From a virus, in the IMG/VR virus record IMGVR_UViG_3300045974_000166, positions 1 through 64,000 of that record: DNA of 64,000 nt, one strand, 5' to 3'. Positions within the stretch are counted from its first letter, which is position 1; each line of letters starts with the position of its first letter. This document shows positions 1 through 64,000 of the stretch, piece by piece. The notes below the pieces were generated by a model, which saw nothing but the letters and a program-made list of their open reading frames with translations, was not told the origin of the DNA and made no database searches. A program made the position numbers and the translations under genes.

Positions 1-42
1 AAACTAGAAGAGGAAAACTCCCTCGACGACTTTTTTGCTTAA
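1..42 (+). CDS. 3' end of probable ssDNA-binding protein (gp32-like), truncated by window
   Basis: Frame 1 reads KLEEENSLDDFFA*, an acidic LDDFF tail as in T4-type gp32; position upstream of uvsX fits. Confidence 0.45.
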   Translation, partial: KLEEENSLDDFFA

Positions 43-51
43 GGAAACAAT

Positions 52-528
52 ATGGATTATGATATAGAAAATCTGCACAAAGCAGCAATGGTATTTCTTA
101 AAAATAAGGAAAATTCTCGGCAATATATTGACAGTATATCCTTCTCGACATACGTTAAAGAATTTAGAACTATTACTCTAGGTGTGCCGCGGCAATCTGG
201 TAAGACAAAGTACATGCTAGCCTTAAAGGATAAGGTATCATCTGTAATGTTCGTACACAGTCAAGCAATGGCTGATTATTGCTGCAGGTCCGGCCATGTG
301 GTGGACCGATCAAATATCATCACATTCGAAGAAATGTTCTCAGTCGCTAGATTCAACCGCGGCCGAAGGCTCGGTGGCCTGAAATATTCAGTGTTTTTAG
401 TTGACGAATATAGTTTCGCTAAAAAGGAACATGATAATAATTTCGCGGAGTTACTAACGGAGCTGAAAACTCAAAATATATTCGCGGAAGATTTTTATGT
501 GCTAAAAATTGGCACCCCAACATTTTAA
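52..528 (+). CDS. small P-loop NTPase-like protein
   Basis: Walker A-like GVPRQSGKT and Walker B-like VFLVDE; SD AAGGA upstream. Confidence 0.6.
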   Translation: MDYDIENLHKAAMVFLKNKENSRQYIDSISFSTYVKEFRTITLGVPRQSGKTKYMLALKDKVSSVMFVHSQAMADYCCRSGHVVDRSNIITFEEMFSVARFNRGRRLGGLKYSVFLVDEYSFAKKEHDNNFAELLTELKTQNIFAEDFYVLKIGTPTF

Positions 529-543
529 CCAAAGGAAAACGAA

Positions 544-1617
544 ATGGCAAATAACTCACTATTAGACAGAATCAAAAAGAACTCAACTATCAAGGAAACT
601 GCAGTTCTAGCAGATTCAACATTCTTTGATGCTACGGACAATGTTCGTACGGCTATTCCGGCAATTAATATTGCCCTCTCGGGATCTATCTATGGCGGCT
701 TTGGATCAGGTCTTATCATCTGGGCGGGCCCATCAAAACACTTCAAGACGATGTTCACTCTGCTCATGATGAAATCGTACTTGGATACTTACCCAGATGC
801 TATTTGTCTATTCTATGACTCAGAATTTGGTACACCTCAGGCATACTTCGATTCGGTCGGCATCGACATGACTCGTGTCGTTCATACTCCTGTGACCACT
901 ATTGAAGAACTCAAGTTCGACATTATGAAGCAATTGGAAGAAATAAAACGTGGTGACAAGGTCTTTATCGCCTTGGATTCTGCCGGCAACATTGCCTCCA
1001 AGAAGGAAGTTGATGACGCGCTGGATGGAAAATCTGTCGCTGATATGACTCGTGCCAAGCAACTCAAGTCACTCTTCCGTATGGTAACTCCGCACTTGAC
1101 TCTGAAGCAACTTCCTATGGTCGTTGTGAACCACACTTACATGACTCAAGAGATGTTCTCGAAGGCCGTGGTATCTGGCGGCACTGGTATCTATTACTCT
1201 GCTACTGCTATCTTTATTCTTGGTCGTCAACAAGAGAAGGACGGTTCGGACCTCGTTGGATACAACTTCATCATCAACGTTGAAAAATCCCGTATGGTCC
1301 GTGAAAAATCCAAGATCCCAGTGCAGGTTCTTCATGGCTCGGGTATGAACAAGTACTCTGCTCTCATGGATATTGCACTTGAATCTAAGCATGTAGTGAA
1401 ACCAAAGAACGGTTGGTATTGCAAATGTAATCCAGAGACTGGAGAACTTGATACTAAGAACTGGCGCCTGGCAGATACGAACTCAGATGCATTCTGGACA
1501 TCAATCTTGAATGATCCAACATTTGATGAATTTGTTCGTACAACATATGAAGTGTCATCTGGGTCAATGTTTGCTGAGGAACAGGCTGCTCTCGAAGAAG
1601 AAATAGCTGCCGAATAA
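544..1617 (+). CDS. uvsX: RecA-like recombinase UvsX
   Basis: AGPSKHFKT Walker A, FYDSEFG, VVSGGTG motifs of T4 UvsX. Confidence 0.97.
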   Translation: MANNSLLDRIKKNSTIKETAVLADSTFFDATDNVRTAIPAINIALSGSIYGGFGSGLIIWAGPSKHFKTMFTLLMMKSYLDTYPDAICLFYDSEFGTPQAYFDSVGIDMTRVVHTPVTTIEELKFDIMKQLEEIKRGDKVFIALDSAGNIASKKEVDDALDGKSVADMTRAKQLKSLFRMVTPHLTLKQLPMVVVNHTYMTQEMFSKAVVSGGTGIYYSATAIFILGRQQEKDGSDLVGYNFIINVEKSRMVREKSKIPVQVLHGSGMNKYSALMDIALESKHVVKPKNGWYCKCNPETGELDTKNWRLADTNSDAFWTSILNDPTFDEFVRTTYEVSSGSMFAEEQAALEEEIAAE

Positions 1618-1619
1618 GA

Positions 1620-1668
1620 TTGTACTTCTCGGGCCGATGTGATATAATAGATCATGTCGGCCTTTTAG
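1620..1668 (+). promoter_or_regulatory. sigma70-type promoter (TTGTAC-17-TATAAT) overlapping a stem-loop followed by TTTT
   Basis: -35 at 1620-1625, -10 at 1643-1648; inverted repeat 1632-1643/1651-1662. Confidence 0.6.
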
Positions 1669-1677
1669 CTTTAATAC

Positions 1678-3123
1678 ATGAAACCAGAACAACTAATTTT
1701 CTCACAATTACTTCTCAACGAAGAGTACGTTAGAAAAGTTATCCCGCATCTAAAAGAAGAATATTTCTCTTCGCCAGAAGACAAGAATCTATTCAAAATC
1801 TATACACGATATTTTCACAAGTACAATAAAGTTCCATCAAAACAAGCAATGAGAATTGAGATTGATAATCTCAAGGGATCAAAGCCTGTATATGATGCAC
1901 TAGTCTCGGTGTTAGATTCTACCGAGGTATTTGTCGAAGGCTTAGATTTTTTGGTAGAGGAAACAGAAAAATTCTGTAAGCAGAGAGCAATTTTCAATGC
2001 TCTCCGTGAATCTGTGTTAATTGTCGATGGCCAGGATAAGACGAAAACTCCAGAGGCTATTCCCAATATTCTACAGGAAGCACTTTCTATCTGCTTCAAT
2101 ACTTCTGTGGGTCACGATTACATTGAAGAAGCAGATGATAGGTATGATTACTACCATTTGAACGAGGCTCGTATTCCTACTGGTTTCAAGATCTTTGATG
2201 ATATTACTCGTGGTGGTTTCCCTCGTAAGACGCTGAATGTTCTACTAGCTCCACCCCACGGTGGTAAGTCTCTCATTATGACAAACTTTGCAGCTGGCGC
2301 ACTTAAGGCCGGCTATAATGTGCTGTACATAACGATGGAAATGGCCGAGTTTGAAATTGCCAAACGTATTGACGTTAACCTTATGGACATTGACTTTGAT
2401 ACGCTTGAGTCGATTTCTAAGCCGGTGTTTGATAACAAATTCTCCCAAGTTGCTGCCATGTCTAAGGGCAAGCTTAGGATCAAGGAATATCCAACTGAGG
2501 GTGCTCATGCAGGACACTTCCGAGCATTACTGGAAGAGTACAAGACCAAACAGAATTTTGTACCAGATCTTGTAGTAGTTGATTACATGTCTATTTGTTT
2601 GTCCGAACGGCATAAAGCTGGTGGTGGTGCAAATTCTTACACTATTGTAAAGTCCATAGGTGCCGAACTTAGAGCTCTGGCAATTGTGAACAATTTTGCC
2701 TGTATCTCTGCCGTTCAGACTACTCGTGCTGGTGTCGGTAATTCCGACGTCGATATGTCTCAAACTTCCGAATCATTTGGTGTTCCTGCTATTGCTGATT
2801 GGATGTGTGCTATCATCAATACAGAAGAACTCAAGCAGCTTAAGCAGATCATGTTCAAACAGCTGAAGAATCGGTACAAGAATCTTGATGAACCAAATAA
2901 GTTTCTATCTGGTGTCGACTATGCCAAAATGCGTCTGTTTGAATTAGAAGAATCTGCATCTAAGATTAGTTTCAACTCGGGAACTAGGAATGGTGGAGAA
3001 AAGGTAAAACCAAAAATAGAAACTGCCAATGACAGTATGAATGAGCATAATATGTTCAACTTAGATGTTCTGCATACAATAAACCCCATAAAAGCAGGGT
3101 TTGATGATTTTAAGTTCGATTAA
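1678..3123 (+). CDS. 41: replicative DNA helicase gp41
   Basis: APPHGGKS Walker A, ITMEMAE, VVVDY, SESFGVPA, QLKNRY motifs of DnaB-family T4 gp41. Confidence 0.96.
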   Translation: MKPEQLIFSQLLLNEEYVRKVIPHLKEEYFSSPEDKNLFKIYTRYFHKYNKVPSKQAMRIEIDNLKGSKPVYDALVSVLDSTEVFVEGLDFLVEETEKFCKQRAIFNALRESVLIVDGQDKTKTPEAIPNILQEALSICFNTSVGHDYIEEADDRYDYYHLNEARIPTGFKIFDDITRGGFPRKTLNVLLAPPHGGKSLIMTNFAAGALKAGYNVLYITMEMAEFEIAKRIDVNLMDIDFDTLESISKPVFDNKFSQVAAMSKGKLRIKEYPTEGAHAGHFRALLEEYKTKQNFVPDLVVVDYMSICLSERHKAGGGANSYTIVKSIGAELRALAIVNNFACISAVQTTRAGVGNSDVDMSQTSESFGVPAIADWMCAIINTEELKQLKQIMFKQLKNRYKNLDEPNKFLSGVDYAKMRLFELEESASKISFNSGTRNGGEKVKPKIETANDSMNEHNMFNLDVLHTINPIKAGFDDFKFD

Positions 3124-3126
3124 ATA
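3118..3126 (+). promoter_or_regulatory. putative late promoter GATTAAATA
   Basis: Variant of T4 late consensus TATAAATA, recurring before virion genes. Confidence 0.6.
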
Positions 3127-3166
3127 GTATGTCGACGTTGACAACGGATTATAAAGGAAAATTACT

Positions 3167-3388
3167 ATGGCATTATCTACTCGCGAAACGGAACTAAGAG
3201 CCGTTGGTGTTCACAAACCTCTTTCTGCACTTCTTTCTGCACCTCCAATTGCTACTTCTCTAGTGGCTATGGAAGCAGCATATCCAGCAGCATCTAACCC
3301 AGGCGTACTTGGTTCATTTGGCGCGGCCGCTCCTTATGCACTTTGCTATTCCACCGGTGTTCTTTGGAAAACTGTAACGATTGTTTAA
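3167..3388 (+). CDS. small Ala-rich hypothetical protein (late)
   Basis: SD AAAGGA, preceded by late motif, followed by terminator. Confidence 0.65.
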   Translation: MALSTRETELRAVGVHKPLSALLSAPPIATSLVAMEAAYPAASNPGVLGSFGAAAPYALCYSTGVLWKTVTIV

Positions 3389-3415
3389 TATTTAGTATTG
3401 CTCAGTCTAAAGATT

Positions 3416-3440
3416 GGGGGCTTCTAGAGCCCCCTTTTTA
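3416..3440 (+). terminator. rho-independent terminator
   Basis: GGGGGCT-TCT-AGAGCCCCC hairpin followed by TTTTT. Confidence 0.8.
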
Positions 3441-3442
3441 TT

Positions 3443-3451
3443 GATTAAATA
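3443..3451 (+). promoter_or_regulatory. putative late promoter GATTAAATA
   Basis: Same motif, 17 nt before ATG 3469. Confidence 0.6.
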
Positions 3452-3468
3452 TTCTTAAAGGACAACTA

Positions 3469-3906
3469 ATGAAAATAGCATTTTATATAGCGGAAAATGG
3501 CATGTGGTTAGATAAACTAATTTCTTTCTTTACTGTTTCTAAATATTCTCATTGTGAACTTGTTTTTTCAGATGGTGAATTTGGAAGTTCTTCTGCTAGA
3601 GATGGTGGTCTACGTCTTAAATACATCGAGCAAGATTTTAAATGGGACATCTATGATCTAAAGAATTTAGACGGTTCTGAAATCTCAAAAGAACACGAAA
3701 CACTGATACATGATTGGTTTCTAAAACATGCAGGCGAAAAATATGATTGGTCTGGTGCTATTATGTCATTGTTTGGTGTAAACTGGACATCAGATGATAA
3801 GAAATTCTGTTCATACGTCTGTGCTGCTCTTGTCGGCCTAGATCCAATAGTCACACCACAAATACTCTATGAGAACTTGATCAAAGAGAAAATGATAAGC
3901 ATTTAG
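3469..3906 (+). CDS. permuted papain-like amidase (YaeF/YiiX, NlpC/P60-related)
   Basis: His-before-Cys order: YSHCELV ... KYDW ... FCSYVCA. Confidence 0.75.
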   Translation: MKIAFYIAENGMWLDKLISFFTVSKYSHCELVFSDGEFGSSSARDGGLRLKYIEQDFKWDIYDLKNLDGSEISKEHETLIHDWFLKHAGEKYDWSGAIMSLFGVNWTSDDKKFCSYVCAALVGLDPIVTPQILYENLIKEKMISI

Positions 3907-3915
3907 GAATAAATT

Positions 3916-4623
3916 ATGGCAGATTTGAATTCGTTCGCAGAATTGATCCGAAGGGGTAAAGAAGACAAGAGACTTAAAGATCTTCAAGAACAAGAGCGGA
4001 AAAAATCAGAATTTGGCCCAATGCTAGGTGAGTTGTTTAAAACTGTATCTAAGGCAAAAGTAGTAGAACAAAAGCGCCAGAATGTCGTCGATAAAGTAGA
4101 TGAACTTGAGGCTAAATTAATCACTCAGGGCACAGTAGAAGAAATTTTAACTGAAAAGTTAGATGCTCTCACAGACAACTCTGAGAAGAAATTAGTTAGA
4201 ATTGTTAAACAACTTCAAGATGACATTTCTAATCTGAAGAAACAAATTGTCGCTAAGTCTACACCCAATATGCTTGGTACTGCAGGATCTGGTGAAGTTA
4301 GAGTTCTTCGGATGGATGACGTAGATAAATCTGGTCTTAAAGATGGTGCTGTCATGACTTATAGTGCAGCATTAAATAAGATTGTATTCACAGTACCAAC
4401 CACAACAGACGAAGAAATGCCATATTCTAAACGGATTGATTTTATAACCGACGCAGAACTGTATAAAGCAGAAGCAGTAGTTGGTGCATCCGAATCAGCC
4501 CCACTTTGGCGGATTCGTAAAATCACCATTGCTGCCGACAATGACGTATCAGAAACTTGGGCTTCCGGCACAGCTCTATATGATAAAGTTTGGACAGACC
4601 GACTTACATATACCTATTCCTGA
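3916..4623 (+). CDS. hypothetical virion-associated protein (coiled-coil N-terminus)
   Basis: Long ORF with SD; C-terminal WRIRKIT...WTDRLTYTYS of a type seen in phage structural proteins. Confidence 0.6.
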   Translation: MADLNSFAELIRRGKEDKRLKDLQEQERKKSEFGPMLGELFKTVSKAKVVEQKRQNVVDKVDELEAKLITQGTVEEILTEKLDALTDNSEKKLVRIVKQLQDDISNLKKQIVAKSTPNMLGTAGSGEVRVLRMDDVDKSGLKDGAVMTYSAALNKIVFTVPTTTDEEMPYSKRIDFITDAELYKAEAVVGASESAPLWRIRKITIAADNDVSETWASGTALYDKVWTDRLTYTYS

Positions 4624-4637
4624 GAACCGAGATCGCC

Positions 4638-5108
4638 ATGAGATCAACTGACATTATCCCGCCTATAGAAACAAAAAATATTTGGTATGCAATTTCACGA
4701 CTGATTTGGGATAGTGATCTTGTGGCAGGTAGATTGATCCTGGCCACCGCAGAATTCATTTGGTCATTTATGTTATTTCTTCCCGGAGATACTCTTGCCC
4801 ATGGCACGGATGGTCGGTCTCATATGATCTGGTTGTTACCAGAAAATGGTTGGGGCCTTGTATTTCTAATTTCTGGACTTATTCAATTTCTTATAGTGCT
4901 ATATGAGAACTATAACACATTTTTTGCAAAAGCTTTTGCTATGTTTAATGCATTCCTTTGGATGTATTTGGTGTTTTCAATTATTGTCGACGCATATCCA
5001 CCGGTTGCCGGGGTTGCAGGTGAAATTGCCTTAATGTTTGGCGCAGTATGGATATGGATTCGACCATATCTTTTAGCAGAGGGACTTTATCGTGCAGGGA
5101 TCAGATGA
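4638..5108 (+). CDS. multi-pass membrane protein (about 4 TM), holin-like candidate
   Basis: Four hydrophobic stretches; start moved to ATG 4638 to avoid overlap. Confidence 0.55.
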   Translation: MRSTDIIPPIETKNIWYAISRLIWDSDLVAGRLILATAEFIWSFMLFLPGDTLAHGTDGRSHMIWLLPENGWGLVFLISGLIQFLIVLYENYNTFFAKAFAMFNAFLWMYLVFSIIVDAYPPVAGVAGEIALMFGAVWIWIRPYLLAEGLYRAGIR

Positions 5109-5436
5109 AAACAAAACTTATAAACGAACAACTGATTTTACAGAAGAAGGAAAAGAACCAAGTACACAAGATGCATGGCATTTAGCAGGTTTAGCTCATA
5201 CTAGAATTAATGAACTAAAAGTAGATCAAGATTTGCTTAAAAGAGCATTTCTGAAAGATGATCTAGATACTCCAGATTATGATGGTCACAGAAAAGACCA
5301 TAAACTAATGATTGACAATGAAAAAGTAGTTCAAGAATACAAAGTATCAATGACTAAAGACATCATTAAATGGGTAGTATCTTTTATACTTGGCGCAGTC
5401 GTTGTTGGGCTTACAAGCTATGTAAAATCGTTATAA
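5092..5436 (+). CDS. protein with single C-terminal TM helix
   Basis: IIKWVVSFILGAVVVGLTSYV at C-terminus. Confidence 0.55.
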   Translation: MQGSDENKTYKRTTDFTEEGKEPSTQDAWHLAGLAHTRINELKVDQDLLKRAFLKDDLDTPDYDGHRKDHKLMIDNEKVVQEYKVSMTKDIIKWVVSFILGAVVVGLTSYVKSL

Positions 5437-5439
5437 ATA
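5432..5439 (+). promoter_or_regulatory. T4-type late promoter TATAAATA
   Basis: Exact T4 gp55 consensus upstream of the appendage cluster. Confidence 0.7.
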
Positions 5440-5487
5440 GTAATACAATTTGATAAGGAATAAATATTATGAGAACAAGGAAATTAT

Positions 5488-5685
5488 ATGTCTGATGCAC
5501 CATTGATCTACACAACTAAAGGCAACATCCCAATTGTGGGATTGCAGCACAAAGTCGAGTGGCGCGTGTCACCAGAACAAATAATCTTCATCGAATCTTA
5601 CTTGTTAGATGATGAAGTTGTTAAACAATCGACACACATTAAAGTTTTAATCGGCGCAGCCTCAATTGGTGACGTCACAATATAA
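5488..5685 (+). CDS. small virion-module protein A (paralog of 18536-18718)
   Basis: IYTTKGNIP...IIFIESYLL..EVVK aligns with paralog. Confidence 0.7.
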   Translation: MSDAPLIYTTKGNIPIVGLQHKVEWRVSPEQIIFIESYLLDDEVVKQSTHIKVLIGAASIGDVTI

Positions 5686-5696
5686 AGGAGTAAATC

Positions 5697-6170
5697 ATGG
5701 CCCTAACAACAGTAATGCCTACAGCGGCAAAAGCAAACTTTCTAGCTGGAGTTCACCTTGCTAGTAATGCCTATAAAATGGCATTGATCAAGACCGGTCA
5801 CACCGGTGTCTATGATAAGACATTTGTGGCTGCTGGTACGCCAGGTACCGGAGCTCCTACTACTAGTAATATCGGCACTGATGAAGTAACTGCATCCGGT
5901 TCCTACGCAGCTGGCGGTTTTACGATGATTGGTTATACAGCAGGTAACGACAGTGCTTCAAACACAGCATGGATTGATTGGACTACCGATCCGAACTGGA
6001 CCCTGGCCACTATCGGCGCAGTAGGTGCAGTAATCTATAATGATACAGTAGCCGGTAAGCCTGGAGTTTCTTTACATGACTTCGGTGGTCTTGTCTCCAG
6101 TACAGCTGGCACATTCACTGTGACTCTACCACTTCCAGCAGCTGCAACTGCTGTTGTTCGACTAGCATAA
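5697..6170 (+). CDS. virion structural protein B (paralog of 18757-19233)
   Basis: SD AAAGGAG; YKMAL...GYxAGG...AVIYN...FTVTLP pattern shared with paralog. Confidence 0.75.
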   Translation: MALTTVMPTAAKANFLAGVHLASNAYKMALIKTGHTGVYDKTFVAAGTPGTGAPTTSNIGTDEVTASGSYAAGGFTMIGYTAGNDSASNTAWIDWTTDPNWTLATIGAVGAVIYNDTVAGKPGVSLHDFGGLVSSTAGTFTVTLPLPAAATAVVRLA

Positions 6171-6535
6171 TGCCAGTCTTTCGTGACAGAGTGAAAGATA
6201 CTAGTACTAGCATAGGGACTAGTAATTTCACACTTTCTGGAACTGCTCCTACTGGTTATCAGACATTTCTTACGGCATTTGGTCTTGGTACAAAATTTCT
6301 TTATTGTATCGTAGATAATACATCTGGCCTGTGGGAAACTGGTACTGGATACTTAAGTGCAGCAACAACATTTGTCCGTGATACGGCCGTGATGGATGGT
6401 TCTAGTGGGCCGGGTGTACTAGTAAACTTCACAGCAGGTACTAAGGATGTATTTTGCACTGTAACTTCTCATTGGTTAGAAGATGCTGATAACGGAGCAA
6501 TGCTACACAAAATACGCGGCATGGATATGCCTTGA
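6170..6535 (+). CDS. virion fibre-associated protein C (paralog of 12040 N-terminus)
   Basis: DRVKDTSTSIG...WETGTG motif shared with 12040; TAATG coupling. Confidence 0.7.
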   Translation: MPVFRDRVKDTSTSIGTSNFTLSGTAPTGYQTFLTAFGLGTKFLYCIVDNTSGLWETGTGYLSAATTFVRDTAVMDGSSGPGVLVNFTAGTKDVFCTVTSHWLEDADNGAMLHKIRGMDMP

Positions 6536-6546
6536 AAGGATAAGAA

Positions 6547-7311
6547 ATGGCTTTACCAAATAATGATCCAATCTACTCACGAGTAGGTGCTATAGGTCAG
6601 TCAATGATTTTGAAGGCTGCTGCCACAGCCGATTATACTGGCGTTTCGCCTTATGTTCGTGAAGTATGGGCTGGAGATGCTACTAATGGTGGTTATCTAC
6701 AACGGCTTCGTTTTAAAGCACTTGGCGCGAACGTTGCCACTGTTGCTCGTGTCTATATAAACCGTGGTGGCATCAACACAAACTTTGCTGTGGCTCCAAC
6801 TGCTCCAGCTGGAACCCCGTCGGCCGCTGGTGGAACAATGCTTACTGGTAACTACTACGGTGTGGTTATTGCTATCGGTCCCGGTGGTTCACAATCCGTT
6901 ATTGGTGCATATTCAACCGTCGTGGCCGTCACGGGTCCAACGGGTTCTATTTCATGGACATGGACAGCTATTCCTGGCGCTACTAAATATAGACTATATA
7001 TTTCTCCATGGTCAACTGCTACGACTTATGCAACATATGCAACCCGTTATGTTGAATCTGCTACAAACAGTTACTCTCAGACAAGCATGATTGGAGAAAT
7101 CGGTATATTCGATGATCCAACTGTGGGAAATCAATTTCTTTATGGTGAAGTTTCTCTTCCATTAATCTCGGCTGCATCTGCTACCGCAGGTTTTGCAGAT
7201 ATTGACTATCCAATGAATTTAGCTATGCCACCTGGTTACGAATGTTACGTTGGTATTGCAACTGCCGTTGCAGCTGGCTGGGTCGTGACTGGTATTGGTG
7301 GAGTTTACTAA
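6547..7311 (+). CDS. virion structural protein
   Basis: Ala/Gly/Thr-rich beta-type ORF within late cluster. Confidence 0.65.
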   Translation: MALPNNDPIYSRVGAIGQSMILKAAATADYTGVSPYVREVWAGDATNGGYLQRLRFKALGANVATVARVYINRGGINTNFAVAPTAPAGTPSAAGGTMLTGNYYGVVIAIGPGGSQSVIGAYSTVVAVTGPTGSISWTWTAIPGATKYRLYISPWSTATTYATYATRYVESATNSYSQTSMIGEIGIFDDPTVGNQFLYGEVSLPLISAASATAGFADIDYPMNLAMPPGYECYVGIATAVAAGWVVTGIGGVY

Positions 7312-8267
7312 TGTTAGATTTTGGACATATACCAACTGGAACTGCCGCATCTGACGTACAGTTTTTTGTTGGCAACGGTCAAGCTCAAGGTTCTGAGTGG
7401 ATACCGTGGATTAAGCCTCGTGGAAAAACAATGCTCGATCTTATCATTGTCGGTAAAGGTGGCAATGGTGGTACTGGAACTGTAGGTGCTGCTGGCGGCG
7501 GCGGTGGCGGTGGCGGTTCTGGCGGCCAAGTGCATCTTACAATGCCGCTTGCATTACTACCAGATATTCTTTACTTATCACTTGTTGGCCAAGGCGCTGC
7601 TACTGCTGCACATTCTTATGTATGCATTTGTCCCCCAGTATCTGGGTCAACCGTAGTGGCTAATAATACTCTAGCAATAGGTACTGGTGGTACAGTTGGT
7701 GGTAACTCAGCCACAACTGGCGCTGGCGCTCTTGGTGCGGCCGGTATTGTAGCCACAGCAGCTCTTATGCCACTTGGCTGGGGTTGGGTAGGTTCTAACA
7801 CAACTGGTGCTCTTGTTGGTTCAGCTGGTACGGCTGGTGGTGTTGGTACTACAACTGGAACTGCAGGCGGTAATCTGACACTTCCTGTGACCGGTCTCCT
7901 TGTCACCGGTGGTACTGGTGGTGGTGGATGTCCTACCACTGCTGGTGTTGGACTAAAAGGTGGAGATATAACCGGGCTTGGTGCTTTCCTTACATCTGGC
8001 GGTGGCACTGGCGGTACGGCCGCGGCCGTAGCTCCTACTGATGGAGCTTCAGGTTCGTATCCAGTTATGGGTCTTCGATTTGGATACGGTGGAACTGGCG
8101 GTGGGGGATCGTATTCTGTTGCTACTACTACTGGTCTTGACCAAGCTTCAGGTGGCAATGGTGCTCTTGGTTGTGGTGGTGGCGGATCCGGAGGTGCTTA
8201 TACTGGTTCGATACCGGGATTCCCAGGACTTGGTGGGGCAGCATTCGCAATCTTCACTTGCTGGTAA
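7311..8267 (+). CDS. glycine-rich virion protein
   Basis: GGGGGGGGSGG and GGTGGGG runs; ATG 7311 overlaps upstream TAA. Confidence 0.7.
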   Translation: MLDFGHIPTGTAASDVQFFVGNGQAQGSEWIPWIKPRGKTMLDLIIVGKGGNGGTGTVGAAGGGGGGGGSGGQVHLTMPLALLPDILYLSLVGQGAATAAHSYVCICPPVSGSTVVANNTLAIGTGGTVGGNSATTGAGALGAAGIVATAALMPLGWGWVGSNTTGALVGSAGTAGGVGTTTGTAGGNLTLPVTGLLVTGGTGGGGCPTTAGVGLKGGDITGLGAFLTSGGGTGGTAAAVAPTDGASGSYPVMGLRFGYGGTGGGGSYSVATTTGLDQASGGNGALGCGGGGSGGAYTGSIPGFPGLGGAAFAIFTCW

Positions 8268-8272
8268 GTTAA

Positions 8273-11200
8273 ATGCTTGGCTTTAGCCCAATTGCAGGTA
8301 CACCGGCTGCGGCTCTACCTGTAGCGGCCACGGCTAGCCCAAATGCAACAGTAAACATTATCGGTGTACCAGGCACCGGCTCAGTAGGAATGGTTTCTGC
8401 TGCTGGCACTGCTGGTGCAGTTAATGCTAATATCACAATTACGGGTACATCGGCCGCAGCAGCGGCCGCTTCCATTTCTACTTCTGGTTCCGCATCAATA
8501 GCTTCTCCATCTGTGTCTTCGGTGGGTGCTTCGGGAACAGTTACAACTATAGGATCCGCAAATACAACTACTACTGGTGTTTCCGGTTCTGGTTCAGTTG
8601 GTACTTTAAGTGCATCTGGATCATCAGTAGTTAATGGAAATGCTACAATCACAGGTGTTTCAACCGCAGCCACATCTTCTGCAGTTACCAGTACAGGATC
8701 TGCAAATAGATCTATTACGGGTGTTTCTGGATCTGGTTCAGTTGGTACGACTACTACCTCTGGATTTGCAAATACATCTATAGTAACAGTTTCTGGAACT
8801 GGTTCAGTTGGTACGACTACTACCTCTGGATTTGCAAATACATCTATAGTAACAGTTTCTGGAACTGGTTCAGTTGGTACTTTAAGCGCAAAAGCCGATG
8901 TAGCTACAAGTGTGACAGGAGTCCCCAGTAGTGCTTTAGTTGGAACAGTTACAACTACAGGATCTGCAAATAGATCTATTACGGGTGTTTCTGGTTCTGC
9001 TTTAGTTGGTACGACTACTACTTTTGGATTTGCGAATACATCTATAGTAACAGTTTCTGGAACTGGTTCAGTTGGTACTTTAAGTGCATCTGGATCAACA
9101 GTAGTAAATAGCAATGCTACAATCACCGGTGTTCCTGGTAGTGCTTTAGTTGGTACGACTACTACCTCTGGATCTGCAAATAGATCTATTACTGGTATTC
9201 TAGGAACCGGTTCAGTTGGTGTCATCACAGCAAAGGCCGATGTTACCACTAGTGTCATAGGTGTTCTTGGTGCGGCAGCGGCCGGCCTTTCGGTTGCTCA
9301 AGGCACAGCAAATACAACTATTACTGGTGTTCCTGGAACTGGTTCAGTTGGTACTTTAAGTGCATCTGGATCAACCGTAGTAAATGGCAATGCTACAATC
9401 ACTGGTGTTTCAGGTTCAGCTGTCTCAGGAACGGTAATTGCAGGACTATCTGCCACGGTTGCCATTACTAATGCATATGCTTCTGGCCAAGTTGCTGTCT
9501 TTGATCGCGATCGTGAACAGGTATCTTTGCTGCTGCACTTCGATACTATATCAACACCTCTTGTAATAACTGACTCTAGTTTACGACCTAAGGTAATAAC
9601 CGGTGCGGTTGCGCTGCATGACTATGTAACTTCGACTCCAACCTATATTGGGGCCGGATCATTTTATAACGATGGTAATGGTGTCTTACTCACTCCTCCA
9701 ACATCTGATTTTGACTTTGCCGACAAACCATTCACTATTGAAGCATGGGTCAATTACATCGGCTCTGATGTTCTAGTTAATCAGGATATTTTTGCTTTAT
9801 ATGATCGGATAGGGTATAGACCGGTAACTTTGGGCATTGATGCCTGGAATCAGACACTTTCATTCTCAGCGCGTGGTCAAAATGGATCAACGTGGTCTGG
9901 GTCTGTTGCTTTCCCGTATGCAGCTGCATTCTCTCATATTGCTTTAGTTCGTTTGGGAAATACTTTCACAGTCTATGTGAATGGTGTTTCGGCTATTACC
10001 TCTTCTACAGGTTCTGGTGACCTATTAGCCGGTGTACAGACAGTATCTATAGCATCAGGGTTATTTGGTTACATAGATGAAGTTCGTGTCACCAAGAGTG
10101 TTGCTCGGTATACAAGTAACTTTACCCCTTCAACTGCACCATTCGATGTATCCGGATATGTCACCGGAACTCCGTCGGTTTATCTCCCAGCAGTATCCGG
10201 TGCAGGCCAGGTTGGGGTTCTAGTCCCAAGAGTTGATACGACTAAAGCGATTACTGGTGTTTCAGCTACGGCCGGTACAGAACGACTTGATTATACATCG
10301 ACGGATCCGTACTGGGGAAATGTACTTTATCAACTCCCATTCGATGGTTCGGCAATTGATCTAAAAGGTACTATAGCGACCTTGAATTTAGCAGGTGGAA
10401 GTCTAACTGCTCCTGGGAATTTTGGTGATTTAGCTGCATCTTTCGGTGGTGGATTTGTCGCTATTTCTCGCGGGTTCAATACGATCCCTGCCAATATGGG
10501 GTCTTCGGACTTCACTATTGAGTTCTGGTTCAAACCCACCGCAGCGGCTGGTGTACTGTTCAGTATTACCGACACCAATTTGTTTGGAACTCTACTAAGG
10601 GTAGAAATAAATGCTGGCAATGCGGTATTGGTTATGCCAGATAACGGCCTGGGAGCTTCTGTCCTTGAATCATCAATAGGAACCGTTACACTTGGTCAGT
10701 GGCATCATGTGGCGGTTTCTCGGTCGGTAGGACAAACGGCCCCGCGACTGTATATCAATGGCGTTAGAGCCACGTCAAATTCCAATACAGGCACATTCGA
10801 CTTTTTCACTTTTGTTAATGATGCAACAATATTCGTAGGTGCTCAAGACGTAGGTGTTGCAAACTTCTCGGGTTCAATCAATGATCTACGGATTACCGCA
10901 GGAGTAGCGCGGTACCCAGTAACATGCACTCCGCCTGGTAAACTACAGTACTCGGCACTTACTACCGGTACTGCCAACAATTTAATTACTACGGCATCGG
11001 CCACAGCATTGGCAACTGCTGTATTAGCTACAGGTAACTCACCAAATGCCACAGTTAATCTTGCCTCAGTAGCAAGTACAGCAGCCGTTGGTTCTGTTAC
11101 GACTCGGGTAGATGCTAGCATTACTATAAGTGGTGTTGCTGGTTCTGGTTCTGCAAATTCCGTTGTAGTTAGAGTAGATAGTACCACAGCAATATTGGGT

Positions 11201-11677
11201 GTTGCGGCGTCAGGCCAATCTGGTAGTCCAACTAACACAACTACAGCTAATATAGCGATTGCCGGCACAGCTGCAGCATCAATCGTAGGCATAATTCTAT
11301 CTAGCGCTGATGCAAGAGTCACAATCTCTGGAGTTTCTGGAACTATAACTATCGGCACAACGACCGAAAGTGCTTCCGCATCTACTAGCATCTCTGGAAC
11401 ATCAAGTACAGCAAACACAGGGATTACGACATATAGTGCCGAAGCCGCCAAGTTTATTGATGGTGTTTTTGGAACTTCGGCAATAGGTCTAGCTAAGGCA
11501 AAAGGAACTGTTGCTGGAGCAAGTGTCTACCCAGATCCGGCCCAAGTTGCTTTTGGTGTTGTATACGGCCCGACCGGAGTAGAATTTACAGGAACTTACA
11601 AAGAAAAAATTCGGTATGAATTAGAGACAGGAAGACTTTCGAAACCAGTTGGAACATCATTGGCATTTCTTTTATAA
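8273..11677 (+). CDS. large fibre/adhesin with two LamG (concanavalin A-like) domains and ~22-aa Thr/Ser/Gly/Val repeats
   Basis: LLHFD..FTIEAWV..HIALVR..YVNG..GYIDEVRVT and FTIEFWFK..WHHVAV..INGV..INDLRIT. Confidence 0.8.
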   Translation: MLGFSPIAGTPAAALPVAATASPNATVNIIGVPGTGSVGMVSAAGTAGAVNANITITGTSAAAAAASISTSGSASIASPSVSSVGASGTVTTIGSANTTTTGVSGSGSVGTLSASGSSVVNGNATITGVSTAATSSAVTSTGSANRSITGVSGSGSVGTTTTSGFANTSIVTVSGTGSVGTTTTSGFANTSIVTVSGTGSVGTLSAKADVATSVTGVPSSALVGTVTTTGSANRSITGVSGSALVGTTTTFGFANTSIVTVSGTGSVGTLSASGSTVVNSNATITGVPGSALVGTTTTSGSANRSITGILGTGSVGVITAKADVTTSVIGVLGAAAAGLSVAQGTANTTITGVPGTGSVGTLSASGSTVVNGNATITGVSGSAVSGTVIAGLSATVAITNAYASGQVAVFDRDREQVSLLLHFDTISTPLVITDSSLRPKVITGAVALHDYVTSTPTYIGAGSFYNDGNGVLLTPPTSDFDFADKPFTIEAWVNYIGSDVLVNQDIFALYDRIGYRPVTLGIDAWNQTLSFSARGQNGSTWSGSVAFPYAAAFSHIALVRLGNTFTVYVNGVSAITSSTGSGDLLAGVQTVSIASGLFGYIDEVRVTKSVARYTSNFTPSTAPFDVSGYVTGTPSVYLPAVSGAGQVGVLVPRVDTTKAITGVSATAGTERLDYTSTDPYWGNVLYQLPFDGSAIDLKGTIATLNLAGGSLTAPGNFGDLAASFGGGFVAISRGFNTIPANMGSSDFTIEFWFKPTAAAGVLFSITDTNLFGTLLRVEINAGNAVLVMPDNGLGASVLESSIGTVTLGQWHHVAVSRSVGQTAPRLYINGVRATSNSNTGTFDFFTFVNDATIFVGAQDVGVANFSGSINDLRITAGVARYPVTCTPPGKLQYSALTTGTANNLITTASATALATAVLATGNSPNATVNLASVASTAAVGSVTTRVDASITISGVAGSGSANSVVVRVDSTTAILGVAASGQSGSPTNTTTANIAIAGTAAASIVGIILSSADARVTISGVSGTITIGTTTESASASTSISGTSSTANTGITTYSAEAAKFIDGVFGTSAIGLAKAKGTVAGASVYPDPAQVAFGVVYGPTGVEFTGTYKEKIRYELETGRLSKPVGTSLAFLL
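8735..8880 (+). repeat. exact 66-bp tandem repeat (2 copies + partial) inside the adhesin gene
   Basis: GGTTCAGTTGGTACGACTACTACCTCTGG... starts at 8735, 8801 and partially at 8867. Confidence 0.9.
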
Positions 11678-11685
11678 ATGACATG

Positions 11686-11694
11686 AATTAAATA
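11686..11694 (+). promoter_or_regulatory. putative late promoter AATTAAATA
   Basis: ATTAAATA motif before 11728. Confidence 0.5.
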
Positions 11695-11727
11695 GTAATT
11701 GAAGAAAATAAAAATAATAGGAACAAA

Positions 11728-12036
11728 ATGAACTTCTTACAAAACTTAAATCTAGAAACAATTATTCTTTTAATTGCTGCTTTGGGCCTAGTCATCACAC
11801 TTATAAGATGGCACATGAAAGAAGGAGCATTTGATGCTTCACAGATTATCACTAACCCAGATGGTACCTTTTCACTTTCAAAATTTGGACAGTTAGTTTC
11901 AATGCTAACTTCTACTTGGGTTATCATCTATCAAACTCGTACCGGTGCTCTAGCAGAATGGTTATTTACTGGCTATATGCTAACCTGGGCCGGCGCCAAT
12001 GCTTTTACTAAGTATTTAGAATCAAAGAAACAATAA
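11728..12036 (+). CDS. small membrane protein (2-3 TM), holin-like candidate
   Basis: Hydrophobic helices and basic C-terminus (KYLESKKQ). Confidence 0.55.
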   Translation: MNFLQNLNLETIILLIAALGLVITLIRWHMKEGAFDASQIITNPDGTFSLSKFGQLVSMLTSTWVIIYQTRTGALAEWLFTGYMLTWAGANAFTKYLESKKQ

Positions 12037-12039
12037 GAT

Positions 12040-12648
12040 ATGGCACTAATCGTTGCAGACAGAGTTCAGGAAACTAGTACTACAGTAGGTGCTGGCGCTC
12101 TCACCCTTCTTGGCGCTACTACTGGGTATAGAGCGGCGTCTACAGTCTGTGCTAATGGAGATACATTTACCTATTATGCCGAGGATATAGATGTCTCTGG
12201 GCGTCCTCTAGGTGGTTGGGAGACGGGGCTTGGCACATGGGGTACCGGCAATATTCTAACTCGGACGACTATCTATGCATCTTCAAATGCTAATGCAGCT
12301 GTTTCGTGGGCTGCAGGTACACGAAGAATTGGTCTTGGTTTAGTATCTACTGCTGCTTTGGGTCAAGTTTCAGTAAATGGTTCACTCTCATTGACACAGG
12401 GTGGCTTTGATAGTAAACTAACAGCAGCTAATACAGTCAATCGCACTTATACTTTACCAGACAAAGATGGTACTGTGGCCATGGTATCGGACATATCTGG
12501 TAATCCAGCATTTATTGAAACGAATCAGACCGTTACTACTAGTTATACCCTAACTGCTGGCAAGAATGCCATGAGCACAGGACCGGTCACAATCAACTCT
12601 GGTGTCACCGTGACTATTCCAGCTGGTGCTATATGGGCAATCATTTAG
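12040..12648 (+). CDS. tail-fibre-associated protein
   Basis: ADRVQETSTT N-terminus; C-terminal TTSYTLTAGKNAMSTGPVTINSGVTVTIP motif common in phage fibres. Confidence 0.7.
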   Translation: MALIVADRVQETSTTVGAGALTLLGATTGYRAASTVCANGDTFTYYAEDIDVSGRPLGGWETGLGTWGTGNILTRTTIYASSNANAAVSWAAGTRRIGLGLVSTAALGQVSVNGSLSLTQGGFDSKLTAANTVNRTYTLPDKDGTVAMVSDISGNPAFIETNQTVTTSYTLTAGKNAMSTGPVTINSGVTVTIPAGAIWAII

Positions 12649-12657
12649 AGGATAATT

Positions 12658-13878
12658 ATGACAATTACGATTGATGGGAGTGGACCGGTTACTGGTGTCA
12701 ACACATTAGATTTTTCTGGTACAGCTGCAAAAATAACAGGTTATTATTCTGCGATTCATAAGTCACCAGTGCCAGCCGGTGGGGTTGTTCCTGATGTTAC
12801 ATATACAGCTACAGCTCCATCTGAATATACTGGTGGCGAAACTAAGTTTGGCCCCTGGAGACAATACCACAATGTAGCAGAATGGGGTTGGGGTATGACC
12901 TACAATACCAAGCTAGATCCTTATACAGTTTATCCACCGACTTTTGCGGCACGTGATGTTTTTAACACTACTGCTAGTGGTTGTGCGGCAATGCGGATTG
13001 ATATGGCCGAGGGCTCATCAGGTCAAAACTTTTGGTCTATGGAATTTGCTCCACTTGCTGCTACAGCTACCGTTCCAGATTGGGGTGCATCGACCCAATA
13101 CTTTTTGTTTGATTCTGGATTAATGCGAATTCGTGCGGGATTGTCTGAAGCTGCATTCGAACTTCGCACAAATAACTCGGGTGTTAGAAAGACATGGTTG
13201 ACTCGTGTGAATGCAGCTGGCCATTATCTAATCCAGGACACAACTGCTAATGTAAAAGTCATCCCATCTGAAGCCGATGGAACAACATGGTTAGATATTT
13301 CTCCTACTACAGGAAACGTTGGACTTGGTGCTGTTGCCGGCTATGGTTCAAAACTTTGGTTACAGAACGGTGCATCTGCACAAGTATCATTAGGTATGCA
13401 AAATCCGGGCCAAGGAACTGGTCAGATAGGATTTCTTACTACAGGACCTACCTTCTATGTTCGTAATTGTTATGCAGATGGGCTGCTGGCAAATGGTAGT
13501 GGCCTTGCCGTTGATACAACAAGTGTCACAGTAGAAAACCAGCTAAATGTTAATAAATCTATTAGATCAAGTGTAGCATTAACTACAACGGGAAATTATT
13601 CTATAGATTCTTCTACAGCTTATACAGTTGCTAATGGAGCATCAATAGATTTCCCAACTTTTTCTGGATTAATTGTAATTAATAACCACACCAACGGCTG
13701 GATTGGTGTCTATATTTGTGGTGGCGGTGGCGCTCCAACTACAGTTTCTACAATCGGCACTGGACCAGCAATGACAATGAGTTTTGTATCTGCTATTGGT
13801 GGGTATAGAGCAACAAACGCTTATGGTTCAACCGCCAACTTTGGCATTTTTACTGTTAGAACGAGATCTGCAGCATGA
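12658..13878 (+). CDS. putative tail fibre/receptor-binding protein
   Basis: MTITIDG start, GNVGLG repeats, fibre-cluster context. Confidence 0.65.
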   Translation: MTITIDGSGPVTGVNTLDFSGTAAKITGYYSAIHKSPVPAGGVVPDVTYTATAPSEYTGGETKFGPWRQYHNVAEWGWGMTYNTKLDPYTVYPPTFAARDVFNTTASGCAAMRIDMAEGSSGQNFWSMEFAPLAATATVPDWGASTQYFLFDSGLMRIRAGLSEAAFELRTNNSGVRKTWLTRVNAAGHYLIQDTTANVKVIPSEADGTTWLDISPTTGNVGLGAVAGYGSKLWLQNGASAQVSLGMQNPGQGTGQIGFLTTGPTFYVRNCYADGLLANGSGLAVDTTSVTVENQLNVNKSIRSSVALTTTGNYSIDSSTAYTVANGASIDFPTFSGLIVINNHTNGWIGVYICGGGGAPTTVSTIGTGPAMTMSFVSAIGGYRATNAYGSTANFGIFTVRTRSAA

Positions 13879-14264
13879 TACATAATACAGAACATCTTGA
13901 GGGTAATCAATATTTGGTTGATTATGAAAGCCTTGGAATTAGAAAGAAATCTATTTTTGTGGTTGTCCAGTCAGAGACAGAAATAGAAACAATGATTGCT
14001 GAATTGGAAGCACATGTGATTAATCCAGTTCAAGTAGTAATTCAGCCAATTTCTCCAAGACAAATTAGACAAGCATTAACTGCAACCAATTTAAGACAGA
14101 GTGTCGAAGCAGCAATTGCAGCTGGAACTCAAGATTTAAAAGATTGGTGGGAATATTCAACTTCTTTTGAACGTCTAAATCCCGAAGTGATTGCAATGGG
14201 TACTGCATTGGGTAAAACATCTGCTGAACTTGATGCTTTATGGTTGCTTGGTTCATCATTATAA
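13875..14264 (+). CDS. tail fibre assembly chaperone-like protein
   Basis: ISPRQIRQAL...WWEYSTSFER...ELDALW pattern; ATGA-coupled to fibre gene. Confidence 0.6.
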   Translation: MIHNTEHLEGNQYLVDYESLGIRKKSIFVVVQSETEIETMIAELEAHVINPVQVVIQPISPRQIRQALTATNLRQSVEAAIAAGTQDLKDWWEYSTSFERLNPEVIAMGTALGKTSAELDALWLLGSSL

Positions 14265-14276
14265 CAGGAATTCATC

Positions 14277-15338
14277 ATGGGCGGTAATTTAAAAGTCAAT
14301 GCAGTACAACTCGGAGATTCTGTCACAGATTCTCAGAATTTTATACTACAGACAAATACCGATGGTACTGCTAAACTTGCTAGAGGTTCGGCTGGAACTT
14401 TAGGTAGTGTAATAATTGTTGATGCTAATAATAGTGTGATCATCAATAGTCTAAATGGTGGACAACTCGCTGGATTCAGGAATCGGATTATTAATGGTGG
14501 GATGCAGGTAGCGCAGAGAGGCAATGTTACTCCCGGTCTTGGATCGTTAACTACATACACGCTTGATCGCTGGGCATGTTACCAAACAGGAGCAGCAGCA
14601 GCAATATCTCAAGGAACGGGGGATAGCGCAACTTTCCCCTATGCTCTGGCGTTCAGCGGGGTTGCATCCAATACAGAAGTAACACTCTTTCAGTGTATTG
14701 AGTCTGCTAACTGTTTTGATTTGTCACAGACTGGATTTACGCTGAGCGTGAAAATATACGCAAATACCGTAAAAACCATAACCATAGGATTTTCTACCCC
14801 CACAACAACCAAAGACACGTTTGGTGCGACTACGACAAATCTACCATCAGGCTCAACTACATTCAGCCATCCCGGTACGGGTTGGGTTACAACAACATTT
14901 TCTTATTCAGCAGCAAATGCAATTGCAAATGCGGCGGCTATTCAACGAGGTTTGCGAGTGCTTATCAGTTTTCCGAACTGTACCTCTGGTGTATTTGGAT
15001 TTACAGGAGTCCAACTCGAAGCAGGCTCAATAGCCACACCATTCGAGCAGCGACCTTATGGCCTTGAGTTGGCTTTGTGTCAGAGATATTACACAACCGC
15101 AACTGTTTATTTTGGAGGCCCAACTGTTGCAGGATGGTCAAACGATTGTTTTGTCTCATTTAAAAATTCTATGAGGGCAGTGCCTACTTTAACCTCTTTG
15201 GGAGGAACAGCGGCTGGCTCTGTGACTACTGTTACCACTTCCCTTATTTCAGTAGATGGGTTTAAGGCAATTACTAATAACTCAGGTACTGGTCAGGGGT
15301 CTGCAAATAATAGCTGGACTGCATCAGCAGAACTATAA
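14277..15338 (+). CDS. tail fibre protein (paralog 1)
   Basis: RNRIINGGM...VQLEAGSIATPFEQRPYGLELALCQRYY. Confidence 0.8.
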   Translation: MGGNLKVNAVQLGDSVTDSQNFILQTNTDGTAKLARGSAGTLGSVIIVDANNSVIINSLNGGQLAGFRNRIINGGMQVAQRGNVTPGLGSLTTYTLDRWACYQTGAAAAISQGTGDSATFPYALAFSGVASNTEVTLFQCIESANCFDLSQTGFTLSVKIYANTVKTITIGFSTPTTTKDTFGATTTNLPSGSTTFSHPGTGWVTTTFSYSAANAIANAAAIQRGLRVLISFPNCTSGVFGFTGVQLEAGSIATPFEQRPYGLELALCQRYYTTATVYFGGPTVAGWSNDCFVSFKNSMRAVPTLTSLGGTAAGSVTTVTTSLISVDGFKAITNNSGTGQGSANNSWTASAEL

Positions 15339-15624
15339 AGAAATAATATGCCACTAAAACTAAATACACCTTCAGGCGGATCAGTTACTTTAACTCCTGT
15401 TGATACTACGTCAAATGTTACAGTAACTATTCCAAGTACTGCAGTCACACTAGCTGCCGCGGGAGCTAATACCGATATTACAAGCCTTGCCGGGTTAACT
15501 GGTACAGTGTCCGGTCCTACAACATTGACCGGGGCGACAGCAGGGATGGCAGTCACTAATGTTTCTTCTATCAATGGTGGACAACTCGCTGGATTCAGGA
15601 ATCGGATTATTAATGGTGGGATGC
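14454..15624 (+). repeat. identical 52-bp direct repeat at 14454-14505 and 15573-15624
   Basis: AATGGTGGACAACTCGCTGGATTCAGGAATCGGATTATTAATGGTGGGATGC read in both genes. Confidence 0.9.
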
Positions 15625-16207
15625 GTGTTGCGCAACGAGGCGGAACAGCCTTGTTAACTGGGGGTATCGTATATAGTGCAGTCGATCGTATGGTTGTATT
15701 CCAAGGTGCATTGGCTGTTATATCCGGACAAGTAACTCAAGTTACCAGAACAGCACGTAAATTTGTTGGAATAACTGGACATTCATCGACTGGTGTTGGC
15801 GAAATCTATTGCACCACGCGTTTGGAATCTTCATCTGTTTCTGATATGAGTGGGAAACAGGTGGTAGTAAGTGCTAGGATTTACCAAGATAGTGGTGTAG
15901 CGCAGCTTTTCAAGCTGCGCCTAGATAAACCGACTGTACTGGACAATTTTGGAACTACATCAATAGCTGCGCAGTCTTCTACAGTTTCTGTATCATCGGG
16001 CGTAGAAACAATTATTCAATGGACTACAACACTGGCGTCAACAGACGCAGACTTAGGCTTACAGGTTTATGTAACTATGGTGATAGCTGGGTCTTTGACT
16101 GCGTCAAATATTCTTGTTAGTGATTTCCAACTCGAACTCGGCTCAGTAGCCACACCATTCGAGCAAAGACCTTATGGGATGGAGTTGGCTTTGTGTCAGA
16201 GATATTA
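15010..16207 (+). repeat. near-identical ~80-bp direct repeat at ~15010-15091 and ~16126-16207
   Basis: Shared TAGCCACACCATTCGAGCA and GAGTTGGCTTTGTGTCAGAGATATTA blocks. Confidence 0.85.
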
Positions 16208-16544
16208 TGAAGAAAGATCAAATATAGGTGGCAGTACTGGTTATATGAATCTTGCCTGGGGCGCAGCAAATACTACTAGTATGGGTACATTTTCTTTGGA
16301 CTTTCAGGTTAAGAAACGTGCAAATGTTAGTGTATCGTATTCAGCATTGTCTGACTTAGCAATCTTATATAATGGAACGGGTTCTCCAACAGTTGCAACT
16401 TCCTTATCATTGTTTGGAAGTAATACTACAACTGTAGAGATTCAAGTAGGTTGTGCTGCTATATTGCCTCTATTTTCGATTGTTTCTCTAGCTGCAAATA
16501 ATAATGCTACAACTGCAAAACTGATGTTTTCGGCCGAACTATAA
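15348..16544 (+). CDS. tail fibre protein (paralog 2)
   Basis: RNRIINGGM...FQLELGSVATPFEQRPYGMELALCQRYY. Confidence 0.8.
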   Translation: MPLKLNTPSGGSVTLTPVDTTSNVTVTIPSTAVTLAAAGANTDITSLAGLTGTVSGPTTLTGATAGMAVTNVSSINGGQLAGFRNRIINGGMRVAQRGGTALLTGGIVYSAVDRMVVFQGALAVISGQVTQVTRTARKFVGITGHSSTGVGEIYCTTRLESSSVSDMSGKQVVVSARIYQDSGVAQLFKLRLDKPTVLDNFGTTSIAAQSSTVSVSSGVETIIQWTTTLASTDADLGLQVYVTMVIAGSLTASNILVSDFQLELGSVATPFEQRPYGMELALCQRYYEERSNIGGSTGYMNLAWGAANTTSMGTFSLDFQVKKRANVSVSYSALSDLAILYNGTGSPTVATSLSLFGSNTTTVEIQVGCAAILPLFSIVSLAANNNATTAKLMFSAEL

Positions 16545-16564
16545 TCTATCATAGGTAGTCCCAA

Positions 16565-18229
16565 ATGTCTTTTGGTTCTGGTTCATTAGGTAGTTATTCT
16601 TTAGGTGGTACAGTAGTAGCATCTGGTGATGTTACATTAGCACTTTCTGGCAACCAAACATCTTCTCAAGCTGGATCAATTGCTCTTGTAAACAGTAAGC
16701 CACTTACTAGTACAACTACTACTGTTTCTATAGGAACAATTACTACAACCCAAGCTGTATCTAAAGCACTTACCGGTACAACTTCTACCACCGCAGTTAA
16801 TTCTCTTACAGTAACACAAGCAACTTCTACTGCTCTTACTAGTGTTACTACAACTTCTTCTGTAGGGACACTAACAACAAGCCAGGTCGTATCTAGAACT
16901 ATCTCGGGTGTTACTACAACTGGTGTAGCAGGTACTCAGACTTCTGCACAAGCTGTATCTAAAGCACTTACCGGTGTTGCGACCACATCTAGTCCAGATT
17001 CCCTTACAGCATCTCAAGCAACTTCTACTGCTCTTACAAGTAGTAGCACTACTGGTTCTCTTGGTTCTTTAGGCACTCTTCAAGCTGTATCTAGAACTAT
17101 CTCGGGTGTTACTACAACAACAGCACCTGGATCTATTACTACGCTTCAGGGTTCTATTATTGCTCTTACGGGCAATACTACTACTGCCGCACCAGGGTCT
17201 CTCACAACTGCTCAAGCTGTATCTAGAACTATCTCGGGTGTTACTACAACCGGTGTAGCAGGTACTCAGACTTCTGTACAAGCTGTATCTAAAGCACTTA
17301 CCGGTACAACTTCTACTAATGCTACAGGTTCTCTTGCAACTACACAAGCAACTTCTACTGCTCTTACTAGTGCTACGACTACCGGTGCTGCAGGTTCTCT
17401 TGCAACTACACAAGCAACTTCTACTGCTCTTACAGGTGTAACTACTACAGCTGTAGCTAATTCTCTTACTAAATCTAATATATTTGCTCTATCTGGAGTA
17501 AGTACTTCTGCATCCGTTGGTCTTGTTCTTAAGAATATCCAGCAACTATTAACGGGTGTTCAGACAAATACTTCTTCTGGAAGTATAACTACTACTTCTA
17601 CCAGTACCCGCGCACTAAGTTCGGTTTCTACAACCGGTCAAGCTGGTATTCCAGTCCCAGTGGGTGTAATTACGCCGATCGGTCTTTCTGGTGTTTCTAC
17701 TCTGGCCCAGTTAGGTTTCATAAGTCCAGAAACAGCAGTCGGACTATCTGGTGTTCAAAGTTCTGGTATTTCTGGATCACCACATGTTATTGGTGATTTC
17801 CCAGAGGTTACTGGAACTATACAAGAAGCTACAGAATTCGTTGCATTTACTGCTTCTTGGGTTGCTCCATATCCAGTAACTTCTTATGCATTCTCAAAGA
17901 TGATACCAGGTGTAGATTTATATGCAATAGGAAATACCGTATATGCTACAGGCCGTGGTGATGACATCTTTGAACGAACTATAGAATATGTCGACACTGA
18001 ACTTAACAACCAATCTGTCAGTAGATTTGTCGACCTTCCAAATAAATACTATGGTATCACCAAGTATGTTGCACCAGCAGAATCTATAAAGAACTTCTAT
18101 GTCATTGTTGATTACTACGACGAACTGACACTAGAAACTAAAACTATTGTAAACGAATTAAAATTCAATTACAACTATACCGTTTCAAATGCTGCTCTGA
18201 AAGATGCAGTAAAGAGGGAGATTGCATAA
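16565..18229 (+). CDS. Thr/Ser-rich repeat protein with globular C-terminal domain (gp5.1-like by position)
   Basis: ~22-aa repeats (ALTGVTTT..GSL) then a non-repetitive ~150-aa domain, coupled to PAAR gene. Confidence 0.65.
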   Translation: MSFGSGSLGSYSLGGTVVASGDVTLALSGNQTSSQAGSIALVNSKPLTSTTTTVSIGTITTTQAVSKALTGTTSTTAVNSLTVTQATSTALTSVTTTSSVGTLTTSQVVSRTISGVTTTGVAGTQTSAQAVSKALTGVATTSSPDSLTASQATSTALTSSSTTGSLGSLGTLQAVSRTISGVTTTTAPGSITTLQGSIIALTGNTTTAAPGSLTTAQAVSRTISGVTTTGVAGTQTSVQAVSKALTGTTSTNATGSLATTQATSTALTSATTTGAAGSLATTQATSTALTGVTTTAVANSLTKSNIFALSGVSTSASVGLVLKNIQQLLTGVQTNTSSGSITTTSTSTRALSSVSTTGQAGIPVPVGVITPIGLSGVSTLAQLGFISPETAVGLSGVQSSGISGSPHVIGDFPEVTGTIQEATEFVAFTASWVAPYPVTSYAFSKMIPGVDLYAIGNTVYATGRGDDIFERTIEYVDTELNNQSVSRFVDLPNKYYGITKYVAPAESIKNFYVIVDYYDELTLETKTIVNELKFNYNYTVSNAALKDAVKREIA

Positions 18230-18519
18230 TGCCAGCTATTACCAGAGTAGGCGTAGATAATTCTGCTGGCCATGGATTTCCACCAAGACCACCAGATTCT
18301 GCCGGTCAGTCAACTGTGTTTATAAATAGTATACTTGGTACAGTAGTAGGTGCTCATTACCCAGTGCATACGCAGGGATCATCTTCTCATGATGGTAATG
18401 CATCGTCTGGATCCTCTACGGTATTTTTTGAAGGCAAACCAGTTCACAGAATTGGCGATGATATAGATTGCGGAGATGTGTCTGCGGCCGGATCTAGAAA
18501 TGTTTTTGCAGGCGGCTAA
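18229..18519 (+). CDS. 5.4: PAAR tail-spike tip protein (T4 gp5.4-like)
   Basis: MPAITRVG..AGH..GSSTVFFEGKPVHRIGD..CG..GSRNVFAG. Confidence 0.92.
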   Translation: MPAITRVGVDNSAGHGFPPRPPDSAGQSTVFINSILGTVVGAHYPVHTQGSSSHDGNASSGSSTVFFEGKPVHRIGDDIDCGDVSAAGSRNVFAGG

Positions 18520-18535
18520 TTTAGGATTTTACATT

Positions 18536-18718
18536 ATGATAATTAATACACCCACTGGTCCCATCAACTCTGATGATTGCACTTACAAAGAAGGTAACTC
18601 AGAAAACGATAACGAAATTATCCATTGGCAAGAATATTGGCTTGGAGAAGAACTAGTCAAACGCGATGTACAGATGCATCTCAAACAAGGTGTGTTTGGG
18701 AATTCAATTGCTGGTTGA
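18536..18718 (+). CDS. small virion-module protein A' (paralog of 5488-5685)
   Basis: SD AGGA before ATG 18536; IINTPTGPI...IIHWQEYWL.EELVK. Confidence 0.7.
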   Translation: MIINTPTGPINSDDCTYKEGNSENDNEIIHWQEYWLGEELVKRDVQMHLKQGVFGNSIAG

Positions 18719-18725
18719 TTAAATA
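18717..18725 (+). promoter_or_regulatory. putative late promoter GATTAAATA
   Basis: Motif overlapping the stop of 18536-18718. Confidence 0.6.
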
Positions 18726-18756
18726 TACTCAATAATTAAGAAAAGAGGCACCTAAA

Positions 18757-19233
18757 ATTGCAAATACCCAGGCACTATGCACATCATTTAAAACCGAACT
18801 ATTGACCGGTCAACATGTTCTTACCGCAACTAATCCAGCACGGACATTGAATACAGCCGATGTGTTCAAAGCAGCTCTGTATCAAGCAACAGCTACCGTA
18901 GATGCAACTACCACCGTTTATTCAGCAACTAATGAAGTTACTACAGTTACTGGTTATGTCGCCGGTGGCACTGCTGTGACATGGCTTGCACCATCAAGTT
19001 CACCAGTCTCGGCTGCTGCAGGAACTGCATTCACCACGCTGGCAGCATCTATTTCTTGGACTATCACAGGTACTCTGGGCCCATCATTTGATGCAGTACT
19101 GATTTATAATTCTACTCAGGGTAATAAAGCAGTGTCTGTTCATACTTTTACTGCTCAGACTATTACCAATGGCACTTTGACTCTTACGATGCCAACGAAT
19201 AATGCAACTACGGGCCTAGTCCGCTTCGTCTAG
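18757..19233 (+). CDS. virion structural protein B' (paralog of 5697-6170), probable ATT start
   Basis: Frame open from ATT 18757 (in-frame TAA at 18733); SD AGAGG 8 nt upstream; first 20 residues align with paralog. Confidence 0.7.
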   Translation: MANTQALCTSFKTELLTGQHVLTATNPARTLNTADVFKAALYQATATVDATTTVYSATNEVTTVTGYVAGGTAVTWLAPSSSPVSAAAGTAFTTLAASISWTITGTLGPSFDAVLIYNSTQGNKAVSVHTFTAQTITNGTLTLTMPTNNATTGLVRFV

Positions 19234-19242
19234 AAGTACTAA

Positions 19243-20883
19243 ATGGCAACTAAGAGACCAGAATGCTACAATGGCCAACTTAACCTAAAGGCTTCTGGTG
19301 TTCAAATTGAATTCACTGCCGAACAGGTAGATGAATGGATAAAGTGTTCTAAAGATCCAATTTACTTTATCAAGAAGTATGTCAAGGTAATCCACGTTGA
19401 CCGTGGAACTGTGCCTTTTGAGTTGTATGACTTCCAAGAAGACATCATACGGACTTATCACAACAATAGAAAAGCTGTAATTCTTACTGCTCGGCAGATG
19501 GGTAAAACCATTACTACGGCCGCGTATTTTCTTTGGGTGATACTATTCAATTCCGATAAGAACATTGCTATCCTTGCTAATAAGGCGGCCATGGCACGGG
19601 AAATTTTATCTCGTATCCAGTTCGGCTATGAAAATCTACCGTTTTGGATCCAGCAAGGTGTAGTTGTGTGGAACAAAGGTTCTATCGAATTAGATAATAA
19701 CTCTAAGATCTTCACGGCTGCTACGTCTCCCAATGCTATTCGGGGGCAAGCTTGTACCCATGTGTATGTAGATGAAATTGCATTCATTCCAAACAATATA
19801 GCCGAAGAGTTCATGACATCGGTTTTCCCAGTACTTTCTTCTGGTGAAACGACAAAGATCTTTATATCTTCTACGCCTAAGGGCATGAACATGTTCTACA
19901 AGATCTGGGTAGAGGCTAATGCAGGACGGAACGGCTTTGTGCCTGTAAACATCCCATGGTCTGCTCACCCAGCCCGAGATAAGGCTTGGTATGATGAACA
20001 GGTTAAAAATCTTGGTACAGTAAAGGCGGCCCAGGAAGTTGATTGTACATTCTACGGATCATCTAAAACTTTGATTTCTGGTCAGAAAATGGCTACAGTA
20101 CCATTCTTTGATCCCAAATTTATTTCTGGTGGTTTGAAGATGTATGAAGCACCAGTCAAGGGTCATTCGTATGCTTGCACAGTAGATACCTCGCGTGGTC
20201 AGCATTTAGACTTCTCTGCGTTTATCATATTCGACATCAGTACTACACCGTACCGAGTCGTAGCTACGTTCAAAGACAACACAATTGGACTGACTACGTA
20301 TCCGTTCATGATTATGAACACCGTGAAGCAGTACAACGATGCATATTGTCTGATTGAAATCAATGACGCTGGCCAGGAAATTGCTAATACGCTATTTTAC
20401 GAATTTGAGTATGCGAATGTCTATTTCACAGTAAAAGAAAATGTTACCGAGGGTAACGGTTATCCTGGTGTGCGAACTACCAAACGTGTAAAATCTATCG
20501 GTTGTGCGGTGCTTAAAGAACTAGTAGAAGGCGAGGTACTACTACTTAATTCTTTCGACATCATTCAAGAGTTGAATGTCTTTGAACAAAAAGGTGCTTC
20601 GTATCAGGCATCGGATACTAACATCAATGATGACTTGACTACGTGCCTTTGGCTTTTTGCTTGGCTCAGTAAACAACCCATGTTTTCAGATATCACAAAC
20701 ATCAACATTAGACATTTGTTGGCTCAAAAGAACGAAGCTTACATCATGGAAAACATGTCACCATTTGGAGAAGTTTCAGATGGTCTAGAAGATTCTATAA
20801 TGGATTTCAACATGATTCATTCTTCTGGCCCTACTAGAGATCCGTTACAGAATTGGCTTTTGTCGGATGTAAGTTACGATTAA
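19243..20883 (+). CDS. 17: terminase large subunit gp17
   Basis: ARQMGKT Walker A, YVDEIAF Walker B, ISSTPKG, VDTSRG, NDDL nuclease motifs. Confidence 0.97.
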   Translation: MATKRPECYNGQLNLKASGVQIEFTAEQVDEWIKCSKDPIYFIKKYVKVIHVDRGTVPFELYDFQEDIIRTYHNNRKAVILTARQMGKTITTAAYFLWVILFNSDKNIAILANKAAMAREILSRIQFGYENLPFWIQQGVVVWNKGSIELDNNSKIFTAATSPNAIRGQACTHVYVDEIAFIPNNIAEEFMTSVFPVLSSGETTKIFISSTPKGMNMFYKIWVEANAGRNGFVPVNIPWSAHPARDKAWYDEQVKNLGTVKAAQEVDCTFYGSSKTLISGQKMATVPFFDPKFISGGLKMYEAPVKGHSYACTVDTSRGQHLDFSAFIIFDISTTPYRVVATFKDNTIGLTTYPFMIMNTVKQYNDAYCLIEINDAGQEIANTLFYEFEYANVYFTVKENVTEGNGYPGVRTTKRVKSIGCAVLKELVEGEVLLLNSFDIIQELNVFEQKGASYQASDTNINDDLTTCLWLFAWLSKQPMFSDITNINIRHLLAQKNEAYIMENMSPFGEVSDGLEDSIMDFNMIHSSGPTRDPLQNWLLSDVSYD

Positions 20884-20886
20884 ATA
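20878..20886 (+). promoter_or_regulatory. putative late promoter GATTAAATA
   Basis: Motif overlapping the terminase stop. Confidence 0.6.
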
Positions 20887-20909
20887 GAATAAAACAACAG
20901 GGGAACTAA

Positions 20910-21851
20910 ATGGCACTATCTTTCAAAGAACAACTACAAAAGACCGGTATTGGAAATTATCCCGCCGAAGTACTAGCTAATCCTGGATCATATGGTGGTA
21001 CCGGTGGTACCACTCTAAACCCACTCAGCACAGCGACCGGCTTCGTCCCTGTTGGGCTTATTAATACCGCATCGAACACAAACGATGGCGTATTGAAAGA
21101 TTCGGCAGGAACGGCTGTTGCTGCTGTCAAAGCCAATATCATTCCGCAGACTGGTTCGTGGGCAACAATTTCCTCTCTGACCACAGGAAACAACTCAATT
21201 GCCGTTGCTACTACTTCACCAAATGCTACTGGTATTAATGGCCTTGGCCTAGGAACCAAACCTGCGTTGGTAGTTTTGTCTGCTGGAACGGCTACGGCAT
21301 TTGCTCCTGTTCAACCGGGGACTATTATTTGTCCAACTGGCCCGACAGATAATACGGGAGCTTTGGTGGGCTATACGTCTTTTGCAGAAACGGCAACACA
21401 AAGTCACTTAACTCCTGTAGGACTGAGTTTTTATGCTGCAAATTCTGACACTGCAACAAACCCGGGAGGGGGGCTAACTTTTGGTAGTGGTACTGGTGGC
21501 AACGGCGCAGGCGGGGATGGAGGAACTATCTTATTTATTGCTGGCTCAAGTCCCAATAGCATTGGCGGCAGCGTTAATTTAACCCCCGGAACAGGAGTAA
21601 CCCCCGGTAGCGTTAATTTAAATAACGCTAGCGGTTCTCCAACAGTTAGCGTTAACAATAATGGAAGTCTTGGATTCTTCGGTGCCACTCCTGTTGTCAA
21701 ACCAACGGCAGTGGCTAATGCCAACTTCACTAATGGGGCTGGTGCGGCAGTTTTAACTGGATTTAAGTCAGCAGGAGCTAGTGGAGCTAGTGCGTACACG
21801 TTAGGCGACATAGTTACGGCTCTAAAAGCTCTTGGCCTTTTAACTGCTTAA
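20910..21851 (+). CDS. Gly/Ala/Thr-rich virion protein
   Basis: Low-complexity beta-type ORF; GFFGATPVVKP motif and C-terminal LKALGLL. Confidence 0.65.
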   Translation: MALSFKEQLQKTGIGNYPAEVLANPGSYGGTGGTTLNPLSTATGFVPVGLINTASNTNDGVLKDSAGTAVAAVKANIIPQTGSWATISSLTTGNNSIAVATTSPNATGINGLGLGTKPALVVLSAGTATAFAPVQPGTIICPTGPTDNTGALVGYTSFAETATQSHLTPVGLSFYAANSDTATNPGGGLTFGSGTGGNGAGGDGGTILFIAGSSPNSIGGSVNLTPGTGVTPGSVNLNNASGSPTVSVNNNGSLGFFGATPVVKPTAVANANFTNGAGAAVLTGFKSAGASGASAYTLGDIVTALKALGLLTA

Positions 21852-21864
21852 CTGGCAGCACTAA

Positions 21865-23103
21865 ATGGATTTTCAATACGGTGCAGGCAATATGCAGGTA
21901 ACAGGAAGCACCGATGCAGATAATTTTACCTATACAATTTCAGAATTATCAACACCAAATGTCTTAATAAACAAACTAGACAGACTAGACGCACGAGTTT
22001 ATACTTCGGGGACAAGTAGTAATTTTAAAGTCACGCCCATTCAGGGTGTGAACCAGCACACTATTGCTTTTCAATTACTTAGTGGAGATGTAACTTTTGA
22101 TCCTGAAGGAAATATCTTAAGACTATCGGAAAGTAACCTTTCTCTTCAAATGAGTAATGGATTTTGTGCTCATACTATTAACAGAAATTTAACAGGATAT
22201 ACCATTATAGATAGTTGGAAAATAAATTCTTTAACGAAGCATGTTGACGATGCTATTAAAGCGATGGTTTTCGGAAAGACGCCTAGCACTGCACCGGGTG
22301 GAAATTTATTTATTTATACATCCGAAAGTGGTGGTACTGCTGCACCGAACTACGTCAGGAACCCTAACCTATTCACTGGCGGATTGGGCATGGAGGCAAC
22401 CAGTTGCAGCATGGACAATGGCGTGTTTGAGGCGGTGCTGATTTCCCCGCTGCATGTAATAACAAGTCACATGTTCCCGGTTGCTGGTGGAAACATCGTT
22501 TTCAAAGATAGTACAGGAACTTACATAACTCGTACAATTACTAGCGTTCTTCCTGTAGGGGTTAAACAATTTTTATCAGATACCACTTTCGATTATAGTG
22601 GGTTTGCAATTGGAAAATTAAGTGCTCCGATAACAACTATTGAGCCTTTAACAATTGTTCCTGAAAATTTACTGAGCTACATTCCATCTTTACATTACAA
22701 TTCGGACAACATGGTTGGAATACCCGCACTTTCCAAACACCATGTAAATGGAACAAGAATGAGGGTGGCAAGAATAACTGCGGCATCTCAATATGCAAAT
22801 ACTTCAATAGGTATTTTTCCGTATGGTATATTTTCAGCTTACCCAAATTATTCGAATGTAAATTATAACGCATGGTCGAGCAGTGTTACTGGCGGGGATA
22901 GTAACTCTCCCGTTTTTCTTCCAATCAACGGAAAAGCTGTTCTACTAACGTGTCAATGGCAACTTGGTGGTAGTCGACAATTTACATATATGGTTCCAGA
23001 AATCAATGCAGTTATGACTGCGCTCGGTGGTATCGACCCCGCAACCAGTGTCCCGTATCAGGTGAAGCACCCTGACCTGAGCATGTTCAACACGTACCCA
23101 TAA
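21865..23103 (+). CDS. protein with C-terminal trypsin-like serine protease fold
   Basis: AVLISPLHVITSH (His) and GGDSNSP (Ser) motifs; catalytic Asp unclear. Confidence 0.55.
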   Translation: MDFQYGAGNMQVTGSTDADNFTYTISELSTPNVLINKLDRLDARVYTSGTSSNFKVTPIQGVNQHTIAFQLLSGDVTFDPEGNILRLSESNLSLQMSNGFCAHTINRNLTGYTIIDSWKINSLTKHVDDAIKAMVFGKTPSTAPGGNLFIYTSESGGTAAPNYVRNPNLFTGGLGMEATSCSMDNGVFEAVLISPLHVITSHMFPVAGGNIVFKDSTGTYITRTITSVLPVGVKQFLSDTTFDYSGFAIGKLSAPITTIEPLTIVPENLLSYIPSLHYNSDNMVGIPALSKHHVNGTRMRVARITAASQYANTSIGIFPYGIFSAYPNYSNVNYNAWSSSVTGGDSNSPVFLPINGKAVLLTCQWQLGGSRQFTYMVPEINAVMTALGGIDPATSVPYQVKHPDLSMFNTYP

Positions 23104-23149
23104 CCCAATCCCTCGATCTGATTTCCACTCATCTCACCGGGATTACTAA

Positions 23150-23169
23150 GATGGGCCTTTCGGCCCATC
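23150..23169. terminator. hairpin at the convergent junction
   Basis: GATGGGCC-TTTC-GGCCCATC (GAAA tetraloop on - strand). Confidence 0.7.
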
Positions 23170-23505
23170 AAAGTTTTGTTTGGATGATAAGGAACAATTT
23201 CTAATCCTCAGCTTGGCTTAAGCAGCCAGAGCAAATTTCTCGTCGTTTGCAGTTAGAGAGTTTTACTTTTAACGTCTATCTGTGACGAGGTGCCCAAAAA
23301 GATACTCTTTTCGTGGTCGATCGCTATGTCAGCCCCATCAAAAGTACTCATGGCGTATATGGGCGAGTCCATTGCTGGAGAGTTTACCTGGGATGCCAAA
23401 CCTGATCAAGTATTACTACAAGATTTAGAGTACTTTTGGTGGAGCTGCCGGGACTTGCACCCGGGTGTCACAATCATTTCACAATCTGAGTTTACACCCA
23501 TTAGA
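23150..23505 (-). ncRNA. ssrA: circularly permuted (two-piece) tmRNA; tag (A)NDEKFALAA
   Basis: Acceptor piece ends CCGGG-TGCAAGT-CCCGG-CAGCTCC-ACCA at 23437, upstream of the 5' end GGGGCTG at 23336; G3-U70 pair; resume context TAACT-GCA; tag ORF 23250-23218. Outer ends approximate. Confidence 0.92.
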
Positions 23506-23611
23506 TTATAGCTACATTTTGAGCATAGTCTTGCCACTTACTATAAGACTATTCCACAAGCAGAGCTCGAGTATGTAACTTGTGAGGCAAATACTCAAAA
23601 TGTAGCTATAA
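23506..23611 (-). ncRNA. Y-shaped structured RNA element directly 5' of the tmRNA acceptor piece
   Basis: Perfect 18-bp closing inverted repeat plus two internal hairpins. Confidence 0.6.
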
Positions 23612-23615
23612 AAAT

Positions 23616-23624
23616 TATTTAATC
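23616..23624 (-). promoter_or_regulatory. putative late promoter GATTAAATA driving the tmRNA precursor
   Basis: TATTTAATC on + strand just upstream of the Y element. Confidence 0.6.
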
Positions 23625-23658
23625 AATTCTCGAACAATCTGGCAATTGAGTTTTCATG

Positions 23659-23847
23659 TTATTCTAATTCAATTGGCACATCGCGCCATTCAAAGACATC
23701 CGGATCTGATCCGCAGTCATACCAACTGTATCTTGGGGATTGTTGGCACCATTTTTGTTGGAGCACATGGACCGTAGTAACAACTTCCTGATAGCCATTC
23801 ACTGGCTTCCAGCGTTGAACCCAACGCAGTTCTGGAGTCGCAATCAT
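23659..23847 (-). CDS. hypothetical protein
   Basis: LRW...LQQKW...EWRDVP pattern of small phage proteins; ATGA coupling. Confidence 0.6.
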   Translation of the reverse strand: MIATPELRWVQRWKPVNGYQEVVTTVHVLQQKWCQQSPRYSWYDCGSDPDVFEWRDVPIELE

Positions 23848-23981
23848 TTAAATTCTACCGGCTTCCGTTGAACTTGATGTACTGGGTGAAGAATCCATTT
23901 GATACCCAATTGTTCTTTAGCAGCCTTCAGTCGTTCTTCATTGCGCTGGCGCAGTTCAACCATCTCTTTGGTAAGTTCCAT
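23844..23981 (-). CDS. hypothetical protein (KWILHP motif)
   Basis: Start re-set to ATG 23981. Confidence 0.5.
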   Translation of the reverse strand: MELTKEMVELRQRNEERLKAAKEQLGIKWILHPVHQVQRKPVEFK

Positions 23982-23982
23982 T

Positions 23983-24234
23983 TTATATCCCATAGTAAGT
24001 AACAGAATCCTTGCGGAAACTCCTCCAGGCACATTTTTCCATATCGTACACTTTTACGATTTCTTCATTCACAGTAGAAGGCATTTTGTCCTGCACCGGA
24101 TAGTCGGCACGGGGAATGAGAGCCAAGTTCTTGGTACAGATCATAGTCCGTTCAGAACCATCCGATTGCTTGGTGAACTTTACGGTCACCACGGTATCTT
24201 TAAGTAAAGTGTTGAGTTCGGTGATGGTGTTCAT
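23983..24234 (-). CDS. WYL_2/SH3-like small phage protein (paralog of 29518)
   Basis: VTVKFTK..GSERTMICT...VYDMEKCAWRSFR. Confidence 0.7.
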   Translation of the reverse strand: MNTITELNTLLKDTVVTVKFTKQSDGSERTMICTKNLALIPRADYPVQDKMPSTVNEEIVKVYDMEKCAWRSFRKDSVTYYGI

Positions 24235-24446
24235 TTGATAATCTCCAAGTGGTCTGAGGGTACGGTAAAGAAGGGATAGTCGCCCTTGGGATCAAGGGTA
24301 ACTGAGGTGTGAGGTATACGAGTGTAGTATGAATCCTCACGAGCGCAACCGAAGTCGTGCCCATCGAAAATGTAGCAAATGGTTCCGACTTCGACTTCGA
24401 AACGTTTGACAAGCAACTTGTACTTCTGGTGTCCTGAATAGTTCAT
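24231..24446 (-). CDS. hypothetical protein
   Basis: Coupled ORF; start re-set to ATG 24446. Confidence 0.5.
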   Translation of the reverse strand: MNYSGHQKYKLLVKRFEVEVGTICYIFDGHDFGCAREDSYYTRIPHTSVTLDPKGDYPFFTVPSDHLEIIK

Positions 24447-24625
24447 TTTGTACTCTTGGCAATTTCGGCCAGTTCTGAATAATTCTTCATCACAAAAGTA
24501 CATTCAGACGAGGACAGGCCTGCTGCGGCCCTGGCACGCGGATCAAACATATTGTATTTGCCTGAAGCACGAACTGCTTCATATTTGAGCCATTGGGCAA
24601 TCTCTTGGTCGGTAAATTTTTTCAT
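24443..24625 (-). CDS. hypothetical protein
   Basis: YEAVRASGKYNMFDP motif; coupled. Confidence 0.55.
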   Translation of the reverse strand: MKKFTDQEIAQWLKYEAVRASGKYNMFDPRARAAAGLSSSECTFVMKNYSELAEIAKSTK

Positions 24626-24664
24626 TTGATACCCATCTTTTTGTACCAATCGGCAAGTTCTTGT

Positions 24665-24853
24665 TCAGAGAATTTCTTCATTTCTATTCCTTTCTGGATA
24701 GCCTGTATACAGGCAACTATTAATTTTGAAAACAATCTCGGCCAATTTCGGATCGGCGCAACCCTGATCTGGAGGAAAAGCTTGGGCACCAATTTCATTC
24801 CTGAGTCGAATCAAGTCTTCGACGAGATGTTCGTTGACGAAGGGCAATTTCAT
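24665..24853 (-). CDS. hypothetical protein
   Basis: ATGA-coupled small ORF. Confidence 0.5.
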   Translation of the reverse strand: MKLPFVNEHLVEDLIRLRNEIGAQAFPPDQGCADPKLAEIVFKINSCLYTGYPERNRNEEIL

Positions 24854-25059
24854 TTGGTAAGCATCTCGTATTCTTTGGTGATCTGAGCATCAACCCAGTC
24901 GTATGGATCACCAGTACGGGCCTTGGCAACACCATAGGGCATCTGACCGTTGTTTGAGTAATACTCATAGAAGTAATCAAACTGAGCATCAGAGAGGCCC
25001 ATGTTGTTGACCAGATTTTGTCCGGCCTTGCGCAGTTGGACTTCAAAAAAGGTAGTCAT
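24850..25059 (-). CDS. hypothetical protein
   Basis: FDYFYEYY..GQMPYGVAKARTGDPYDW. Confidence 0.55.
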   Translation of the reverse strand: MTTFFEVQLRKAGQNLVNNMGLSDAQFDYFYEYYSNNGQMPYGVAKARTGDPYDWVDAQITKEYEMLTK

Positions 25060-25229
25060 AGCAGGATCCTAAAGTTAGAATTGTCGTATCTGTTTTTGTA
25101 AAGTACTTCGGTCAATTGGGCAGACTCAAAGCCTTCATAAAGTTTCATTGACCAGTAAAGCACAGGTGTCTCAAATGTGTACCCGTAGAAAATGGTGCCG
25201 GAGTGTTTCCGAATTTGCCGGAGTTTCAT
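25056..25229 (-). CDS. hypothetical protein (57 aa, not in ORF track)
   Basis: ATGA overlaps at both ends fill the gap exactly. Confidence 0.5.
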   Translation of the reverse strand: MKLRQIRKHSGTIFYGYTFETPVLYWSMKLYEGFESAQLTEVLYKNRYDNSNFRILL

Positions 25230-25759
25230 GCCATCATTCCATCACGGCGCATCTTGTATTCGCAGCGGTTGATTTCTTCCAGAGCCTCAGCGATTTGGTT
25301 CAGCCGGGTAAAAACCGCGTCATATGCTTGATCGGAAGGGTCGCCATAGGCACCTTCATTATATGCAGCCAACAGTTCTTCCAATTCAAGCTTTTCATTC
25401 ATTAATTCAGATGCAATAGACGGAACCAGGAACTTCGGCAGAGGTTTGGTCGCGGCCTTTTCAGCAGCAACTTCCATCAACTGTTTCCAGTAGCAGGCAA
25501 TGCGCATGGTACCCTTGGCATCAACTTTGCGCCAGTAGGCAATTTGTTTGGGACTCAGGTAGCCGTACTTTTGGTAGAATTCGGCCATCGAGGTGCCCAT
25601 GCGAGCGTGACAGGGTTTGAAACCCATGCCGTTATCGAGACGAGTAGCTTGAGAATCCTGTTCGTCTGCGGTCTGACGATCATTCAGAACCACTAAGGCG
25701 CGAGCAACAGCCTTATCTTTGGTTGCGAGCAGAGAGACGATTTGTTCCTTGGAGACCAT
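25226..25759 (-). CDS. hypothetical early protein
   Basis: First gene after promoter cassette; RQTADEQ...NGMGF..LSPKQ. Confidence 0.7.
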   Translation of the reverse strand: MVSKEQIVSLLATKDKAVARALVVLNDRQTADEQDSQATRLDNGMGFKPCHARMGTSMAEFYQKYGYLSPKQIAYWRKVDAKGTMRIACYWKQLMEVAAEKAATKPLPKFLVPSIASELMNEKLELEELLAAYNEGAYGDPSDQAYDAVFTRLNQIAEALEEINRCEYKMRRDGMMA

Positions 25760-25788
25760 GTTAATTCCTTTGTTTCAGAAGATGGTTT

Positions 25789-25820
25789 ATTATAACCCAA
25801 GAGGGATTATGTGTAAATTA
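25789..25820 (-). promoter_or_regulatory. early promoter cassette TAATTTACA-17-TATAAT
   Basis: -35 25812-17, -10 25789-94, followed by AAACCATCTTC and SD. Confidence 0.85.
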
Positions 25821-26018
25821 ACCGCGGTCAGCCCAAGCCTCGTCGAGGTCGGTTTCAAGTTCTTTGATCAGTTCGGTCAGATCTTTTTCGTAGGAATCGG
25901 TAACATCTGAGTCACCGAGGGCCAGGCGGATTTCGACCATGGCGTTCTGAATCGACCGTTGAGCGTTAACGAGGTGATGAATCTTGTTCATCGAAGCTTT
26001 TGAGAGAGGGCCGGCCAT
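25818..26018 (-). CDS. hypothetical protein
   Basis: Stop lies in promoter cassette; SD before ATG 26018. Confidence 0.55.
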   Translation of the reverse strand: MAGPLSKASMNKIHHLVNAQRSIQNAMVEIRLALGDSDVTDSYEKDLTELIKELETDLDEAWADRG

Positions 26019-26019
26019 T

Positions 26020-26208
26020 TTAGTGTTCTCCCTTACGAGCAATCATATCCAGCGCACCTTGGAAACCATGGTAGCTTTCGGCATAAATCGCTTTTGATGG
26101 AGCCTTGAAGATCTGATACAAACGACGAGTTTGGTTGTACTTGACTTTCCATGTGTCAAATTCCGTTTTGACTGTGATCGTTTCGCCGCGTTGAGTAACT
26201 TCAAACAT
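26020..26208 (-). CDS. hypothetical early protein
   Basis: SD AAAGGAAA after cassette. Confidence 0.6.
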   Translation of the reverse strand: MFEVTQRGETITVKTEFDTWKVKYNQTRRLYQIFKAPSKAIYAESYHGFQGALDMIARKGEH

Positions 26209-26236
26209 GATTTTCCTTTGGTTCAGAAGATGGTTT

Positions 26237-26269
26237 ATTATACTACACCAGAGAATATGTGTAAATTTA
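26237..26269 (-). promoter_or_regulatory. early promoter cassette
   Basis: TTTACA-17-TATAAT-AAACCATCTTC. Confidence 0.85.
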
Positions 26270-26440
26270 CTCCACGTTAACCTGAATTACAACTACTGCA
26301 TAGCCGTCTTCTTTTTCGAGTACTGGGAACATGTCAATAGAATCAATTTCAAACACATTTCCACCACGATTATCATTTACTTCAACTTGCCATTCTTGGG
26401 GCATTCTTTGAAGTTTGGCAACTAATTCGGCTACAGTCAT
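26267..26440 (-). CDS. hypothetical early protein (57 aa, not in ORF track)
   Basis: MTVAELVAKLQRMPQ...; lies between two promoter cassettes. Confidence 0.65.
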   Translation of the reverse strand: MTVAELVAKLQRMPQEWQVEVNDNRGGNVFEIDSIDMFPVLEKEDGYAVVVIQVNVE

Positions 26441-26472
26441 GATTTTCCTTTGAGATTTGGAGAAGATGGTTT

Positions 26473-26504
26473 ATTATACTACAACTAGTATTATGTGTAA
26501 ATTA
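26473..26504 (-). promoter_or_regulatory. early promoter cassette
   Basis: TTTACA-17-TATAAT-AAACCATCTTC. Confidence 0.85.
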
Positions 26505-26505
26505 T

Positions 26506-26715
26506 CTATGCCCAGCGGGACATGTCGAGACCTTTCTGGATACCCAACTGGTACAATGCCTGAGCTTCGCTAGATACTAGTGGATCAAGGGCAACCATCA
26601 CTTCCCAGTTGAGTATGTCGTTTAGAGCCTTCCGAGGGTTATTCTCGTGCTCGTACTTGTAGATGTGCCGAATGACCAGCGCGTCAATGATGGCTTCTTG
26701 CCATTCGTTTTTCAT
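26506..26715 (-). CDS. hypothetical protein
   Basis: WQEAIIDAL...WEVMVALDPLVS. Confidence 0.55.
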   Translation of the reverse strand: MKNEWQEAIIDALVIRHIYKYEHENNPRKALNDILNWEVMVALDPLVSSEAQALYQLGIQKGLDMSRWA

Positions 26716-26993
26716 AGCCCTAGCCTTTCTTCCAACTTTTCACTCAGGTTACCATAGCCTGATCCCAAAATTTCGTAGCAGGAACGCAACAGGACTTCAT
26801 CGGCATCTCGCTCGGCCTCTAAACTCTCCCATGCCTTTGTTACATAGGTGTTTTTGTGCCTGGCATCAGATTCTTTCAGCCGCTCATTCTCAGCTTCAAG
26901 TGTGGCAATATATGAAACTGCCTTCTCGAGAGTAGCTAATTCTCTGTCATTGGTGATCATTTCACTTCCCTCAGATCTGTACCGACTATGCAC
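26712..26993 (-). CDS. hypothetical coiled-coil protein
   Basis: ORF track; start uncertain. Confidence 0.45.
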   Translation of the reverse strand: MHSRYRSEGSEMITNDRELATLEKAVSYIATLEAENERLKESDARHKNTYVTKAWESLEAERDADEVLLRSCYEILGSGYGNLSEKLEERLGL

Positions 26994-27142
26994 TTCATTT
27001 CTCGGTCAAACCACACCCCTTGTACAGCATCACATTTTTCTCTACCTTCGGTATGCTGTTTGTTAAAGAAATAGATCAGCGGGGTAAATGTCACAGCAAT
27101 GATGATAAGCATGAATATCAAGTCTTTTGTTCTATTACTCAT
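26957..27142 (-). CDS. small membrane-anchored protein
   Basis: N-terminal TM, C-x6-W..C. Confidence 0.5.
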   Translation of the reverse strand: MSNRTKDLIFMLIIIAVTFTPLIYFFNKQHTEGREKCDAVQGVWFDREMKCIVGTDLREVK

Positions 27143-27423
27143 GTGGTACCCATCAATGCTTTATGAGCAATAGAACCACATTCGCCTCTGGAGCTCATGC
27201 TGTTGTTAGCACACAGGGAAATTTCATACAGTGCTTTACGAAGCCTAGCATTCTCAAGCTTCAGAAGCATAATGTCTTCGTCCTTCACGGAGATTTCTCG
27301 AGAACCTTCAAAACCGCATTGAGGACATTCGATCCGTGTGTACAACTCATTTGGTGCTGGTTGTATCAGCTCGTAATTGTATTCAATCTTCACTTTACAG
27401 TCTCTCTTGTTACGGTCACACAT
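27139..27423 (-). CDS. hypothetical protein (CPQC)
   Basis: ORF track; start uncertain. Confidence 0.4.
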   Translation of the reverse strand: MCDRNKRDCKVKIEYNYELIQPAPNELYTRIECPQCGFEGSREISVKDEDIMLLKLENARLRKALYEISLCANNSMSSRGECGSIAHKALMGTT

Positions 27424-27547
27424 TTGCCGTTGTGCATTTCACCTTTGAATTGTTCCGCACAGAGGGCAATCTTCCCATTTTCTTCTCCCGTTTTGGATCC
27501 AATAAATCCCACACCAAGCATTAATGCTACAAGTACGATAAATTCAG

Positions 27548-27733
27548 TCATGGTTCAATGTGCTCCTCGGCAGATTTAAGAAAATTCTCACAGTATTCCA
27601 GCAAGGCAAGATTTGCCTCTACTGAACTTTTAAATGGTCCATAATTGTTGGCCCATGTTTCATCCCAGAAGTACCAGAGCCCGTCAATTTCTTCAACTGG
27701 GTTCAAATGACCCGATTCGTCGCGTTCTAACAT
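27548..27733 (-). CDS. hypothetical protein
   Basis: WYFWDETW..YGPF motif. Confidence 0.55.
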   Translation of the reverse strand: MLERDESGHLNPVEEIDGLWYFWDETWANNYGPFKSSVEANLALLEYCENFLKSAEEHIEP

Positions 27734-28206
27734 ATGCTTCCTTCTAATTTAGAACATGCATCTACAAATTTTTGCATGTCATTTTTACCATCATCAAATG
27801 CTTCATCGTGAGCATACTGAAGTTCTTGGAGTATCCGGATAAACCTATTGTACTCACTTGGGACATCGATGTTGATGTGATAAGTTTTTTGGATTTTTCG
27901 GACTATCGGTTTTTGAGATTCTTCTGAGATAAGGCCATAATGCCGTCGCAGCTTGCCATTTGAATAAAATGGAACTAGTACTCCAATGGAATCTCTAATC
28001 TTCCGCTTGGTATCAACATAGTCGACTCCATAGTCTTCGATGTAGCAACCACATCCTTGATTCAAAATGTAACCCTTTGAATCTTTCACAATTCTGGCAA
28101 GAGCAGCTGAATTCTTTTTCAGAATCCCTGCTCTTCGTTCTGCTTTAGTTATTGGCTGTAACATGTGGTTTCTTAAGTCGAATGCAACGACGGATTGAGC
28201 GTGCAT
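27727..28206 (-). CDS. hypothetical protein
   Basis: ORF track; true start probably downstream. Confidence 0.5.
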   Translation of the reverse strand: MHAQSVVAFDLRNHMLQPITKAERRAGILKKNSAALARIVKDSKGYILNQGCGCYIEDYGVDYVDTKRKIRDSIGVLVPFYSNGKLRRHYGLISEESQKPIVRKIQKTYHINIDVPSEYNRFIRILQELQYAHDEAFDDGKNDMQKFVDACSKLEGSIC

Positions 28207-28765
28207 GGAGCACCTCGGGAGTAATGTGATCTACACTTTCTTGTGCTGGTCGGTGTACAATCGTAAAGTCTTCGGGGACTTGAGTATCTGCATCAAAAAC
28301 TGTATAAACAGAACCAGCTTTGAACCTGAGTCCAGATTCAGAATCTCTGAAGAAATAATCTACCATTACTCCACCATCACCCGGAGTCAATATCGACCCA
28401 AGAGATTTGTTTTCTGGAGAAGTCATGACTCGTGCGGCCTTACGGGCTACCTGGGCCAATCTTAGTGCGCGTTTGATATGGCCAATTTGAACGTTACGGC
28501 ATAATTGTTCTTCAATGGTGACTGCGAACCGATGAGCCGAAACTTCTTCACGCAAGAGTCGAAGGCAATTCGCCATAGTCTTTGGTTCAATTGAACCGCA
28601 TTCATACGCTTCAACTAACTGTTTGACCTGTGAAAATGTACCGGTGATCCGCCGGCCGTATGACCGCAGAATTATTGGATTTTTTGCCTCATTTAGCTTT
28701 CGGCAAAGATACATTGCCGCTGGAGTGTTGCCAAATGTAGTTTCGGGAATTTGTTTGTAGCTCAT
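28145..28765 (-). CDS. hypothetical protein
   Basis: ATGA coupled to upstream gene. Confidence 0.6.
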   Translation of the reverse strand: MSYKQIPETTFGNTPAAMYLCRKLNEAKNPIILRSYGRRITGTFSQVKQLVEAYECGSIEPKTMANCLRLLREEVSAHRFAVTIEEQLCRNVQIGHIKRALRLAQVARKAARVMTSPENKSLGSILTPGDGGVMVDYFFRDSESGLRFKAGSVYTVFDADTQVPEDFTIVHRPAQESVDHITPEVLHARSIRRCIRLKKPHVTANN

Positions 28766-29064
28766 AATTTGATATCCGAGTATTGTTTCAGTTTGCCCAT
28801 TTTTGCTTCAGCAGCACGAGACATAGCAGATGCAGAGATGATGCCCTTATCACAGAGAATTTTGATCATGCAGACCAGATCACCAAGTTCTTCTTCAAGA
28901 TGGTCCTTGTTGGTCCAATTGGGCTTATCTGGATGACAAGAATCCCAACCGAAGCGGAATACCTTGGAGACGGCTTGGATTGTTTCCGCGCATTCTTCCA
29001 ATAAGATATTACAGATTTCAGATTCACCGGGGGTAATCTTGCCGAGTTTAGTTATAGTTGCCAT
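28762..29064 (-). CDS. MazG-like nucleotide pyrophosphohydrolase
   Basis: LLEECAETIQAVSK..RFG...LEEELGD. Confidence 0.75.
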   Translation of the reverse strand: MATITKLGKITPGESEICNILLEECAETIQAVSKVFRFGWDSCHPDKPNWTNKDHLEEELGDLVCMIKILCDKGIISASAMSRAAEAKMGKLKQYSDIKL

Positions 29065-29525
29065 ATATGCATCTCCAGTTTTTGCATGTATTCTGAGAAT
29101 TTAGAATCTTCATATAAGAATGCATGACCTTGGCCTAGGTTGAATGAGTCAATTACCTTGGGTGTGTCATCAATAAGAAGAGTTCCCTGGGTAGAATAGT
29201 TTCTTTTTTCTTCGCCTACCCGCACGAAGTTTCTCGGGAAGGTAATCCCTTCGCGATCAAGCCAGAGATTCTTTTGACGAATGCCTTCTTCGCCCACGGA
29301 ATCATCATGTGTTCCACGAGAGGACAAGATTTCAACTGGGATGTCAAGTTCAATCAATCGCTGAACCAGTTCTTTGCCATTGGGCATCCACTCAAGATTT
29401 TCAAAGATGCGAAGATGCGACACTGCATGCCGAAACTTACGGGGTGTGTCTGGCAAATCTATAGTACTGTATGCTTTCATAAAGTTGCAGACTACACCGT
29501 CCATGTCGAGGTAAATTTTATTCAT
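29052..29525 (-). CDS. HAD-family 5'(3')-deoxyribonucleotidase-like protein
   Basis: YLDMDGV and LLIDD motifs. Confidence 0.85.
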   Translation of the reverse strand: MNKIYLDMDGVVCNFMKAYSTIDLPDTPRKFRHAVSHLRIFENLEWMPNGKELVQRLIELDIPVEILSSRGTHDDSVGEEGIRQKNLWLDREGITFPRNFVRVGEEKRNYSTQGTLLIDDTPKVIDSFNLGQGHAFLYEDSKFSEYMQKLEMHIWQL

Positions 29526-29751
29526 ATGAGATTATAGAATCAAGTCTAAAGGCGCGCCAGTCTTTGATCAAAAGATCATACACACAGACGATGCCGGGGC
29601 GGTTAAGAACTGGTGTGTTAACACCTTCGTGTTGAGAATCTGGAATCCGAGAAAGACTACGAGTACAAGCCATTGTACGAACGATGTTCTTTTTGGTGAT
29701 GAATTTCACCACCACGGTTCCATTTTCTAATTTTTCTAATAAAATTTTCAT
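29518..29751 (-). CDS. WYL_2/SH3-like small phage protein (paralog of 23983)
   Basis: VVVKFITK..RTMACT..VYDLLIKDWRAFR. Confidence 0.7.
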   Translation of the reverse strand: MKILLEKLENGTVVVKFITKKNIVRTMACTRSLSRIPDSQHEGVNTPVLNRPGIVCVYDLLIKDWRAFRLDSIISYE

Positions 29752-30212
29752 GATATAACCTTGTAAGCGGATGTGATCCGAGTATTCAGAAGGAGTGCGA
29801 CGCCATCAACTAAGGCACCATCTACGATTGCAAATGCATGGTTTGAACTAACGCAAACGTACCGACCAGTCGGATACTTTTTCATGAATGATTTAATCGA
29901 GATTCCGGGATTAATTGGAGCAGCGCAGCCGAGATTTTCAAAAATGAAAGATTCTACTTTGGCAGACAAAGTTGTGCCAAAAGTACCTAGAGGAAATAAG
30001 CCCAAGGCCAGATAGGCTTTGATGCAGATTCTTGTTTCGGTAGACTTACGATCCCTGCGACCATAGAACTTGAACACATCGTGAACTTTTTCATATGGTA
30101 ACCCGGTTGCGTTTGACACGGCACAAACTGCACAATCGGAATACTCACCGTCACGTGAAACACCACGCGACTTCGGAAAGATTGCCGTTTTGTAATTAAC
30201 TGGTGTAGCCAT
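29748..30212 (-). CDS. hypothetical protein
   Basis: DCAVCAVSNATG..HAFAIVDG. Confidence 0.65.
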   Translation of the reverse strand: MATPVNYKTAIFPKSRGVSRDGEYSDCAVCAVSNATGLPYEKVHDVFKFYGRRDRKSTETRICIKAYLALGLFPLGTFGTTLSAKVESFIFENLGCAAPINPGISIKSFMKKYPTGRYVCVSSNHAFAIVDGALVDGVALLLNTRITSAYKVIS

Positions 30213-30214
30213 GA

Positions 30215-30289
30215 TCAAATATTGAATTTGATCACGCAGATGACATAAATGACTGCTGCAACCACAACTACAATGTTAACTATATCCAT
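30215..30289 (-). CDS. 24-aa single-TM peptide (not in ORF track)
   Basis: MDIVNIVVVVAAVIYVICVIKFNI, directly after cassette SD. Confidence 0.55.
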   Translation of the reverse strand: MDIVNIVVVVAAVIYVICVIKFNI

Positions 30290-30320
30290 GACTTTTCCTT
30301 TGAGTTTCAGAAGATGATTC

Positions 30321-30352
30321 ATTATAAACCATCTGTCAATATGTGTAAATTT
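30321..30352 (-). promoter_or_regulatory. early promoter cassette
   Basis: TTTACA-17-TATAAT. Confidence 0.8.
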
Positions 30353-30422
30353 TCTTCTAATGAAAAAAGTAGGGTAGGTGTGTTACCATTCACGTGGTAC
30401 TAGACGATCGAACTACGACGAT

Positions 30423-30716
30423 CTAAGCAGCGAGCTCATCGGCAATAATAATCGGTTGTATGGTAACTCCATAAGATATTTTATCTTCTGGTGTTTCAAT
30501 ATGAAAGTCCGAATATGTCCCAGAACAATTGAAACAATGCTCATATTTAGCAAGTAAATTAAGTTTCGTTACTTCTGTTTCACCATAAAATCGTTTTCTC
30601 TCGGCATAAGACATTCTTTGATAATACTCAACGAATTCATCTGTGGCCTTTTGGGCATATTCTTTAGATACACCAAAATGAGCCCAGCCGCATTTATTAC
30701 ATACGAGGGACATCAT
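30423..30716 (-). CDS. hypothetical Zn-ribbon protein
   Basis: CNKC...CFNC. Confidence 0.55.
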   Translation of the reverse strand: MMSLVCNKCGWAHFGVSKEYAQKATDEFVEYYQRMSYAERKRFYGETEVTKLNLLAKYEHCFNCSGTYSDFHIETPEDKISYGVTIQPIIIADELAA

Positions 30717-30991
30717 GAATCAATACCCGGGCAGGTTCCATTAACTTTCGGTCCAGTCGGATTAAACAGAGAAAACCCAACAAAATAAACAGGCATAACA
30801 ATAGTTTCAATAAGAATTATTGACCAAACGACATTACCAACGGAAATCTTATAACACACATCTTTGTTTGGCTGATTGAATAATCCATATGTCGAATATT
30901 CTTTTGTCCCGGTGGCCGTGGTAATATCCATTGTACGACCACAAGCAGTTAAAAGAGAAACAATAAGAATAAGAGCAATTAATTTCTTCAT
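30713..30991 (-). CDS. putative lipoprotein
   Basis: MKK + hydrophobic stretch + lipobox LTAC. Confidence 0.7.
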   Translation of the reverse strand: MKKLIALILIVSLLTACGRTMDITTATGTKEYSTYGLFNQPNKDVCYKISVGNVVWSIILIETIVMPVYFVGFSLFNPTGPKVNGTCPGIDS

Positions 30992-30992
30992 A

Positions 30993-31907
30993 TTACCACA
31001 CAGCCTCATCGGGGAGTAATTTTCTATATTGGATAAACCCACAGAAATTGGCCGACCACATTTTGTTCTTGACATCTTTATGAGTTACACCGCGTTCGTA
31101 TGGAGCAAATGGAGTCGGCACAGTCATTGGGGTGCCGAGATGTTCAAACGGACTTGCATGGGCACGATCCATTCCGACCAACTTGTTGTAGATATCCAGA
31201 GCCTTGCCGATTGAGTCATCTAACCTACGATAGGAAACTTGGGCACAGCAAGAGGCCGAGACCTTTTGAGCATCCTCAAGAGTCATATCATTTTCAAACA
31301 CCTGCACAAACTGACCGCTGAGTTCGGATTTGACATACGGCAGATGCCATTGTCCGGGTGATAGAAATTGTGGCGCGGATTGCTCAAACGCTTCGGCAAC
31401 ACAACGAGCAAGTTCATGAAATTCTGGTTGGGCAGCATCATGGTTACGGAGCCAAAGCATGTTTGCCCATTCAGTTCCGGACACAACAGACTTCATCATC
31501 TGCCACGGCTCGGAGATTCGGTTGGCAATTTGCTTGTGTAGACCAATTAGATCAATACGAGTTACATGATCTAGTGCTGAAACCATAGCAGATCCCCAGA
31601 GCATTTTGGCATACAATTTCTCATCACCACTAAGTTCTTCAGTGGCGGACATACCCGCTTTATTCTTTCCCCAGAACACAGGTTCAGCAGGAGATTCTTC
31701 GATTAGTTCAATCATTCGTGCAATAGGAATAGCACGAGAGCTAGCCGAGTTTTTCGAGAGCATTCGGTGAGTCATAACTTCAGAATGTATAAATCTTGGA
31801 TATATCAGCTCAAAAGTAGTCAGTCTGTTTCCAGCCGAATTAATAGAATCTGCAATTACAGTGGCAGAGATACCACTTTTACCTTCAATTTTCACCATTT
31901 GAATCAA
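30993..31907 (-). CDS. thyX: flavin-dependent thymidylate synthase ThyX (phage type)
   Basis: YPRFIHSEVMTHR..NSASSRAIP, HASPFEH. Confidence 0.9.
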   Translation of the reverse strand: MIQMVKIEGKSGISATVIADSINSAGNRLTTFELIYPRFIHSEVMTHRMLSKNSASSRAIPIARMIELIEESPAEPVFWGKNKAGMSATEELSGDEKLYAKMLWGSAMVSALDHVTRIDLIGLHKQIANRISEPWQMMKSVVSGTEWANMLWLRNHDAAQPEFHELARCVAEAFEQSAPQFLSPGQWHLPYVKSELSGQFVQVFENDMTLEDAQKVSASCCAQVSYRRLDDSIGKALDIYNKLVGMDRAHASPFEHLGTPMTVPTPFAPYERGVTHKDVKNKMWSANFCGFIQYRKLLPDEAVW

Positions 31908-32130
31908 TACCCAAAGTTGACGGAGAATGATCTAACACATCATGATATAGACCAGATTCTTTTTTGTAGAAAAAAGCATCCGGATCTTCTATTGTGATAT
32001 AAAGATCCGAATGAAAAATAGCATAATCGACGAACGAACCATCGTCATAGTTGTACACACGAAAGAAATATGTTCCGTCGGTGTTTATAAGGTGCCCGGA
32101 GGCGCCATGAGCCCATCTACTTGTTCCCAT
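31885..32130 (-). CDS. hypothetical protein
   Basis: FRVY..FVDY.I.HSDL.ITIED motif; start re-set. Confidence 0.5.
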   Translation of the reverse strand: MGTSRWAHGASGHLINTDGTYFFRVYNYDDGSFVDYAIFHSDLYITIEDPDAFFYKKESGLYHDVLDHSPSTLGIDSNGEN

Positions 32131-32581
32131 AATAGCAGTCTGAGTGTTGACCGAAAATGCCGCCAGTACAATCAAATGCATGGCCTTCAGCTACCCATTG
32201 TTCCAATGTTTTTGGCTGTGATGGGACTGGTCCTGGTTTATGCACGCGTACAACATGCGGTGGGCCCGCTGGTTCATCCATATGAACACACGTCTCGAAA
32301 TCACCTTTACTAACTTCACAACATGGATTTGTTGGTGTTGATTCTTTAATACATTCACACTTTTCGAAGTCCGAATCAAAGAGCAAGAAATCACGGTCAC
32401 CGAACATATGTTCAGATGCAGTTGGCGCATATAGCGCAGTTTCGGGTGCAATAGAAAACCCGGCGCCGGCGCAAAGTTGTAGGAATTTTGGGAATGCATC
32501 AACCCAGATTTCTGTTTCAAATTCTACCGTAACTACTGAACCGTCAAAATCGTCGGTGCATTGAAATGTAAATTTACTCAT
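32117..32581 (-). CDS. hypothetical protein
   Basis: SD AAAGGA; MSKFTF..VTVEF..FPKFLQ..GF. Confidence 0.55.
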   Translation of the reverse strand: MSKFTFQCTDDFDGSVVTVEFETEIWVDAFPKFLQLCAGAGFSIAPETALYAPTASEHMFGDRDFLLFDSDFEKCECIKESTPTNPCCEVSKGDFETCVHMDEPAGPPHVVRVHKPGPVPSQPKTLEQWVAEGHAFDCTGGIFGQHSDCYYGNK

Positions 32582-32594
32582 TTTAGTTTTCCTT

Positions 32595-32894
32595 TTATAA
32601 AATTGTTGAACGATGTGAAAATGTCGAAATAGTTACAGTCTTGGCATCGACCTTGGCCCGTTCTTCTGGTGTCATATCACGGTGGTGCCATTTGCCTGTG
32701 CCTTCATCATCCCAGACTTTGTAAGCCCAGGAGTCTCGGTTAAGACACCGTGCTTTGACCGTTCCTGGTTGTCGGCCGACAGCTTCTTCAATGGAAACTA
32801 CCACATACTTGTTCGTCCACACAGATGAACCCCGACGAAGTGGGTGTACGAATGTAACACCCACATAGGCAGTTTTGCCCCACATATCATTCAT
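32595..32894 (-). CDS. hypothetical protein
   Basis: SD AAAGGA. Confidence 0.55.
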   Translation of the reverse strand: MNDMWGKTAYVGVTFVHPLRRGSSVWTNKYVVVSIEEAVGRQPGTVKARCLNRDSWAYKVWDDEGTGKWHHRDMTPEERAKVDAKTVTISTFSHRSTIL

Positions 32895-32906
32895 TTTGAT
32901 TTTCCT

Positions 32907-33191
32907 TTAAGTTATATGCAATGCCACATAGACCTTACCTTCTTGGCCGGTAAGGTCTTTAAATTTTGTCTTTGCTTCTTGAATTTCATATCCAAGAGAA
33001 GTTAGATCAAATTCCGTTTGGTCACCATACAGCGCCCAGAAGCCGATAATGTTCTGATCTCGGGGTGAATCATAGTAACAAGATGAACGTTCCAGATCAC
33101 CATCGGCAATCAGATCACATAGATTTTCACAGAAGACAATGTCTTCGTATGGCAGACCAACGATGATGCCGCAATCCGACTCAACACTCAT
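32907..33191 (-). CDS. hypothetical protein
   Basis: ATGA-coupled to ligase. Confidence 0.6.
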   Translation of the reverse strand: MSVESDCGIIVGLPYEDIVFCENLCDLIADGDLERSSCYYDSPRDQNIIGFWALYGDQTEFDLTSLGYEIQEAKTKFKDLTGQEGKVYVALHIT

Positions 33192-34486
33192 TTCAGTTCT
33201 TTCAAAGAGTTTGCAACATTTTTGTCGAAGCGGATTTGTTTGTACACGGGCAAGAACAGGCTCTTGGTATCGCGGCCCTTTGAGCTGATCACCTCGTTGT
33301 AAGCCACTTCAATAATCTTACCGATGAATTCGGATGCATCCTTAGAGCGGTCTTCATCTTTCAGACCAGTACCGACACCTGTATTTAGGAGGCCGTCTGA
33401 GGTTTCACAGATCAGGTTGCCGATCATGTTGGCATACTTGCCGGCACCTTTTTCGACACCAACACAGATCAGGTCGGCAGATTCTTCAGCTTTCAGCTTC
33501 ACGGAGTTCTTAGAGCGCTTGTCTTCCCAGACAGAATCCAACACTTTGATGATCGCACCTTCTTGTTTACGAGCACGCATTTGTTCATAGAACTCAATGC
33601 ATTCGGCAATGGTTTTCACATTCTTGCCTTCGACCACACGCACCCGGCGAGACCAGTAAGGAGCAAGTTTCTGCAGAGTAGTCCAACGATCAGAATAGAA
33701 AGCTTCACCTTGACCTTCAAGATATTGTTCAAGAGAAACCACGTCCCAGAGCACGATTGTGAACTGGTCCACTTCGGCTTCGGTTGCGGTGTTCCGAACC
33801 AACTTTGTATAGATACCATTAGATTTCTTACGGTCAGGAATGCCTGCGGCAGATTTGATGATCAGTTCGCCGTCAAATACTTGACCGCGGAAATCCCTGA
33901 AGTCTGCATCAAAGAGGCCGTACACATTGAGCTCAGAGCCGTTACGAGAGCGGCAAGCTACCGTACCATCTGGATCAACAGTGATCAACACGCGACCGCC
34001 GTCTTCCTTTAGGGAAACATTGAAACCACATTTGTTCTCAAATTTCTCGAGATACTTGCGAGTCTTGGCATTGAACTTGTCGCAGAGCATCACGGGATAC
34101 TCGGGCACCAGCTTGGGCCAGACTTTGGAAGCCAAGGTGTCCGACGCGCCACAGCGCAGATCATGATGCAGGATTCGGCAAGCAATAGCTGCGGCCGGGA
34201 AAGTGAGTGATTCGATCAGAGTCTGGAATTCAGCACGGGCGGCATCACCGGTCACCTTACGGGCAATGAGTCGGTCAAGTACTTCAAAGACACAAGGACC
34301 GATGTCATTTTTGCCGGTAGTCTTTGGCACTTCTGTGTACCGAATCCAGAAATTGAAGCGAGGATTGTATGCATACTCGAAACACTTTTTCAGAGTTTCG
34401 TTGGAGGCATGAGTTTTCAGGATCGCCAACTTCTCGTTGGTGGAAGCAGTCTGGGCGATCTGATCGACGATTTTGAAAATAGACAT
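33188..34486 (-). CDS. 30: ATP-dependent DNA ligase (gp30-like)
   Basis: KEDG, FDGEL, EGAIIK, VKLK, SLFLP motifs; start re-set to ATG 34486. Confidence 0.93.
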   Translation of the reverse strand: MSIFKIVDQIAQTASTNEKLAILKTHASNETLKKCFEYAYNPRFNFWIRYTEVPKTTGKNDIGPCVFEVLDRLIARKVTGDAARAEFQTLIESLTFPAAAIACRILHHDLRCGASDTLASKVWPKLVPEYPVMLCDKFNAKTRKYLEKFENKCGFNVSLKEDGGRVLITVDPDGTVACRSRNGSELNVYGLFDADFRDFRGQVFDGELIIKSAAGIPDRKKSNGIYTKLVRNTATEAEVDQFTIVLWDVVSLEQYLEGQGEAFYSDRWTTLQKLAPYWSRRVRVVEGKNVKTIAECIEFYEQMRARKQEGAIIKVLDSVWEDKRSKNSVKLKAEESADLICVGVEKGAGKYANMIGNLICETSDGLLNTGVGTGLKDEDRSKDASEFIGKIIEVAYNEVISSKGRDTKSLFLPVYKQIRFDKNVANSLKELK

Positions 34487-34487
34487 A

Positions 34488-34691
34488 TTAAGCGATAAAG
34501 TCGTAGGAATATTCATCATCAACACGGCACATGGAAACCCCACCGGTGGTCAGACCCATCAGAGCTTCTTGCAGCTTATTGGCTTCACGGTGAGTGATGT
34601 CACACACAAAGAGCGTACCGAAGGAAAATTCAGCCTGGGCCGAACCAAGAACCTCGGTCACCCGAGTCAACACAACCGTTTCAAAACCCAT
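34488..34691 (-). CDS. hypothetical early protein
   Basis: First ORF after cassette. Confidence 0.55.
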   Translation of the reverse strand: MGFETVVLTRVTEVLGSAQAEFSFGTLFVCDITHREANKLQEALMGLTTGGVSMCRVDDEYSYDFIA

Positions 34692-34720
34692 GATATTTCC
34701 TTTGTTTCAGAAGATGATTT

Positions 34721-34752
34721 ATTATAACACAATTAGAATTATGTGTAAATTA
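34721..34752 (-). promoter_or_regulatory. early promoter cassette
   Basis: TAATTTACA-17-TATAAT. Confidence 0.85.
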
Positions 34753-35040
34753 AAGTAGTTTGATTACTTTACAAAGTAGTTCGTCGGCAAGTTTACTATC
34801 TACCCAAGCAATATAGCCGTCTTCATCAAGTTCACCTGGGATTATGTGAGCTTTTATCAGCGGCACATAAAGTTCACGTTCCCAACTAGAATTACCAAAC
34901 GGCCGTTTTCCAGAAAAGCCTTCTTTTTCTTGTACTAGAGTAGTAAGTAGAAGTTGGAAATAATGCCGGATTGTTTTTGCTCCGGCATCATTTTCTTCCA
35001 TTTCAAGATCAAGAACGGGTTGCTTAGTAAGCTTCGGCAT
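34750..35040 (-). CDS. hypothetical protein
   Basis: EGFSGKRPFGNSSWE motif; start re-set. Confidence 0.6.
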   Translation of the reverse strand: MPKLTKQPVLDLEMEENDAGAKTIRHYFQLLLTTLVQEKEGFSGKRPFGNSSWERELYVPLIKAHIIPGELDEDGYIAWVDSKLADELLCKVIKLL

Positions 35041-35254
35041 ATGAGTACCAGGTACCATCAGAATTTTGGCATGCAGACCAAGAGACTCTGCGGTTACCGC
35101 ATTCACATCGCCGAGATTCTCCATCCCAGCCGCCGCATTTAGATTTGTCTTCATCGAGATAATTGTTACAATTCATCCCATCAAACTCAATCAAGTAAGG
35201 ACCATGGTCCTTGGTTGCGTTCGAGAGTGCCTCAGCCCAGGTGGCGTAGCTCAT
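35024..35254 (-). CDS. hypothetical Cys-containing protein
   Basis: GWDGESRRCECGNRRVSW; start re-set. Confidence 0.55.
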   Translation of the reverse strand: MSYATWAEALSNATKDHGPYLIEFDGMNCNNYLDEDKSKCGGWDGESRRCECGNRRVSWSACQNSDGTWYSYAEAY

Positions 35255-35622
35255 TTGCGCGGCACAGCCATGACGATTCGGTAGCCCGTGTTGGTAGCAG
35301 TCTGCCAAAGTGGTTCTTGCACAACAGTCACTTGGCAATACTTGAGAGCAATCTGACCACCAGTCATTACTGCTTCATCGATTACCTTGGCGACCTTGGG
35401 ATCCAACACAGAGAATGCCCAGATGTTTCCGCCGCGGATTCCATTAGCATTGCCTGCAATCTTCTCGCCTTCCATGACGAGTTCGCCTTCCCAGGATTTA
35501 TTCACAAACCCCTTAGACGAGAACTTTTGAACGGATCCTACACGGACACCATCAGAGTAACATTCTGCCGTTGCTGCCAAAGCCGTTAAGGCCAGGGCAG
35601 CAACCATGATGATCTTTTTCAT
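35251..35622 (-). CDS. secreted/periplasmic hypothetical protein
   Basis: Signal peptide; YSDGVRVG.VQKFS.KG...WEGEL. Confidence 0.7.
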   Translation of the reverse strand: MKKIIMVAALALTALAATAECYSDGVRVGSVQKFSSKGFVNKSWEGELVMEGEKIAGNANGIRGGNIWAFSVLDPKVAKVIDEAVMTGGQIALKYCQVTVVQEPLWQTATNTGYRIVMAVPRK

Positions 35623-35643
35623 GATTGCTTTTCCTTTTTAAGT

Positions 35644-36612
35644 TTAGACTGCCAAGGCCAGCATGTCGGCCAAGACTTCGTTTTTCACCTTTTCGGCACG
35701 GCCGAAGTGTGACTGCCAGAAGGCATGGGATTCATCACGTTTACGACCATTGCCGTGAGTGAACAGATCGGTTGCGGCATTCACAACACCCCAAGCAGTG
35801 CCCTTGGAGTACTGAGCACCATCACCGGATTTATACAGATTCATGAGGGTAGCAACTTCCTTGATACGGCCGGTGGGTTGATCTTCAGCCAACACATCCT
35901 TCATGTAGAATTTCTTCTCAAAGTACTTTTGGACGAAATTGTCGGCAACTTCGACTTCAGCCAATTTCTTGATCGAAGCGGCAAAGGTTTCCCAGGATTC
36001 GTCGATCAGACCCATGTCCATCTTGACCTGAGTAGCATCCCATTCGATGCGGTGAGATTTCTTCACAACACGTTTGGAGTTGTCGTTCAGGGCGACGGTC
36101 AGTGTGTTATTGCACACGGTACGAGTGGAGGTCAGCTTCGCCGTAGTAGCGAGGGTGCCGTCGATGGAAGTCACGAGGAGCAGGTAACCGTTCACGTGAT
36201 CTTTGGTCACGGCCTCGAACGACTTACCGATTTCAGCAGTAGCCCAGAAGCGTTTCCCACCGAAGAGCGACCCAGCGGCCGAGAGCTTCATGCCGTGCAG
36301 TTGAGTCAGATCACGGAAGAATTCCATCACTTCGGCAGGTTGGACGATCTTGTAATCCTTGCCGACGATCGACATGGGTTCCTTGGTATCCGAACGGAAT
36401 AGGACGCGTTTGCCGTCATAGCAGTGTTGACCGTCCATTGAGGTGAACTGGACGGCCGATTGGAAGACTTCCCAGGACAGACCGGCCTCAACAATCCAAT
36501 CTTCGATTGAAGCGCCAGGGGTGAGTTCCTGACCGAGACCGTGCCAGGCCTTGTCGCCAGCATATGCGAATTCGGCGGTGCCATTTTCGCGGATTGTAAT
36601 TGCATGAGCCAT
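35644..36612 (-). CDS. DUF932-family protein
   Basis: MAH..AWHGLG...YKIVQP..AGSLFGG..HDG-like SIDG..RTVCNNT. Confidence 0.85.
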   Translation of the reverse strand: MAHAITIRENGTAEFAYAGDKAWHGLGQELTPGASIEDWIVEAGLSWEVFQSAVQFTSMDGQHCYDGKRVLFRSDTKEPMSIVGKDYKIVQPAEVMEFFRDLTQLHGMKLSAAGSLFGGKRFWATAEIGKSFEAVTKDHVNGYLLLVTSIDGTLATTAKLTSTRTVCNNTLTVALNDNSKRVVKKSHRIEWDATQVKMDMGLIDESWETFAASIKKLAEVEVADNFVQKYFEKKFYMKDVLAEDQPTGRIKEVATLMNLYKSGDGAQYSKGTAWGVVNAATDLFTHGNGRKRDESHAFWQSHFGRAEKVKNEVLADMLALAV

Positions 36613-36646
36613 GATTTTTCCTTTAAGGATTTGTTGAAGATGAGTT

Positions 36647-36678
36647 ATTATACCACAATAAGAATTATGTGTAAATTA
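36647..36678 (-). promoter_or_regulatory. early promoter cassette
   Basis: TAATTTACA-17-TATAAT. Confidence 0.85.
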
Positions 36679-36852
36679 TTTCTTATTGACTAGATTCTTG
36701 GTGGCTTTGCGGTCACGTTTTTCCTGAGCCTTCTTGAGTCGTTCGAAGTCGGCTTCATTTGGTTCAGGTTTTGGCTCGGGCAACAGTACATCTGGAAATC
36801 CACCCATGAGACCAGTTGCTGTCATAATTCCAGCCATAAGTATTCCATTCAT
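36676..36852 (-). CDS. hypothetical protein (58 aa, not in ORF track)
   Basis: ATGA-coupled start; stop in cassette. Confidence 0.5.
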   Translation of the reverse strand: MNGILMAGIMTATGLMGGFPDVLLPEPKPEPNEADFERLKKAQEKRDRKATKNLVNKK

Positions 36853-37070
36853 TCTAATAACTCCAATTCACGTTTAAGATAAGTTCTTGATGCCATATTC
36901 AAAATAATGGCGGCCGAATGGCGCCACATTTCTTCTTTCATTCCTAAATACAGCAGACCAAGCCCCTTGTGCATATTATCCAATTCATCAATATTGAGAG
37001 TTGGAGCTGCAAGAGTAAATTCTCGAGAATACTTTTTGAATTCTTCCCAAGTGCATTCGAACGTGGACAT
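36849..37070 (-). CDS. hypothetical protein
   Basis: SD AAGG. Confidence 0.5.
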   Translation of the reverse strand: MSTFECTWEEFKKYSREFTLAAPTLNIDELDNMHKGLGLLYLGMKEEMWRHSAAIILNMASRTYLKRELELLE

Positions 37071-37079
37071 TATTTTACC

Positions 37080-37553
37080 TTATTGTTCATTCATGTACTT
37101 GAGACTAGCAGCAACATAGTCGCCGACGCGTTTCATGAATTCTTTCTTAAAGCCGAACATCACGTGATTATCGATGTCCCACCAAAAGTCGGCATTAGTT
37201 CCATATTTTGATTTCACACGATCTTTTTCAAAGTGAACTGCTTCTTTGGTATGAATAACCGAATGTGTGTCACGAGCCTTTTTCAGAAATTCTACATAAT
37301 CTTTGAAATCTGCATCATCAAATGCCGACCACACCCGCAGCGGAGTATCACCTTCTGTGATTTCTGGGACTTGACGGCAGTGCCAAGCATGTGCTGGGAA
37401 TGTTTCGATTGCGCGAAAGGATGCTGGGAGAGCACCAAACTCGAATTCCGCGGAACCCATGTAATCAAAATTGACTGCTTGGGAAAGACGTGTATCTTTT
37501 GGGGCTAATGGGGTTTTGATTTCGGCACGTTGAATGAGATAGGGGTTGTACAT
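37080..37553 (-). CDS. hypothetical protein
   Basis: FDYMGSAEFEFGALP motif. Confidence 0.65.
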   Translation of the reverse strand: MYNPYLIQRAEIKTPLAPKDTRLSQAVNFDYMGSAEFEFGALPASFRAIETFPAHAWHCRQVPEITEGDTPLRVWSAFDDADFKDYVEFLKKARDTHSVIHTKEAVHFEKDRVKSKYGTNADFWWDIDNHVMFGFKKEFMKRVGDYVAASLKYMNEQ

Positions 37554-37561
37554 TTTAATCC

Positions 37562-37813
37562 TTAGTCGAGAATTGTGACACGGCCGGTGGCGATGGAGTC
37601 CATGAAGTGCTCACCTTGCTCGGGGAATTTGAAGATCTGGTTTCGTGGGATTTTGATTTCTTGGCCCTCCACCACTCGTTTGACAGCTGCGGCAGTCACA
37701 ATTCCGTACTGGATTGTGAGAACACGAGCGACGATGTAATGGTCTGGGTTACCCGGGAAGTCAAGAGCTTTGACGATGTGACCAGAGCAGAGTTGTGTTT
37801 GAGTGCTTTGCAT
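37562..37813 (-). CDS. hypothetical protein
   Basis: ORF track. Confidence 0.55.
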   Translation of the reverse strand: MQSTQTQLCSGHIVKALDFPGNPDHYIVARVLTIQYGIVTAAAVKRVVEGQEIKIPRNQIFKFPEQGEHFMDSIATGRVTILD

Positions 37814-37815
37814 GA

Positions 37816-37893
37816 TTATTTGCGGAGAATGAGATAAAGTGGGAGGAGAACAGCTGTGACAGCAAGGGCCCAGAGCAGTTTAAACGGATTCAT
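37816..37893 (-). CDS. 25-aa single-TM peptide (not in ORF track)
   Basis: MNPFKLLWALAVTAVLLPLYLILRK. Confidence 0.45.
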   Translation of the reverse strand: MNPFKLLWALAVTAVLLPLYLILRK

Positions 37894-38080
37894 TTTGGGC
37901 TTCTTTCAAAGCAGCACGGGCAAGGCGTTTCATACGGTTGGTCGCAGAGACATCGGAAACATAAGTTTCGCCAACCCAGATAACGATAGGGAAGTTCTTC
38001 GAGGAAACATCGGTCACAACGGCGCGGACTTTAGTACCCAGGTTACGGCCTTCGATGGTTTCGTAGGTAAGTGTGATCAT
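37880..38080 (-). CDS. hypothetical early protein
   Basis: First ORF after cassette, SD AAAGGAAA. Confidence 0.6.
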   Translation of the reverse strand: MITLTYETIEGRNLGTKVRAVVTDVSSKNFPIVIWVGETYVSDVSATNRMKRLARAALKEAQNESV

Positions 38081-38112
38081 GATTTTCCTTTGTGATTTGG
38101 AGAAGATGGTTT

Positions 38113-38144
38113 ATTATACACCATCCATCATTATGTGTAAATTA
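38113..38144 (-). promoter_or_regulatory. early promoter cassette
   Basis: TAATTTACA-17-TATAAT-AAACCATCTTC. Confidence 0.85.
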
Positions 38145-38146
38145 AT

Positions 38147-38221
38147 TGGTGCAACCCCCGGGACTTGAACCCAGACCTTAAGAATTATGAGTTCTCGGCA
38201 CTACCATTATGCTAGAGTTGC
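38147..38221 (-). tRNA. tRNA with anticodon CAT (Met or Ile2)
   Basis: GCAACTC/GGGTTGC acceptor stem, CT-CAT-AA loop, GGTTCAAGTCCC T-arm, encoded CCA. Confidence 0.92.
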
Positions 38222-38233
38222 GTGTACTATTTA

Positions 38234-38584
38234 TTACCAGGAGCGGAGTTTCCGCATTTCTTCTGGATAGATTGAATAGTCATACGGCTTATACGAACCA
38301 GATTCTTGTAATCTCCGAGATTCGTTATCCAACACATCTTCAAGCCAGCGCATACCGTAGGCAAACCGTGGAACTGCGAACTTGGGAATGTCTTCCGTGG
38401 CTACATAGAAGTACAGATCCGAACGACCACCAGACGTAGGGTCATCGTAGTCGGGCTTGGTTGTAAACACACCAATGAACTTGGCATGAGTCTTGAGTTC
38501 TTCCAGAATGAAGTTCTCAAAATCCTTTGGGGTATTCTCACCCATCGAGGTGTGCGGCCATACAACAACTTGTTTGAATTCCAT
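38234..38584 (-). CDS. hypothetical protein
   Basis: GGRSDL.FYV..EDIPKFAV.RF..GMRW.EDV. Confidence 0.6.
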   Translation of the reverse strand: MEFKQVVVWPHTSMGENTPKDFENFILEELKTHAKFIGVFTTKPDYDDPTSGGRSDLYFYVATEDIPKFAVPRFAYGMRWLEDVLDNESRRLQESGSYKPYDYSIYPEEMRKLRSW

Positions 38585-38586
38585 GA

Positions 38587-38859
38587 TTATTCCTTAGCTT
38601 TGATAACAACACCAAAATGAGATGACCGGGCCAAAGATGCGCCACCATTGAATGCGGACCTGAAATTATAGTAATCTACGACATCGTATGATAGGCCGGT
38701 TGAATTCAGTCGTTCAGTCATGTGCAGCATAAAACTTTCGGCCGTGGTTCCGTGGGTGTAAAAATAACCGCGGCGAATGACGATCATTCCGTCTTTATTA
38801 CGAGAAACTTGGTCGGCATAGTGGCCGATTGCTTGCTTGACTTCCTTGACTGTGAGCAT
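38587..38859 (-). CDS. hypothetical early protein
   Basis: SD after promoter; start re-set. Confidence 0.55.
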   Translation of the reverse strand: MLTVKEVKQAIGHYADQVSRNKDGMIVIRRGYFYTHGTTAESFMLHMTERLNSTGLSYDVVDYYNFRSAFNGGASLARSSHFGVVIKAKE

Positions 38860-38888
38860 GATTTTCCTTTGTGATTCGGTATGGATCA

Positions 38889-38920
38889 ATTATACTACAA
38901 CGAATATTATGTGTACATTA
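38889..38920 (-). promoter_or_regulatory. early promoter cassette
   Basis: TAATGTACA-17-TATAAT. Confidence 0.8.
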
Positions 38921-39115
38921 ATCGAAGCTTTGGATTATCTTATTGCGCAACAGCACTTCCTTCAGCTGTTTGTCGATGAACCGACCGCAGAGCGTCTTGG
39001 CTTTTTCACAGCCGGGGTAACCGAAGGGAAGCAGCGAATAGATCTGCTTCAGCTGATCCAACGTTTTCTGGGCAGCAACTTGGGTTTCAATGAGGTCGTT
39101 CAGTTCTTTACACAT
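38918..39115 (-). CDS. hypothetical protein
   Basis: Stop in cassette. Confidence 0.55.
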   Translation of the reverse strand: MCKELNDLIETQVAAQKTLDQLKQIYSLLPFGYPGCEKAKTLCGRFIDKQLKEVLLRNKIIQSFD

Positions 39116-39124
39116 GATTTTTCC

Positions 39125-39355
39125 TTAGACGAATTGTACGTTCTTGCGGATCTTTTTGGACATCTTGGAGATGATGCCGAGCTGCACAGAGATGAGTTCG
39201 TCAAAGATCACCTTGGCGTCACGGGGAAGCGCAGAGTACACTTGATGGTACCGAGTGATGACACGGACGGCTTCGTCCTTCTTTTCATGGAATTTAACCT
39301 GGTCGGTGTCCACGAGGATATTCCGACCGTAGGCAAACATTGTGACTTTTTCCAT
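39125..39355 (-). CDS. hypothetical early protein
   Basis: SD after cassette. Confidence 0.55.
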   Translation of the reverse strand: MEKVTMFAYGRNILVDTDQVKFHEKKDEAVRVITRYHQVYSALPRDAKVIFDELISVQLGIISKMSKKIRKNVQFV

Positions 39356-39388
39356 GATTTTTCCTTTGTGATTTGGAGAAGATGGTTT

Positions 39389-39420
39389 ATTATACTACAC
39401 TCAGAATTATGTGTAAATTA
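39389..39420 (-). promoter_or_regulatory. early promoter cassette
   Basis: TAATTTACA-17-TATAAT-AAACCATCTTC. Confidence 0.85.
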
Positions 39421-39912
39421 TTCCCAAGTCACGCCGGTAGCAACAACCGTACCCAGGATCTGGATCACAGCATATTTGGTGCCTGGCATATGTTTGGCAT
39501 AACTCTCGGCCTCATCTTGTGCAGCTTTCAGGGTTGCATATGTACCAACAACGGCCATGCCGTTATGAAGCTTCAAAACGCTGTAGCTCGGTTTCTTTTC
39601 CGTAGCTGGGGTAATACACTGCTCGGGCTGAGTAGACGCAGAATAGACCCGTGCTGGGGGAGACGAGCGATATGCCATATCCTGGCGTTCGGCCGCAGTA
39701 ATGAGTACATCAAAAACTTCACGGACGCGATCTTTACGAACGAACTTCAGCACTTTGTTGTTTTCACCCAGTGCTGCAATCTGTACCTTGGTGCGTAGCG
39801 GTAGGCGCCACTTGATGTCCTTTTCATTCGGGCATTTAGTAGACACAATGACATTACGACCTTCATCGTAGTAGAAGTCTTTGAGACGAACATCTGAGGA
39901 TTTAAACAACAT
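39418..39912 (-). CDS. hypothetical protein
   Basis: SD AAGGA; stop in cassette. Confidence 0.6.
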   Translation of the reverse strand: MLFKSSDVRLKDFYYDEGRNVIVSTKCPNEKDIKWRLPLRTKVQIAALGENNKVLKFVRKDRVREVFDVLITAAERQDMAYRSSPPARVYSASTQPEQCITPATEKKPSYSVLKLHNGMAVVGTYATLKAAQDEAESYAKHMPGTKYAVIQILGTVVATGVTWE

Positions 39913-39929
39913 GGCGAGTTCCTTTTAAG

Positions 39930-40154
39930 TTAAGCCATACAATCATAAGCATCGTGACCAAGAGAACGACCGTACTGGGCACAGTAAGCTTCCCAGACCA
40001 ACAGGTTATCAAACTTGACCGAGTTGTACTCGTCGACCCAGTCGAACATACGATCCGACGGGTCCTTGCCGTTATCCTTACTCCAGCAATGGCTGTACTT
40101 ATTCAGCATGCCAGAGATGTAGTTAAGACGTTTGATTTGGGTTTTCGTTTTCAT
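39930..40154 (-). CDS. hypothetical protein, probably leaderless
   Basis: ATG 6 nt after TATAAT. Confidence 0.6.
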   Translation of the reverse strand: MKTKTQIKRLNYISGMLNKYSHCWSKDNGKDPSDRMFDWVDEYNSVKFDNLLVWEAYCAQYGRSLGHDAYDCMA

Positions 40155-40160
40155 AGGGTA

Positions 40161-40192
40161 ATTATACCACAATAGCAATTATGTGTAAATTA
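40161..40192 (-). promoter_or_regulatory. early promoter cassette (leaderless type)
   Basis: TAATTTACA-17-TATAAT-N6-ATG. Confidence 0.85.
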
Positions 40193-40528
40193 AAATGGAA
40201 TGTCATCATCCCAACAAATTGGGCGTTGAACTTCTTTGTATTGTGGTGCGACATAGTCTGGATTGTGAAAGTTGTTAAAGACTTCGTTATACGATCCAAA
40301 GTTAGTGAAGTCACAACGTAAGCGATCTTGATTGTCTGTCAGAATTTCTGTTATTCCCAGATCTGTGTAGTCACCGCTGGCCACGCCAAGAACGGTGACG
40401 TGGCCATTGTTGAATTCACCATCCCAACTACCATTGATGACGGTGAATTCAAAATTCTTTGGATCATAGTTATCATTCACCGTCACAAGCAGCTGAGGGT
40501 CTCCAGGTTTTCCTAACATGAGCCTCAT
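40190..40528 (-). CDS. hypothetical protein
   Basis: Acidic DDIPF C-terminus; stop in cassette. Confidence 0.6.
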   Translation of the reverse strand: MRLMLGKPGDPQLLVTVNDNYDPKNFEFTVINGSWDGEFNNGHVTVLGVASGDYTDLGITEILTDNQDRLRCDFTNFGSYNEVFNNFHNPDYVAPQYKEVQRPICWDDDIPF

Positions 40529-40529
40529 T

Positions 40530-42005
40530 TTACTTCACCTTTACATCATTGAGCATTGTGAGCATTGAGTTAGCACGAACTTCGTCAAAGGTCTGGGTGA
40601 ATTTAACTTCACCATTTTCGAAGTATGTGTACATTGCATCTTTCCAATCGAAACCTTTATCGGTCCAATTTGCAGGCCGAATAACCGCAGTTTGATATTC
40701 AGTACCTTGGGGGGCACCATTTGTCCAGAGCTGCACACGACCTTTTTTAGATGCTTTGTTTGAAGCAGTAATTGGATCTTTGAACACATCCCGCCATTGT
40801 ACTTCAAGTTTGTCGTACTTAGCATCTGGGTAATCAACCCATTCACGAACACCAACAGCCGAGCATTTCATAGCAAACTCTTGAGTGTCACGATTACATT
40901 GTTGGAGCAGTCCACCACCCATACCAAATGCTATGTTGTCAGCAGACCAACCTGCTACATCAACAACGGTCCGAAGTATGCTAGACAAACTAAGAGAATC
41001 AATGCCATCGCCCCATATAACACGAACATTATTGAGTACTTTATAGCCTTTGGTGTTTTTAACAAATCCAAATCTGCTGCCAAGAATGTTGAACATTTTC
41101 GGAAGAACAACAGTAGGATCACCAGAGTCAGGACGAATAACAACAGTAGCACCACTTGCAATAACATCATCTTTTAACTCCGTTCCCCACATTTCGCAGG
41201 CTTTGTAAATGTCATACGAGTCAGACACCACAGCAAGAATTTTACCATTCCCACCGAACTGCTTGACCATATTCCGGTAAGCATCTACTTCGTTTGTACG
41301 ACCCCAACTTGTGATGGTACTGTGTTCTGCTGCTGGGATGCTAAATCCTGCCACATCACCCCCATAGGTATCCATGACATGCAGTACCCCAGAAATAGTA
41401 TCCGTACCCATAAAGTTGACAAGGTGCGCTGCTCCACCAATACCGGCAGAATCCAGGCTGCTGACACCGCGAGCACCAAAATCATGAAGCTTAAAAGATA
41501 TTGTTGAAGGATCACCGCTTTTCTCCAGGTAGTTTAGAATTTCTTGCTTTATGTGCCAAGAGGTAGTTCCGACAGTTGTAGGATACCAAATTGCTCTGAG
41601 GGCTGTAGTTTCAACCCAAGTTGTAAGCCAGAAACAGTTGGGGTCCGTGTTTTCAATTGTACACAGGACATTTCTTGTTGGGATGATAAGTCCCTCTTTA
41701 GCTGCTCGGATCCGTAGAGGAAGTTTTCCACCGTGGACATCGAGAATGTACTGCCATCCTGCCAAGTTGAAGGGCTCCCCGTGTAAGGTCCAAATACGAT
41801 TGGCGTAGTCGATTTGCTCTTGAGTAATAGGCTCAGCCAAATACTTTGCAAGAGCTTGAACTCCGAGGAATTCTGTTCGGTCATATTTGCCTCCGCGACT
41901 TTCGATGTAAGAGTAGACATATTCTGTTCCTGGTGGATATTGTTTCCACATTGAGACTTTGTACGAGTCGGTGTCTGTGATGATTGATTGAAGTTTGTTT
42001 GTCAT
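40530..42005 (-). CDS. nadV: nicotinamide phosphoribosyltransferase (Nampt/NadV)
   Basis: TDSYK, HDFGARG, PAAEHS, IRPDSGDP, FGMGG motifs. Confidence 0.95.
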   Translation of the reverse strand: MTNKLQSIITDTDSYKVSMWKQYPPGTEYVYSYIESRGGKYDRTEFLGVQALAKYLAEPITQEQIDYANRIWTLHGEPFNLAGWQYILDVHGGKLPLRIRAAKEGLIIPTRNVLCTIENTDPNCFWLTTWVETTALRAIWYPTTVGTTSWHIKQEILNYLEKSGDPSTISFKLHDFGARGVSSLDSAGIGGAAHLVNFMGTDTISGVLHVMDTYGGDVAGFSIPAAEHSTITSWGRTNEVDAYRNMVKQFGGNGKILAVVSDSYDIYKACEMWGTELKDDVIASGATVVIRPDSGDPTVVLPKMFNILGSRFGFVKNTKGYKVLNNVRVIWGDGIDSLSLSSILRTVVDVAGWSADNIAFGMGGGLLQQCNRDTQEFAMKCSAVGVREWVDYPDAKYDKLEVQWRDVFKDPITASNKASKKGRVQLWTNGAPQGTEYQTAVIRPANWTDKGFDWKDAMYTYFENGEVKFTQTFDEVRANSMLTMLNDVKVK

Positions 42006-42029
42006 GGTAAGCTCCTTATAATGACAGGG

Positions 42030-43052
42030 TTAAGAAATCTGTGGATTGAGATGTGCCGGTGGTGGCATTACTCCAAGCATGTAAGAAATGATAGAAAGGT
42101 GATCGTCAAACAGTTTCATATTCGACATCACTTCGCGGATCGGAAACCAACCGCATTCCATAGCATCATCAGCACCGTTAGCACGTGGAAGCGATCCATC
42201 AACATTGGGTTGTACTTTGAAATGCACACAGAGTGTTACACGGGGAATTCCATTGCCACGAGTAGGATCATCAAAAAGATGTTGAGCCATATATGAACCA
42301 CGTAGAACTTTTTCTGGTACACGAATGTTGGTCTCTTCTTGAAGTTCACGGACGGCACAGTCTAGGAACGTCTCAGTGCGATTCTTAAATCCACCCGGTA
42401 GTGCCCATGTGCCGCGGCCCGGAGCACGAGCTCTTTGAATCAGCAGGACATGACCAGAGCATTCCACCAGAGCATCCGCACAGTTAAATGACAGAGTTTC
42501 TGGAAAGGGGTAATCGGCAAAGAGTTTCTTTTCGTTCTGGAAGTAATTCCAATCTTCTATTACTTCTGGTTCAAAGTTAGAACCACCAATCTTGAATCTT
42601 GCTGTACGAATGTCGGTTGAGCAGATTTCATAAGGTGTAGTAAGATTTACAAATCTGTACTGGGGAAACCATTTCAAATAATCATTACCTTCTTTGGCAA
42701 AACCAAAGAGAATAGTTTCTTTCGATTGCCAGTACCGAGCTTGTTCAGTTGCGATCGTAGTCACATCAGAAATCCACTGTGTGTTAGAATACTTGTAGTC
42801 GTTCAGTGGGACAATATCTACACCAGCAAGATCTTCGTGGTCTAGAAATAGTTCAATTTCTGCTTCACGCTCAAGATAGGTATATGGATTCTTAATCGAA
42901 CGAGCAGCATTAGCTGATCCGACTATGATAACGAGATTAGTACATTGAGATTTGGCTTGGCGAATCAGTTCTCTGTGACCAGTATGAAGTGGTTGGAACC
43001 TGCCAATGAGAATACCAGTTGTGTTTTGCATTATAAACTCCTTATGTTGCAA
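42030..43052 (-). CDS. bifunctional NMN adenylyltransferase / Nudix ADP-ribose pyrophosphatase (NadM-Nudix)
   Basis: GRFQPLHTGH (HxGH) plus Nudix box GGFKNRTETFLDCAVRELQEET. Confidence 0.93.
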   Translation of the reverse strand: MQHKEFIMQNTTGILIGRFQPLHTGHRELIRQAKSQCTNLVIIVGSANAARSIKNPYTYLEREAEIELFLDHEDLAGVDIVPLNDYKYSNTQWISDVTTIATEQARYWQSKETILFGFAKEGNDYLKWFPQYRFVNLTTPYEICSTDIRTARFKIGGSNFEPEVIEDWNYFQNEKKLFADYPFPETLSFNCADALVECSGHVLLIQRARAPGRGTWALPGGFKNRTETFLDCAVRELQEETNIRVPEKVLRGSYMAQHLFDDPTRGNGIPRVTLCVHFKVQPNVDGSLPRANGADDAMECGWFPIREVMSNMKLFDDHLSIISYMLGVMPPPAHLNPQIS

Positions 43053-43067
43053 ATATATTTATTCAAT

Positions 43068-43511
43068 TTATTTTTGAAGATTGGTACGAAGATTCATTAA
43101 AATTCGGCCGAGCATGTTTTGCCCTTCACCTTCACAGACACCCCAGTAGGTATCATGCCAGACATTGGTTTCCTCAAGATGCGCATCACCAGTGTCAATT
43201 AGCTTTTGTGCCAGATCTTTGTCAGCGAATTTTGCCTTTAGAGCATTAGTCATAGCAATAAGTTTATATGTATCCCAATCAGGTCTGAGTACGGCAGTCT
43301 TACCTATCTTTTTAGCTTGGGCACCAGTTGAACTCATAAGGATCTTCAGACGATAATCGTAATCGTTTGATTTTTGATACATGAAAACATGTTCAGATGA
43401 CGTAAATGGAATAGAATTCCAAACACAAATGCATGGATGAAAATTAGAGAGCCAACTGTATTTACCACGAAAGCCCATGATAGGTGGAAATTCGGATTCA
43501 AAAAGATTCAT
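43068..43511 (-). CDS. NADAR (YbiA-like) family protein
   Basis: LSNFHP, SSEHVFMYQK, DTYWG, GQNMLGRILM. Confidence 0.9.
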   Translation of the reverse strand: MNLFESEFPPIMGFRGKYSWLSNFHPCICVWNSIPFTSSEHVFMYQKSNDYDYRLKILMSSTGAQAKKIGKTAVLRPDWDTYKLIAMTNALKAKFADKDLAQKLIDTGDAHLEETNVWHDTYWGVCEGEGQNMLGRILMNLRTNLQK

Positions 43512-43738
43512 ACCAGCAATTCTTTCATGATCACAAATTTAGCTTCTGGGATCGACCGACAGAGGTCACCATTCACAGAGATATGCTTGAACGACTTAAT
43601 GAGCACTTTGAATTTACCCAGGGTAAGCGACCTTGAATCAGTAGATTTCTGAGACACCGGCACCTTACCTGAAGAGAAGTAAATTGTGCCCCAGAGTTCA
43701 TCCGAGACAGTTTTCATTTGGAAGTGTAGATTAGACAT
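43508..43738 (-). CDS. hypothetical protein, leaderless, first gene of the NAD operon
   Basis: ATG 6 nt after TATAAT; ATGA-coupled to NADAR. Confidence 0.65.
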   Translation of the reverse strand: MSNLHFQMKTVSDELWGTIYFSSGKVPVSQKSTDSRSLTLGKFKVLIKSFKHISVNGDLCRSIPEAKFVIMKELLV

Positions 43739-43744
43739 GAATCA

Positions 43745-43776
43745 ATTATACCACAATAAACTTTATATGTAAATTA
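43745..43776 (-). promoter_or_regulatory. early promoter cassette (leaderless type)
   Basis: TAATTTACA-17-TATAAT-N6-ATG. Confidence 0.8.
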
Positions 43777-44226
43777 AAACTTCACAAGAGTAACTTTGCC
43801 GCCGTAGAAAGAAAGTTCATGATCAAACTTGGAGATGATGTCAACAATTCTACTTTCATCTCCACCAGCAAGGCCACAGCCAATATACGGCATCCCAAAA
43901 TGTTTCTTGGGGAACATAAACTTCAACTTTTGAAGAATCAGCCAAAATGCTTCATACTCAAAACGATCTTTGCCGTCGGTACCATAATCAAACTGTGTAT
44001 ACGCATTCACAATAATGGGTTTGTAATGAACTAGAGTATACGTTCCAAGTTTATTACGATCGCCTTTAGATGTTTCTTGATCAATTGTCCAGGCACCCGG
44101 GTAATTTTCTTTTATCAGCTTAGCAACTCCAGAGCCCATTGTATTGAAACAATTACAACCGTGGACTATTACATCAAACTTACCACCCTTAGCAAATTTA
44201 ATTAGATCGCCTTGCAAGTATTCCAT
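43774..44226 (-). CDS. macrodomain protein (ADP-ribose binding/hydrolase)
   Basis: GDL, VHGCNCFNTMGSGVA, NAYTQ, IGCGLAGG. Confidence 0.92.
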   Translation of the reverse strand: MEYLQGDLIKFAKGGKFDVIVHGCNCFNTMGSGVAKLIKENYPGAWTIDQETSKGDRNKLGTYTLVHYKPIIVNAYTQFDYGTDGKDRFEYEAFWLILQKLKFMFPKKHFGMPYIGCGLAGGDESRIVDIISKFDHELSFYGGKVTLVKF

Positions 44227-44235
44227 AGATTTCTT

Positions 44236-44757
44236 TCAAAGAGAATATTTAAGCAAAAGTTCATCAAGTTCAGCTTCTGTAGAATCTCCCACATCATGAG
44301 ATTTCATAACAACTGCTTCGTGACCAAATTTGGCCAATTTCAATCCGGGCGCATCATCGTCACATAAAGCGACAACCCTTCGGTTCAGACACTTCAAGAA
44401 TCCTTTAAGGTCCTGTGTTGGGTTATTTGAGAGCACTGCCAGAGCAGAAAACCCACGAGAGCAAAGCCGAGCAGCGTCAAACATTCCTTCAACCAAGAAA
44501 ACAAGGTTCGGTGTCAAATGGAGACTTTCGACTCCAAAGACGACCAGAGTTCCCTCAGTTTTGTAAGTGTAGTACCGGCCTTCTTTGGGATCATTGCGTC
44601 TGGTTTTATCGGCGCCAGGCCTGTATTGTTGGTATCCGCAGACTTGGCCTGACAGATTGTACAACAGAGCAGTGGCGACCCGGTTTTCTTCGTCCAACAG
44701 AAACCGATGCAAACCTAGATTCGCATGACGGTCTTTAAGATGTTGGGCGAGTGTCAT
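44236..44757 (-). CDS. small TOPRIM-domain (primase-like) protein
   Basis: LVEGMFDAARL, ALCDDD; start re-set to ATG 44757. Confidence 0.75.
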   Translation of the reverse strand: MTLAQHLKDRHANLGLHRFLLDEENRVATALLYNLSGQVCGYQQYRPGADKTRRNDPKEGRYYTYKTEGTLVVFGVESLHLTPNLVFLVEGMFDAARLCSRGFSALAVLSNNPTQDLKGFLKCLNRRVVALCDDDAPGLKLAKFGHEAVVMKSHDVGDSTEAELDELLLKYSL

Positions 44758-44759
44758 GA

Positions 44760-45086
44760 TTATTTGAATTCGACGAGGATGGCAGAGGAAGGGCGGATAT
44801 ACGTGTCGGCACGCCAATCGTAACTACCTTCACATTCAACGACTTCCTTGACGATGAAGGCCCGAGCGCATTTGCCGAACAGTTCAGCGGCAATATCGGA
44901 ACCCAATTTGCCGTCATTTTCAACAACGATACAGATCTTGGCACCAAGTAAACGGTCATAGTCAACAGTGCCGACATTACAACCGGCCTTCGAAACATAC
45001 TTCCGTACGACTTCCATTGTCTTTACGATTTGGTTGGCAACATCCAACGGTTCCAACTGTTTGACGATTTTACCCATGACTACCAT
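44760..45086 (-). CDS. hypothetical early protein
   Basis: First ORF after cassette. Confidence 0.55.
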   Translation of the reverse strand: MVVMGKIVKQLEPLDVANQIVKTMEVVRKYVSKAGCNVGTVDYDRLLGAKICIVVENDGKLGSDIAAELFGKCARAFIVKEVVECEGSYDWRADTYIRPSSAILVEFK

Positions 45087-45105
45087 CCTTTGTTTAAGAT
45101 GGTTT

Positions 45106-45137
45106 ATTATACTACAATTAGTATTATGTGTAAATTA
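45106..45137 (-). promoter_or_regulatory. early promoter cassette
   Basis: TAATTTACA-17-TATAAT-AAACCATCTT. Confidence 0.85.
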
Positions 45138-46463
45138 AAGAACGCTTAGATAACGCTCCATTGGATTTGTTTTGGTCAGTACAGTGTGTTCTATTGTACA
45201 CTGTCTAATCTTTTCCTCTAGCGATTCTACAGCATCGGTTGTGCATGAGTATAGAGGAATGTTGATAAAGCTCTTGCCGTGTTCGGCTATGGTCACTTTG
45301 GTCCGAATGACTTCAAGCAGTTGTTCTTTGTTCAGTTGACGGAAGTCAATCTTACGATCAACAACCATCTTGATGAACTTTGCCTTGTCGGTCATGAGAC
45401 TGATTTGAGCAAGTAGTTCAAACTTTTCGTATGCAATCTTTTCTTCGAACTTTTCCAACCGATGGTCACAGAAGTATGCAAGCAGATCAGCTGCAGAGTC
45501 AAACAGTTTCAGCTTACCATCTGTACCTAGAGTGGTGATGTTCTCTGTGTGCGACTTACGAAGTTTGAAGAACTTAATCGGGTCGGTATCAATCTTGTCA
45601 CGAGCAATAGCCGTAACTTTCACATCGAAGCAGAAACCTTCCTCTGAGCAATTGTCTTCGTAGTCCTTAATCTTTTCGGCATCAAGTAGATCATTAAGAA
45701 ACTCTACATACTTGGCACGGTCGTAACCAACTGGTAGTTCGGAGATTTTGTAAGTGAACTTACCCACATATTCAACAATACCTTCTGTATACCATGTAGC
45801 AGTATTCTCTGTGTCCTGTGTCACGGTTCCGCGGAAGTGTGGGAATGTGGGTGCAATTGCTTCCTGAGCTTTCAAGAACTTCTTGGGGTCCTTGAGATAC
45901 TTCTTGACAGCAACTGTGAGGTCCTTGATTGAACGAGGGAGAATGTTGCACGCGAAACCTACGGCAATACCTTGAGTACCATTCACTAACACCCATGGGA
46001 TAGTCGGCAAGTAATAAGCAGGCTCTGGATTCTCTGGGTCCGGAGATTTAGAAGTAACCTCTGTGTCAATAAAGTACTTTTTGAACTCTGGGCTCAAGGT
46101 GCAGAAAATGTAGCGAGAACCGGCAGCCTCTTGTACGAGACGTGAGCCAAAGTTGCCATGACCCGTGAAGATGGGACAGTTATTGTTCCAATCGGCCGTC
46201 AGCGTCACCACAGCACCCATGGCGGATTCTTCGCCGTGGTGATAGTTGTACTTGGCCAAACCACCACCCAGTTCTGCAACCTTGACCTTCTTATTTGAAT
46301 GCTCAGTAAGCATAGAATAGATCAACTTACGTGCAGCAGGTTTCACACCATCTATAGCGGATGGGATGGCACGATTTTCAACCGTATACATCGAATAGGC
46401 TTTGAAGCCCGAATCGATTTCATTTGAGATTGAGGATTCAATAATTTTCATGCGAGCATCCAA
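45135..46463 (-). CDS. 52: type II topoisomerase medium subunit gp52
   Basis: DGVKPAARK, YHHGE, GNFG, SRY catalytic Tyr. Confidence 0.95.
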   Translation of the reverse strand: MDARMKIIESSISNEIDSGFKAYSMYTVENRAIPSAIDGVKPAARKLIYSMLTEHSNKKVKVAELGGGLAKYNYHHGEESAMGAVVTLTADWNNNCPIFTGHGNFGSRLVQEAAGSRYIFCTLSPEFKKYFIDTEVTSKSPDPENPEPAYYLPTIPWVLVNGTQGIAVGFACNILPRSIKDLTVAVKKYLKDPKKFLKAQEAIAPTFPHFRGTVTQDTENTATWYTEGIVEYVGKFTYKISELPVGYDRAKYVEFLNDLLDAEKIKDYEDNCSEEGFCFDVKVTAIARDKIDTDPIKFFKLRKSHTENITTLGTDGKLKLFDSAADLLAYFCDHRLEKFEEKIAYEKFELLAQISLMTDKAKFIKMVVDRKIDFRQLNKEQLLEVIRTKVTIAEHGKSFINIPLYSCTTDAVESLEEKIRQCTIEHTVLTKTNPMERYLSVL

Positions 46464-48271
46464 TTTTTGCGGCCGTCGGCTGAATCACCAAATGCCATTT
46501 CCAATTTTTCAAAATCTGCAGCAGTGGCATTCACTTTGATGAATCGCGGGTTTTGCAGACATTGTTTGTAGACTTCCTTGGGCATAGAGCCCAAACCTTT
46601 AAAATAATCCACTGTATAACCTCTAACATTAGCAGCTTCATATTCGTCCTTTGAATAGAATGATTTCAAATCCTTACCCTTGGTACAATAGTACAAAGGT
46701 GCAGTACAACGATTGATGCGGCCTTCAGTAAACAACTCAGGCCAGTTCGAAAATAGATTCATGAGCAGAGCAAAGATGTGATCACCATCGGTATCAGAGT
46801 CGGTAAAGATAGCAATCTTACCATAATTAAGATCTGTAGCAGGTTTACCAAATGATAGACCAATGATAGAAAGTAACTCAGAGATTTCTTTGTTCTTGAT
46901 AATGTCGACCGGTTTCATACCGCGGACATTCATCACTTTACCCTTTAGAGGATAAGCTCCATCGGTCTTGGGATTCCGCACAGAGATATGGCAGCCGACG
47001 GCAGAGAGACCTTCTACGATATATAGAATTCTTTTCTCGGGATCAGAATCAGTTGCAGCAATATGATTCACCACACGGATTTTGGCCGTAGATTTTTGTT
47101 TCTTGGCAAGTTCACGAGCCTCGGCCTGTTCCTTTTTGAACAGTATAGCTTGAATCATTGGGTCAAGAATAGCCGGAGTATTTAGAATCTGCTTCGAAAT
47201 TTTATCGAAATCAATTCCACCCAAATGTGTAGCAACTTCTGAGGCAGTATTGGTGATACGTTCCTTCGTTTGTGAATCAAATTTCATATTCACAAAGCCG
47301 CGAAGAATGGACACAAAAGTCAAATGTTGCTTGATCTGATTTGGCAGCACATCAATTTTGTGCTTTTTCCGAATGTGTTCCTTCAGAGTAACTACGATCT
47401 GATCAAGTACATAGTTTACATGTGAGCCGCCGTTCTTAATCCACAGTCCGTTAACATATGAATGAAGCCGAAACTCTTCTTGTTCGCCAGAAGGACCAAA
47501 AATTAGAACATTCTTTTCGTCTTGTGAAATTACAAATTCCGTGCAATACTTTGAAGCATATTCCTTGGCATTCTTGATCTTGATCTTTTCAGAATTGAAT
47601 GTGAATGTAATCGAAGGATAGCATGCTGCCAAATTTTCAATACGGTCCTTGATGAAATTAATGTGATCGTCTGAAATCACAAGGATACCAAACGCAGATA
47701 GGTCTGGTACAAATGATACCTTAGTAAATTGTTTGGTTGATGCTTTTACGTTAATTGACTTTACCTTGGCATGATCAGCTGTGACCATTTTGAGGTAATT
47801 CTTACCGTCGGAAGTTTCACCAATAAATTCAGATGAAAATACAGCAGTAGCAAAAGAACCGACACCGTTGGCACCAATGGTTTCACGGTCGTCTGAGAAG
47901 TTAGAACCGGCACGAGCTCTAGTCCATGCTAGCACAGGTTGGTAATTTTCACCGTGCTTTACTACAGGGATACCACGGCCGTTATCCTCAACTGTAATTC
48001 GCCATGTGTCATTCTCAAGACCATTTTCTTGTTTGACAAAGTCGATATGAATCTTATTGGCAAATTTAAAATCGGTCCGAATGGCTTCATCAATTGAGTT
48101 ATCAATGATCTCAGAGATGATCTTGAGCAGCCCAGGAATTACTTTGAGTGTTTGATGCTCACCGAAGAACATACCAGATACTTCTTCGGTTGCAACTGAA
48201 CCAATGTACATTGCTGGCCGAATACGCATATGCTGCGCATCGGTCAGTTCTTTAAATTCTTCTTTTTTCAT
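46448..48271 (-). CDS. 39: type II topoisomerase large subunit (gp39+gp60 in one ORF)
   Basis: EIIDNSIDE, DNGRGIP, GANGVG, VEGLSA, DSDTDG. Confidence 0.95.
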   Translation of the reverse strand: MKKEEFKELTDAQHMRIRPAMYIGSVATEEVSGMFFGEHQTLKVIPGLLKIISEIIDNSIDEAIRTDFKFANKIHIDFVKQENGLENDTWRITVEDNGRGIPVVKHGENYQPVLAWTRARAGSNFSDDRETIGANGVGSFATAVFSSEFIGETSDGKNYLKMVTADHAKVKSINVKASTKQFTKVSFVPDLSAFGILVISDDHINFIKDRIENLAACYPSITFTFNSEKIKIKNAKEYASKYCTEFVISQDEKNVLIFGPSGEQEEFRLHSYVNGLWIKNGGSHVNYVLDQIVVTLKEHIRKKHKIDVLPNQIKQHLTFVSILRGFVNMKFDSQTKERITNTASEVATHLGGIDFDKISKQILNTPAILDPMIQAILFKKEQAEARELAKKQKSTAKIRVVNHIAATDSDPEKRILYIVEGLSAVGCHISVRNPKTDGAYPLKGKVMNVRGMKPVDIIKNKEISELLSIIGLSFGKPATDLNYGKIAIFTDSDTDGDHIFALLMNLFSNWPELFTEGRINRCTAPLYYCTKGKDLKSFYSKDEYEAANVRGYTVDYFKGLGSMPKEVYKQCLQNPRFIKVNATAADFEKLEMAFGDSADGRKNWMLA

Positions 48272-48277
48272 TTAACA

Positions 48278-48309
48278 ATTATACCATACAAAAGATTAAA
48301 TGTAAATTA
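48278..48309 (-). promoter_or_regulatory. early promoter cassette (leaderless type)
   Basis: TAATTTACA-17-TATAAT-N6-ATG of topoisomerase. Confidence 0.8.
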
Positions 48310-48393
48310 ATCTGTTAAAAAGTAATGCGCGACATAATCTACCGAAAGTAATACAAGTAGTGCCGCGGCAAGAAATACTAAAAAGTTGATCAT
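48307..48393 (-). CDS. 28-aa single-TM peptide (not in ORF track)
   Basis: MINFLVFLAAALLVLLSVDYVAHYFLTD; ATGA-coupled, stop in cassette. Confidence 0.5.
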   Translation of the reverse strand: MINFLVFLAAALLVLLSVDYVAHYFLTD

Positions 48394-49520
48394 GAGTATT
48401 CCTTATGAAATCCAACAAAGTTCTTTAGTTCTTTCACATTCGCTTGGTTATTTGCCATGCGCTTAGCATATTCCAACAGAGCATCACGAATGTCGAAAGT
48501 TGGGTTTTCAAACAGTTTGAACATGAACATCTTGGTGTCACGGGAAAGAACCTTCAGAGCAAATTCTTTCCTATCTTTGATACAAGCCAGATCTTCAAAT
48601 TCCCAACGAATGCAATTGACTTTTGCATCAATTGCTTCCATCAACCCCTGAGCATAGTTCTTGATGAACTCGGCGCGGTCTGGCGCCAGCAAAGGTATTA
48701 CATCGTCGATCAATCCAGTCACGATTAGTTTCACACAGTCATGATCCCACTTAAGAGAATCCACGGCGTGGTGACGGTCACAGTATTGCTCTGACTTCAT
48801 TTTAACCATTCGGCCATCTGCAAAAGAAATAACAACACCTTCATCATCAACCAGTTCAGTGACTGACTTACGAAACTCATTAAAGCTTGCAGAATCAATT
48901 GACTTGATCTGCTTCACCAATGGGATTGCATATGACGCACATAGAGATTCACATTTTTCTCGGCTCATCATTTCGCCGGTTGAAATGAAGCGAACACCAG
49001 TAAGAACTAACATGTCTTCTGGATAGTCGATAACTACTCGGTTTTTACGCGAGCAGAATTCAAAAATAGGTGTTGCCCAATAATCTTTGCGAAGAGCTTC
49101 GATGAGGTATTTATATGCCCAATTGTCTTCTATAAGATCGGTGGCCATTTTAGAAATGTCAGTTACACCAGCACGGGTACCAAGAACAAAACTTTGGCGC
49201 TCATAGATCGGGAAGATGCAAGATCCATCCATCTTCTGAGTAATCAAATGTGGCTTGGAAAAATCCAACGCGGCATCGGACTCTGGGAATTCTCCATAGT
49301 TGAAGAACTTTGGAAAACCAAGACGACAAATCCCACCCGAAGCATTATCGAAAGCAGTACCACGGAGGTTAAGCAAAATACTAGTTTCTGCTTCGTCTTT
49401 TCCAACGAATGTAGTCTTGGTGTTTAGATTGTAGTCGATGACGGTATAAGTTCCCTTGTCTTTCACAGAGAACTCAGGCTTGTCTTTTATGGCCTCAAGG
49501 GCGTCGGTCAGAGTGAACAT
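48390..49520 (-). CDS. rnlA: RNA ligase 1 (T4 Rnl1/RnlA family)
   Basis: FPKFFN, QKMDGS (KxDG), TPIFEF, EGVV, VKMK. Confidence 0.9.
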   Translation of the reverse strand: MFTLTDALEAIKDKPEFSVKDKGTYTVIDYNLNTKTTFVGKDEAETSILLNLRGTAFDNASGGICRLGFPKFFNYGEFPESDAALDFSKPHLITQKMDGSCIFPIYERQSFVLGTRAGVTDISKMATDLIEDNWAYKYLIEALRKDYWATPIFEFCSRKNRVVIDYPEDMLVLTGVRFISTGEMMSREKCESLCASYAIPLVKQIKSIDSASFNEFRKSVTELVDDEGVVISFADGRMVKMKSEQYCDRHHAVDSLKWDHDCVKLIVTGLIDDVIPLLAPDRAEFIKNYAQGLMEAIDAKVNCIRWEFEDLACIKDRKEFALKVLSRDTKMFMFKLFENPTFDIRDALLEYAKRMANNQANVKELKNFVGFHKEYS

Positions 49521-49522
49521 AA

Positions 49523-49777
49523 TTAATACCCAGAATTCATTATTTCGGTAAACACTTTGTAATCAATACAGACTCCATCATGGGTCTGTAAATATTCCAT
49601 ATTTGATCCACAATTCCCGGTGCCCGGGGTGACCATTTTTGAATTCACAACGAAGGGCCGTACCACATTGGAAAACGCGGTACACTTATTGTAATTGATC
49701 GTTGCGACAAACATGACGGAAAGAAATTCATCAAGCACTTTGACCTGGAATGAATTAGAAGATGTAAGATTGATCAT
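49523..49777 (-). CDS. hypothetical protein, probably leaderless
   Basis: ATG 49777 is 6 nt after TATAAT. Confidence 0.55.
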   Translation of the reverse strand: MINLTSSNSFQVKVLDEFLSVMFVATINYNKCTAFSNVVRPFVVNSKMVTPGTGNCGSNMEYLQTHDGVCIDYKVFTEIMNSGY

Positions 49778-49783
49778 GTGGTA

Positions 49784-49815
49784 ATTATACCACACGAGCA
49801 ATTATGTGTACATTA
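49784..49815 (-). promoter_or_regulatory. early promoter cassette (leaderless type)
   Basis: TAATGTACA-17-TATAAT-N6-ATG. Confidence 0.8.
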
Positions 49816-50118
49816 ATGTACGGCACCAAAGCAGTGCCAAGTTTCGTGTCCTAGAATTTCAAGTGGGAATTTGTCATCAAATGAAGTTGGCTCAGCCATG
49901 TAGATTTCACAGATGTTGCTGTTTGGTTTTGACCGAGCACACCCATTGAATTCAGCATTTGGTAATCCAAGTTGGTGGCAGGTTTCACCAACTTCTTGCT
50001 TCTTTAACCAGTGCATTTCAATAGTCGCCGTATTCCACTTAGAAGAAGTAGTTGGTTGTGGTACAGTCGAACAACCTACTAATGCGGCAACAAGTGCCGC
50101 AGCCAGAATAGTTTTCAT
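49813..50118 (-). CDS. putative lipoprotein with HExxH motif
   Basis: Lipobox LVGC; GHETWHC. Confidence 0.7.
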   Translation of the reverse strand: MKTILAAALVAALVGCSTVPQPTTSSKWNTATIEMHWLKKQEVGETCHQLGLPNAEFNGCARSKPNSNICEIYMAEPTSFDDKFPLEILGHETWHCFGAVH

Positions 50119-50198
50119 TTGGTGAAAAGTTCAGACACTAGAACAACTACAACCATAGTAGCTACAGAGAGAATGAGGGCTGTGAAGATAAGTTCCAT
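50115..50198 (-). CDS. 27-aa single-TM peptide (not in ORF track)
   Basis: MELIFTALILSVATMVVVVLVSELFTK after cassette SD. Confidence 0.55.
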   Translation of the reverse strand: MELIFTALILSVATMVVVVLVSELFTK

Positions 50199-50229
50199 GA
50201 TTTTTCCTTTGAGTTTAAGAAGATGGTTT

Positions 50230-50261
50230 ATTATACCACACTAGCAATTATGTGTAAATTA
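50230..50261 (-). promoter_or_regulatory. early promoter cassette
   Basis: TAATTTACA-17-TATAAT-AAACCATCTTC. Confidence 0.85.
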
Positions 50262-50483
50262 CTCGTTCACCTGAATAATATGGTTTGACACACCAAGATA
50301 AGTTATCGTTTTCCCGGCAAATGCTGCTTGTTGTGCTAATCCAGCACGAGCAGATGTACCATTAAGAGCAATAACTGTGACATTCCATGGATCACTAAAC
50401 CCATCTATTTTCACAGCGTAGTGAAAAGCCTTAGGTTGGATTTGGCCATTTGACGGAGGCAAGTCCATTGGTTCGTTCGACAT
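50259..50483 (-). CDS. hypothetical protein
   Basis: SD AAGGA; start re-set. Confidence 0.5.
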   Translation of the reverse strand: MSNEPMDLPPSNGQIQPKAFHYAVKIDGFSDPWNVTVIALNGTSARAGLAQQAAFAGKTITYLGVSNHIIQVNE

Positions 50484-50682
50484 AAAGTTTTCCTTTTTGG
50501 CCGCAGGCGGCAAACCATTTAATCTTTCGTTCATCAACAGCCGATGAACCTTTGCTCTTAACCGAAGTTAGAGCCCATTCGTCTTTGCAATTTACCTTGG
50601 GGTGATGGCAACGAAGATTCCATTCAGAGTTTATTTCTGGTTCAGACCAGGCACAGTTACGACAAAATTTTGGAAATTTCAT
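50431..50682 (-). CDS. hypothetical Cys-rich protein
   Basis: KFCRNC..CHHP..ACG.KGKLY. Confidence 0.55.
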   Translation of the reverse strand: MKFPKFCRNCAWSEPEINSEWNLRCHHPKVNCKDEWALTSVKSKGSSAVDERKIKWFAACGQKGKLYVERTNGLASVKWPNPT

Positions 50683-51080
50683 TCTAAATATTCCTTAGGT
50701 GGACGATCGTCACCCTCGGTGAATGTCTTTGAGTACAACGTGAGCATTCTCAAATTGCACATAGCATGTGCCAAATGTGGCAGTCCTGATTCTTCATCGT
50801 TTTCTTCGCCAGCTTGCCAACGTGCAAGATGTCTAAGAGCACATTCATATGGAATAGACCAGGACATACCCTTGGCCCAATTCCAAGACTTATATTTCTT
50901 TTCTCCATATTCCCAGACGCGGGCCTCGTCATATAGAGTAACCATTGGGATCAATGAAAGTTTTGGCTTCCCATTGTTGTATCGAGCACCAGTACCTTTG
51001 GCATCAGAATCAATATTGCCAACGCCCTCAGTTGTAGTAAGAGGATGAAATGTTAACATTTCGTGTGTATCTTCCATCAT
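50679..51080 (-). CDS. dATP/dGTP diphosphohydrolase-like protein (DUF5664 type)
   Basis: GARYNNGKPKLSLIP, YGEKKY..WNWAKG, ESGLPHLAHA. Confidence 0.85.
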   Translation of the reverse strand: MMEDTHEMLTFHPLTTTEGVGNIDSDAKGTGARYNNGKPKLSLIPMVTLYDEARVWEYGEKKYKSWNWAKGMSWSIPYECALRHLARWQAGEENDEESGLPHLAHAMCNLRMLTLYSKTFTEGDDRPPKEYLE

Positions 51081-51253
51081 TTCTTTTTGTCTTCCTTGAC
51101 TGGCTTCATTTCAGATTGAAGTTGAGCCTGAATCATGTTCTGACGAAATGCGGCACGAGCAGCATCATCAGTAATGGTCGAAAGAATATACTTCGTCGTT
51201 GAAGACAACTTGAAGTGTTTGTTTGGCTTGTTTAGACCTTCATAATTTTTCAT
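51077..51253 (-). CDS. small basic hypothetical protein (not in ORF track)
   Basis: 58 aa, SD AAGGA, ATGA-coupled. Confidence 0.6.
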   Translation of the reverse strand: MKNYEGLNKPNKHFKLSSTTKYILSTITDDAARAAFRQNMIQAQLQSEMKPVKEDKKK

Positions 51254-51262
51254 AATGTTTCC

Positions 51263-51436
51263 TTACTTAATAAATCGTTCGTATTCAATCATCTCATTCT
51301 CATCATCGAGTCCATACTCAAATGTTTTGTCTTCTTTTGTTTTTGTCTTCAGTACTTTAGCAGTGGCCTTCTTTTTGCGCTCAATATGGGATCCATTTTC
51401 AAATTCTGAATCTTTAGGCCGAAACGTGTTCTTCAT
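51263..51436 (-). CDS. small charged hypothetical protein (not in ORF track)
   Basis: 57-aa ORF between gene 59 and the previous ORF. Confidence 0.45.
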   Translation of the reverse strand: MKNTFRPKDSEFENGSHIERKKKATAKVLKTKTKEDKTFEYGLDDENEMIEYERFIK

Positions 51437-51977
51437 GGTTCTTTATTTTTAGATAGTTGATGGGAGAGAAAAAACTTTTATATTTGATCAACTTCAACAA
51501 TTTAGGCCGAGCAAATGAGAATTGGATAGAATCAAGAATCTTTTCAAGGTTATTGGTTTCGTAGTCCAGCAATAATACAAACTCTGGAGAATAAACTGAA
51601 GCCAAGTAGTTGAAAATCAATTGGTGGAATTTAAACTCACCTTTTTCCATGTACCGATTATATTCTTCTGAGAGTACATAAGAAATAGATTCACGGCGCT
51701 TCTTGTATGCAAAATAATTGTCAAGGATTTCTTGTTTGTTTCCAAACTTCATATCCAAATCTTTTAGTTCGTTTCCAATGCAAGCGTATACAATGTTCTG
51801 AGTAGTCTGAAAATTATTCGACACCCAATCGTATTTATACTTTATACCACCTGGCAGCCTATCAAAAGCCTTCAAAGCTGTAGTAGTTTGAGTACCATAT
51901 TTCAGAATGGAATACTTTTCATTCATAAAATGAAGATGCATTCCATAGTAATAGGAAAATGCTTTTCTTGGATTCAT
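51414..51977 (-). CDS. 59: helicase loader gp59
   Basis: YYYGMHLHF..KYSILKYG...KLIKYKSF; T4 33-59 synteny. Confidence 0.8.
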   Translation of the reverse strand: MNPRKAFSYYYGMHLHFMNEKYSILKYGTQTTTALKAFDRLPGGIKYKYDWVSNNFQTTQNIVYACIGNELKDLDMKFGNKQEILDNYFAYKKRRESISYVLSEEYNRYMEKGEFKFHQLIFNYLASVYSPEFVLLLDYETNNLEKILDSIQFSFARPKLLKLIKYKSFFSPINYLKIKNHEEHVSA

Positions 51978-52234
51978 CAGAAACCTTCGAGTGTAGCCTC
52001 ATCGGAACGTATCAGTTCATTTTCAATTGCTGAACGCTTTACCTTTTCAAGCAGAACGTCTGACATATAGGGAATAAGCATCAGTGGTTCCTTGTCTGAT
52101 TCTTCTGAGAACTTTAAAATAGCCTCAAAATAAGTCAGCCCGGGTGATTCCAAGAGCATGCTTTCAATATACTCGGCAAAATTAGTCTTAGACAAAAACA
52201 CAGTCTTGTCGATAGAATAATCGAATTCTTTCAT
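51977..52234 (-). CDS. 33: late-promoter co-activator gp33
   Basis: F...IES.L...YFEAIL.F.EE.D....L.EKVK..A.E.ELIR; synteny. Confidence 0.8.
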   Translation of the reverse strand: MKEFDYSIDKTVFLSKTNFAEYIESMLLESPGLTYFEAILKFSEESDKEPLMLIPYMSDVLLEKVKRSAIENELIRSDEATLEGF

Positions 52235-52404
52235 TTGAATTTCACCGAGTCTTTGAGAAATTTGGCCACACGATTGTCATTCACAATCGCAGTTACATAT
52301 TTTTTGTCGTAAATCATTTCTTCTGATCCAACAATTACCTTTACATTTGAATAAACATCCGGCACAGTAGCTGAGCGGTATTGGTATTTAATCGTAGTAG
52401 CCAT
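52231..52404 (-). CDS. hypothetical protein
   Basis: Start re-set to ATG 52404. Confidence 0.5.
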   Translation of the reverse strand: MATTIKYQYRSATVPDVYSNVKVIVGSEEMIYDKKYVTAIVNDNRVAKFLKDSVKFK

Positions 52405-52405
52405 T

Positions 52406-52825
52406 TTAGCGAGCCTCTTCAAGATAATTAAGAACAGAAAGTTGTTTGCGGCACCAGTTGTATTTGGTGTCCAATTCCTTATAGATTTGCCAACCGATGT
52501 GGTCATCTTCATCCATATAGAATTTTGTTGAAACCGTTTCATCATTCAGGAAATAATCCAGGTACGTGCGATACGCAATCATGCAATCATACATATCCTT
52601 GCCGTCTAATCCCTTCAGATTATCTTCGGTATACACACAGTTTGCCGCCCAAGTATCATGGTAATTAGTACCTTCAACCGTGAGCACACATTCCATCTTT
52701 TCAGAAATACCATCAAAGAACCGCTTATGGAGTTCATATGCTACCATAATGAAATCCGAAGAACTTTCGATGACGGAATTATCAATCACTTCTTTAGTAA
52801 TTGACTTAATTTCTTTCATATTCAT
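52406..52825 (-). CDS. hypothetical protein
   Basis: Coupled ORF. Confidence 0.55.
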   Translation of the reverse strand: MNMKEIKSITKEVIDNSVIESSSDFIMVAYELHKRFFDGISEKMECVLTVEGTNYHDTWAANCVYTEDNLKGLDGKDMYDCMIAYRTYLDYFLNDETVSTKFYMDEDDHIGWQIYKELDTKYNWCRKQLSVLNYLEEAR

Positions 52826-53235
52826 TGAATACCTACCATCATTTTGTGAGTAATATGCGGATACAAAGTTGTCAGATTCTTTTTCAGAATTGCCTCCAAC
52901 ACTTTGGCCTCAGGTTCAGACAAAAGTTCCAAGAGATTCTTGGTGTGAAAGAACTTTGTCTTTTTCACAATTTTCGGATTGAATAAAATTTCAGTAAGAA
53001 TATTCATTGTGCTCTTTGAGAGCAAATATGCTCCACAAAGAGACCGATGGAAGTCTGAAAATTTGTATTTCAGATCATCAAGATCAAAATCAATCCATTC
53101 TTCGTCACATGCACGATGAATATAGAACCTAACAAGTGGGCTTCGGGCACACACATCTTTTAGGGCGTCTTCGACATTAGACGCGTTAGACACGTTTGTC
53201 AAAATTTCGTCAAGTTGAAAATCAGCTACTCTCAA
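52822..53235 (-). CDS. conserved T4-like hypothetical protein downstream of rnh
   Basis: LLELLSEPEAKVL..I.KK.L..LYP.IT pattern. Confidence 0.6.
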   Translation of the reverse strand: MRVADFQLDEILTNVSNASNVEDALKDVCARSPLVRFYIHRACDEEWIDFDLDDLKYKFSDFHRSLCGAYLLSKSTMNILTEILFNPKIVKKTKFFHTKNLLELLSEPEAKVLEAILKKNLTTLYPHITHKMMVGIQ

Positions 53236-54164
53236 AAGAAATCTCCTATTTTAGAATACAACACATTCATTTTATGGTTCACAAAGAAATTCATCAATTT
53301 CATTTTATCAACTTTGTGACCCTTCTGTTCATTATAACACTCAATTGTATTGGTGTAAATTATTTCTGGTGTATGTTCGTAAGACACAAGCATTTCATTC
53401 CGAGAATAGTTTCGACGTTCTTCTTCGGTGGCACAGGCATCAATAGGATTCTTGGCAGCATAGAATGTTGCCAAATACTTCTCGGAGATCGGTGGCGCAC
53501 GTTTCTTATCGGTCAGTGTGAACCAATCGTCTGAACATTTGATACTGGGGACACCGTCTCCCGCGTCACCTCGCACGATTTTCTCTATGAGAGCATCTTT
53601 TGGCTTGCCTTCTGGCTTCACCAATTTCTTTGTCAGAGGACTCCACTGCTTCACATTCTTATATCGATGGAGTTGAAAGTGATCCTTATCAGAAGAAACA
53701 ATAAGAATTTGATCGGCTTCAATGTCACCAAAAATATTTTCTTCTTGATCTTCTCGGTTCAAGTCCTTATACTTACACAGAGCACCAATAATATCGTCTG
53801 CTTCTGCTTTTTCGGTAGCAAGAACATTGTAAGGAAAATAGTCGCGAAGTGCTTGTTGAATGTACGCCGAAGTCTCGAACACAAATGTCCAGTCAATTCC
53901 GGAAGTATCGGTTTCGCGCTTTTGTTTGCGGGCCCATTTGTAATATGGGAAAGCATCCTTGCGCCAGGACGGTGAGTCAAATGCAATCACCACCTCAGAA
54001 CCGTATTTGCTTTTGTGCATTACTTGTTGAGCACGGATGGTATTTAGAACCATGTGCATCATCATATCACGAGATTCATCCGATGGATTTTGAGCACAAG
54101 ACTTTGCAGCTGCATCCAAAAAGATTGGTGCTAGATACACCTGAGAAAAGTCAATTAAAAGCAT
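53232..54164 (-). CDS. rnh: RNase H / 5'-3' exonuclease
   Basis: LLIDFSQ, WRK..FPYYK, EADDIIG, SSDKD..QL, GDAGDG; start re-set. Confidence 0.95.
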   Translation of the reverse strand: MLLIDFSQVYLAPIFLDAAAKSCAQNPSDESRDMMMHMVLNTIRAQQVMHKSKYGSEVVIAFDSPSWRKDAFPYYKWARKQKRETDTSGIDWTFVFETSAYIQQALRDYFPYNVLATEKAEADDIIGALCKYKDLNREDQEENIFGDIEADQILIVSSDKDHFQLHRYKNVKQWSPLTKKLVKPEGKPKDALIEKIVRGDAGDGVPSIKCSDDWFTLTDKKRAPPISEKYLATFYAAKNPIDACATEEERRNYSRNEMLVSYEHTPEIIYTNTIECYNEQKGHKVDKMKLMNFFVNHKMNVLYSKIGDFF

Positions 54165-54166
54165 CG

Positions 54167-54394
54167 TTACCTTGTGGTTCGGCCGGTGAGCCAGTACATT
54201 ACTAGTGCGAATTGCCAAAACTTAGGTCGGCGAACTGCACCCGGGATTTTCTTCCAAAGTTCGGATTCTGCCAATACGTTACCTTCTATTGCAAGATAGA
54301 TACGATAGACAACCCAATAGATTGTTAGCAAAAATAACACACATCCGGCAGCAACCGCAAGTACGACAAAAATACTTATTGCCGACAACATCAT
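54167..54394 (-). CDS. small membrane protein
   Basis: N-terminal TM. Confidence 0.5.
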   Translation of the reverse strand: MMLSAISIFVVLAVAAGCVLFLLTIYWVVYRIYLAIEGNVLAESELWKKIPGAVRRPKFWQFALVMYWLTGRTTR

Positions 54395-54876
54395 TCGGCC
54401 CAAATGTTTTTCACATAGGATTTGGCAACAGGCCGAGTCTGACCCAGAGTTGCAACGGCCCAGTCAACGACTTCATTCTTGTCTTGACCGGCAGCTTTGG
54501 CTTCGGCAATTTTTTGACGAATGAGTGATGCATTGGAAACTTTTCCACCGCGGTTTACAACCTTGACCTTTTTCTTTTCTGTGGTAATGTCCACTTGATT
54601 ACCAGAAGAATTCAGGAAAGCCGTCGAAACTTCTTCGAGCTGCACATTCTTATAGAAGACATTGGTGCCGATGTTAATCGATCCATTCGATAGTCCCGGG
54701 CCACCACATGACTTAGTAAGATTCAAAGAAATAACTTCAATGAACGATCCAAAACGTGCCATACATTTATCACGGGCATCATCTTCTGTCAGGGCCTCCA
54801 TGAAAACCGTATTCAGTTCGGCGACATCCTGCTCGGCAGGATCAGAAAAATAGGTAATTACATAGCGATTCATCAA
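54391..54876 (-). CDS. hypothetical protein
   Basis: ORF track. Confidence 0.55.
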   Translation of the reverse strand: MMNRYVITYFSDPAEQDVAELNTVFMEALTEDDARDKCMARFGSFIEVISLNLTKSCGGPGLSNGSINIGTNVFYKNVQLEEVSTAFLNSSGNQVDITTEKKKVKVVNRGGKVSNASLIRQKIAEAKAAGQDKNEVVDWAVATLGQTRPVAKSYVKNIWAE

Positions 54877-55053
54877 TTAAACTCCAACGGCTTCAACAGC
54901 TTCAACACAAGAAAACGAAACTTCATAAGTCTTAATTTCGTCATCAACAAACACAACCTCACGGTCATAGTCGAATCCAACAATCTTGGCAATGAAGAAC
55001 TTGGTCAGTTCTTGATCGTTGAACACGTTTACAAAATTTCCGATTTTAAACAT
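54877..55053 (-). CDS. hypothetical protein (58 aa, SH3-like; not in ORF track)
   Basis: MFKIGNFVNV...; first ORF after promoter. Confidence 0.55.
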   Translation of the reverse strand: MFKIGNFVNVFNDQELTKFFIAKIVGFDYDREVVFVDDEIKTYEVSFSCVEAVEAVGV

Positions 55054-55085
55054 TTTGAGCTTTCTGTTTAGTTAGTGATGTGTCA

Positions 55086-55117
55086 ATTATACTACACTTA
55101 GCAATATGTGTAAATTA
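55086..55117 (-). promoter_or_regulatory. early promoter cassette
   Basis: TAATTTACA-17-TATAAT. Confidence 0.8.
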
Positions 55118-56836
55118 TTTTGAGAGGTCCTTAATAAGACTGAATCCGGATTCTTTGTACATGAGCAAATTCCCATCAAACACTTCTGCCAACTGATCTT
55201 TGGATTTGTGTGAAATGATAAAGATGTTGGATGTTTTGAATTCTTCTAACTCGTCAATGAGCGCTAGGAAATTGTCAATACCCTTCTGATCTAGACATTC
55301 CAAGATTTCGTCGAGGAATAGAATGTTGCAGTCGAACGAGTTCCTGATCTTAGATAGTTGACGGAACGTAAGCAATAGAGCTGTATCAATACGAGTCTTT
55401 TCACCGGCAGAGAATGAACCGTATGTGAAATCATCTCGGTGCCGTGACTTGATGATTTCGTTGAACTCAGAATCAAGATTGAACGAGATAAAGAAGTCAA
55501 GTTTCTCTAAGTAACCATTGATCAAACCATTGATGATTGGAATGTACTGATCTACAATTTTGGTTTTAATACCCGAATCCTTGAACAACTCAATCATGAG
55601 GTTGTTGTAATCTTGTTCGGCATTCATCTTAGACTGTTTGTCCTTTAATACTAGCGCTTCCTGTGCAGTTTGTTTTAGTTCAGCCTTAAGGTCGGCTAGT
55701 TCTTCTGATTGAGCATAATCAGCTAGTTCAGTCTCAAGTTCACCAATATCTTTATTCAAACGAGTAACCGTGCCATTGTCGGCAAAATTGCTTGAGTTTG
55801 CATCTGAGATGATTTCATTGATAGAACCAATTTCAGCCATAAGACTTTCTTGATCATGAAGTTTGGCAACGAACTCATCTTTTTTACTAGAGAGTTCTTG
55901 CATCTTTTCCATTGAAGGGGAAACAATAGTAAGTTTGGCCTTTTCATCTAACAGTGAGGCACAAACAGGGCAAGAATCTTCATGTTTCACAGAATCAATC
56001 TTTTCTAGGTGCTTGGCAATTGCATCATCAAAACTTTTGATCCGATCTACTGTACTTTGATGTTCTTCTAATTTCTTCTTAACCTGTTTGTATACAGTAT
56101 TCTTCTCTAGAATTGTTGCAGTCTTTTCTTTGATTCGCACTTCAAGTGCTACTTTTTCTTCTTGCAGAGATTCAAGTTTTGTTTTAAGTGCAGAGACTGA
56201 ATCTCCTTGAATAGATTGAAGGCGGTCAATATGTGCTTTCTGCAATTTTGCTTTAGTAAAGCAATTCTTTAATTCAAGATCAATGAGTTTGATTTCTTCT
56301 TTGTACTTGGAAATTTTAGACTTAAGAATCTGATTCATGAACGAGAACACTTTAATATCAAGGATCTCTTCAATGAATGCACGACGGTCTTGAGTTCTGA
56401 GTGTCATAAATGGCTTATAGTTCTCAACCGATAGTACAGATGTCTGTAGGAACGTCTTGATATTAGTACCAATAATGTTCAGTTCCAAATATTCTTGGAA
56501 ATCATTAGAGATTGTTTGATCTAGTGCTACACCATTTTCAAAGATCTCAAAGATGTTTGGCTTGATACCTCGGCGTACTAGATATGCTTTACCATGAGAT
56601 TCAAACTCAATCTCTACTACTGTACCCTTTTGATTTACAGAGTTCACAATCTGTGGTCTATTGATCTGTTTAATAGTTTGATTGAATAAACCAAAAGTAA
56701 TCAGATTCGCAATTGTAGACTTGGCAGAACCGTTAAAACCTTGGATAACAGTACGAGAATATTTTCGCAGATCAACTTCTAGAAATGCATTACCGATTGA
56801 GAGGAAGTTCTTTCCTCGCACTTTGCTTATAATCAT
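55115..56836 (-). CDS. 46: recombination endonuclease ATPase subunit gp46 (SbcC/Rad50-like)
   Basis: KNFLSIGN, GFNGSAKST, CPVC hook, FSAGEK, LFLDE. Confidence 0.96.
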   Translation of the reverse strand: MIISKVRGKNFLSIGNAFLEVDLRKYSRTVIQGFNGSAKSTIANLITFGLFNQTIKQINRPQIVNSVNQKGTVVEIEFESHGKAYLVRRGIKPNIFEIFENGVALDQTISNDFQEYLELNIIGTNIKTFLQTSVLSVENYKPFMTLRTQDRRAFIEEILDIKVFSFMNQILKSKISKYKEEIKLIDLELKNCFTKAKLQKAHIDRLQSIQGDSVSALKTKLESLQEEKVALEVRIKEKTATILEKNTVYKQVKKKLEEHQSTVDRIKSFDDAIAKHLEKIDSVKHEDSCPVCASLLDEKAKLTIVSPSMEKMQELSSKKDEFVAKLHDQESLMAEIGSINEIISDANSSNFADNGTVTRLNKDIGELETELADYAQSEELADLKAELKQTAQEALVLKDKQSKMNAEQDYNNLMIELFKDSGIKTKIVDQYIPIINGLINGYLEKLDFFISFNLDSEFNEIIKSRHRDDFTYGSFSAGEKTRIDTALLLTFRQLSKIRNSFDCNILFLDEILECLDQKGIDNFLALIDELEEFKTSNIFIISHKSKDQLAEVFDGNLLMYKESGFSLIKDLSK

Positions 56837-56838
56837 GC

Positions 56839-57888
56839 TTATACCTTGAGCAGTTCTAATGCCTCTGAGTAGGTCTCAGAAATCATTTTCTTAAGTAATA
56901 TTTTGTCCAAATTTGTGTTCATGTTATCTACAACATGATCTATCATATTAAGTGTAGTCTGAAATTCGACTTTAGCATTCATTGATTCTTCTACGGACTT
57001 AGTAATTTTGTCATCAACTATATTTACATCATGCGGATTATTCATGAGCAAATTTTGAAAGAATGAGTCAAACTTATATTGGTTCGTCTTGTTCTTGATA
57101 ATCAGCTTAATGAACTTATCTTTTGCAACTGTGAAATCATAGTACATCTCGTGCGTATCATCATACTCAATCTTTTCATACAGAGTATGTTCAGTACGAA
57201 TGAAGTCAAGTTTGTTTGTATCTGGATCCAATGACCAAAAGCCTTTGGTGTCACCACAATCTGCCCAGTCAAGTTCATATGGTGTACCACAGTATAACAC
57301 ATTATCCTTACGGGAGATTGTGTGGTAATGTCCTGAGAATACTAATTTGTAGTTTTTGAATATAGTATGATCGGCACCAGTCTCGGCAATTTGGAATTTA
57401 TGTAGGCGGAAGCGAGCAAACTCAAAGTGACCAACAGCAAAATCGGACTTTGAGTTTATAGCAAATTCATTACTTTCCTGTACTAACGATTCGTTAATCC
57501 ATGGGTAAAAATCAAAGTTTTTACCTTCAATGATAAAAGTGCATGGGCAAGCATCAATGACAATCATATTTGGTGTAGCCAAACTGCGTACAGAGTTTAC
57601 CTCATTTGTAGACTTGTAATAACAGTCATGGTTTCCAGAAATAATGTATACAGTTATATGCCGTTTCTCACATTCAAGAAGAAACATCTTTCTGGCCATG
57701 TGCAGTGTAAGAAAATTTACAGTCTTTCGTTTATCAAAAAGATCACCAAGTTGTACAATTGTTGTAATACTATGTTCATCTATGTAAGCAAAAAGATCTT
57801 TGTAGAATTTTTCAAAGTAATCATAGTATATAGGATTGTCATTCCTGACACCCCAATGAGTGTCTCCAATAAAAACAATTTTTGCCAT
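56839..57888 (-). CDS. 47: recombination endonuclease nuclease subunit gp47 (Mre11/SbcD-like)
   Basis: GDTHWG, GDLFD, GNHD, GHYH. Confidence 0.96.
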   Translation of the reverse strand: MAKIVFIGDTHWGVRNDNPIYYDYFEKFYKDLFAYIDEHSITTIVQLGDLFDKRKTVNFLTLHMARKMFLLECEKRHITVYIISGNHDCYYKSTNEVNSVRSLATPNMIVIDACPCTFIIEGKNFDFYPWINESLVQESNEFAINSKSDFAVGHFEFARFRLHKFQIAETGADHTIFKNYKLVFSGHYHTISRKDNVLYCGTPYELDWADCGDTKGFWSLDPDTNKLDFIRTEHTLYEKIEYDDTHEMYYDFTVAKDKFIKLIIKNKTNQYKFDSFFQNLLMNNPHDVNIVDDKITKSVEESMNAKVEFQTTLNMIDHVVDNMNTNLDKILLKKMISETYSEALELLKV

Positions 57889-57891
57889 GTG

Positions 57892-58533
57892 TTAGTCTTT
57901 AGCTAAATCAAAAATATTTGGTTCAACGACCTCTTTAGTTTTCTTGACTTTTTCTGCCTTGGCATAAGGTGTTAAATTTTTGTGTCGTAGAGATGGATGT
58001 AAGTTGCCAGTCTTTTCAGTAGTTTTACGTTGTTCAAAGTAATCAACAAAGATTTCATTTTCCTTTAAGAAATCAACAAACGCATTTGTACCTTCGACAT
58101 CACCCTCAAGATTTTGTTGTATGAATTCGGTAGTTACTTTGTCATTGATCAAACGGGCTCTAATAGATGTTTGTTTTTGTTCCATCTTGATTCGGCCGAT
58201 GAATGAATTCCAGCAAAGTTGGGAAGCATACCCAAAAAAGTTATCGGATTTGAGAGGATCAAATAGATGGAATTTTGCTGTGAGTTGAAGAATAGCATCA
58301 GAAATCATATCTGACCTATAACTATACCCAATGAAATTGTGCATCCGAGACATTTTAGTTGCAATCTGTACAATAGCATCCGCAATACGGGGAGGCATCT
58401 CAGGCCGATCTTCTCCAGCTTCTTTTGAAGCCAAATAAGCAACACGATATTCTTTCATGATGCCAAGAATTTCTTTGTTGTTCACATAGTGATTGTTCTC
58501 TGCAATCTTTTCGATATAGTCTTGTTGTTCCAT
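57892..58533 (-). CDS. 55: late sigma factor gp55
   Basis: HYVNNKE, NFIGYSYRSDMISD, FDP.KS.NFFGY. Confidence 0.93.
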   Translation of the reverse strand: MEQQDYIEKIAENNHYVNNKEILGIMKEYRVAYLASKEAGEDRPEMPPRIADAIVQIATKMSRMHNFIGYSYRSDMISDAILQLTAKFHLFDPLKSDNFFGYASQLCWNSFIGRIKMEQKQTSIRARLINDKVTTEFIQQNLEGDVEGTNAFVDFLKENEIFVDYFEQRKTTEKTGNLHPSLRHKNLTPYAKAEKVKKTKEVVEPNIFDLAKD

Positions 58534-58563
58534 AATTGGTACTTAGTTGTGAGCGATAGATTT

Positions 58564-58592
58564 ATTATACACTAATAGTCTTTAAAGTAAAA
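58564..58592 (-). promoter_or_regulatory. sigma70-type promoter for gene 55
   Basis: TTTTAC-17-TATAAT. Confidence 0.6.
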
Positions 58593-58593
58593 T

Positions 58594-58601
58594 ATTAAAT
58601 A
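58594..58601 (+). promoter_or_regulatory. putative late promoter ATTAAATA for gene 4
   Basis: 5 nt before ATG 58607. Confidence 0.55.
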
Positions 58602-58606
58602 TGTAA

Positions 58607-59068
58607 ATGACTAAACCTTCAATTTCTAAAAAGTCTAGATATAGACAAGGCACATACACACCAAAGAACCCAGACAAGTACATAGGTGACGGTGAAATTC
58701 GCTATAGATCTTCTTGGGAACTACGACTGTGTAAGTGGCTTGATAATCACCAATCTGTAGTTTGTTGGAATTCAGAAGGAATGGTAGTTCCCTATTTAAG
58801 CCCAGTTGACAATAAGCAACACAAATACTATGTAGATTTTTTGGCAAAGATGAAACTTAAAGACGGCACAATCAAAACATATGCAATAGAAATTAAACCA
58901 AAAAAAGAAATGATACCCCCACGCAAAAACAAAAACAAAGAACGAATGATTACTGAAGTGACAACATTTGTTACAAACCAGGCAAAATGGGCCCATGCTA
59001 AAGAATACTGTGATAAACTTGGTATTTCATTTTTAGTACTCAATGAACACGATTTAGGAATAGCATGA
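58607..59068 (+). CDS. 4: head completion nuclease gp4
   Basis: QG.YTPKNP.KY.GD, YRSSWE, YYVDF, IEIKP. Confidence 0.93.
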   Translation: MTKPSISKKSRYRQGTYTPKNPDKYIGDGEIRYRSSWELRLCKWLDNHQSVVCWNSEGMVVPYLSPVDNKQHKYYVDFLAKMKLKDGTIKTYAIEIKPKKEMIPPRKNKNKERMITEVTTFVTNQAKWAHAKEYCDKLGISFLVLNEHDLGIA

Positions 59069-59697
59069 AAAATCTTGCATCAAGAAATATGACTTCGATC
59101 TTTGAAGCGATAAAGAAGGACCCAAATTTTAAAGCTGAACGGAGTTCCGATTGGTTTAAAAACAAAATCAAAGAACTTGCGCCTATCGCGCCGGTTGATA
59201 GAGCTAACCTTATGGCGCAAACTAGAGATTCTATGCAGTCAAATAGACTCTTACCTGGTACTATGACATTTTTTGCATATGATCCAAAATATAAAGCAGT
59301 TCTGCCTTACTATGATAAGTTTCCGCTATCATTTATAGTAGGAATTGACAAATCTGGTTTTACTGGACTAAATTTCCACTATCTGTCTATACCAATGCGG
59401 ATTAAACTCTATGATGCAATGTATATTATAGCAAAACAGTCCGTAAATAAAACTACACAACAGGTTTTAGTTCTAAACTGGAAATTACTATCTAACTTTG
59501 CTAGGTTTCCAGCTGCAGCTCCAGCAGTTAAAAAGTATCTCTTTGGTCACGTTCAATCTAGATTTATTAAAGTACCTTTAGAAGATTGGAAAACTGCTAT
59601 ACTGTTAGAAAATGCTGAATTTAAAAAGGCATCAGCTTCATCAGTCAGATCAATATCGACTCAAATCGCTTCTAATGCATTAAAGAATCGAGAGTAG
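59065..59697 (+). CDS. 2: DNA end protector gp2
   Basis: FFAYDPKYK..LPYYDKFPL, GLNFHYL. Confidence 0.93.
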   Translation: MKNLASRNMTSIFEAIKKDPNFKAERSSDWFKNKIKELAPIAPVDRANLMAQTRDSMQSNRLLPGTMTFFAYDPKYKAVLPYYDKFPLSFIVGIDKSGFTGLNFHYLSIPMRIKLYDAMYIIAKQSVNKTTQQVLVLNWKLLSNFARFPAAAPAVKKYLFGHVQSRFIKVPLEDWKTAILLENAEFKKASASSVRSISTQIASNALKNRE

Positions 59698-60021
59698 TGT
59701 TACCATACCAAGTGATACTAATACATTAATTCTACAGCGATCTAAGCAGTAGTCTACGATTAGAATGGATCCGAGGTGAAACCGAGTGATCTGGGGCTGA
59801 GGGTACCGAATGCCCCAAGCTAAAGCTAGCCAATAAGTATTAAGAATACTCTAGATGCAAAGACCCTTAGTATTACCCTCCATTGCATTCCGGGTAGCTA
59901 GTCACTAGCAAGCTAGTTCCATAGCTTATTTCTCTAAATACCTTTAGCACCAGCTTCCAAAGTCCACATGAATAGAATATGGTTCATCGTAGATGAACAC
60001 AACTATCCTTTCTATAGAATA

Positions 60022-60051
60022 ATTATATCACGCGTTTTTGCTGATGTACAA
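60022..60051 (-). promoter_or_regulatory. sigma70-type promoter facing a non-coding region
   Basis: TGTACA-17-TATAAT. Confidence 0.6.
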
Positions 60052-60117
60052 TCTTTTTAGCACAGCTAAGTTATTGATGCTTAAATAGATTCCGGTTTAA
60101 TTACATTCTGTAACAAC

Positions 60118-60300
60118 TTAGTTGTTTAGTTGGTGCTTGAGATTTTCTTTTTGTATATCAGCTGCAATCATCGACATTTCTACATCAAGTTCCCACCGAG
60201 TCATTTGGTCTATAGTGTCTGCAGAGTAGTTAAATCTATATCGTAGCATATGCATGGCCTTGAAGTAATCTTGCAGATCGATATACCCAAGGCTTATAGA
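60118..60300 (-). CDS. 51: gp51-like baseplate hub assembly peptide (-1 frame after gene 26; not in ORF track)
   Basis: ..MLRYRFNYSADTIDQMTRWELDVEMSMI..; open from the T7 run to TAA 60118; start uncertain. Confidence 0.7.
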   Translation of the reverse strand, partial: SISLGYIDLQDYFKAMHMLRYRFNYSADTIDQMTRWELDVEMSMIAADIQKENLKHQLNN

Positions 60301-60986
60301 AAAAAATTCTCAAACCCAGACATAATTTGATCATGATGCTTACCACAATGCTTACAGTCGAATGAGACATCGAGCTTAACCATTGGCATTTCATCTAGAA
60401 ATTTAGCAATTAGACTTTGTTGTTTTGGACTCATTGATTCTACAAACTCAGTCTTTTCTTGTTCTGAATATTCAAATACTTCATCATCAGAATAGATTGA
60501 TGTAATACATTTAGCAACTGTTCCCGAACCATTTGCTTTCCCACCAGCTTTGATAGTTTCGATGAAATCGGATAAAGAAGGATGTCGAAGAACTACGGTA
60601 TAGTTTGTCTCGGGAATCTTGATCTTAAGTTTATCTATTGGATTTGGTTCTACCACTGCTTTGGTAATATCAACTGTGAATTCAGTTTTGGCAGTTGGAG
60701 CACACGAACAAGATCCTATTAGGTCAACGATTTCGCCTACAGATTTTGATCTGATATGCAGGAATAAAAATTCAAGATCATAGTATGGATGCTCATCTGG
60801 GTCCACTACTTCAAAAGTACAAACCTCAATAGTATTCCTAATTGCCGCTCCAACCGTATCAAGATTGTTTTCTTGCAGTGCTAACAGCAAAGCTTTCTCT
60901 TCTTTGACAGTAAAAGGACGGAATGACACAGTTTTGCCATTAGATGGAATTTTAATTGTATACGTTGGAAGAATAATTTTTTTCAT
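60294..60986 (-). CDS. 26: baseplate hub subunit gp26
   Basis: LPTY....PS.GK.V.FRPFTVKEEKALL; CKHCG; GFENFF end. Confidence 0.92.
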   Translation of the reverse strand: MKKIILPTYTIKIPSNGKTVSFRPFTVKEEKALLLALQENNLDTVGAAIRNTIEVCTFEVVDPDEHPYYDLEFLFLHIRSKSVGEIVDLIGSCSCAPTAKTEFTVDITKAVVEPNPIDKLKIKIPETNYTVVLRHPSLSDFIETIKAGGKANGSGTVAKCITSIYSDDEVFEYSEQEKTEFVESMSPKQQSLIAKFLDEMPMVKLDVSFDCKHCGKHHDQIMSGFENFFL

Positions 60987-61005
60987 ATGATCACTTTATT
61001 AATGA

Positions 61006-61701
61006 TTAAGAACCAATTGCAAAGTCTGTACCAAGACCAGAAATGATACTTTGTTTATTTAGGTCAGATTGAAGTCCTTGATAGACTTCTGAATTTGTGT
61101 ATGCGCCTTTAATTTTATCTGATTGAGTAGTAGCATATGTATCTTCTGATGCTGTATCAATACTTGTTTCTACCGTTTCAAATACAAATGACACCGGAAG
61201 ACTCATAATACCAGTTGAACTATAGTCTAACATTATAGAATTGATCACCTTTGGCACAACACGCTTATATGTATAAGAGAAGTTAGAATTTCCTTCTAGA
61301 TCAATCATGTTGAGTTTAAATGATTCAGCTGTATAGTCATCTGGGTAACTAAAATTGCGGCGAGAGTTCACAATCAGTTCTTTCCATTTTTCAAAGAACT
61401 TTTGGACTAGATATGTCTGATCAACATAAAATTGAAGCATTAAATCTTGGTAGTCATAGTCGTGAATAAATTTACGCTTGATACCAGCTTCAAAGTAGTT
61501 ATCATTGGTCATCATCTGTGTAAATGGTGTCTGGGCACCATGACAGAAAAGATTGATTGTGTCGACATCTGGAGCCGAAACTTTGCCAGAATTGAGTAAT
61601 CCCGGTGGTAAAGTGAGTTCTACATAGAAAAGATACGGCCGAGCAATATTTGTGGCTCTTATAGAGGCACTAAATTTGTTTAGAGGTGGTGCTGTAGACA
61701 T
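61006..61701 (-). CDS. 54: tail tube initiator / gp54-like (gp19 fold)
   Basis: ARPYLFYV, L.LQFYVD, FFEKW; T4-type synteny with 48/53. Confidence 0.75.
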   Translation of the reverse strand: MSTAPPLNKFSASIRATNIARPYLFYVELTLPPGLLNSGKVSAPDVDTINLFCHGAQTPFTQMMTNDNYFEAGIKRKFIHDYDYQDLMLQFYVDQTYLVQKFFEKWKELIVNSRRNFSYPDDYTAESFKLNMIDLEGNSNFSYTYKRVVPKVINSIMLDYSSTGIMSLPVSFVFETVETSIDTASEDTYATTQSDKIKGAYTNSEVYQGLQSDLNKQSIISGLGTDFAIGS

Positions 61702-61713
61702 TTAGAATGTACC

Positions 61714-61735
61714 ATTAAATAATTAGTATTTAATC
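61714..61735. promoter_or_regulatory. pair of late promoter motifs on opposite strands (ATTAAATA + at 61714; GATTAAATA - at 61735-61727)
   Basis: Both motifs in the 52-bp gap between genes 54 and 48. Confidence 0.6.
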
Positions 61736-61753
61736 CCACATTAAAGAATTCTA

Positions 61754-62872
61754 ATGGATGCAACAACTCAAAAAATAGATAAGAAGAATATTGCCTCTTA
61801 CTCTAAGACTACTAATGATATAGATGTCTTATCCGGTAAGAAAATTCTTGCTTTCCCAACATCTCTTGGATCCACCATAAAAGATGAGGCAGGGAATGAT
61901 TTTGCCTATGTGATTATTCGAATTAATACTTCGGACACAGGATCTAAACTTAGAGAAGATGCATCTTCTGGTGATGTACTTATAGCCGCAGGTGCTGTAC
62001 AGACTGGTTCTGCACAAGATTTAGGTAAGTTAGACAAAATTACCAATAAATTTAACCCACTGACTTCAAACAAATATCTAGAAGGTCGGCAAGCAGATCA
62101 AGACCTATCTACTAGATATGGTAAAGCCGCTGTAAGTAAAGAAAATTCTAAAGGTTGGACAAAGAAATTTGGTCTTACTAAGCTAGACAAAGTTATAGTT
62201 CTCCCGATGCCAGCTGACTATTCTGTTGATACTGCAATTAATTATGAACCTACTGAATCTGGGGATTTATCTAAAATTTTAGATGCGGCCGCCTCAATAG
62301 AATCTGGTGGTATTTCTGCATATCTTAAAATGGCGGCAACAAGCATAGCAGCATCTATTGGCGCCGGTGCTATTAATGCAGCCAAAGATGTAATGGGTAT
62401 GAAACCTGGTTCTACAGAAGATATGACTAGAAAACTCTATGCTATGAGTAGAGAAGCAGAAAATCCAAAGAAAGAAATTTTGTTCAAGGATATCGGTTTC
62501 AGAAACTTTACTTTCGCTTATGTACTTTCTCCAAAGAATGCACTTGAATCTGCTACAATACAAGAAATAATCAGAACACTTAGATATTATGCTCTACCAG
62601 AACTACAAAAGGGTAAACTTTTCTATACATTTCCCGGTGAGTTTGAAATTGCAATGATGAAGGGTGGAATTGAAAATACAGCATTACCGAGAATTGCAAC
62701 TTGCGTACTGGAAGATGTTGGGGTTACCTTTACATCTGGTGGTGGTACCTGGGGTAATTTACCAGACGGTATGACACCAATGGTTAATCTAACTCTTCAG
62801 TTCAAAGAAATAGAAATCATTGATAGAAACAGAGTTTGGAATCGCGACTCTGTAATTACATCGGGTTATTAA
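61754..62872 (+). CDS. 48: baseplate tail-tube cap gp48
   Basis: LPMP, NP.KEILFK...RNFTF...P.N..ES, FPGEF. Confidence 0.9.
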   Translation: MDATTQKIDKKNIASYSKTTNDIDVLSGKKILAFPTSLGSTIKDEAGNDFAYVIIRINTSDTGSKLREDASSGDVLIAAGAVQTGSAQDLGKLDKITNKFNPLTSNKYLEGRQADQDLSTRYGKAAVSKENSKGWTKKFGLTKLDKVIVLPMPADYSVDTAINYEPTESGDLSKILDAAASIESGGISAYLKMAATSIAASIGAGAINAAKDVMGMKPGSTEDMTRKLYAMSREAENPKKEILFKDIGFRNFTFAYVLSPKNALESATIQEIIRTLRYYALPELQKGKLFYTFPGEFEIAMMKGGIENTALPRIATCVLEDVGVTFTSGGGTWGNLPDGMTPMVNLTLQFKEIEIIDRNRVWNRDSVITSGY

Positions 62873-62873
62873 G

Positions 62874-63419
62874 ATGACATACTTTGCAAATTTTCCATAC
62901 ACAACATTTGAATTCAACGGAATCGATTCCGTTGTGAAAAATGTTTTAGAACGCGCCCGGTTTATCACTGAGTATGCACCTTATACAGATTTGTTCCAAG
63001 TTTATGAAATAAGCAATGGTGAAACCGTTCAATCTATTGCCAATGATTACTATGGTTCTGCCACATATCATTGGGTAATCATGATCTTTAATGAAATACA
63101 TGATCTAGAAAATGAATGGCCCCGTGATAACTATCAGTTAGATATTTACTGCACAAACAAATACGGTTCAGCTAAAGATTCAGTTATGTCATGGATTGAT
63201 CCAAATGGTAATGTTGTCGGTGAAGTAAAGACATTTGTACTTGGTCAGATTTGGACTCCGCCAGCTAATCCAGGTACATTGGGCAATACTTATTATCTTC
63301 CGATGACATTTGTAGAATATGAAGAAAAACTCAATGAAGCAAAACGTATTATCAAAATTATGCGGCCAGAACTACTTGGTGATTTTGTCAAACAATTTCA
63401 TGATAAATTAAATGGCTGA
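62874..63419 (+). CDS. 53: baseplate wedge gp53 (LysM)
   Basis: YFANFP, YEISNGET..SIA.DYYG...HWVIM, IKIMRPE. Confidence 0.93.
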   Translation: MTYFANFPYTTFEFNGIDSVVKNVLERARFITEYAPYTDLFQVYEISNGETVQSIANDYYGSATYHWVIMIFNEIHDLENEWPRDNYQLDIYCTNKYGSAKDSVMSWIDPNGNVVGEVKTFVLGQIWTPPANPGTLGNTYYLPMTFVEYEEKLNEAKRIIKIMRPELLGDFVKQFHDKLNG

Positions 63420-64000
63420 AAGTAAAACATCCATCTCATCTCCGGGTGAGATAAACATAAGACGTTTTGATCTTAGATCTACCAATGGTAAGATGTTTAG
63501 TCTTTCGACTCAGGTTGCAGATTTGACTCTATACGAAGATGTGTTTTCAAACACTATGTCTGGATATGCAATTATTCAGGACTCATTAGATCTTATTAAT
63601 ACACTTCCAATTATGGGAGAAGAAATTCTTTACATAGATCTTCAGACACCATCTTTGACTAAGAGTATAACAAAGACATTTTATGTCTATAAGTTAGCTG
63701 GCCTGGCTCAAAAGAAACGCGCCTCAACTTATATGCTTTATTTTTGTTCTTTTGAACTAATTAGTTCATTGAATTCAAAAATTTCAAAATCATTTAAAGG
63801 TAACATCACAGATACAGTTAAAGAAATCTTTGGTAGTAAACGATTCCTTGCATCAGAAAAGAATATTGTTTCTGATACTACAGCTAATGACTATTCATTT
63901 GTTGCTCCGTTTTGGTCGCCACTTCAGACAATCAATTGGTTGACTACTAAGAGTTTAAATAAGAGAGGTATCTCTAACTTCTTATTTTTTGAGAATAACA
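63412..64000 (+). CDS. baseplate hub protein (gp27-like), truncated by window end
   Basis: ATG 63412, frame open to the end; LYEDVFS.TMSG..I.DS.DLI..LPI.GEE pattern. Confidence 0.75.
   Translation, partial: MAESKTSISSPGEINIRRFDLRSTNGKMFSLSTQVADLTLYEDVFSNTMSGYAIIQDSLDLINTLPIMGEEILYIDLQTPSLTKSITKTFYVYKLAGLAQKKRASTYMLYFCSFELISSLNSKISKSFKGNITDTVKEIFGSKRFLASEKNIVSDTTANDYSFVAPFWSPLQTINWLTTKSLNKRGISNFLFFENN

What the first reader, a model, noticed from the sequence alone, without database searches (positions are those of the whole stretch)
23150..23505. Phage-encoded circularly permuted (two-piece) tmRNA
On the - strand the tmRNA 3' module (T-arm CCGGG-TGCAAGT-CCCGG, CAGCTCC-ACCA ending 23437) precedes the 5' module (GGGGCTG from 23336). 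The acceptor stem has the Ala G3-U70 pair. The 100-nt intervening segment is clamped by AAAAGTACTC/GAGTACTTTT, and the tag ANDEKFALAA* (23250-23218) follows a canonical TAACT resume context. Permuted tmRNAs are known from alphaproteobacteria, some cyanobacteria and a betaproteobacterial lineage; one in a T4-like phage is unusual. Inference: the phage supplies its own ribosome-rescue RNA late in infection, possibly evading host RNases or toxins or redirecting ClpXP tagging.
Basis: partly seen in the sequence, partly recalled or inferred. Interest (0 to 1): 0.9.

Follow-up and report, generated by a model that had tools for sequence, protein, structure and literature searches.

The report
Two-piece tmRNA gene in T4-like phage
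A 192-kb uncultured T4-like phage carries its own split ("two-piece") ribosome-rescue RNA gene; it is real and kept by selection, but such genes are already documented in aquatic T4-like phages, so this is a new example and not a new kind of thing.

Summary
Rfam calls a permuted tmRNA on the minus strand: RF04321 at 103 bits (cut-off 47) and the betaproteobacterial subtype RF01850 at 87.8 bits (cut-off 84). Default ARAGORN misses it; at -ps95 it reports a permuted tmRNA with tag ANDEKFALAA.

The record is a complete-looking 192-kb T4-like myophage. It has gp23, a gp17-type terminase and 25 tRNAs, but no SmpB or SspB.

Three related viral contigs carry the same gene next to the terminase gene. 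Their tags differ but stay in frame. Fifteen base pairs show compensatory changes, four of them in the helix that clamps the 100-nt intervening segment. The inside of that segment is not conserved.

The layout matches chromosomal beta-type genes, including the ACCA-AAAG...CUUUU-GAU-GGGG junction. The spacer, however, is 2-4 times longer and the model score is far lower (88 against 169-296 bits).

"Unusual" is not supported. Buchholz et al. 2022 list 53 two-piece tmRNAs in isolated phages. One pattern search here hit at least 119 viral contigs. This scan already holds 582 notes on such genes in other genomes.

A late-promoter-like ATTAAATA motif upstream gives some support to late expression. 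The other functional ideas remain untested.

The parts
23616..23623 (-). ATTAAATA, a late-promoter-like motif (analogue of T4 TATAAATA) about 115 nt upstream of the tRNA-like domain
   Evidence: 11 copies in the window against 4.75 +/- 1.97 expected. Most plus-strand copies in the 1-24 kb region lie 25-45 nt upstream of structural ORF starts. TTGATTAAATA(A/G)TTTT recurs upstream in L004 and L003. Its function as a promoter is inferred.
23506..23611 (-). Leader hairpin: a 21-bp stem (one mismatch) enclosing 64 nt, directly 5' of the acceptor piece
   Evidence: arms 23506-23526 and 23591-23611, 95% complementary. (MFE -39.7 kcal/mol, z -6.1). Not conserved in L002 or L004. Its role in processing or stability is inferred.
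23505..23510 (-). TATAAT, a -10-like hexamer lying inside the 3' arm of the leader hairpin
   Evidence: It aligns with the -10 (T/C)ATAAT of chromosomal beta-type tmRNA genes and with the promoter part of RF01850. No acceptable -35 was found by the scan or by eye.
23437..23501 (-). Acceptor piece: P2 5' strand, T-arm (23464-23448), acceptor 3' strand (23447-23441) and encoded ACCA (23440-23437). The true 5' end is unknown.
   Evidence: CM alignments. Covariation in the P2 helices and one compensatory T-arm pair.
23337..23436 (-). Intervening segment, 100 nt. A 10-bp clamp (23437-23428 with 23349-23340) is followed by the GAU leader (23339-23337). The interior is not conserved.
   Evidence: acceptor plus clamp fold, z -4.7; 20-nt inverted repeat; four compensatory pairs in the clamp; no homologue of the interior, and no shared internal fold with L002 or L004.
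23147..23336 (-). Coding piece: acceptor 5' strand GGGGCUG (23336-23330), P2 3' strand, PK1 hairpin (23287-23273), resume context, tag frame, the conserved GAGGAUUAGAAAUUGUUCCUU block and the terminal hairpin
   Evidence: RF01850 full-length alignment; two compensatory pairs in the PK1 hairpin. Colinear with chromosomal beta-type genes.
23218..23250 (-). Tag reading frame: GCA AAC GAC GAG AAA TTT GCT CTG GCT GCT TAA = ANDEKFALAA*
   Evidence: The frame, the GCA resume codon and the stop are kept in the relatives, whose tags are ANEERFALVA (L002) and ANDAYFLVAANA (L004).
23150..23169 (.). GC-rich terminal hairpin GATGGGCC-GAAA-GGCCCATC. It is the 3' end of the tmRNA gene and also a terminator-like site for the convergent plus-strand late ORF that ends at 23103.
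   Evidence: terminator-like on the plus strand. It matches the 3' hairpin of RF01850. The stem is kept in relatives, with one compensatory pair and several one-sided changes.

Best explanation
This is a working phage copy of the betaproteobacterial-type two-piece tmRNA (ssrA).

Shown:
- The gene has the permuted order, a 7-bp acceptor stem with G3-U70 and an encoded CCA.
- It has a T-arm, a covarying P2 helix that would hold the two pieces together, and a PK1 hairpin.
- It has the U-A resume context and a 10-codon tag ending in LAA.
- These features are conserved by compensatory change in related phages.

Inferred mechanism:
1. The precursor is transcribed from a late-type ATTAAATA promoter, and possibly also by read-through or from the TATAAT.
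2. It folds so that the acceptor stem plus the 10-bp clamp form an almost continuous 20-bp helix closing the 100-nt spacer.
3. Host RNase P cuts 5' of G1. Other host nucleases release the CCA end and discard the spacer.
4. Host AlaRS charges the RNA. Host SmpB and EF-Tu deliver it to ribosomes stalled on broken mRNAs.
5. ANDEKFALAA is appended and host proteases remove the product.

The likely benefit, together with the phage's 25 tRNAs, is to keep ribosome rescue running once host transcription, and with it the supply of host ssrA, is shut down.
For: - Rfam: RF04321 at 103 bits and RF01850 at 87.8 bits, both over the full model length.
- ARAGORN at -ps95 gives a permuted call with the same tag.
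- In-clade covariation: 95.9% of cells paired against 36-49% when the partners are slid. Fifteen pairs have changes on both sides, against 5.7 +/- 1.9 in shuffles.
- The tag frame, the GCA resume codon, U/A at -5/-4 and the stop are kept in L002 and L004 while the tag sequences differ.
- The gene is colinear with chromosomal beta-type genes. It shares the CCACCAAAAG...CTTTTGATGGGG junction, and the tags are similar: ANDENFALAA, ANDERFALAA and ANDEHFAIAA.
- The phage is T4-like with 25 tRNAs.
- The late-type motif lies upstream.
- Published precedent: PMC9004378. The lambda-immP22 hybrid phage needs tmRNA function to form plaques (PMC2481249).
Against: - There is no expression, processing, charging or tagging data.
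- The RF01850 score is only 4 bits above its cut-off, against 169-296 bits for chromosomal members.
- The T-loop is UGCAAGU, with G where tRNAs and the bacterial beta-type genes have U55. The same deviation is common in the viral set.
- The phage has no SmpB and its host is unknown, so partner compatibility is assumed.
- A close relative, L003 (TerL 92% identical), has lost the gene. The gene is therefore dispensable.
- The second stem of PK1 was not established, and one proposed P2 sub-helix is not supported.
Confidence: 0.75

Rival explanations
1. Competitor or modulator. The phage RNA binds host SmpB, AlaRS or ribosomes mainly to outcompete or retune host trans-translation. One version is tagging host proteins for amino-acid recycling, as speculated for Melnitz. 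Another is acting as a decoy, like the tag-less tRNA-like RNA of mycobacteriophage DS6A.
For: - PMC11915505 reports that the DS6A form inhibits endogenous tmRNA when expressed in E. coli.
- PMC9004378 proposes selective tagging of host proteins.
- The phage supplies no SmpB of its own, so it must draw on the host pool.
- The T-loop is non-canonical.
Against: - A complete tag frame with canonical resume context and an LAA end is maintained in three diverged copies. A pure decoy does not need this.
- The tag is almost the same as chromosomal beta-type tags, so it offers no evident new fate for tagged proteins.
Confidence: 0.12
2. Backup against host defence. The phage copy replaces host tmRNA, or buffers translation, when host anticodon nucleases, RNA-cleaving toxins or abortive-infection systems damage tRNAs and mRNAs.
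For: The evidence is only circumstantial. The phage carries a 24-tRNA array plus one tRNA-Met. mRNA cleavage creates non-stop complexes, which are tmRNA substrates (general knowledge).
Against: - Nothing in the sequence distinguishes this from simple supplementation.
- The phage RNA keeps the same tRNA-like domain and tag type as chromosomal genes, so there is no obvious resistance feature.
- A close relative does without the gene.
Confidence: 0.08
3. Inactive passenger. A captured host ssrA, or the remnant of an integration site, that is no longer used.
For: - The RF01850 score is marginal and default ARAGORN misses the gene.
- The gene is lost in L003.
- tmRNA genes are common integration sites (PMC11915505).
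Against: - Fifteen compensatory pairs and a preserved tag frame across copies whose TerL proteins are 81-91% identical show purifying selection on RNA structure.
- All functional elements are intact.
- A lytic T4-like phage has no known use for an attP-type fragment, and this is a full-length gene.
Confidence: 0.05

Closest known systems
Phage-encoded two-piece tmRNAs of aquatic T4-like myophages (OM43 phage Melnitz, pelagimyophages such as Mosig, cyanomyophages); Buchholz et al. 2022, PMC9004378
   Same: A permuted ssrA with a complete tag in a lytic T4-like phage. The phage has no SmpB. The gene is an accessory one, present in only some relatives. The TerL here is 45-50% identical to the TerL of these phages.
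   Different: - Melnitz ssrA is reported to be alphaproteobacterial-like, downstream of an early promoter, and to carry a glutamine riboswitch.
- This one scores best with the beta model.
- It has no riboswitch hit even at E<=10.
- It sits beside the terminase gene behind a late-type motif.
- It has no nucleotide match in 50,697 deposited phage records.
Betaproteobacterial two-piece tmRNA, Rfam RF01850 (lineage of Sharkady and Williams 2004, as cited in PMC9004378)
   Same: - Colinear over all 331 model positions, including the position of the -10 hexamer, P2, the T-arm, the acceptor, the PK1 hairpin, the tag and the 3' hairpin.
- The spacer is closed by a helix abutting CCA, with a GAU leader.
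- The tag is of the ANDExFALAA type.
   Different: - Scores 88 bits against 169-296 bits for three chromosomal genes.
- Spacer of 100 nt against 25-43 nt.
- T-loop UGCAAGU against UUCRAYU.
- Carried by a phage.
Caulobacter-type (alphaproteobacterial) two-piece tmRNA, RF01849; Keiler, Shapiro and Williams 2000 as cited in PMC9004378
   Same: This is the functional paradigm. One precursor is cut into an acceptor piece and a coding piece, which are held together by base pairing and are active in tagging.
   Different: - Alpha-type spacers found here are short (mostly 11-36 nt) and usually have only 2-4 closing pairs.
- Alpha-like tags in the viral set are longer (for example ANDNFAPSGYALAA).
- RF01849 was not the best model for this gene.
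Mycobacteriophage tmRNAs (one-piece forms; the tag-less DS6A tRNA-like form), PMC11915505
   Same: A phage-borne tmRNA-related gene that must act through host SmpB and AlaRS.
   Different: Those genes are standard or truncated and not permuted. The DS6A form lacks a tag frame and inhibits host tmRNA.

Membership tests
tmRNA (ssrA), permuted form (RF04321) | Covariance-model score above the curated cut-off over the full model | tested here: met
   103 bits against a cut-off of 47, model positions 1-213, E 5.8e-19.
tmRNA (ssrA), permuted form (RF04321) | tRNA-like domain: 7-bp acceptor stem with the G3-U70 alanine identity pair, and a 3' CCA | tested here: met
   GGGGCUG pairs with CAGCUCC, with G3-U70 and an encoded ACCA. 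All seven pairs are invariant in three distinct copies.
tmRNA (ssrA), permuted form (RF04321) | T-arm with a 5-bp stem and 7-nt T-loop | tested here: met
   CCGGG-UGCAAGU-CCCGG, with one compensatory pair in L004. The loop has G at the U55 position. That deviates from the bacterial copies but is frequent in the viral set.
tmRNA (ssrA), permuted form (RF04321) | Permuted gene order: the 3' half of the tRNA-like domain lies upstream of the 5' half, separated by an intervening segment | tested here: met
   ACCA ends at 23437 and G1 is at 23336 on the same strand, with a 100-nt spacer between them.
tmRNA (ssrA), permuted form (RF04321) | Long-range P2 helix joining the two pieces | tested here: met
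   Helices 1 and 4 are 100% paired, with 2 and 4 compensatory pairs. One inner 4-bp sub-helix is not supported, at 56% paired.
tmRNA (ssrA), permuted form (RF04321) | Tag reading frame: Ala resume codon with a conserved upstream U-A, a hydrophobic C-terminal degron and a stop codon | tested here: met
   UAACU then GCA...UAA, giving ANDEKFALAA*. The frame is kept in L002 and L004. The A86 rule comes from PMC2481249.
tmRNA (ssrA), permuted form (RF04321) | Pseudoknot PK1 upstream of the resume codon | tested here: inconclusive
   The hairpin CGUC/GACG has two compensatory pairs. I could not establish a conserved second stem.
tmRNA (ssrA), permuted form (RF04321) | Dedicated partner SmpB available | tested here: not met
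   No SmpB (PF01668) is encoded in the 192-kb phage record at E<=1. A host SmpB is assumed and the host is unknown. This is normal for phage tmRNAs.
tmRNA (ssrA), permuted form (RF04321) | Processing into two pieces, alanylation and trans-translation activity | not testable with these tools
No RNA data could be obtained.
Betaproteobacterial subtype (RF01850) | Score above the curated cut-off, and best among the subtype models | tested here: met
   87.8 bits against a cut-off of 84. It was the best model of its clan (the alpha and cyano overlaps were suppressed as lower-scoring). The result is marginal: chromosomal members score 169-296 bits.
Betaproteobacterial subtype (RF01850) | Beta-type precursor junction (a spacer-closing helix abutting CCA, and a GAU leader) and an ANDExFA(L/I)AA tag | tested here: met
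   The clamp is 10 bp, against 6-9 bp in L207-L209. L209 shares CCACCAAAAG...CTTTTGATGGGG. Tags are compared. The spacer length (100 against 25-43 nt) differs.

The most novel reading that the evidence does not exclude
The expanded, clamped spacer of phage two-piece tmRNA genes is a phage-specific, exchangeable slot. In this phage it is in a non-coding state: only the clamp is selected and the interior evolves fast. In many other viral contigs the same position carries ribosome-binding sites and short, apparently coding mini-genes.

The roughly 20-bp acceptor-plus-clamp duplex, and the 21-bp leader hairpin behind a late-type promoter, would then reflect a maturation route (for example RNase III-type cuts) that differs from the chromosomal genes.

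The slot idea has already been raised by this scan on other genomes.
Probability: 0.25. Interest if true: 0.5.

Novelty: new member of a known kind. Interest (0 to 1): 0.3.

Why it matters
The finding adds a clear, selection-backed example of a beta-type two-piece tmRNA in a new, uncultured lineage of T4-like phages. It also shows a practical gap. Default ARAGORN, the tool used in the published phage surveys, misses this gene and its relatives. Such surveys (53 two-piece genes in isolates) therefore probably undercount phage tmRNAs. Biologically, it supports the view that large aquatic myophages carry ribosome-rescue RNA alongside tRNA arrays as part of a translation toolkit. It does not open a new question by itself.

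Tried and rejected
- **Default ARAGORN** on the window and on L002-L004 gave no tmRNA. It appears only with relaxed thresholds.
- **blastn ('distant')** of the gene against 50,697 phage records gave no match.
- **An exact 28-nt TLD pattern** in IMG/VR gave no match.
- **Rfam at E<=10** around the gene found no riboswitch or other family in the spacer or leader. There is no glnA-type element as in Melnitz.
- **Sense mini-ORF in the window's spacer**: none found.
- **Antisense ORF 23290-23511** (73 aa) has no Pfam hit. Its similarity to the L002 antisense ORF is confined to 25 residues opposite the conserved tRNA-like domain. I rejected it as a by-product.
- **Homologues of the spacer interior** among 166 viral spacers: none. 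There is also no shared internal fold with L002 or L004.
- **Proposed P2 sub-helix AGAU/AUCU**: not supported. A possible alternative pairing of AUCU with the PK1 loop could not be confirmed in L004.
- **The MFE cofold of the two pieces** forms the acceptor stem. It pairs the 5' end differently from the covariation-supported P2, so I did not use it as evidence.
- **The genome search 'relatives'** is not available for viruses.
- **The Sharkady and Williams 2004 paper** is not held.
- **The L003 replacement ORF** looked GIY-YIG-like to me by eye. It has no Pfam hit and only weak hits to PHROGs of unknown function, so I make no such claim.
- **A subtype or host phylogeny** was not attempted.

Full report
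**1. Is it there?**

Yes. Reading the minus strand shows every element at the stated positions:
- T-arm at 23464-23448, acceptor 3' strand at 23447-23441, encoded ACCA at 23440-23437.
- A spacer of exactly 100 nt (23436-23337).
- Acceptor 5' strand GGGGCUG at 23336-23330, giving a G3-U70 pair.
- The tag frame GCA...TAA at 23250-23218, reading ANDEKFALAA.

Rfam confirms it with two models over their full length. tmRNA_permuted (RF04321) scores 103 bits against a cut-off of 47. beta_tmRNA (RF01850) scores 87.8 bits against a cut-off of 84, covering 23147-23546.

ARAGORN as normally run finds only a tRNA-Met elsewhere in the window. With the threshold lowered to 95% it reports a permuted tmRNA at 23127-23530 with the same tag.

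The five nucleotides before the resume codon are UAACU. U and A sit at -5/-4, where E. coli has U85 and the essential A86 (PMC2481249).

**2. What carries it?**

The window is the first 64 kb of a 192,097-bp IMG/VR virus record that CheckV rates complete.
- It encodes a T4 gp23-type major capsid protein (E 3e-130).
- Its gp17-type large terminase is at most 50% identical to those of cyanomyophages and pelagimyophages.
- It has 25 tRNA genes, 24 of them in one array at 152-158 kb.
- It encodes no SmpB and no SspB.

'T4-like phage' is therefore correct, and the phage belongs to an uncultured lineage.

The tmRNA gene sits where the plus-strand late module meets the minus-strand block of small ORFs. 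It converges on a late ORF ending at 23103 and shares a GC-rich hairpin with it (23150-23169).

**3. Is it under selection?**

Among viral contigs with the closest terminases:
- L002 (TerL 91% identical) and L004/L005 (81%) carry the same gene type directly after the terminase gene. RF04321 scores 99-109 bits and RF01850 scores 91-103 bits.
- In the window, two extra ORFs without family matches (20910-23103) lie between the terminase gene and the tmRNA gene.

The tags are ANDEKFALAA, ANEERFALVA and ANDAYFLVAANA. The resume codon, upstream U-A and stop codon are kept in all three.

I laid a structure derived from the window on the alignment of the three distinct copies:
- 95.9% of cells are paired, against 36-49% when the 3' partners are slid by 1-3 columns.
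- Fifteen pairs change on both sides, against 5.7 +/- 1.9 in shuffles.
- The compensatory pairs fall in P2 (2 + 4), the spacer clamp (4), the PK1 hairpin (2), the T-arm (1), the 3' hairpin (1) and one weakly supported sub-helix (1).
- The acceptor stem, including G3-U70, is invariant.

Caveats: there are only three distinct sequences, and the structure came from one of them. The compensatory changes in the other two copies are nonetheless independent of that choice.

The gene is not indispensable. In L003 (TerL 92% identical) the slot holds an unrelated 223-codon ORF, and only the 3' hairpin region of the tmRNA gene remains. Four more distant relatives have no tmRNA within 8 kb of the terminase gene.

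**4. Which kind of two-piece tmRNA?**

The best Rfam subtype is beta.

I reached chromosomal beta-type genes by sampling 151 genomes of one GTDB order (Burkholderiales, inferred from the Variovorax MAG used as the centre). One of the 151 is an unpublished genome, G029. It gave only a sub-threshold match, and no sequence from it is used. Three genomes have a gene above the cut-off, at 169-296 bits.

Their tags are ANDEHFAIAA, ANDERFALAA and ANDENFALAA.

The phage genes align colinearly with them. The aligned elements run from the -10 hexamer through P2, the T-arm, the acceptor, the PK1 hairpin, the tag and the CCUU...CCAA block to the terminal hairpin.

The chromosomal beta genes also close their spacer with a 6-9-bp helix abutting CCA and use a GAU leader. 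One of them shares the junction CCACCAAAAG...CTTTTGATGGGG with the phage. Spacers of mostly alphaproteobacterial genes are 11-36 nt long and usually have only 2-4 closing pairs.

So this is a beta-type architecture. It differs in three ways:
- The spacer is 2-4 times longer (100 nt; 83-109 nt in the relatives; 25-43 nt in bacteria).
- The T-loop is UGCAAGU and not UUCRAYU.
- The model score is much lower.

**5. The spacer and the leader.**

The acceptor stem plus the clamp fold into an almost continuous duplex of about 20 bp (z -4.7). The same inverted repeat, 18-22 nt long, is present in L002 and L004.

The interior of the spacer has no homologue among 166 viral spacers. It has no fold shared with the relatives, no Rfam match and no sense mini-ORF. 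The antisense ORF is a by-product of RNA conservation. Only the clamp is selected.

Directly upstream lies a 21-bp-stem hairpin at 23506-23611 (z -6.1), which the relatives lack.

A first-reader note pointed to GATTAAATA just before this hairpin. My test of the ATTAAATA motif gave:
- It occurs 11 times in the window, against 4.75 expected.
- Most plus-strand copies in the structural region lie 25-45 nt upstream of ORF starts.
- TTGATTAAATA(A/G)TTTT recurs upstream of the slot in L004 and L003. L002 has AATAAATAG nearer the gene.

This gives moderate support to late transcription. A TATAAT at 23510-23505 aligns with the bacterial -10 but has no -35. No terminator separates the gene from the upstream minus-strand ORFs. 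Timing is therefore not settled.

**6. How unusual is it?**

Not very.
- Buchholz et al. 2022 (PMC9004378) found tmRNA genes in 402 of 18,146 phage genomes. These made up 133 unique structures, 53 of them two-piece and 50 of those from aquatic phages. Permuted tmRNAs were in 17 of 47 Melnitz-like contigs.
- The 2025 tmRNA database lists 79 phage sequences (PMC11915505).
It yielded 166 distinct full-length genes.
- A sample of these score best with either the beta or the alpha model, at 51-129 bits.
- Default ARAGORN called 114 of the 166.
- This scan already holds 582 notes on phage permuted tmRNAs in at least 431 genomes.

The window's gene itself has no close copy outside its small clade.

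**7. Mechanism and verdict.**

The best reading (0.75) is a functional phage ssrA that relies on host RNase P, AlaRS, SmpB, EF-Tu and proteases. It would sustain ribosome rescue during infection.

The rivals cannot be separated from it by sequence alone:
- a competitor or modulator of host trans-translation (0.12);
- a backup against host defence (0.08);
- an inactive passenger (0.05).

The gene is a new member of a known kind. Its interest lies mainly in the annotation gap and in its clean covariation evidence.

Noticed in passing
L240, L241, L248, L258, L259, L261, L267, L268, L285 and others; also L243, L273, L310, L405, L333 (spacer between CCA and GGGGCTG in each): In about 40 of 166 viral or metagenomic permuted tmRNA genes the spacer carries an AAGGA-type ribosome-binding site and an ATG, followed by a 24-32-codon frame. 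Most of these frames encode a single hydrophobic helix, for example the MEKKLMW...GYDFR family, whose TGA stop overlaps the GAT leader. A second family (MIEWIK...KYLSGK) is hydrophilic. Length, start, stop and hydrophobic pattern are conserved. A crude synonymous/non-synonymous count was not decisive. The scan has reported spacer-borne genes in other genomes. The papers I searched mention only a tRNA gene or a repeat element as spacer cargo.
   Followed up: partly
L003:7909-8700 (minus strand): In the closest terminase relative, the tmRNA slot holds a 223-codon ORF with no Pfam match and only weak hits to PHROGs of unknown function. It is preceded by TTGATTAAATAG and by a roughly 108-nt tRNA-like fold (CTCACC...GGTGAG with a GGGTTCAAGTCCC T-arm) that ARAGORN and Rfam do not call. 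Only the CCAAACAAAACTTT block and the hairpin at the 3' end of the tmRNA gene remain.
   Followed up: partly
window 20910-23103 (+): Two ORFs of 313 and 412 aa with no Pfam or PHROG match are preceded by ATTAAATA at 20879. They lie between the terminase gene and the tmRNA gene only in this phage. L002 and L004 have the tmRNA directly after the terminase gene.
   Followed up: partly
window 25765-25820, 26206-26267, 26438-26504; L003 near 10042, 10335, 10776 and 13324; L002 near 12113 and 16907: A repeated element of about 65 nt occurs several times in the minus-strand block of small ORFs. It is shared at 78-89% identity with the related contigs. It may correspond to the promoter cassettes or clamped RNA units that other notes describe for this genome.
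   Followed up: no
L205 / L089 (contig C420 of G001, 8.6 kb, binned as a Variovorax MAG): A permuted tmRNA (RF04321 80 bits, tag ANNDYWLKTA, 12-bp spacer clamp) sits on a short contig of a MAG that has a second, weaker tmRNA-like match on another contig. This suggests a phage or foreign contig binned into the MAG.
   Followed up: no
166 viral or metagenomic tmRNA genes (L237-L475): Non-canonical T-loops dominate the set: UGCGAUU, GGCAGUA and GGCGGUA, all with G at the U55 position. Canonical UUCGAUU is in the minority. This may be one reason default ARAGORN misses about a third of these genes.
   Followed up: no
G000:C1:152059-157834: An array of 24 tRNA genes covering most amino acids lies far from the tmRNA gene. 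One further tRNA-Met is at window 38147-38221.
   Followed up: no
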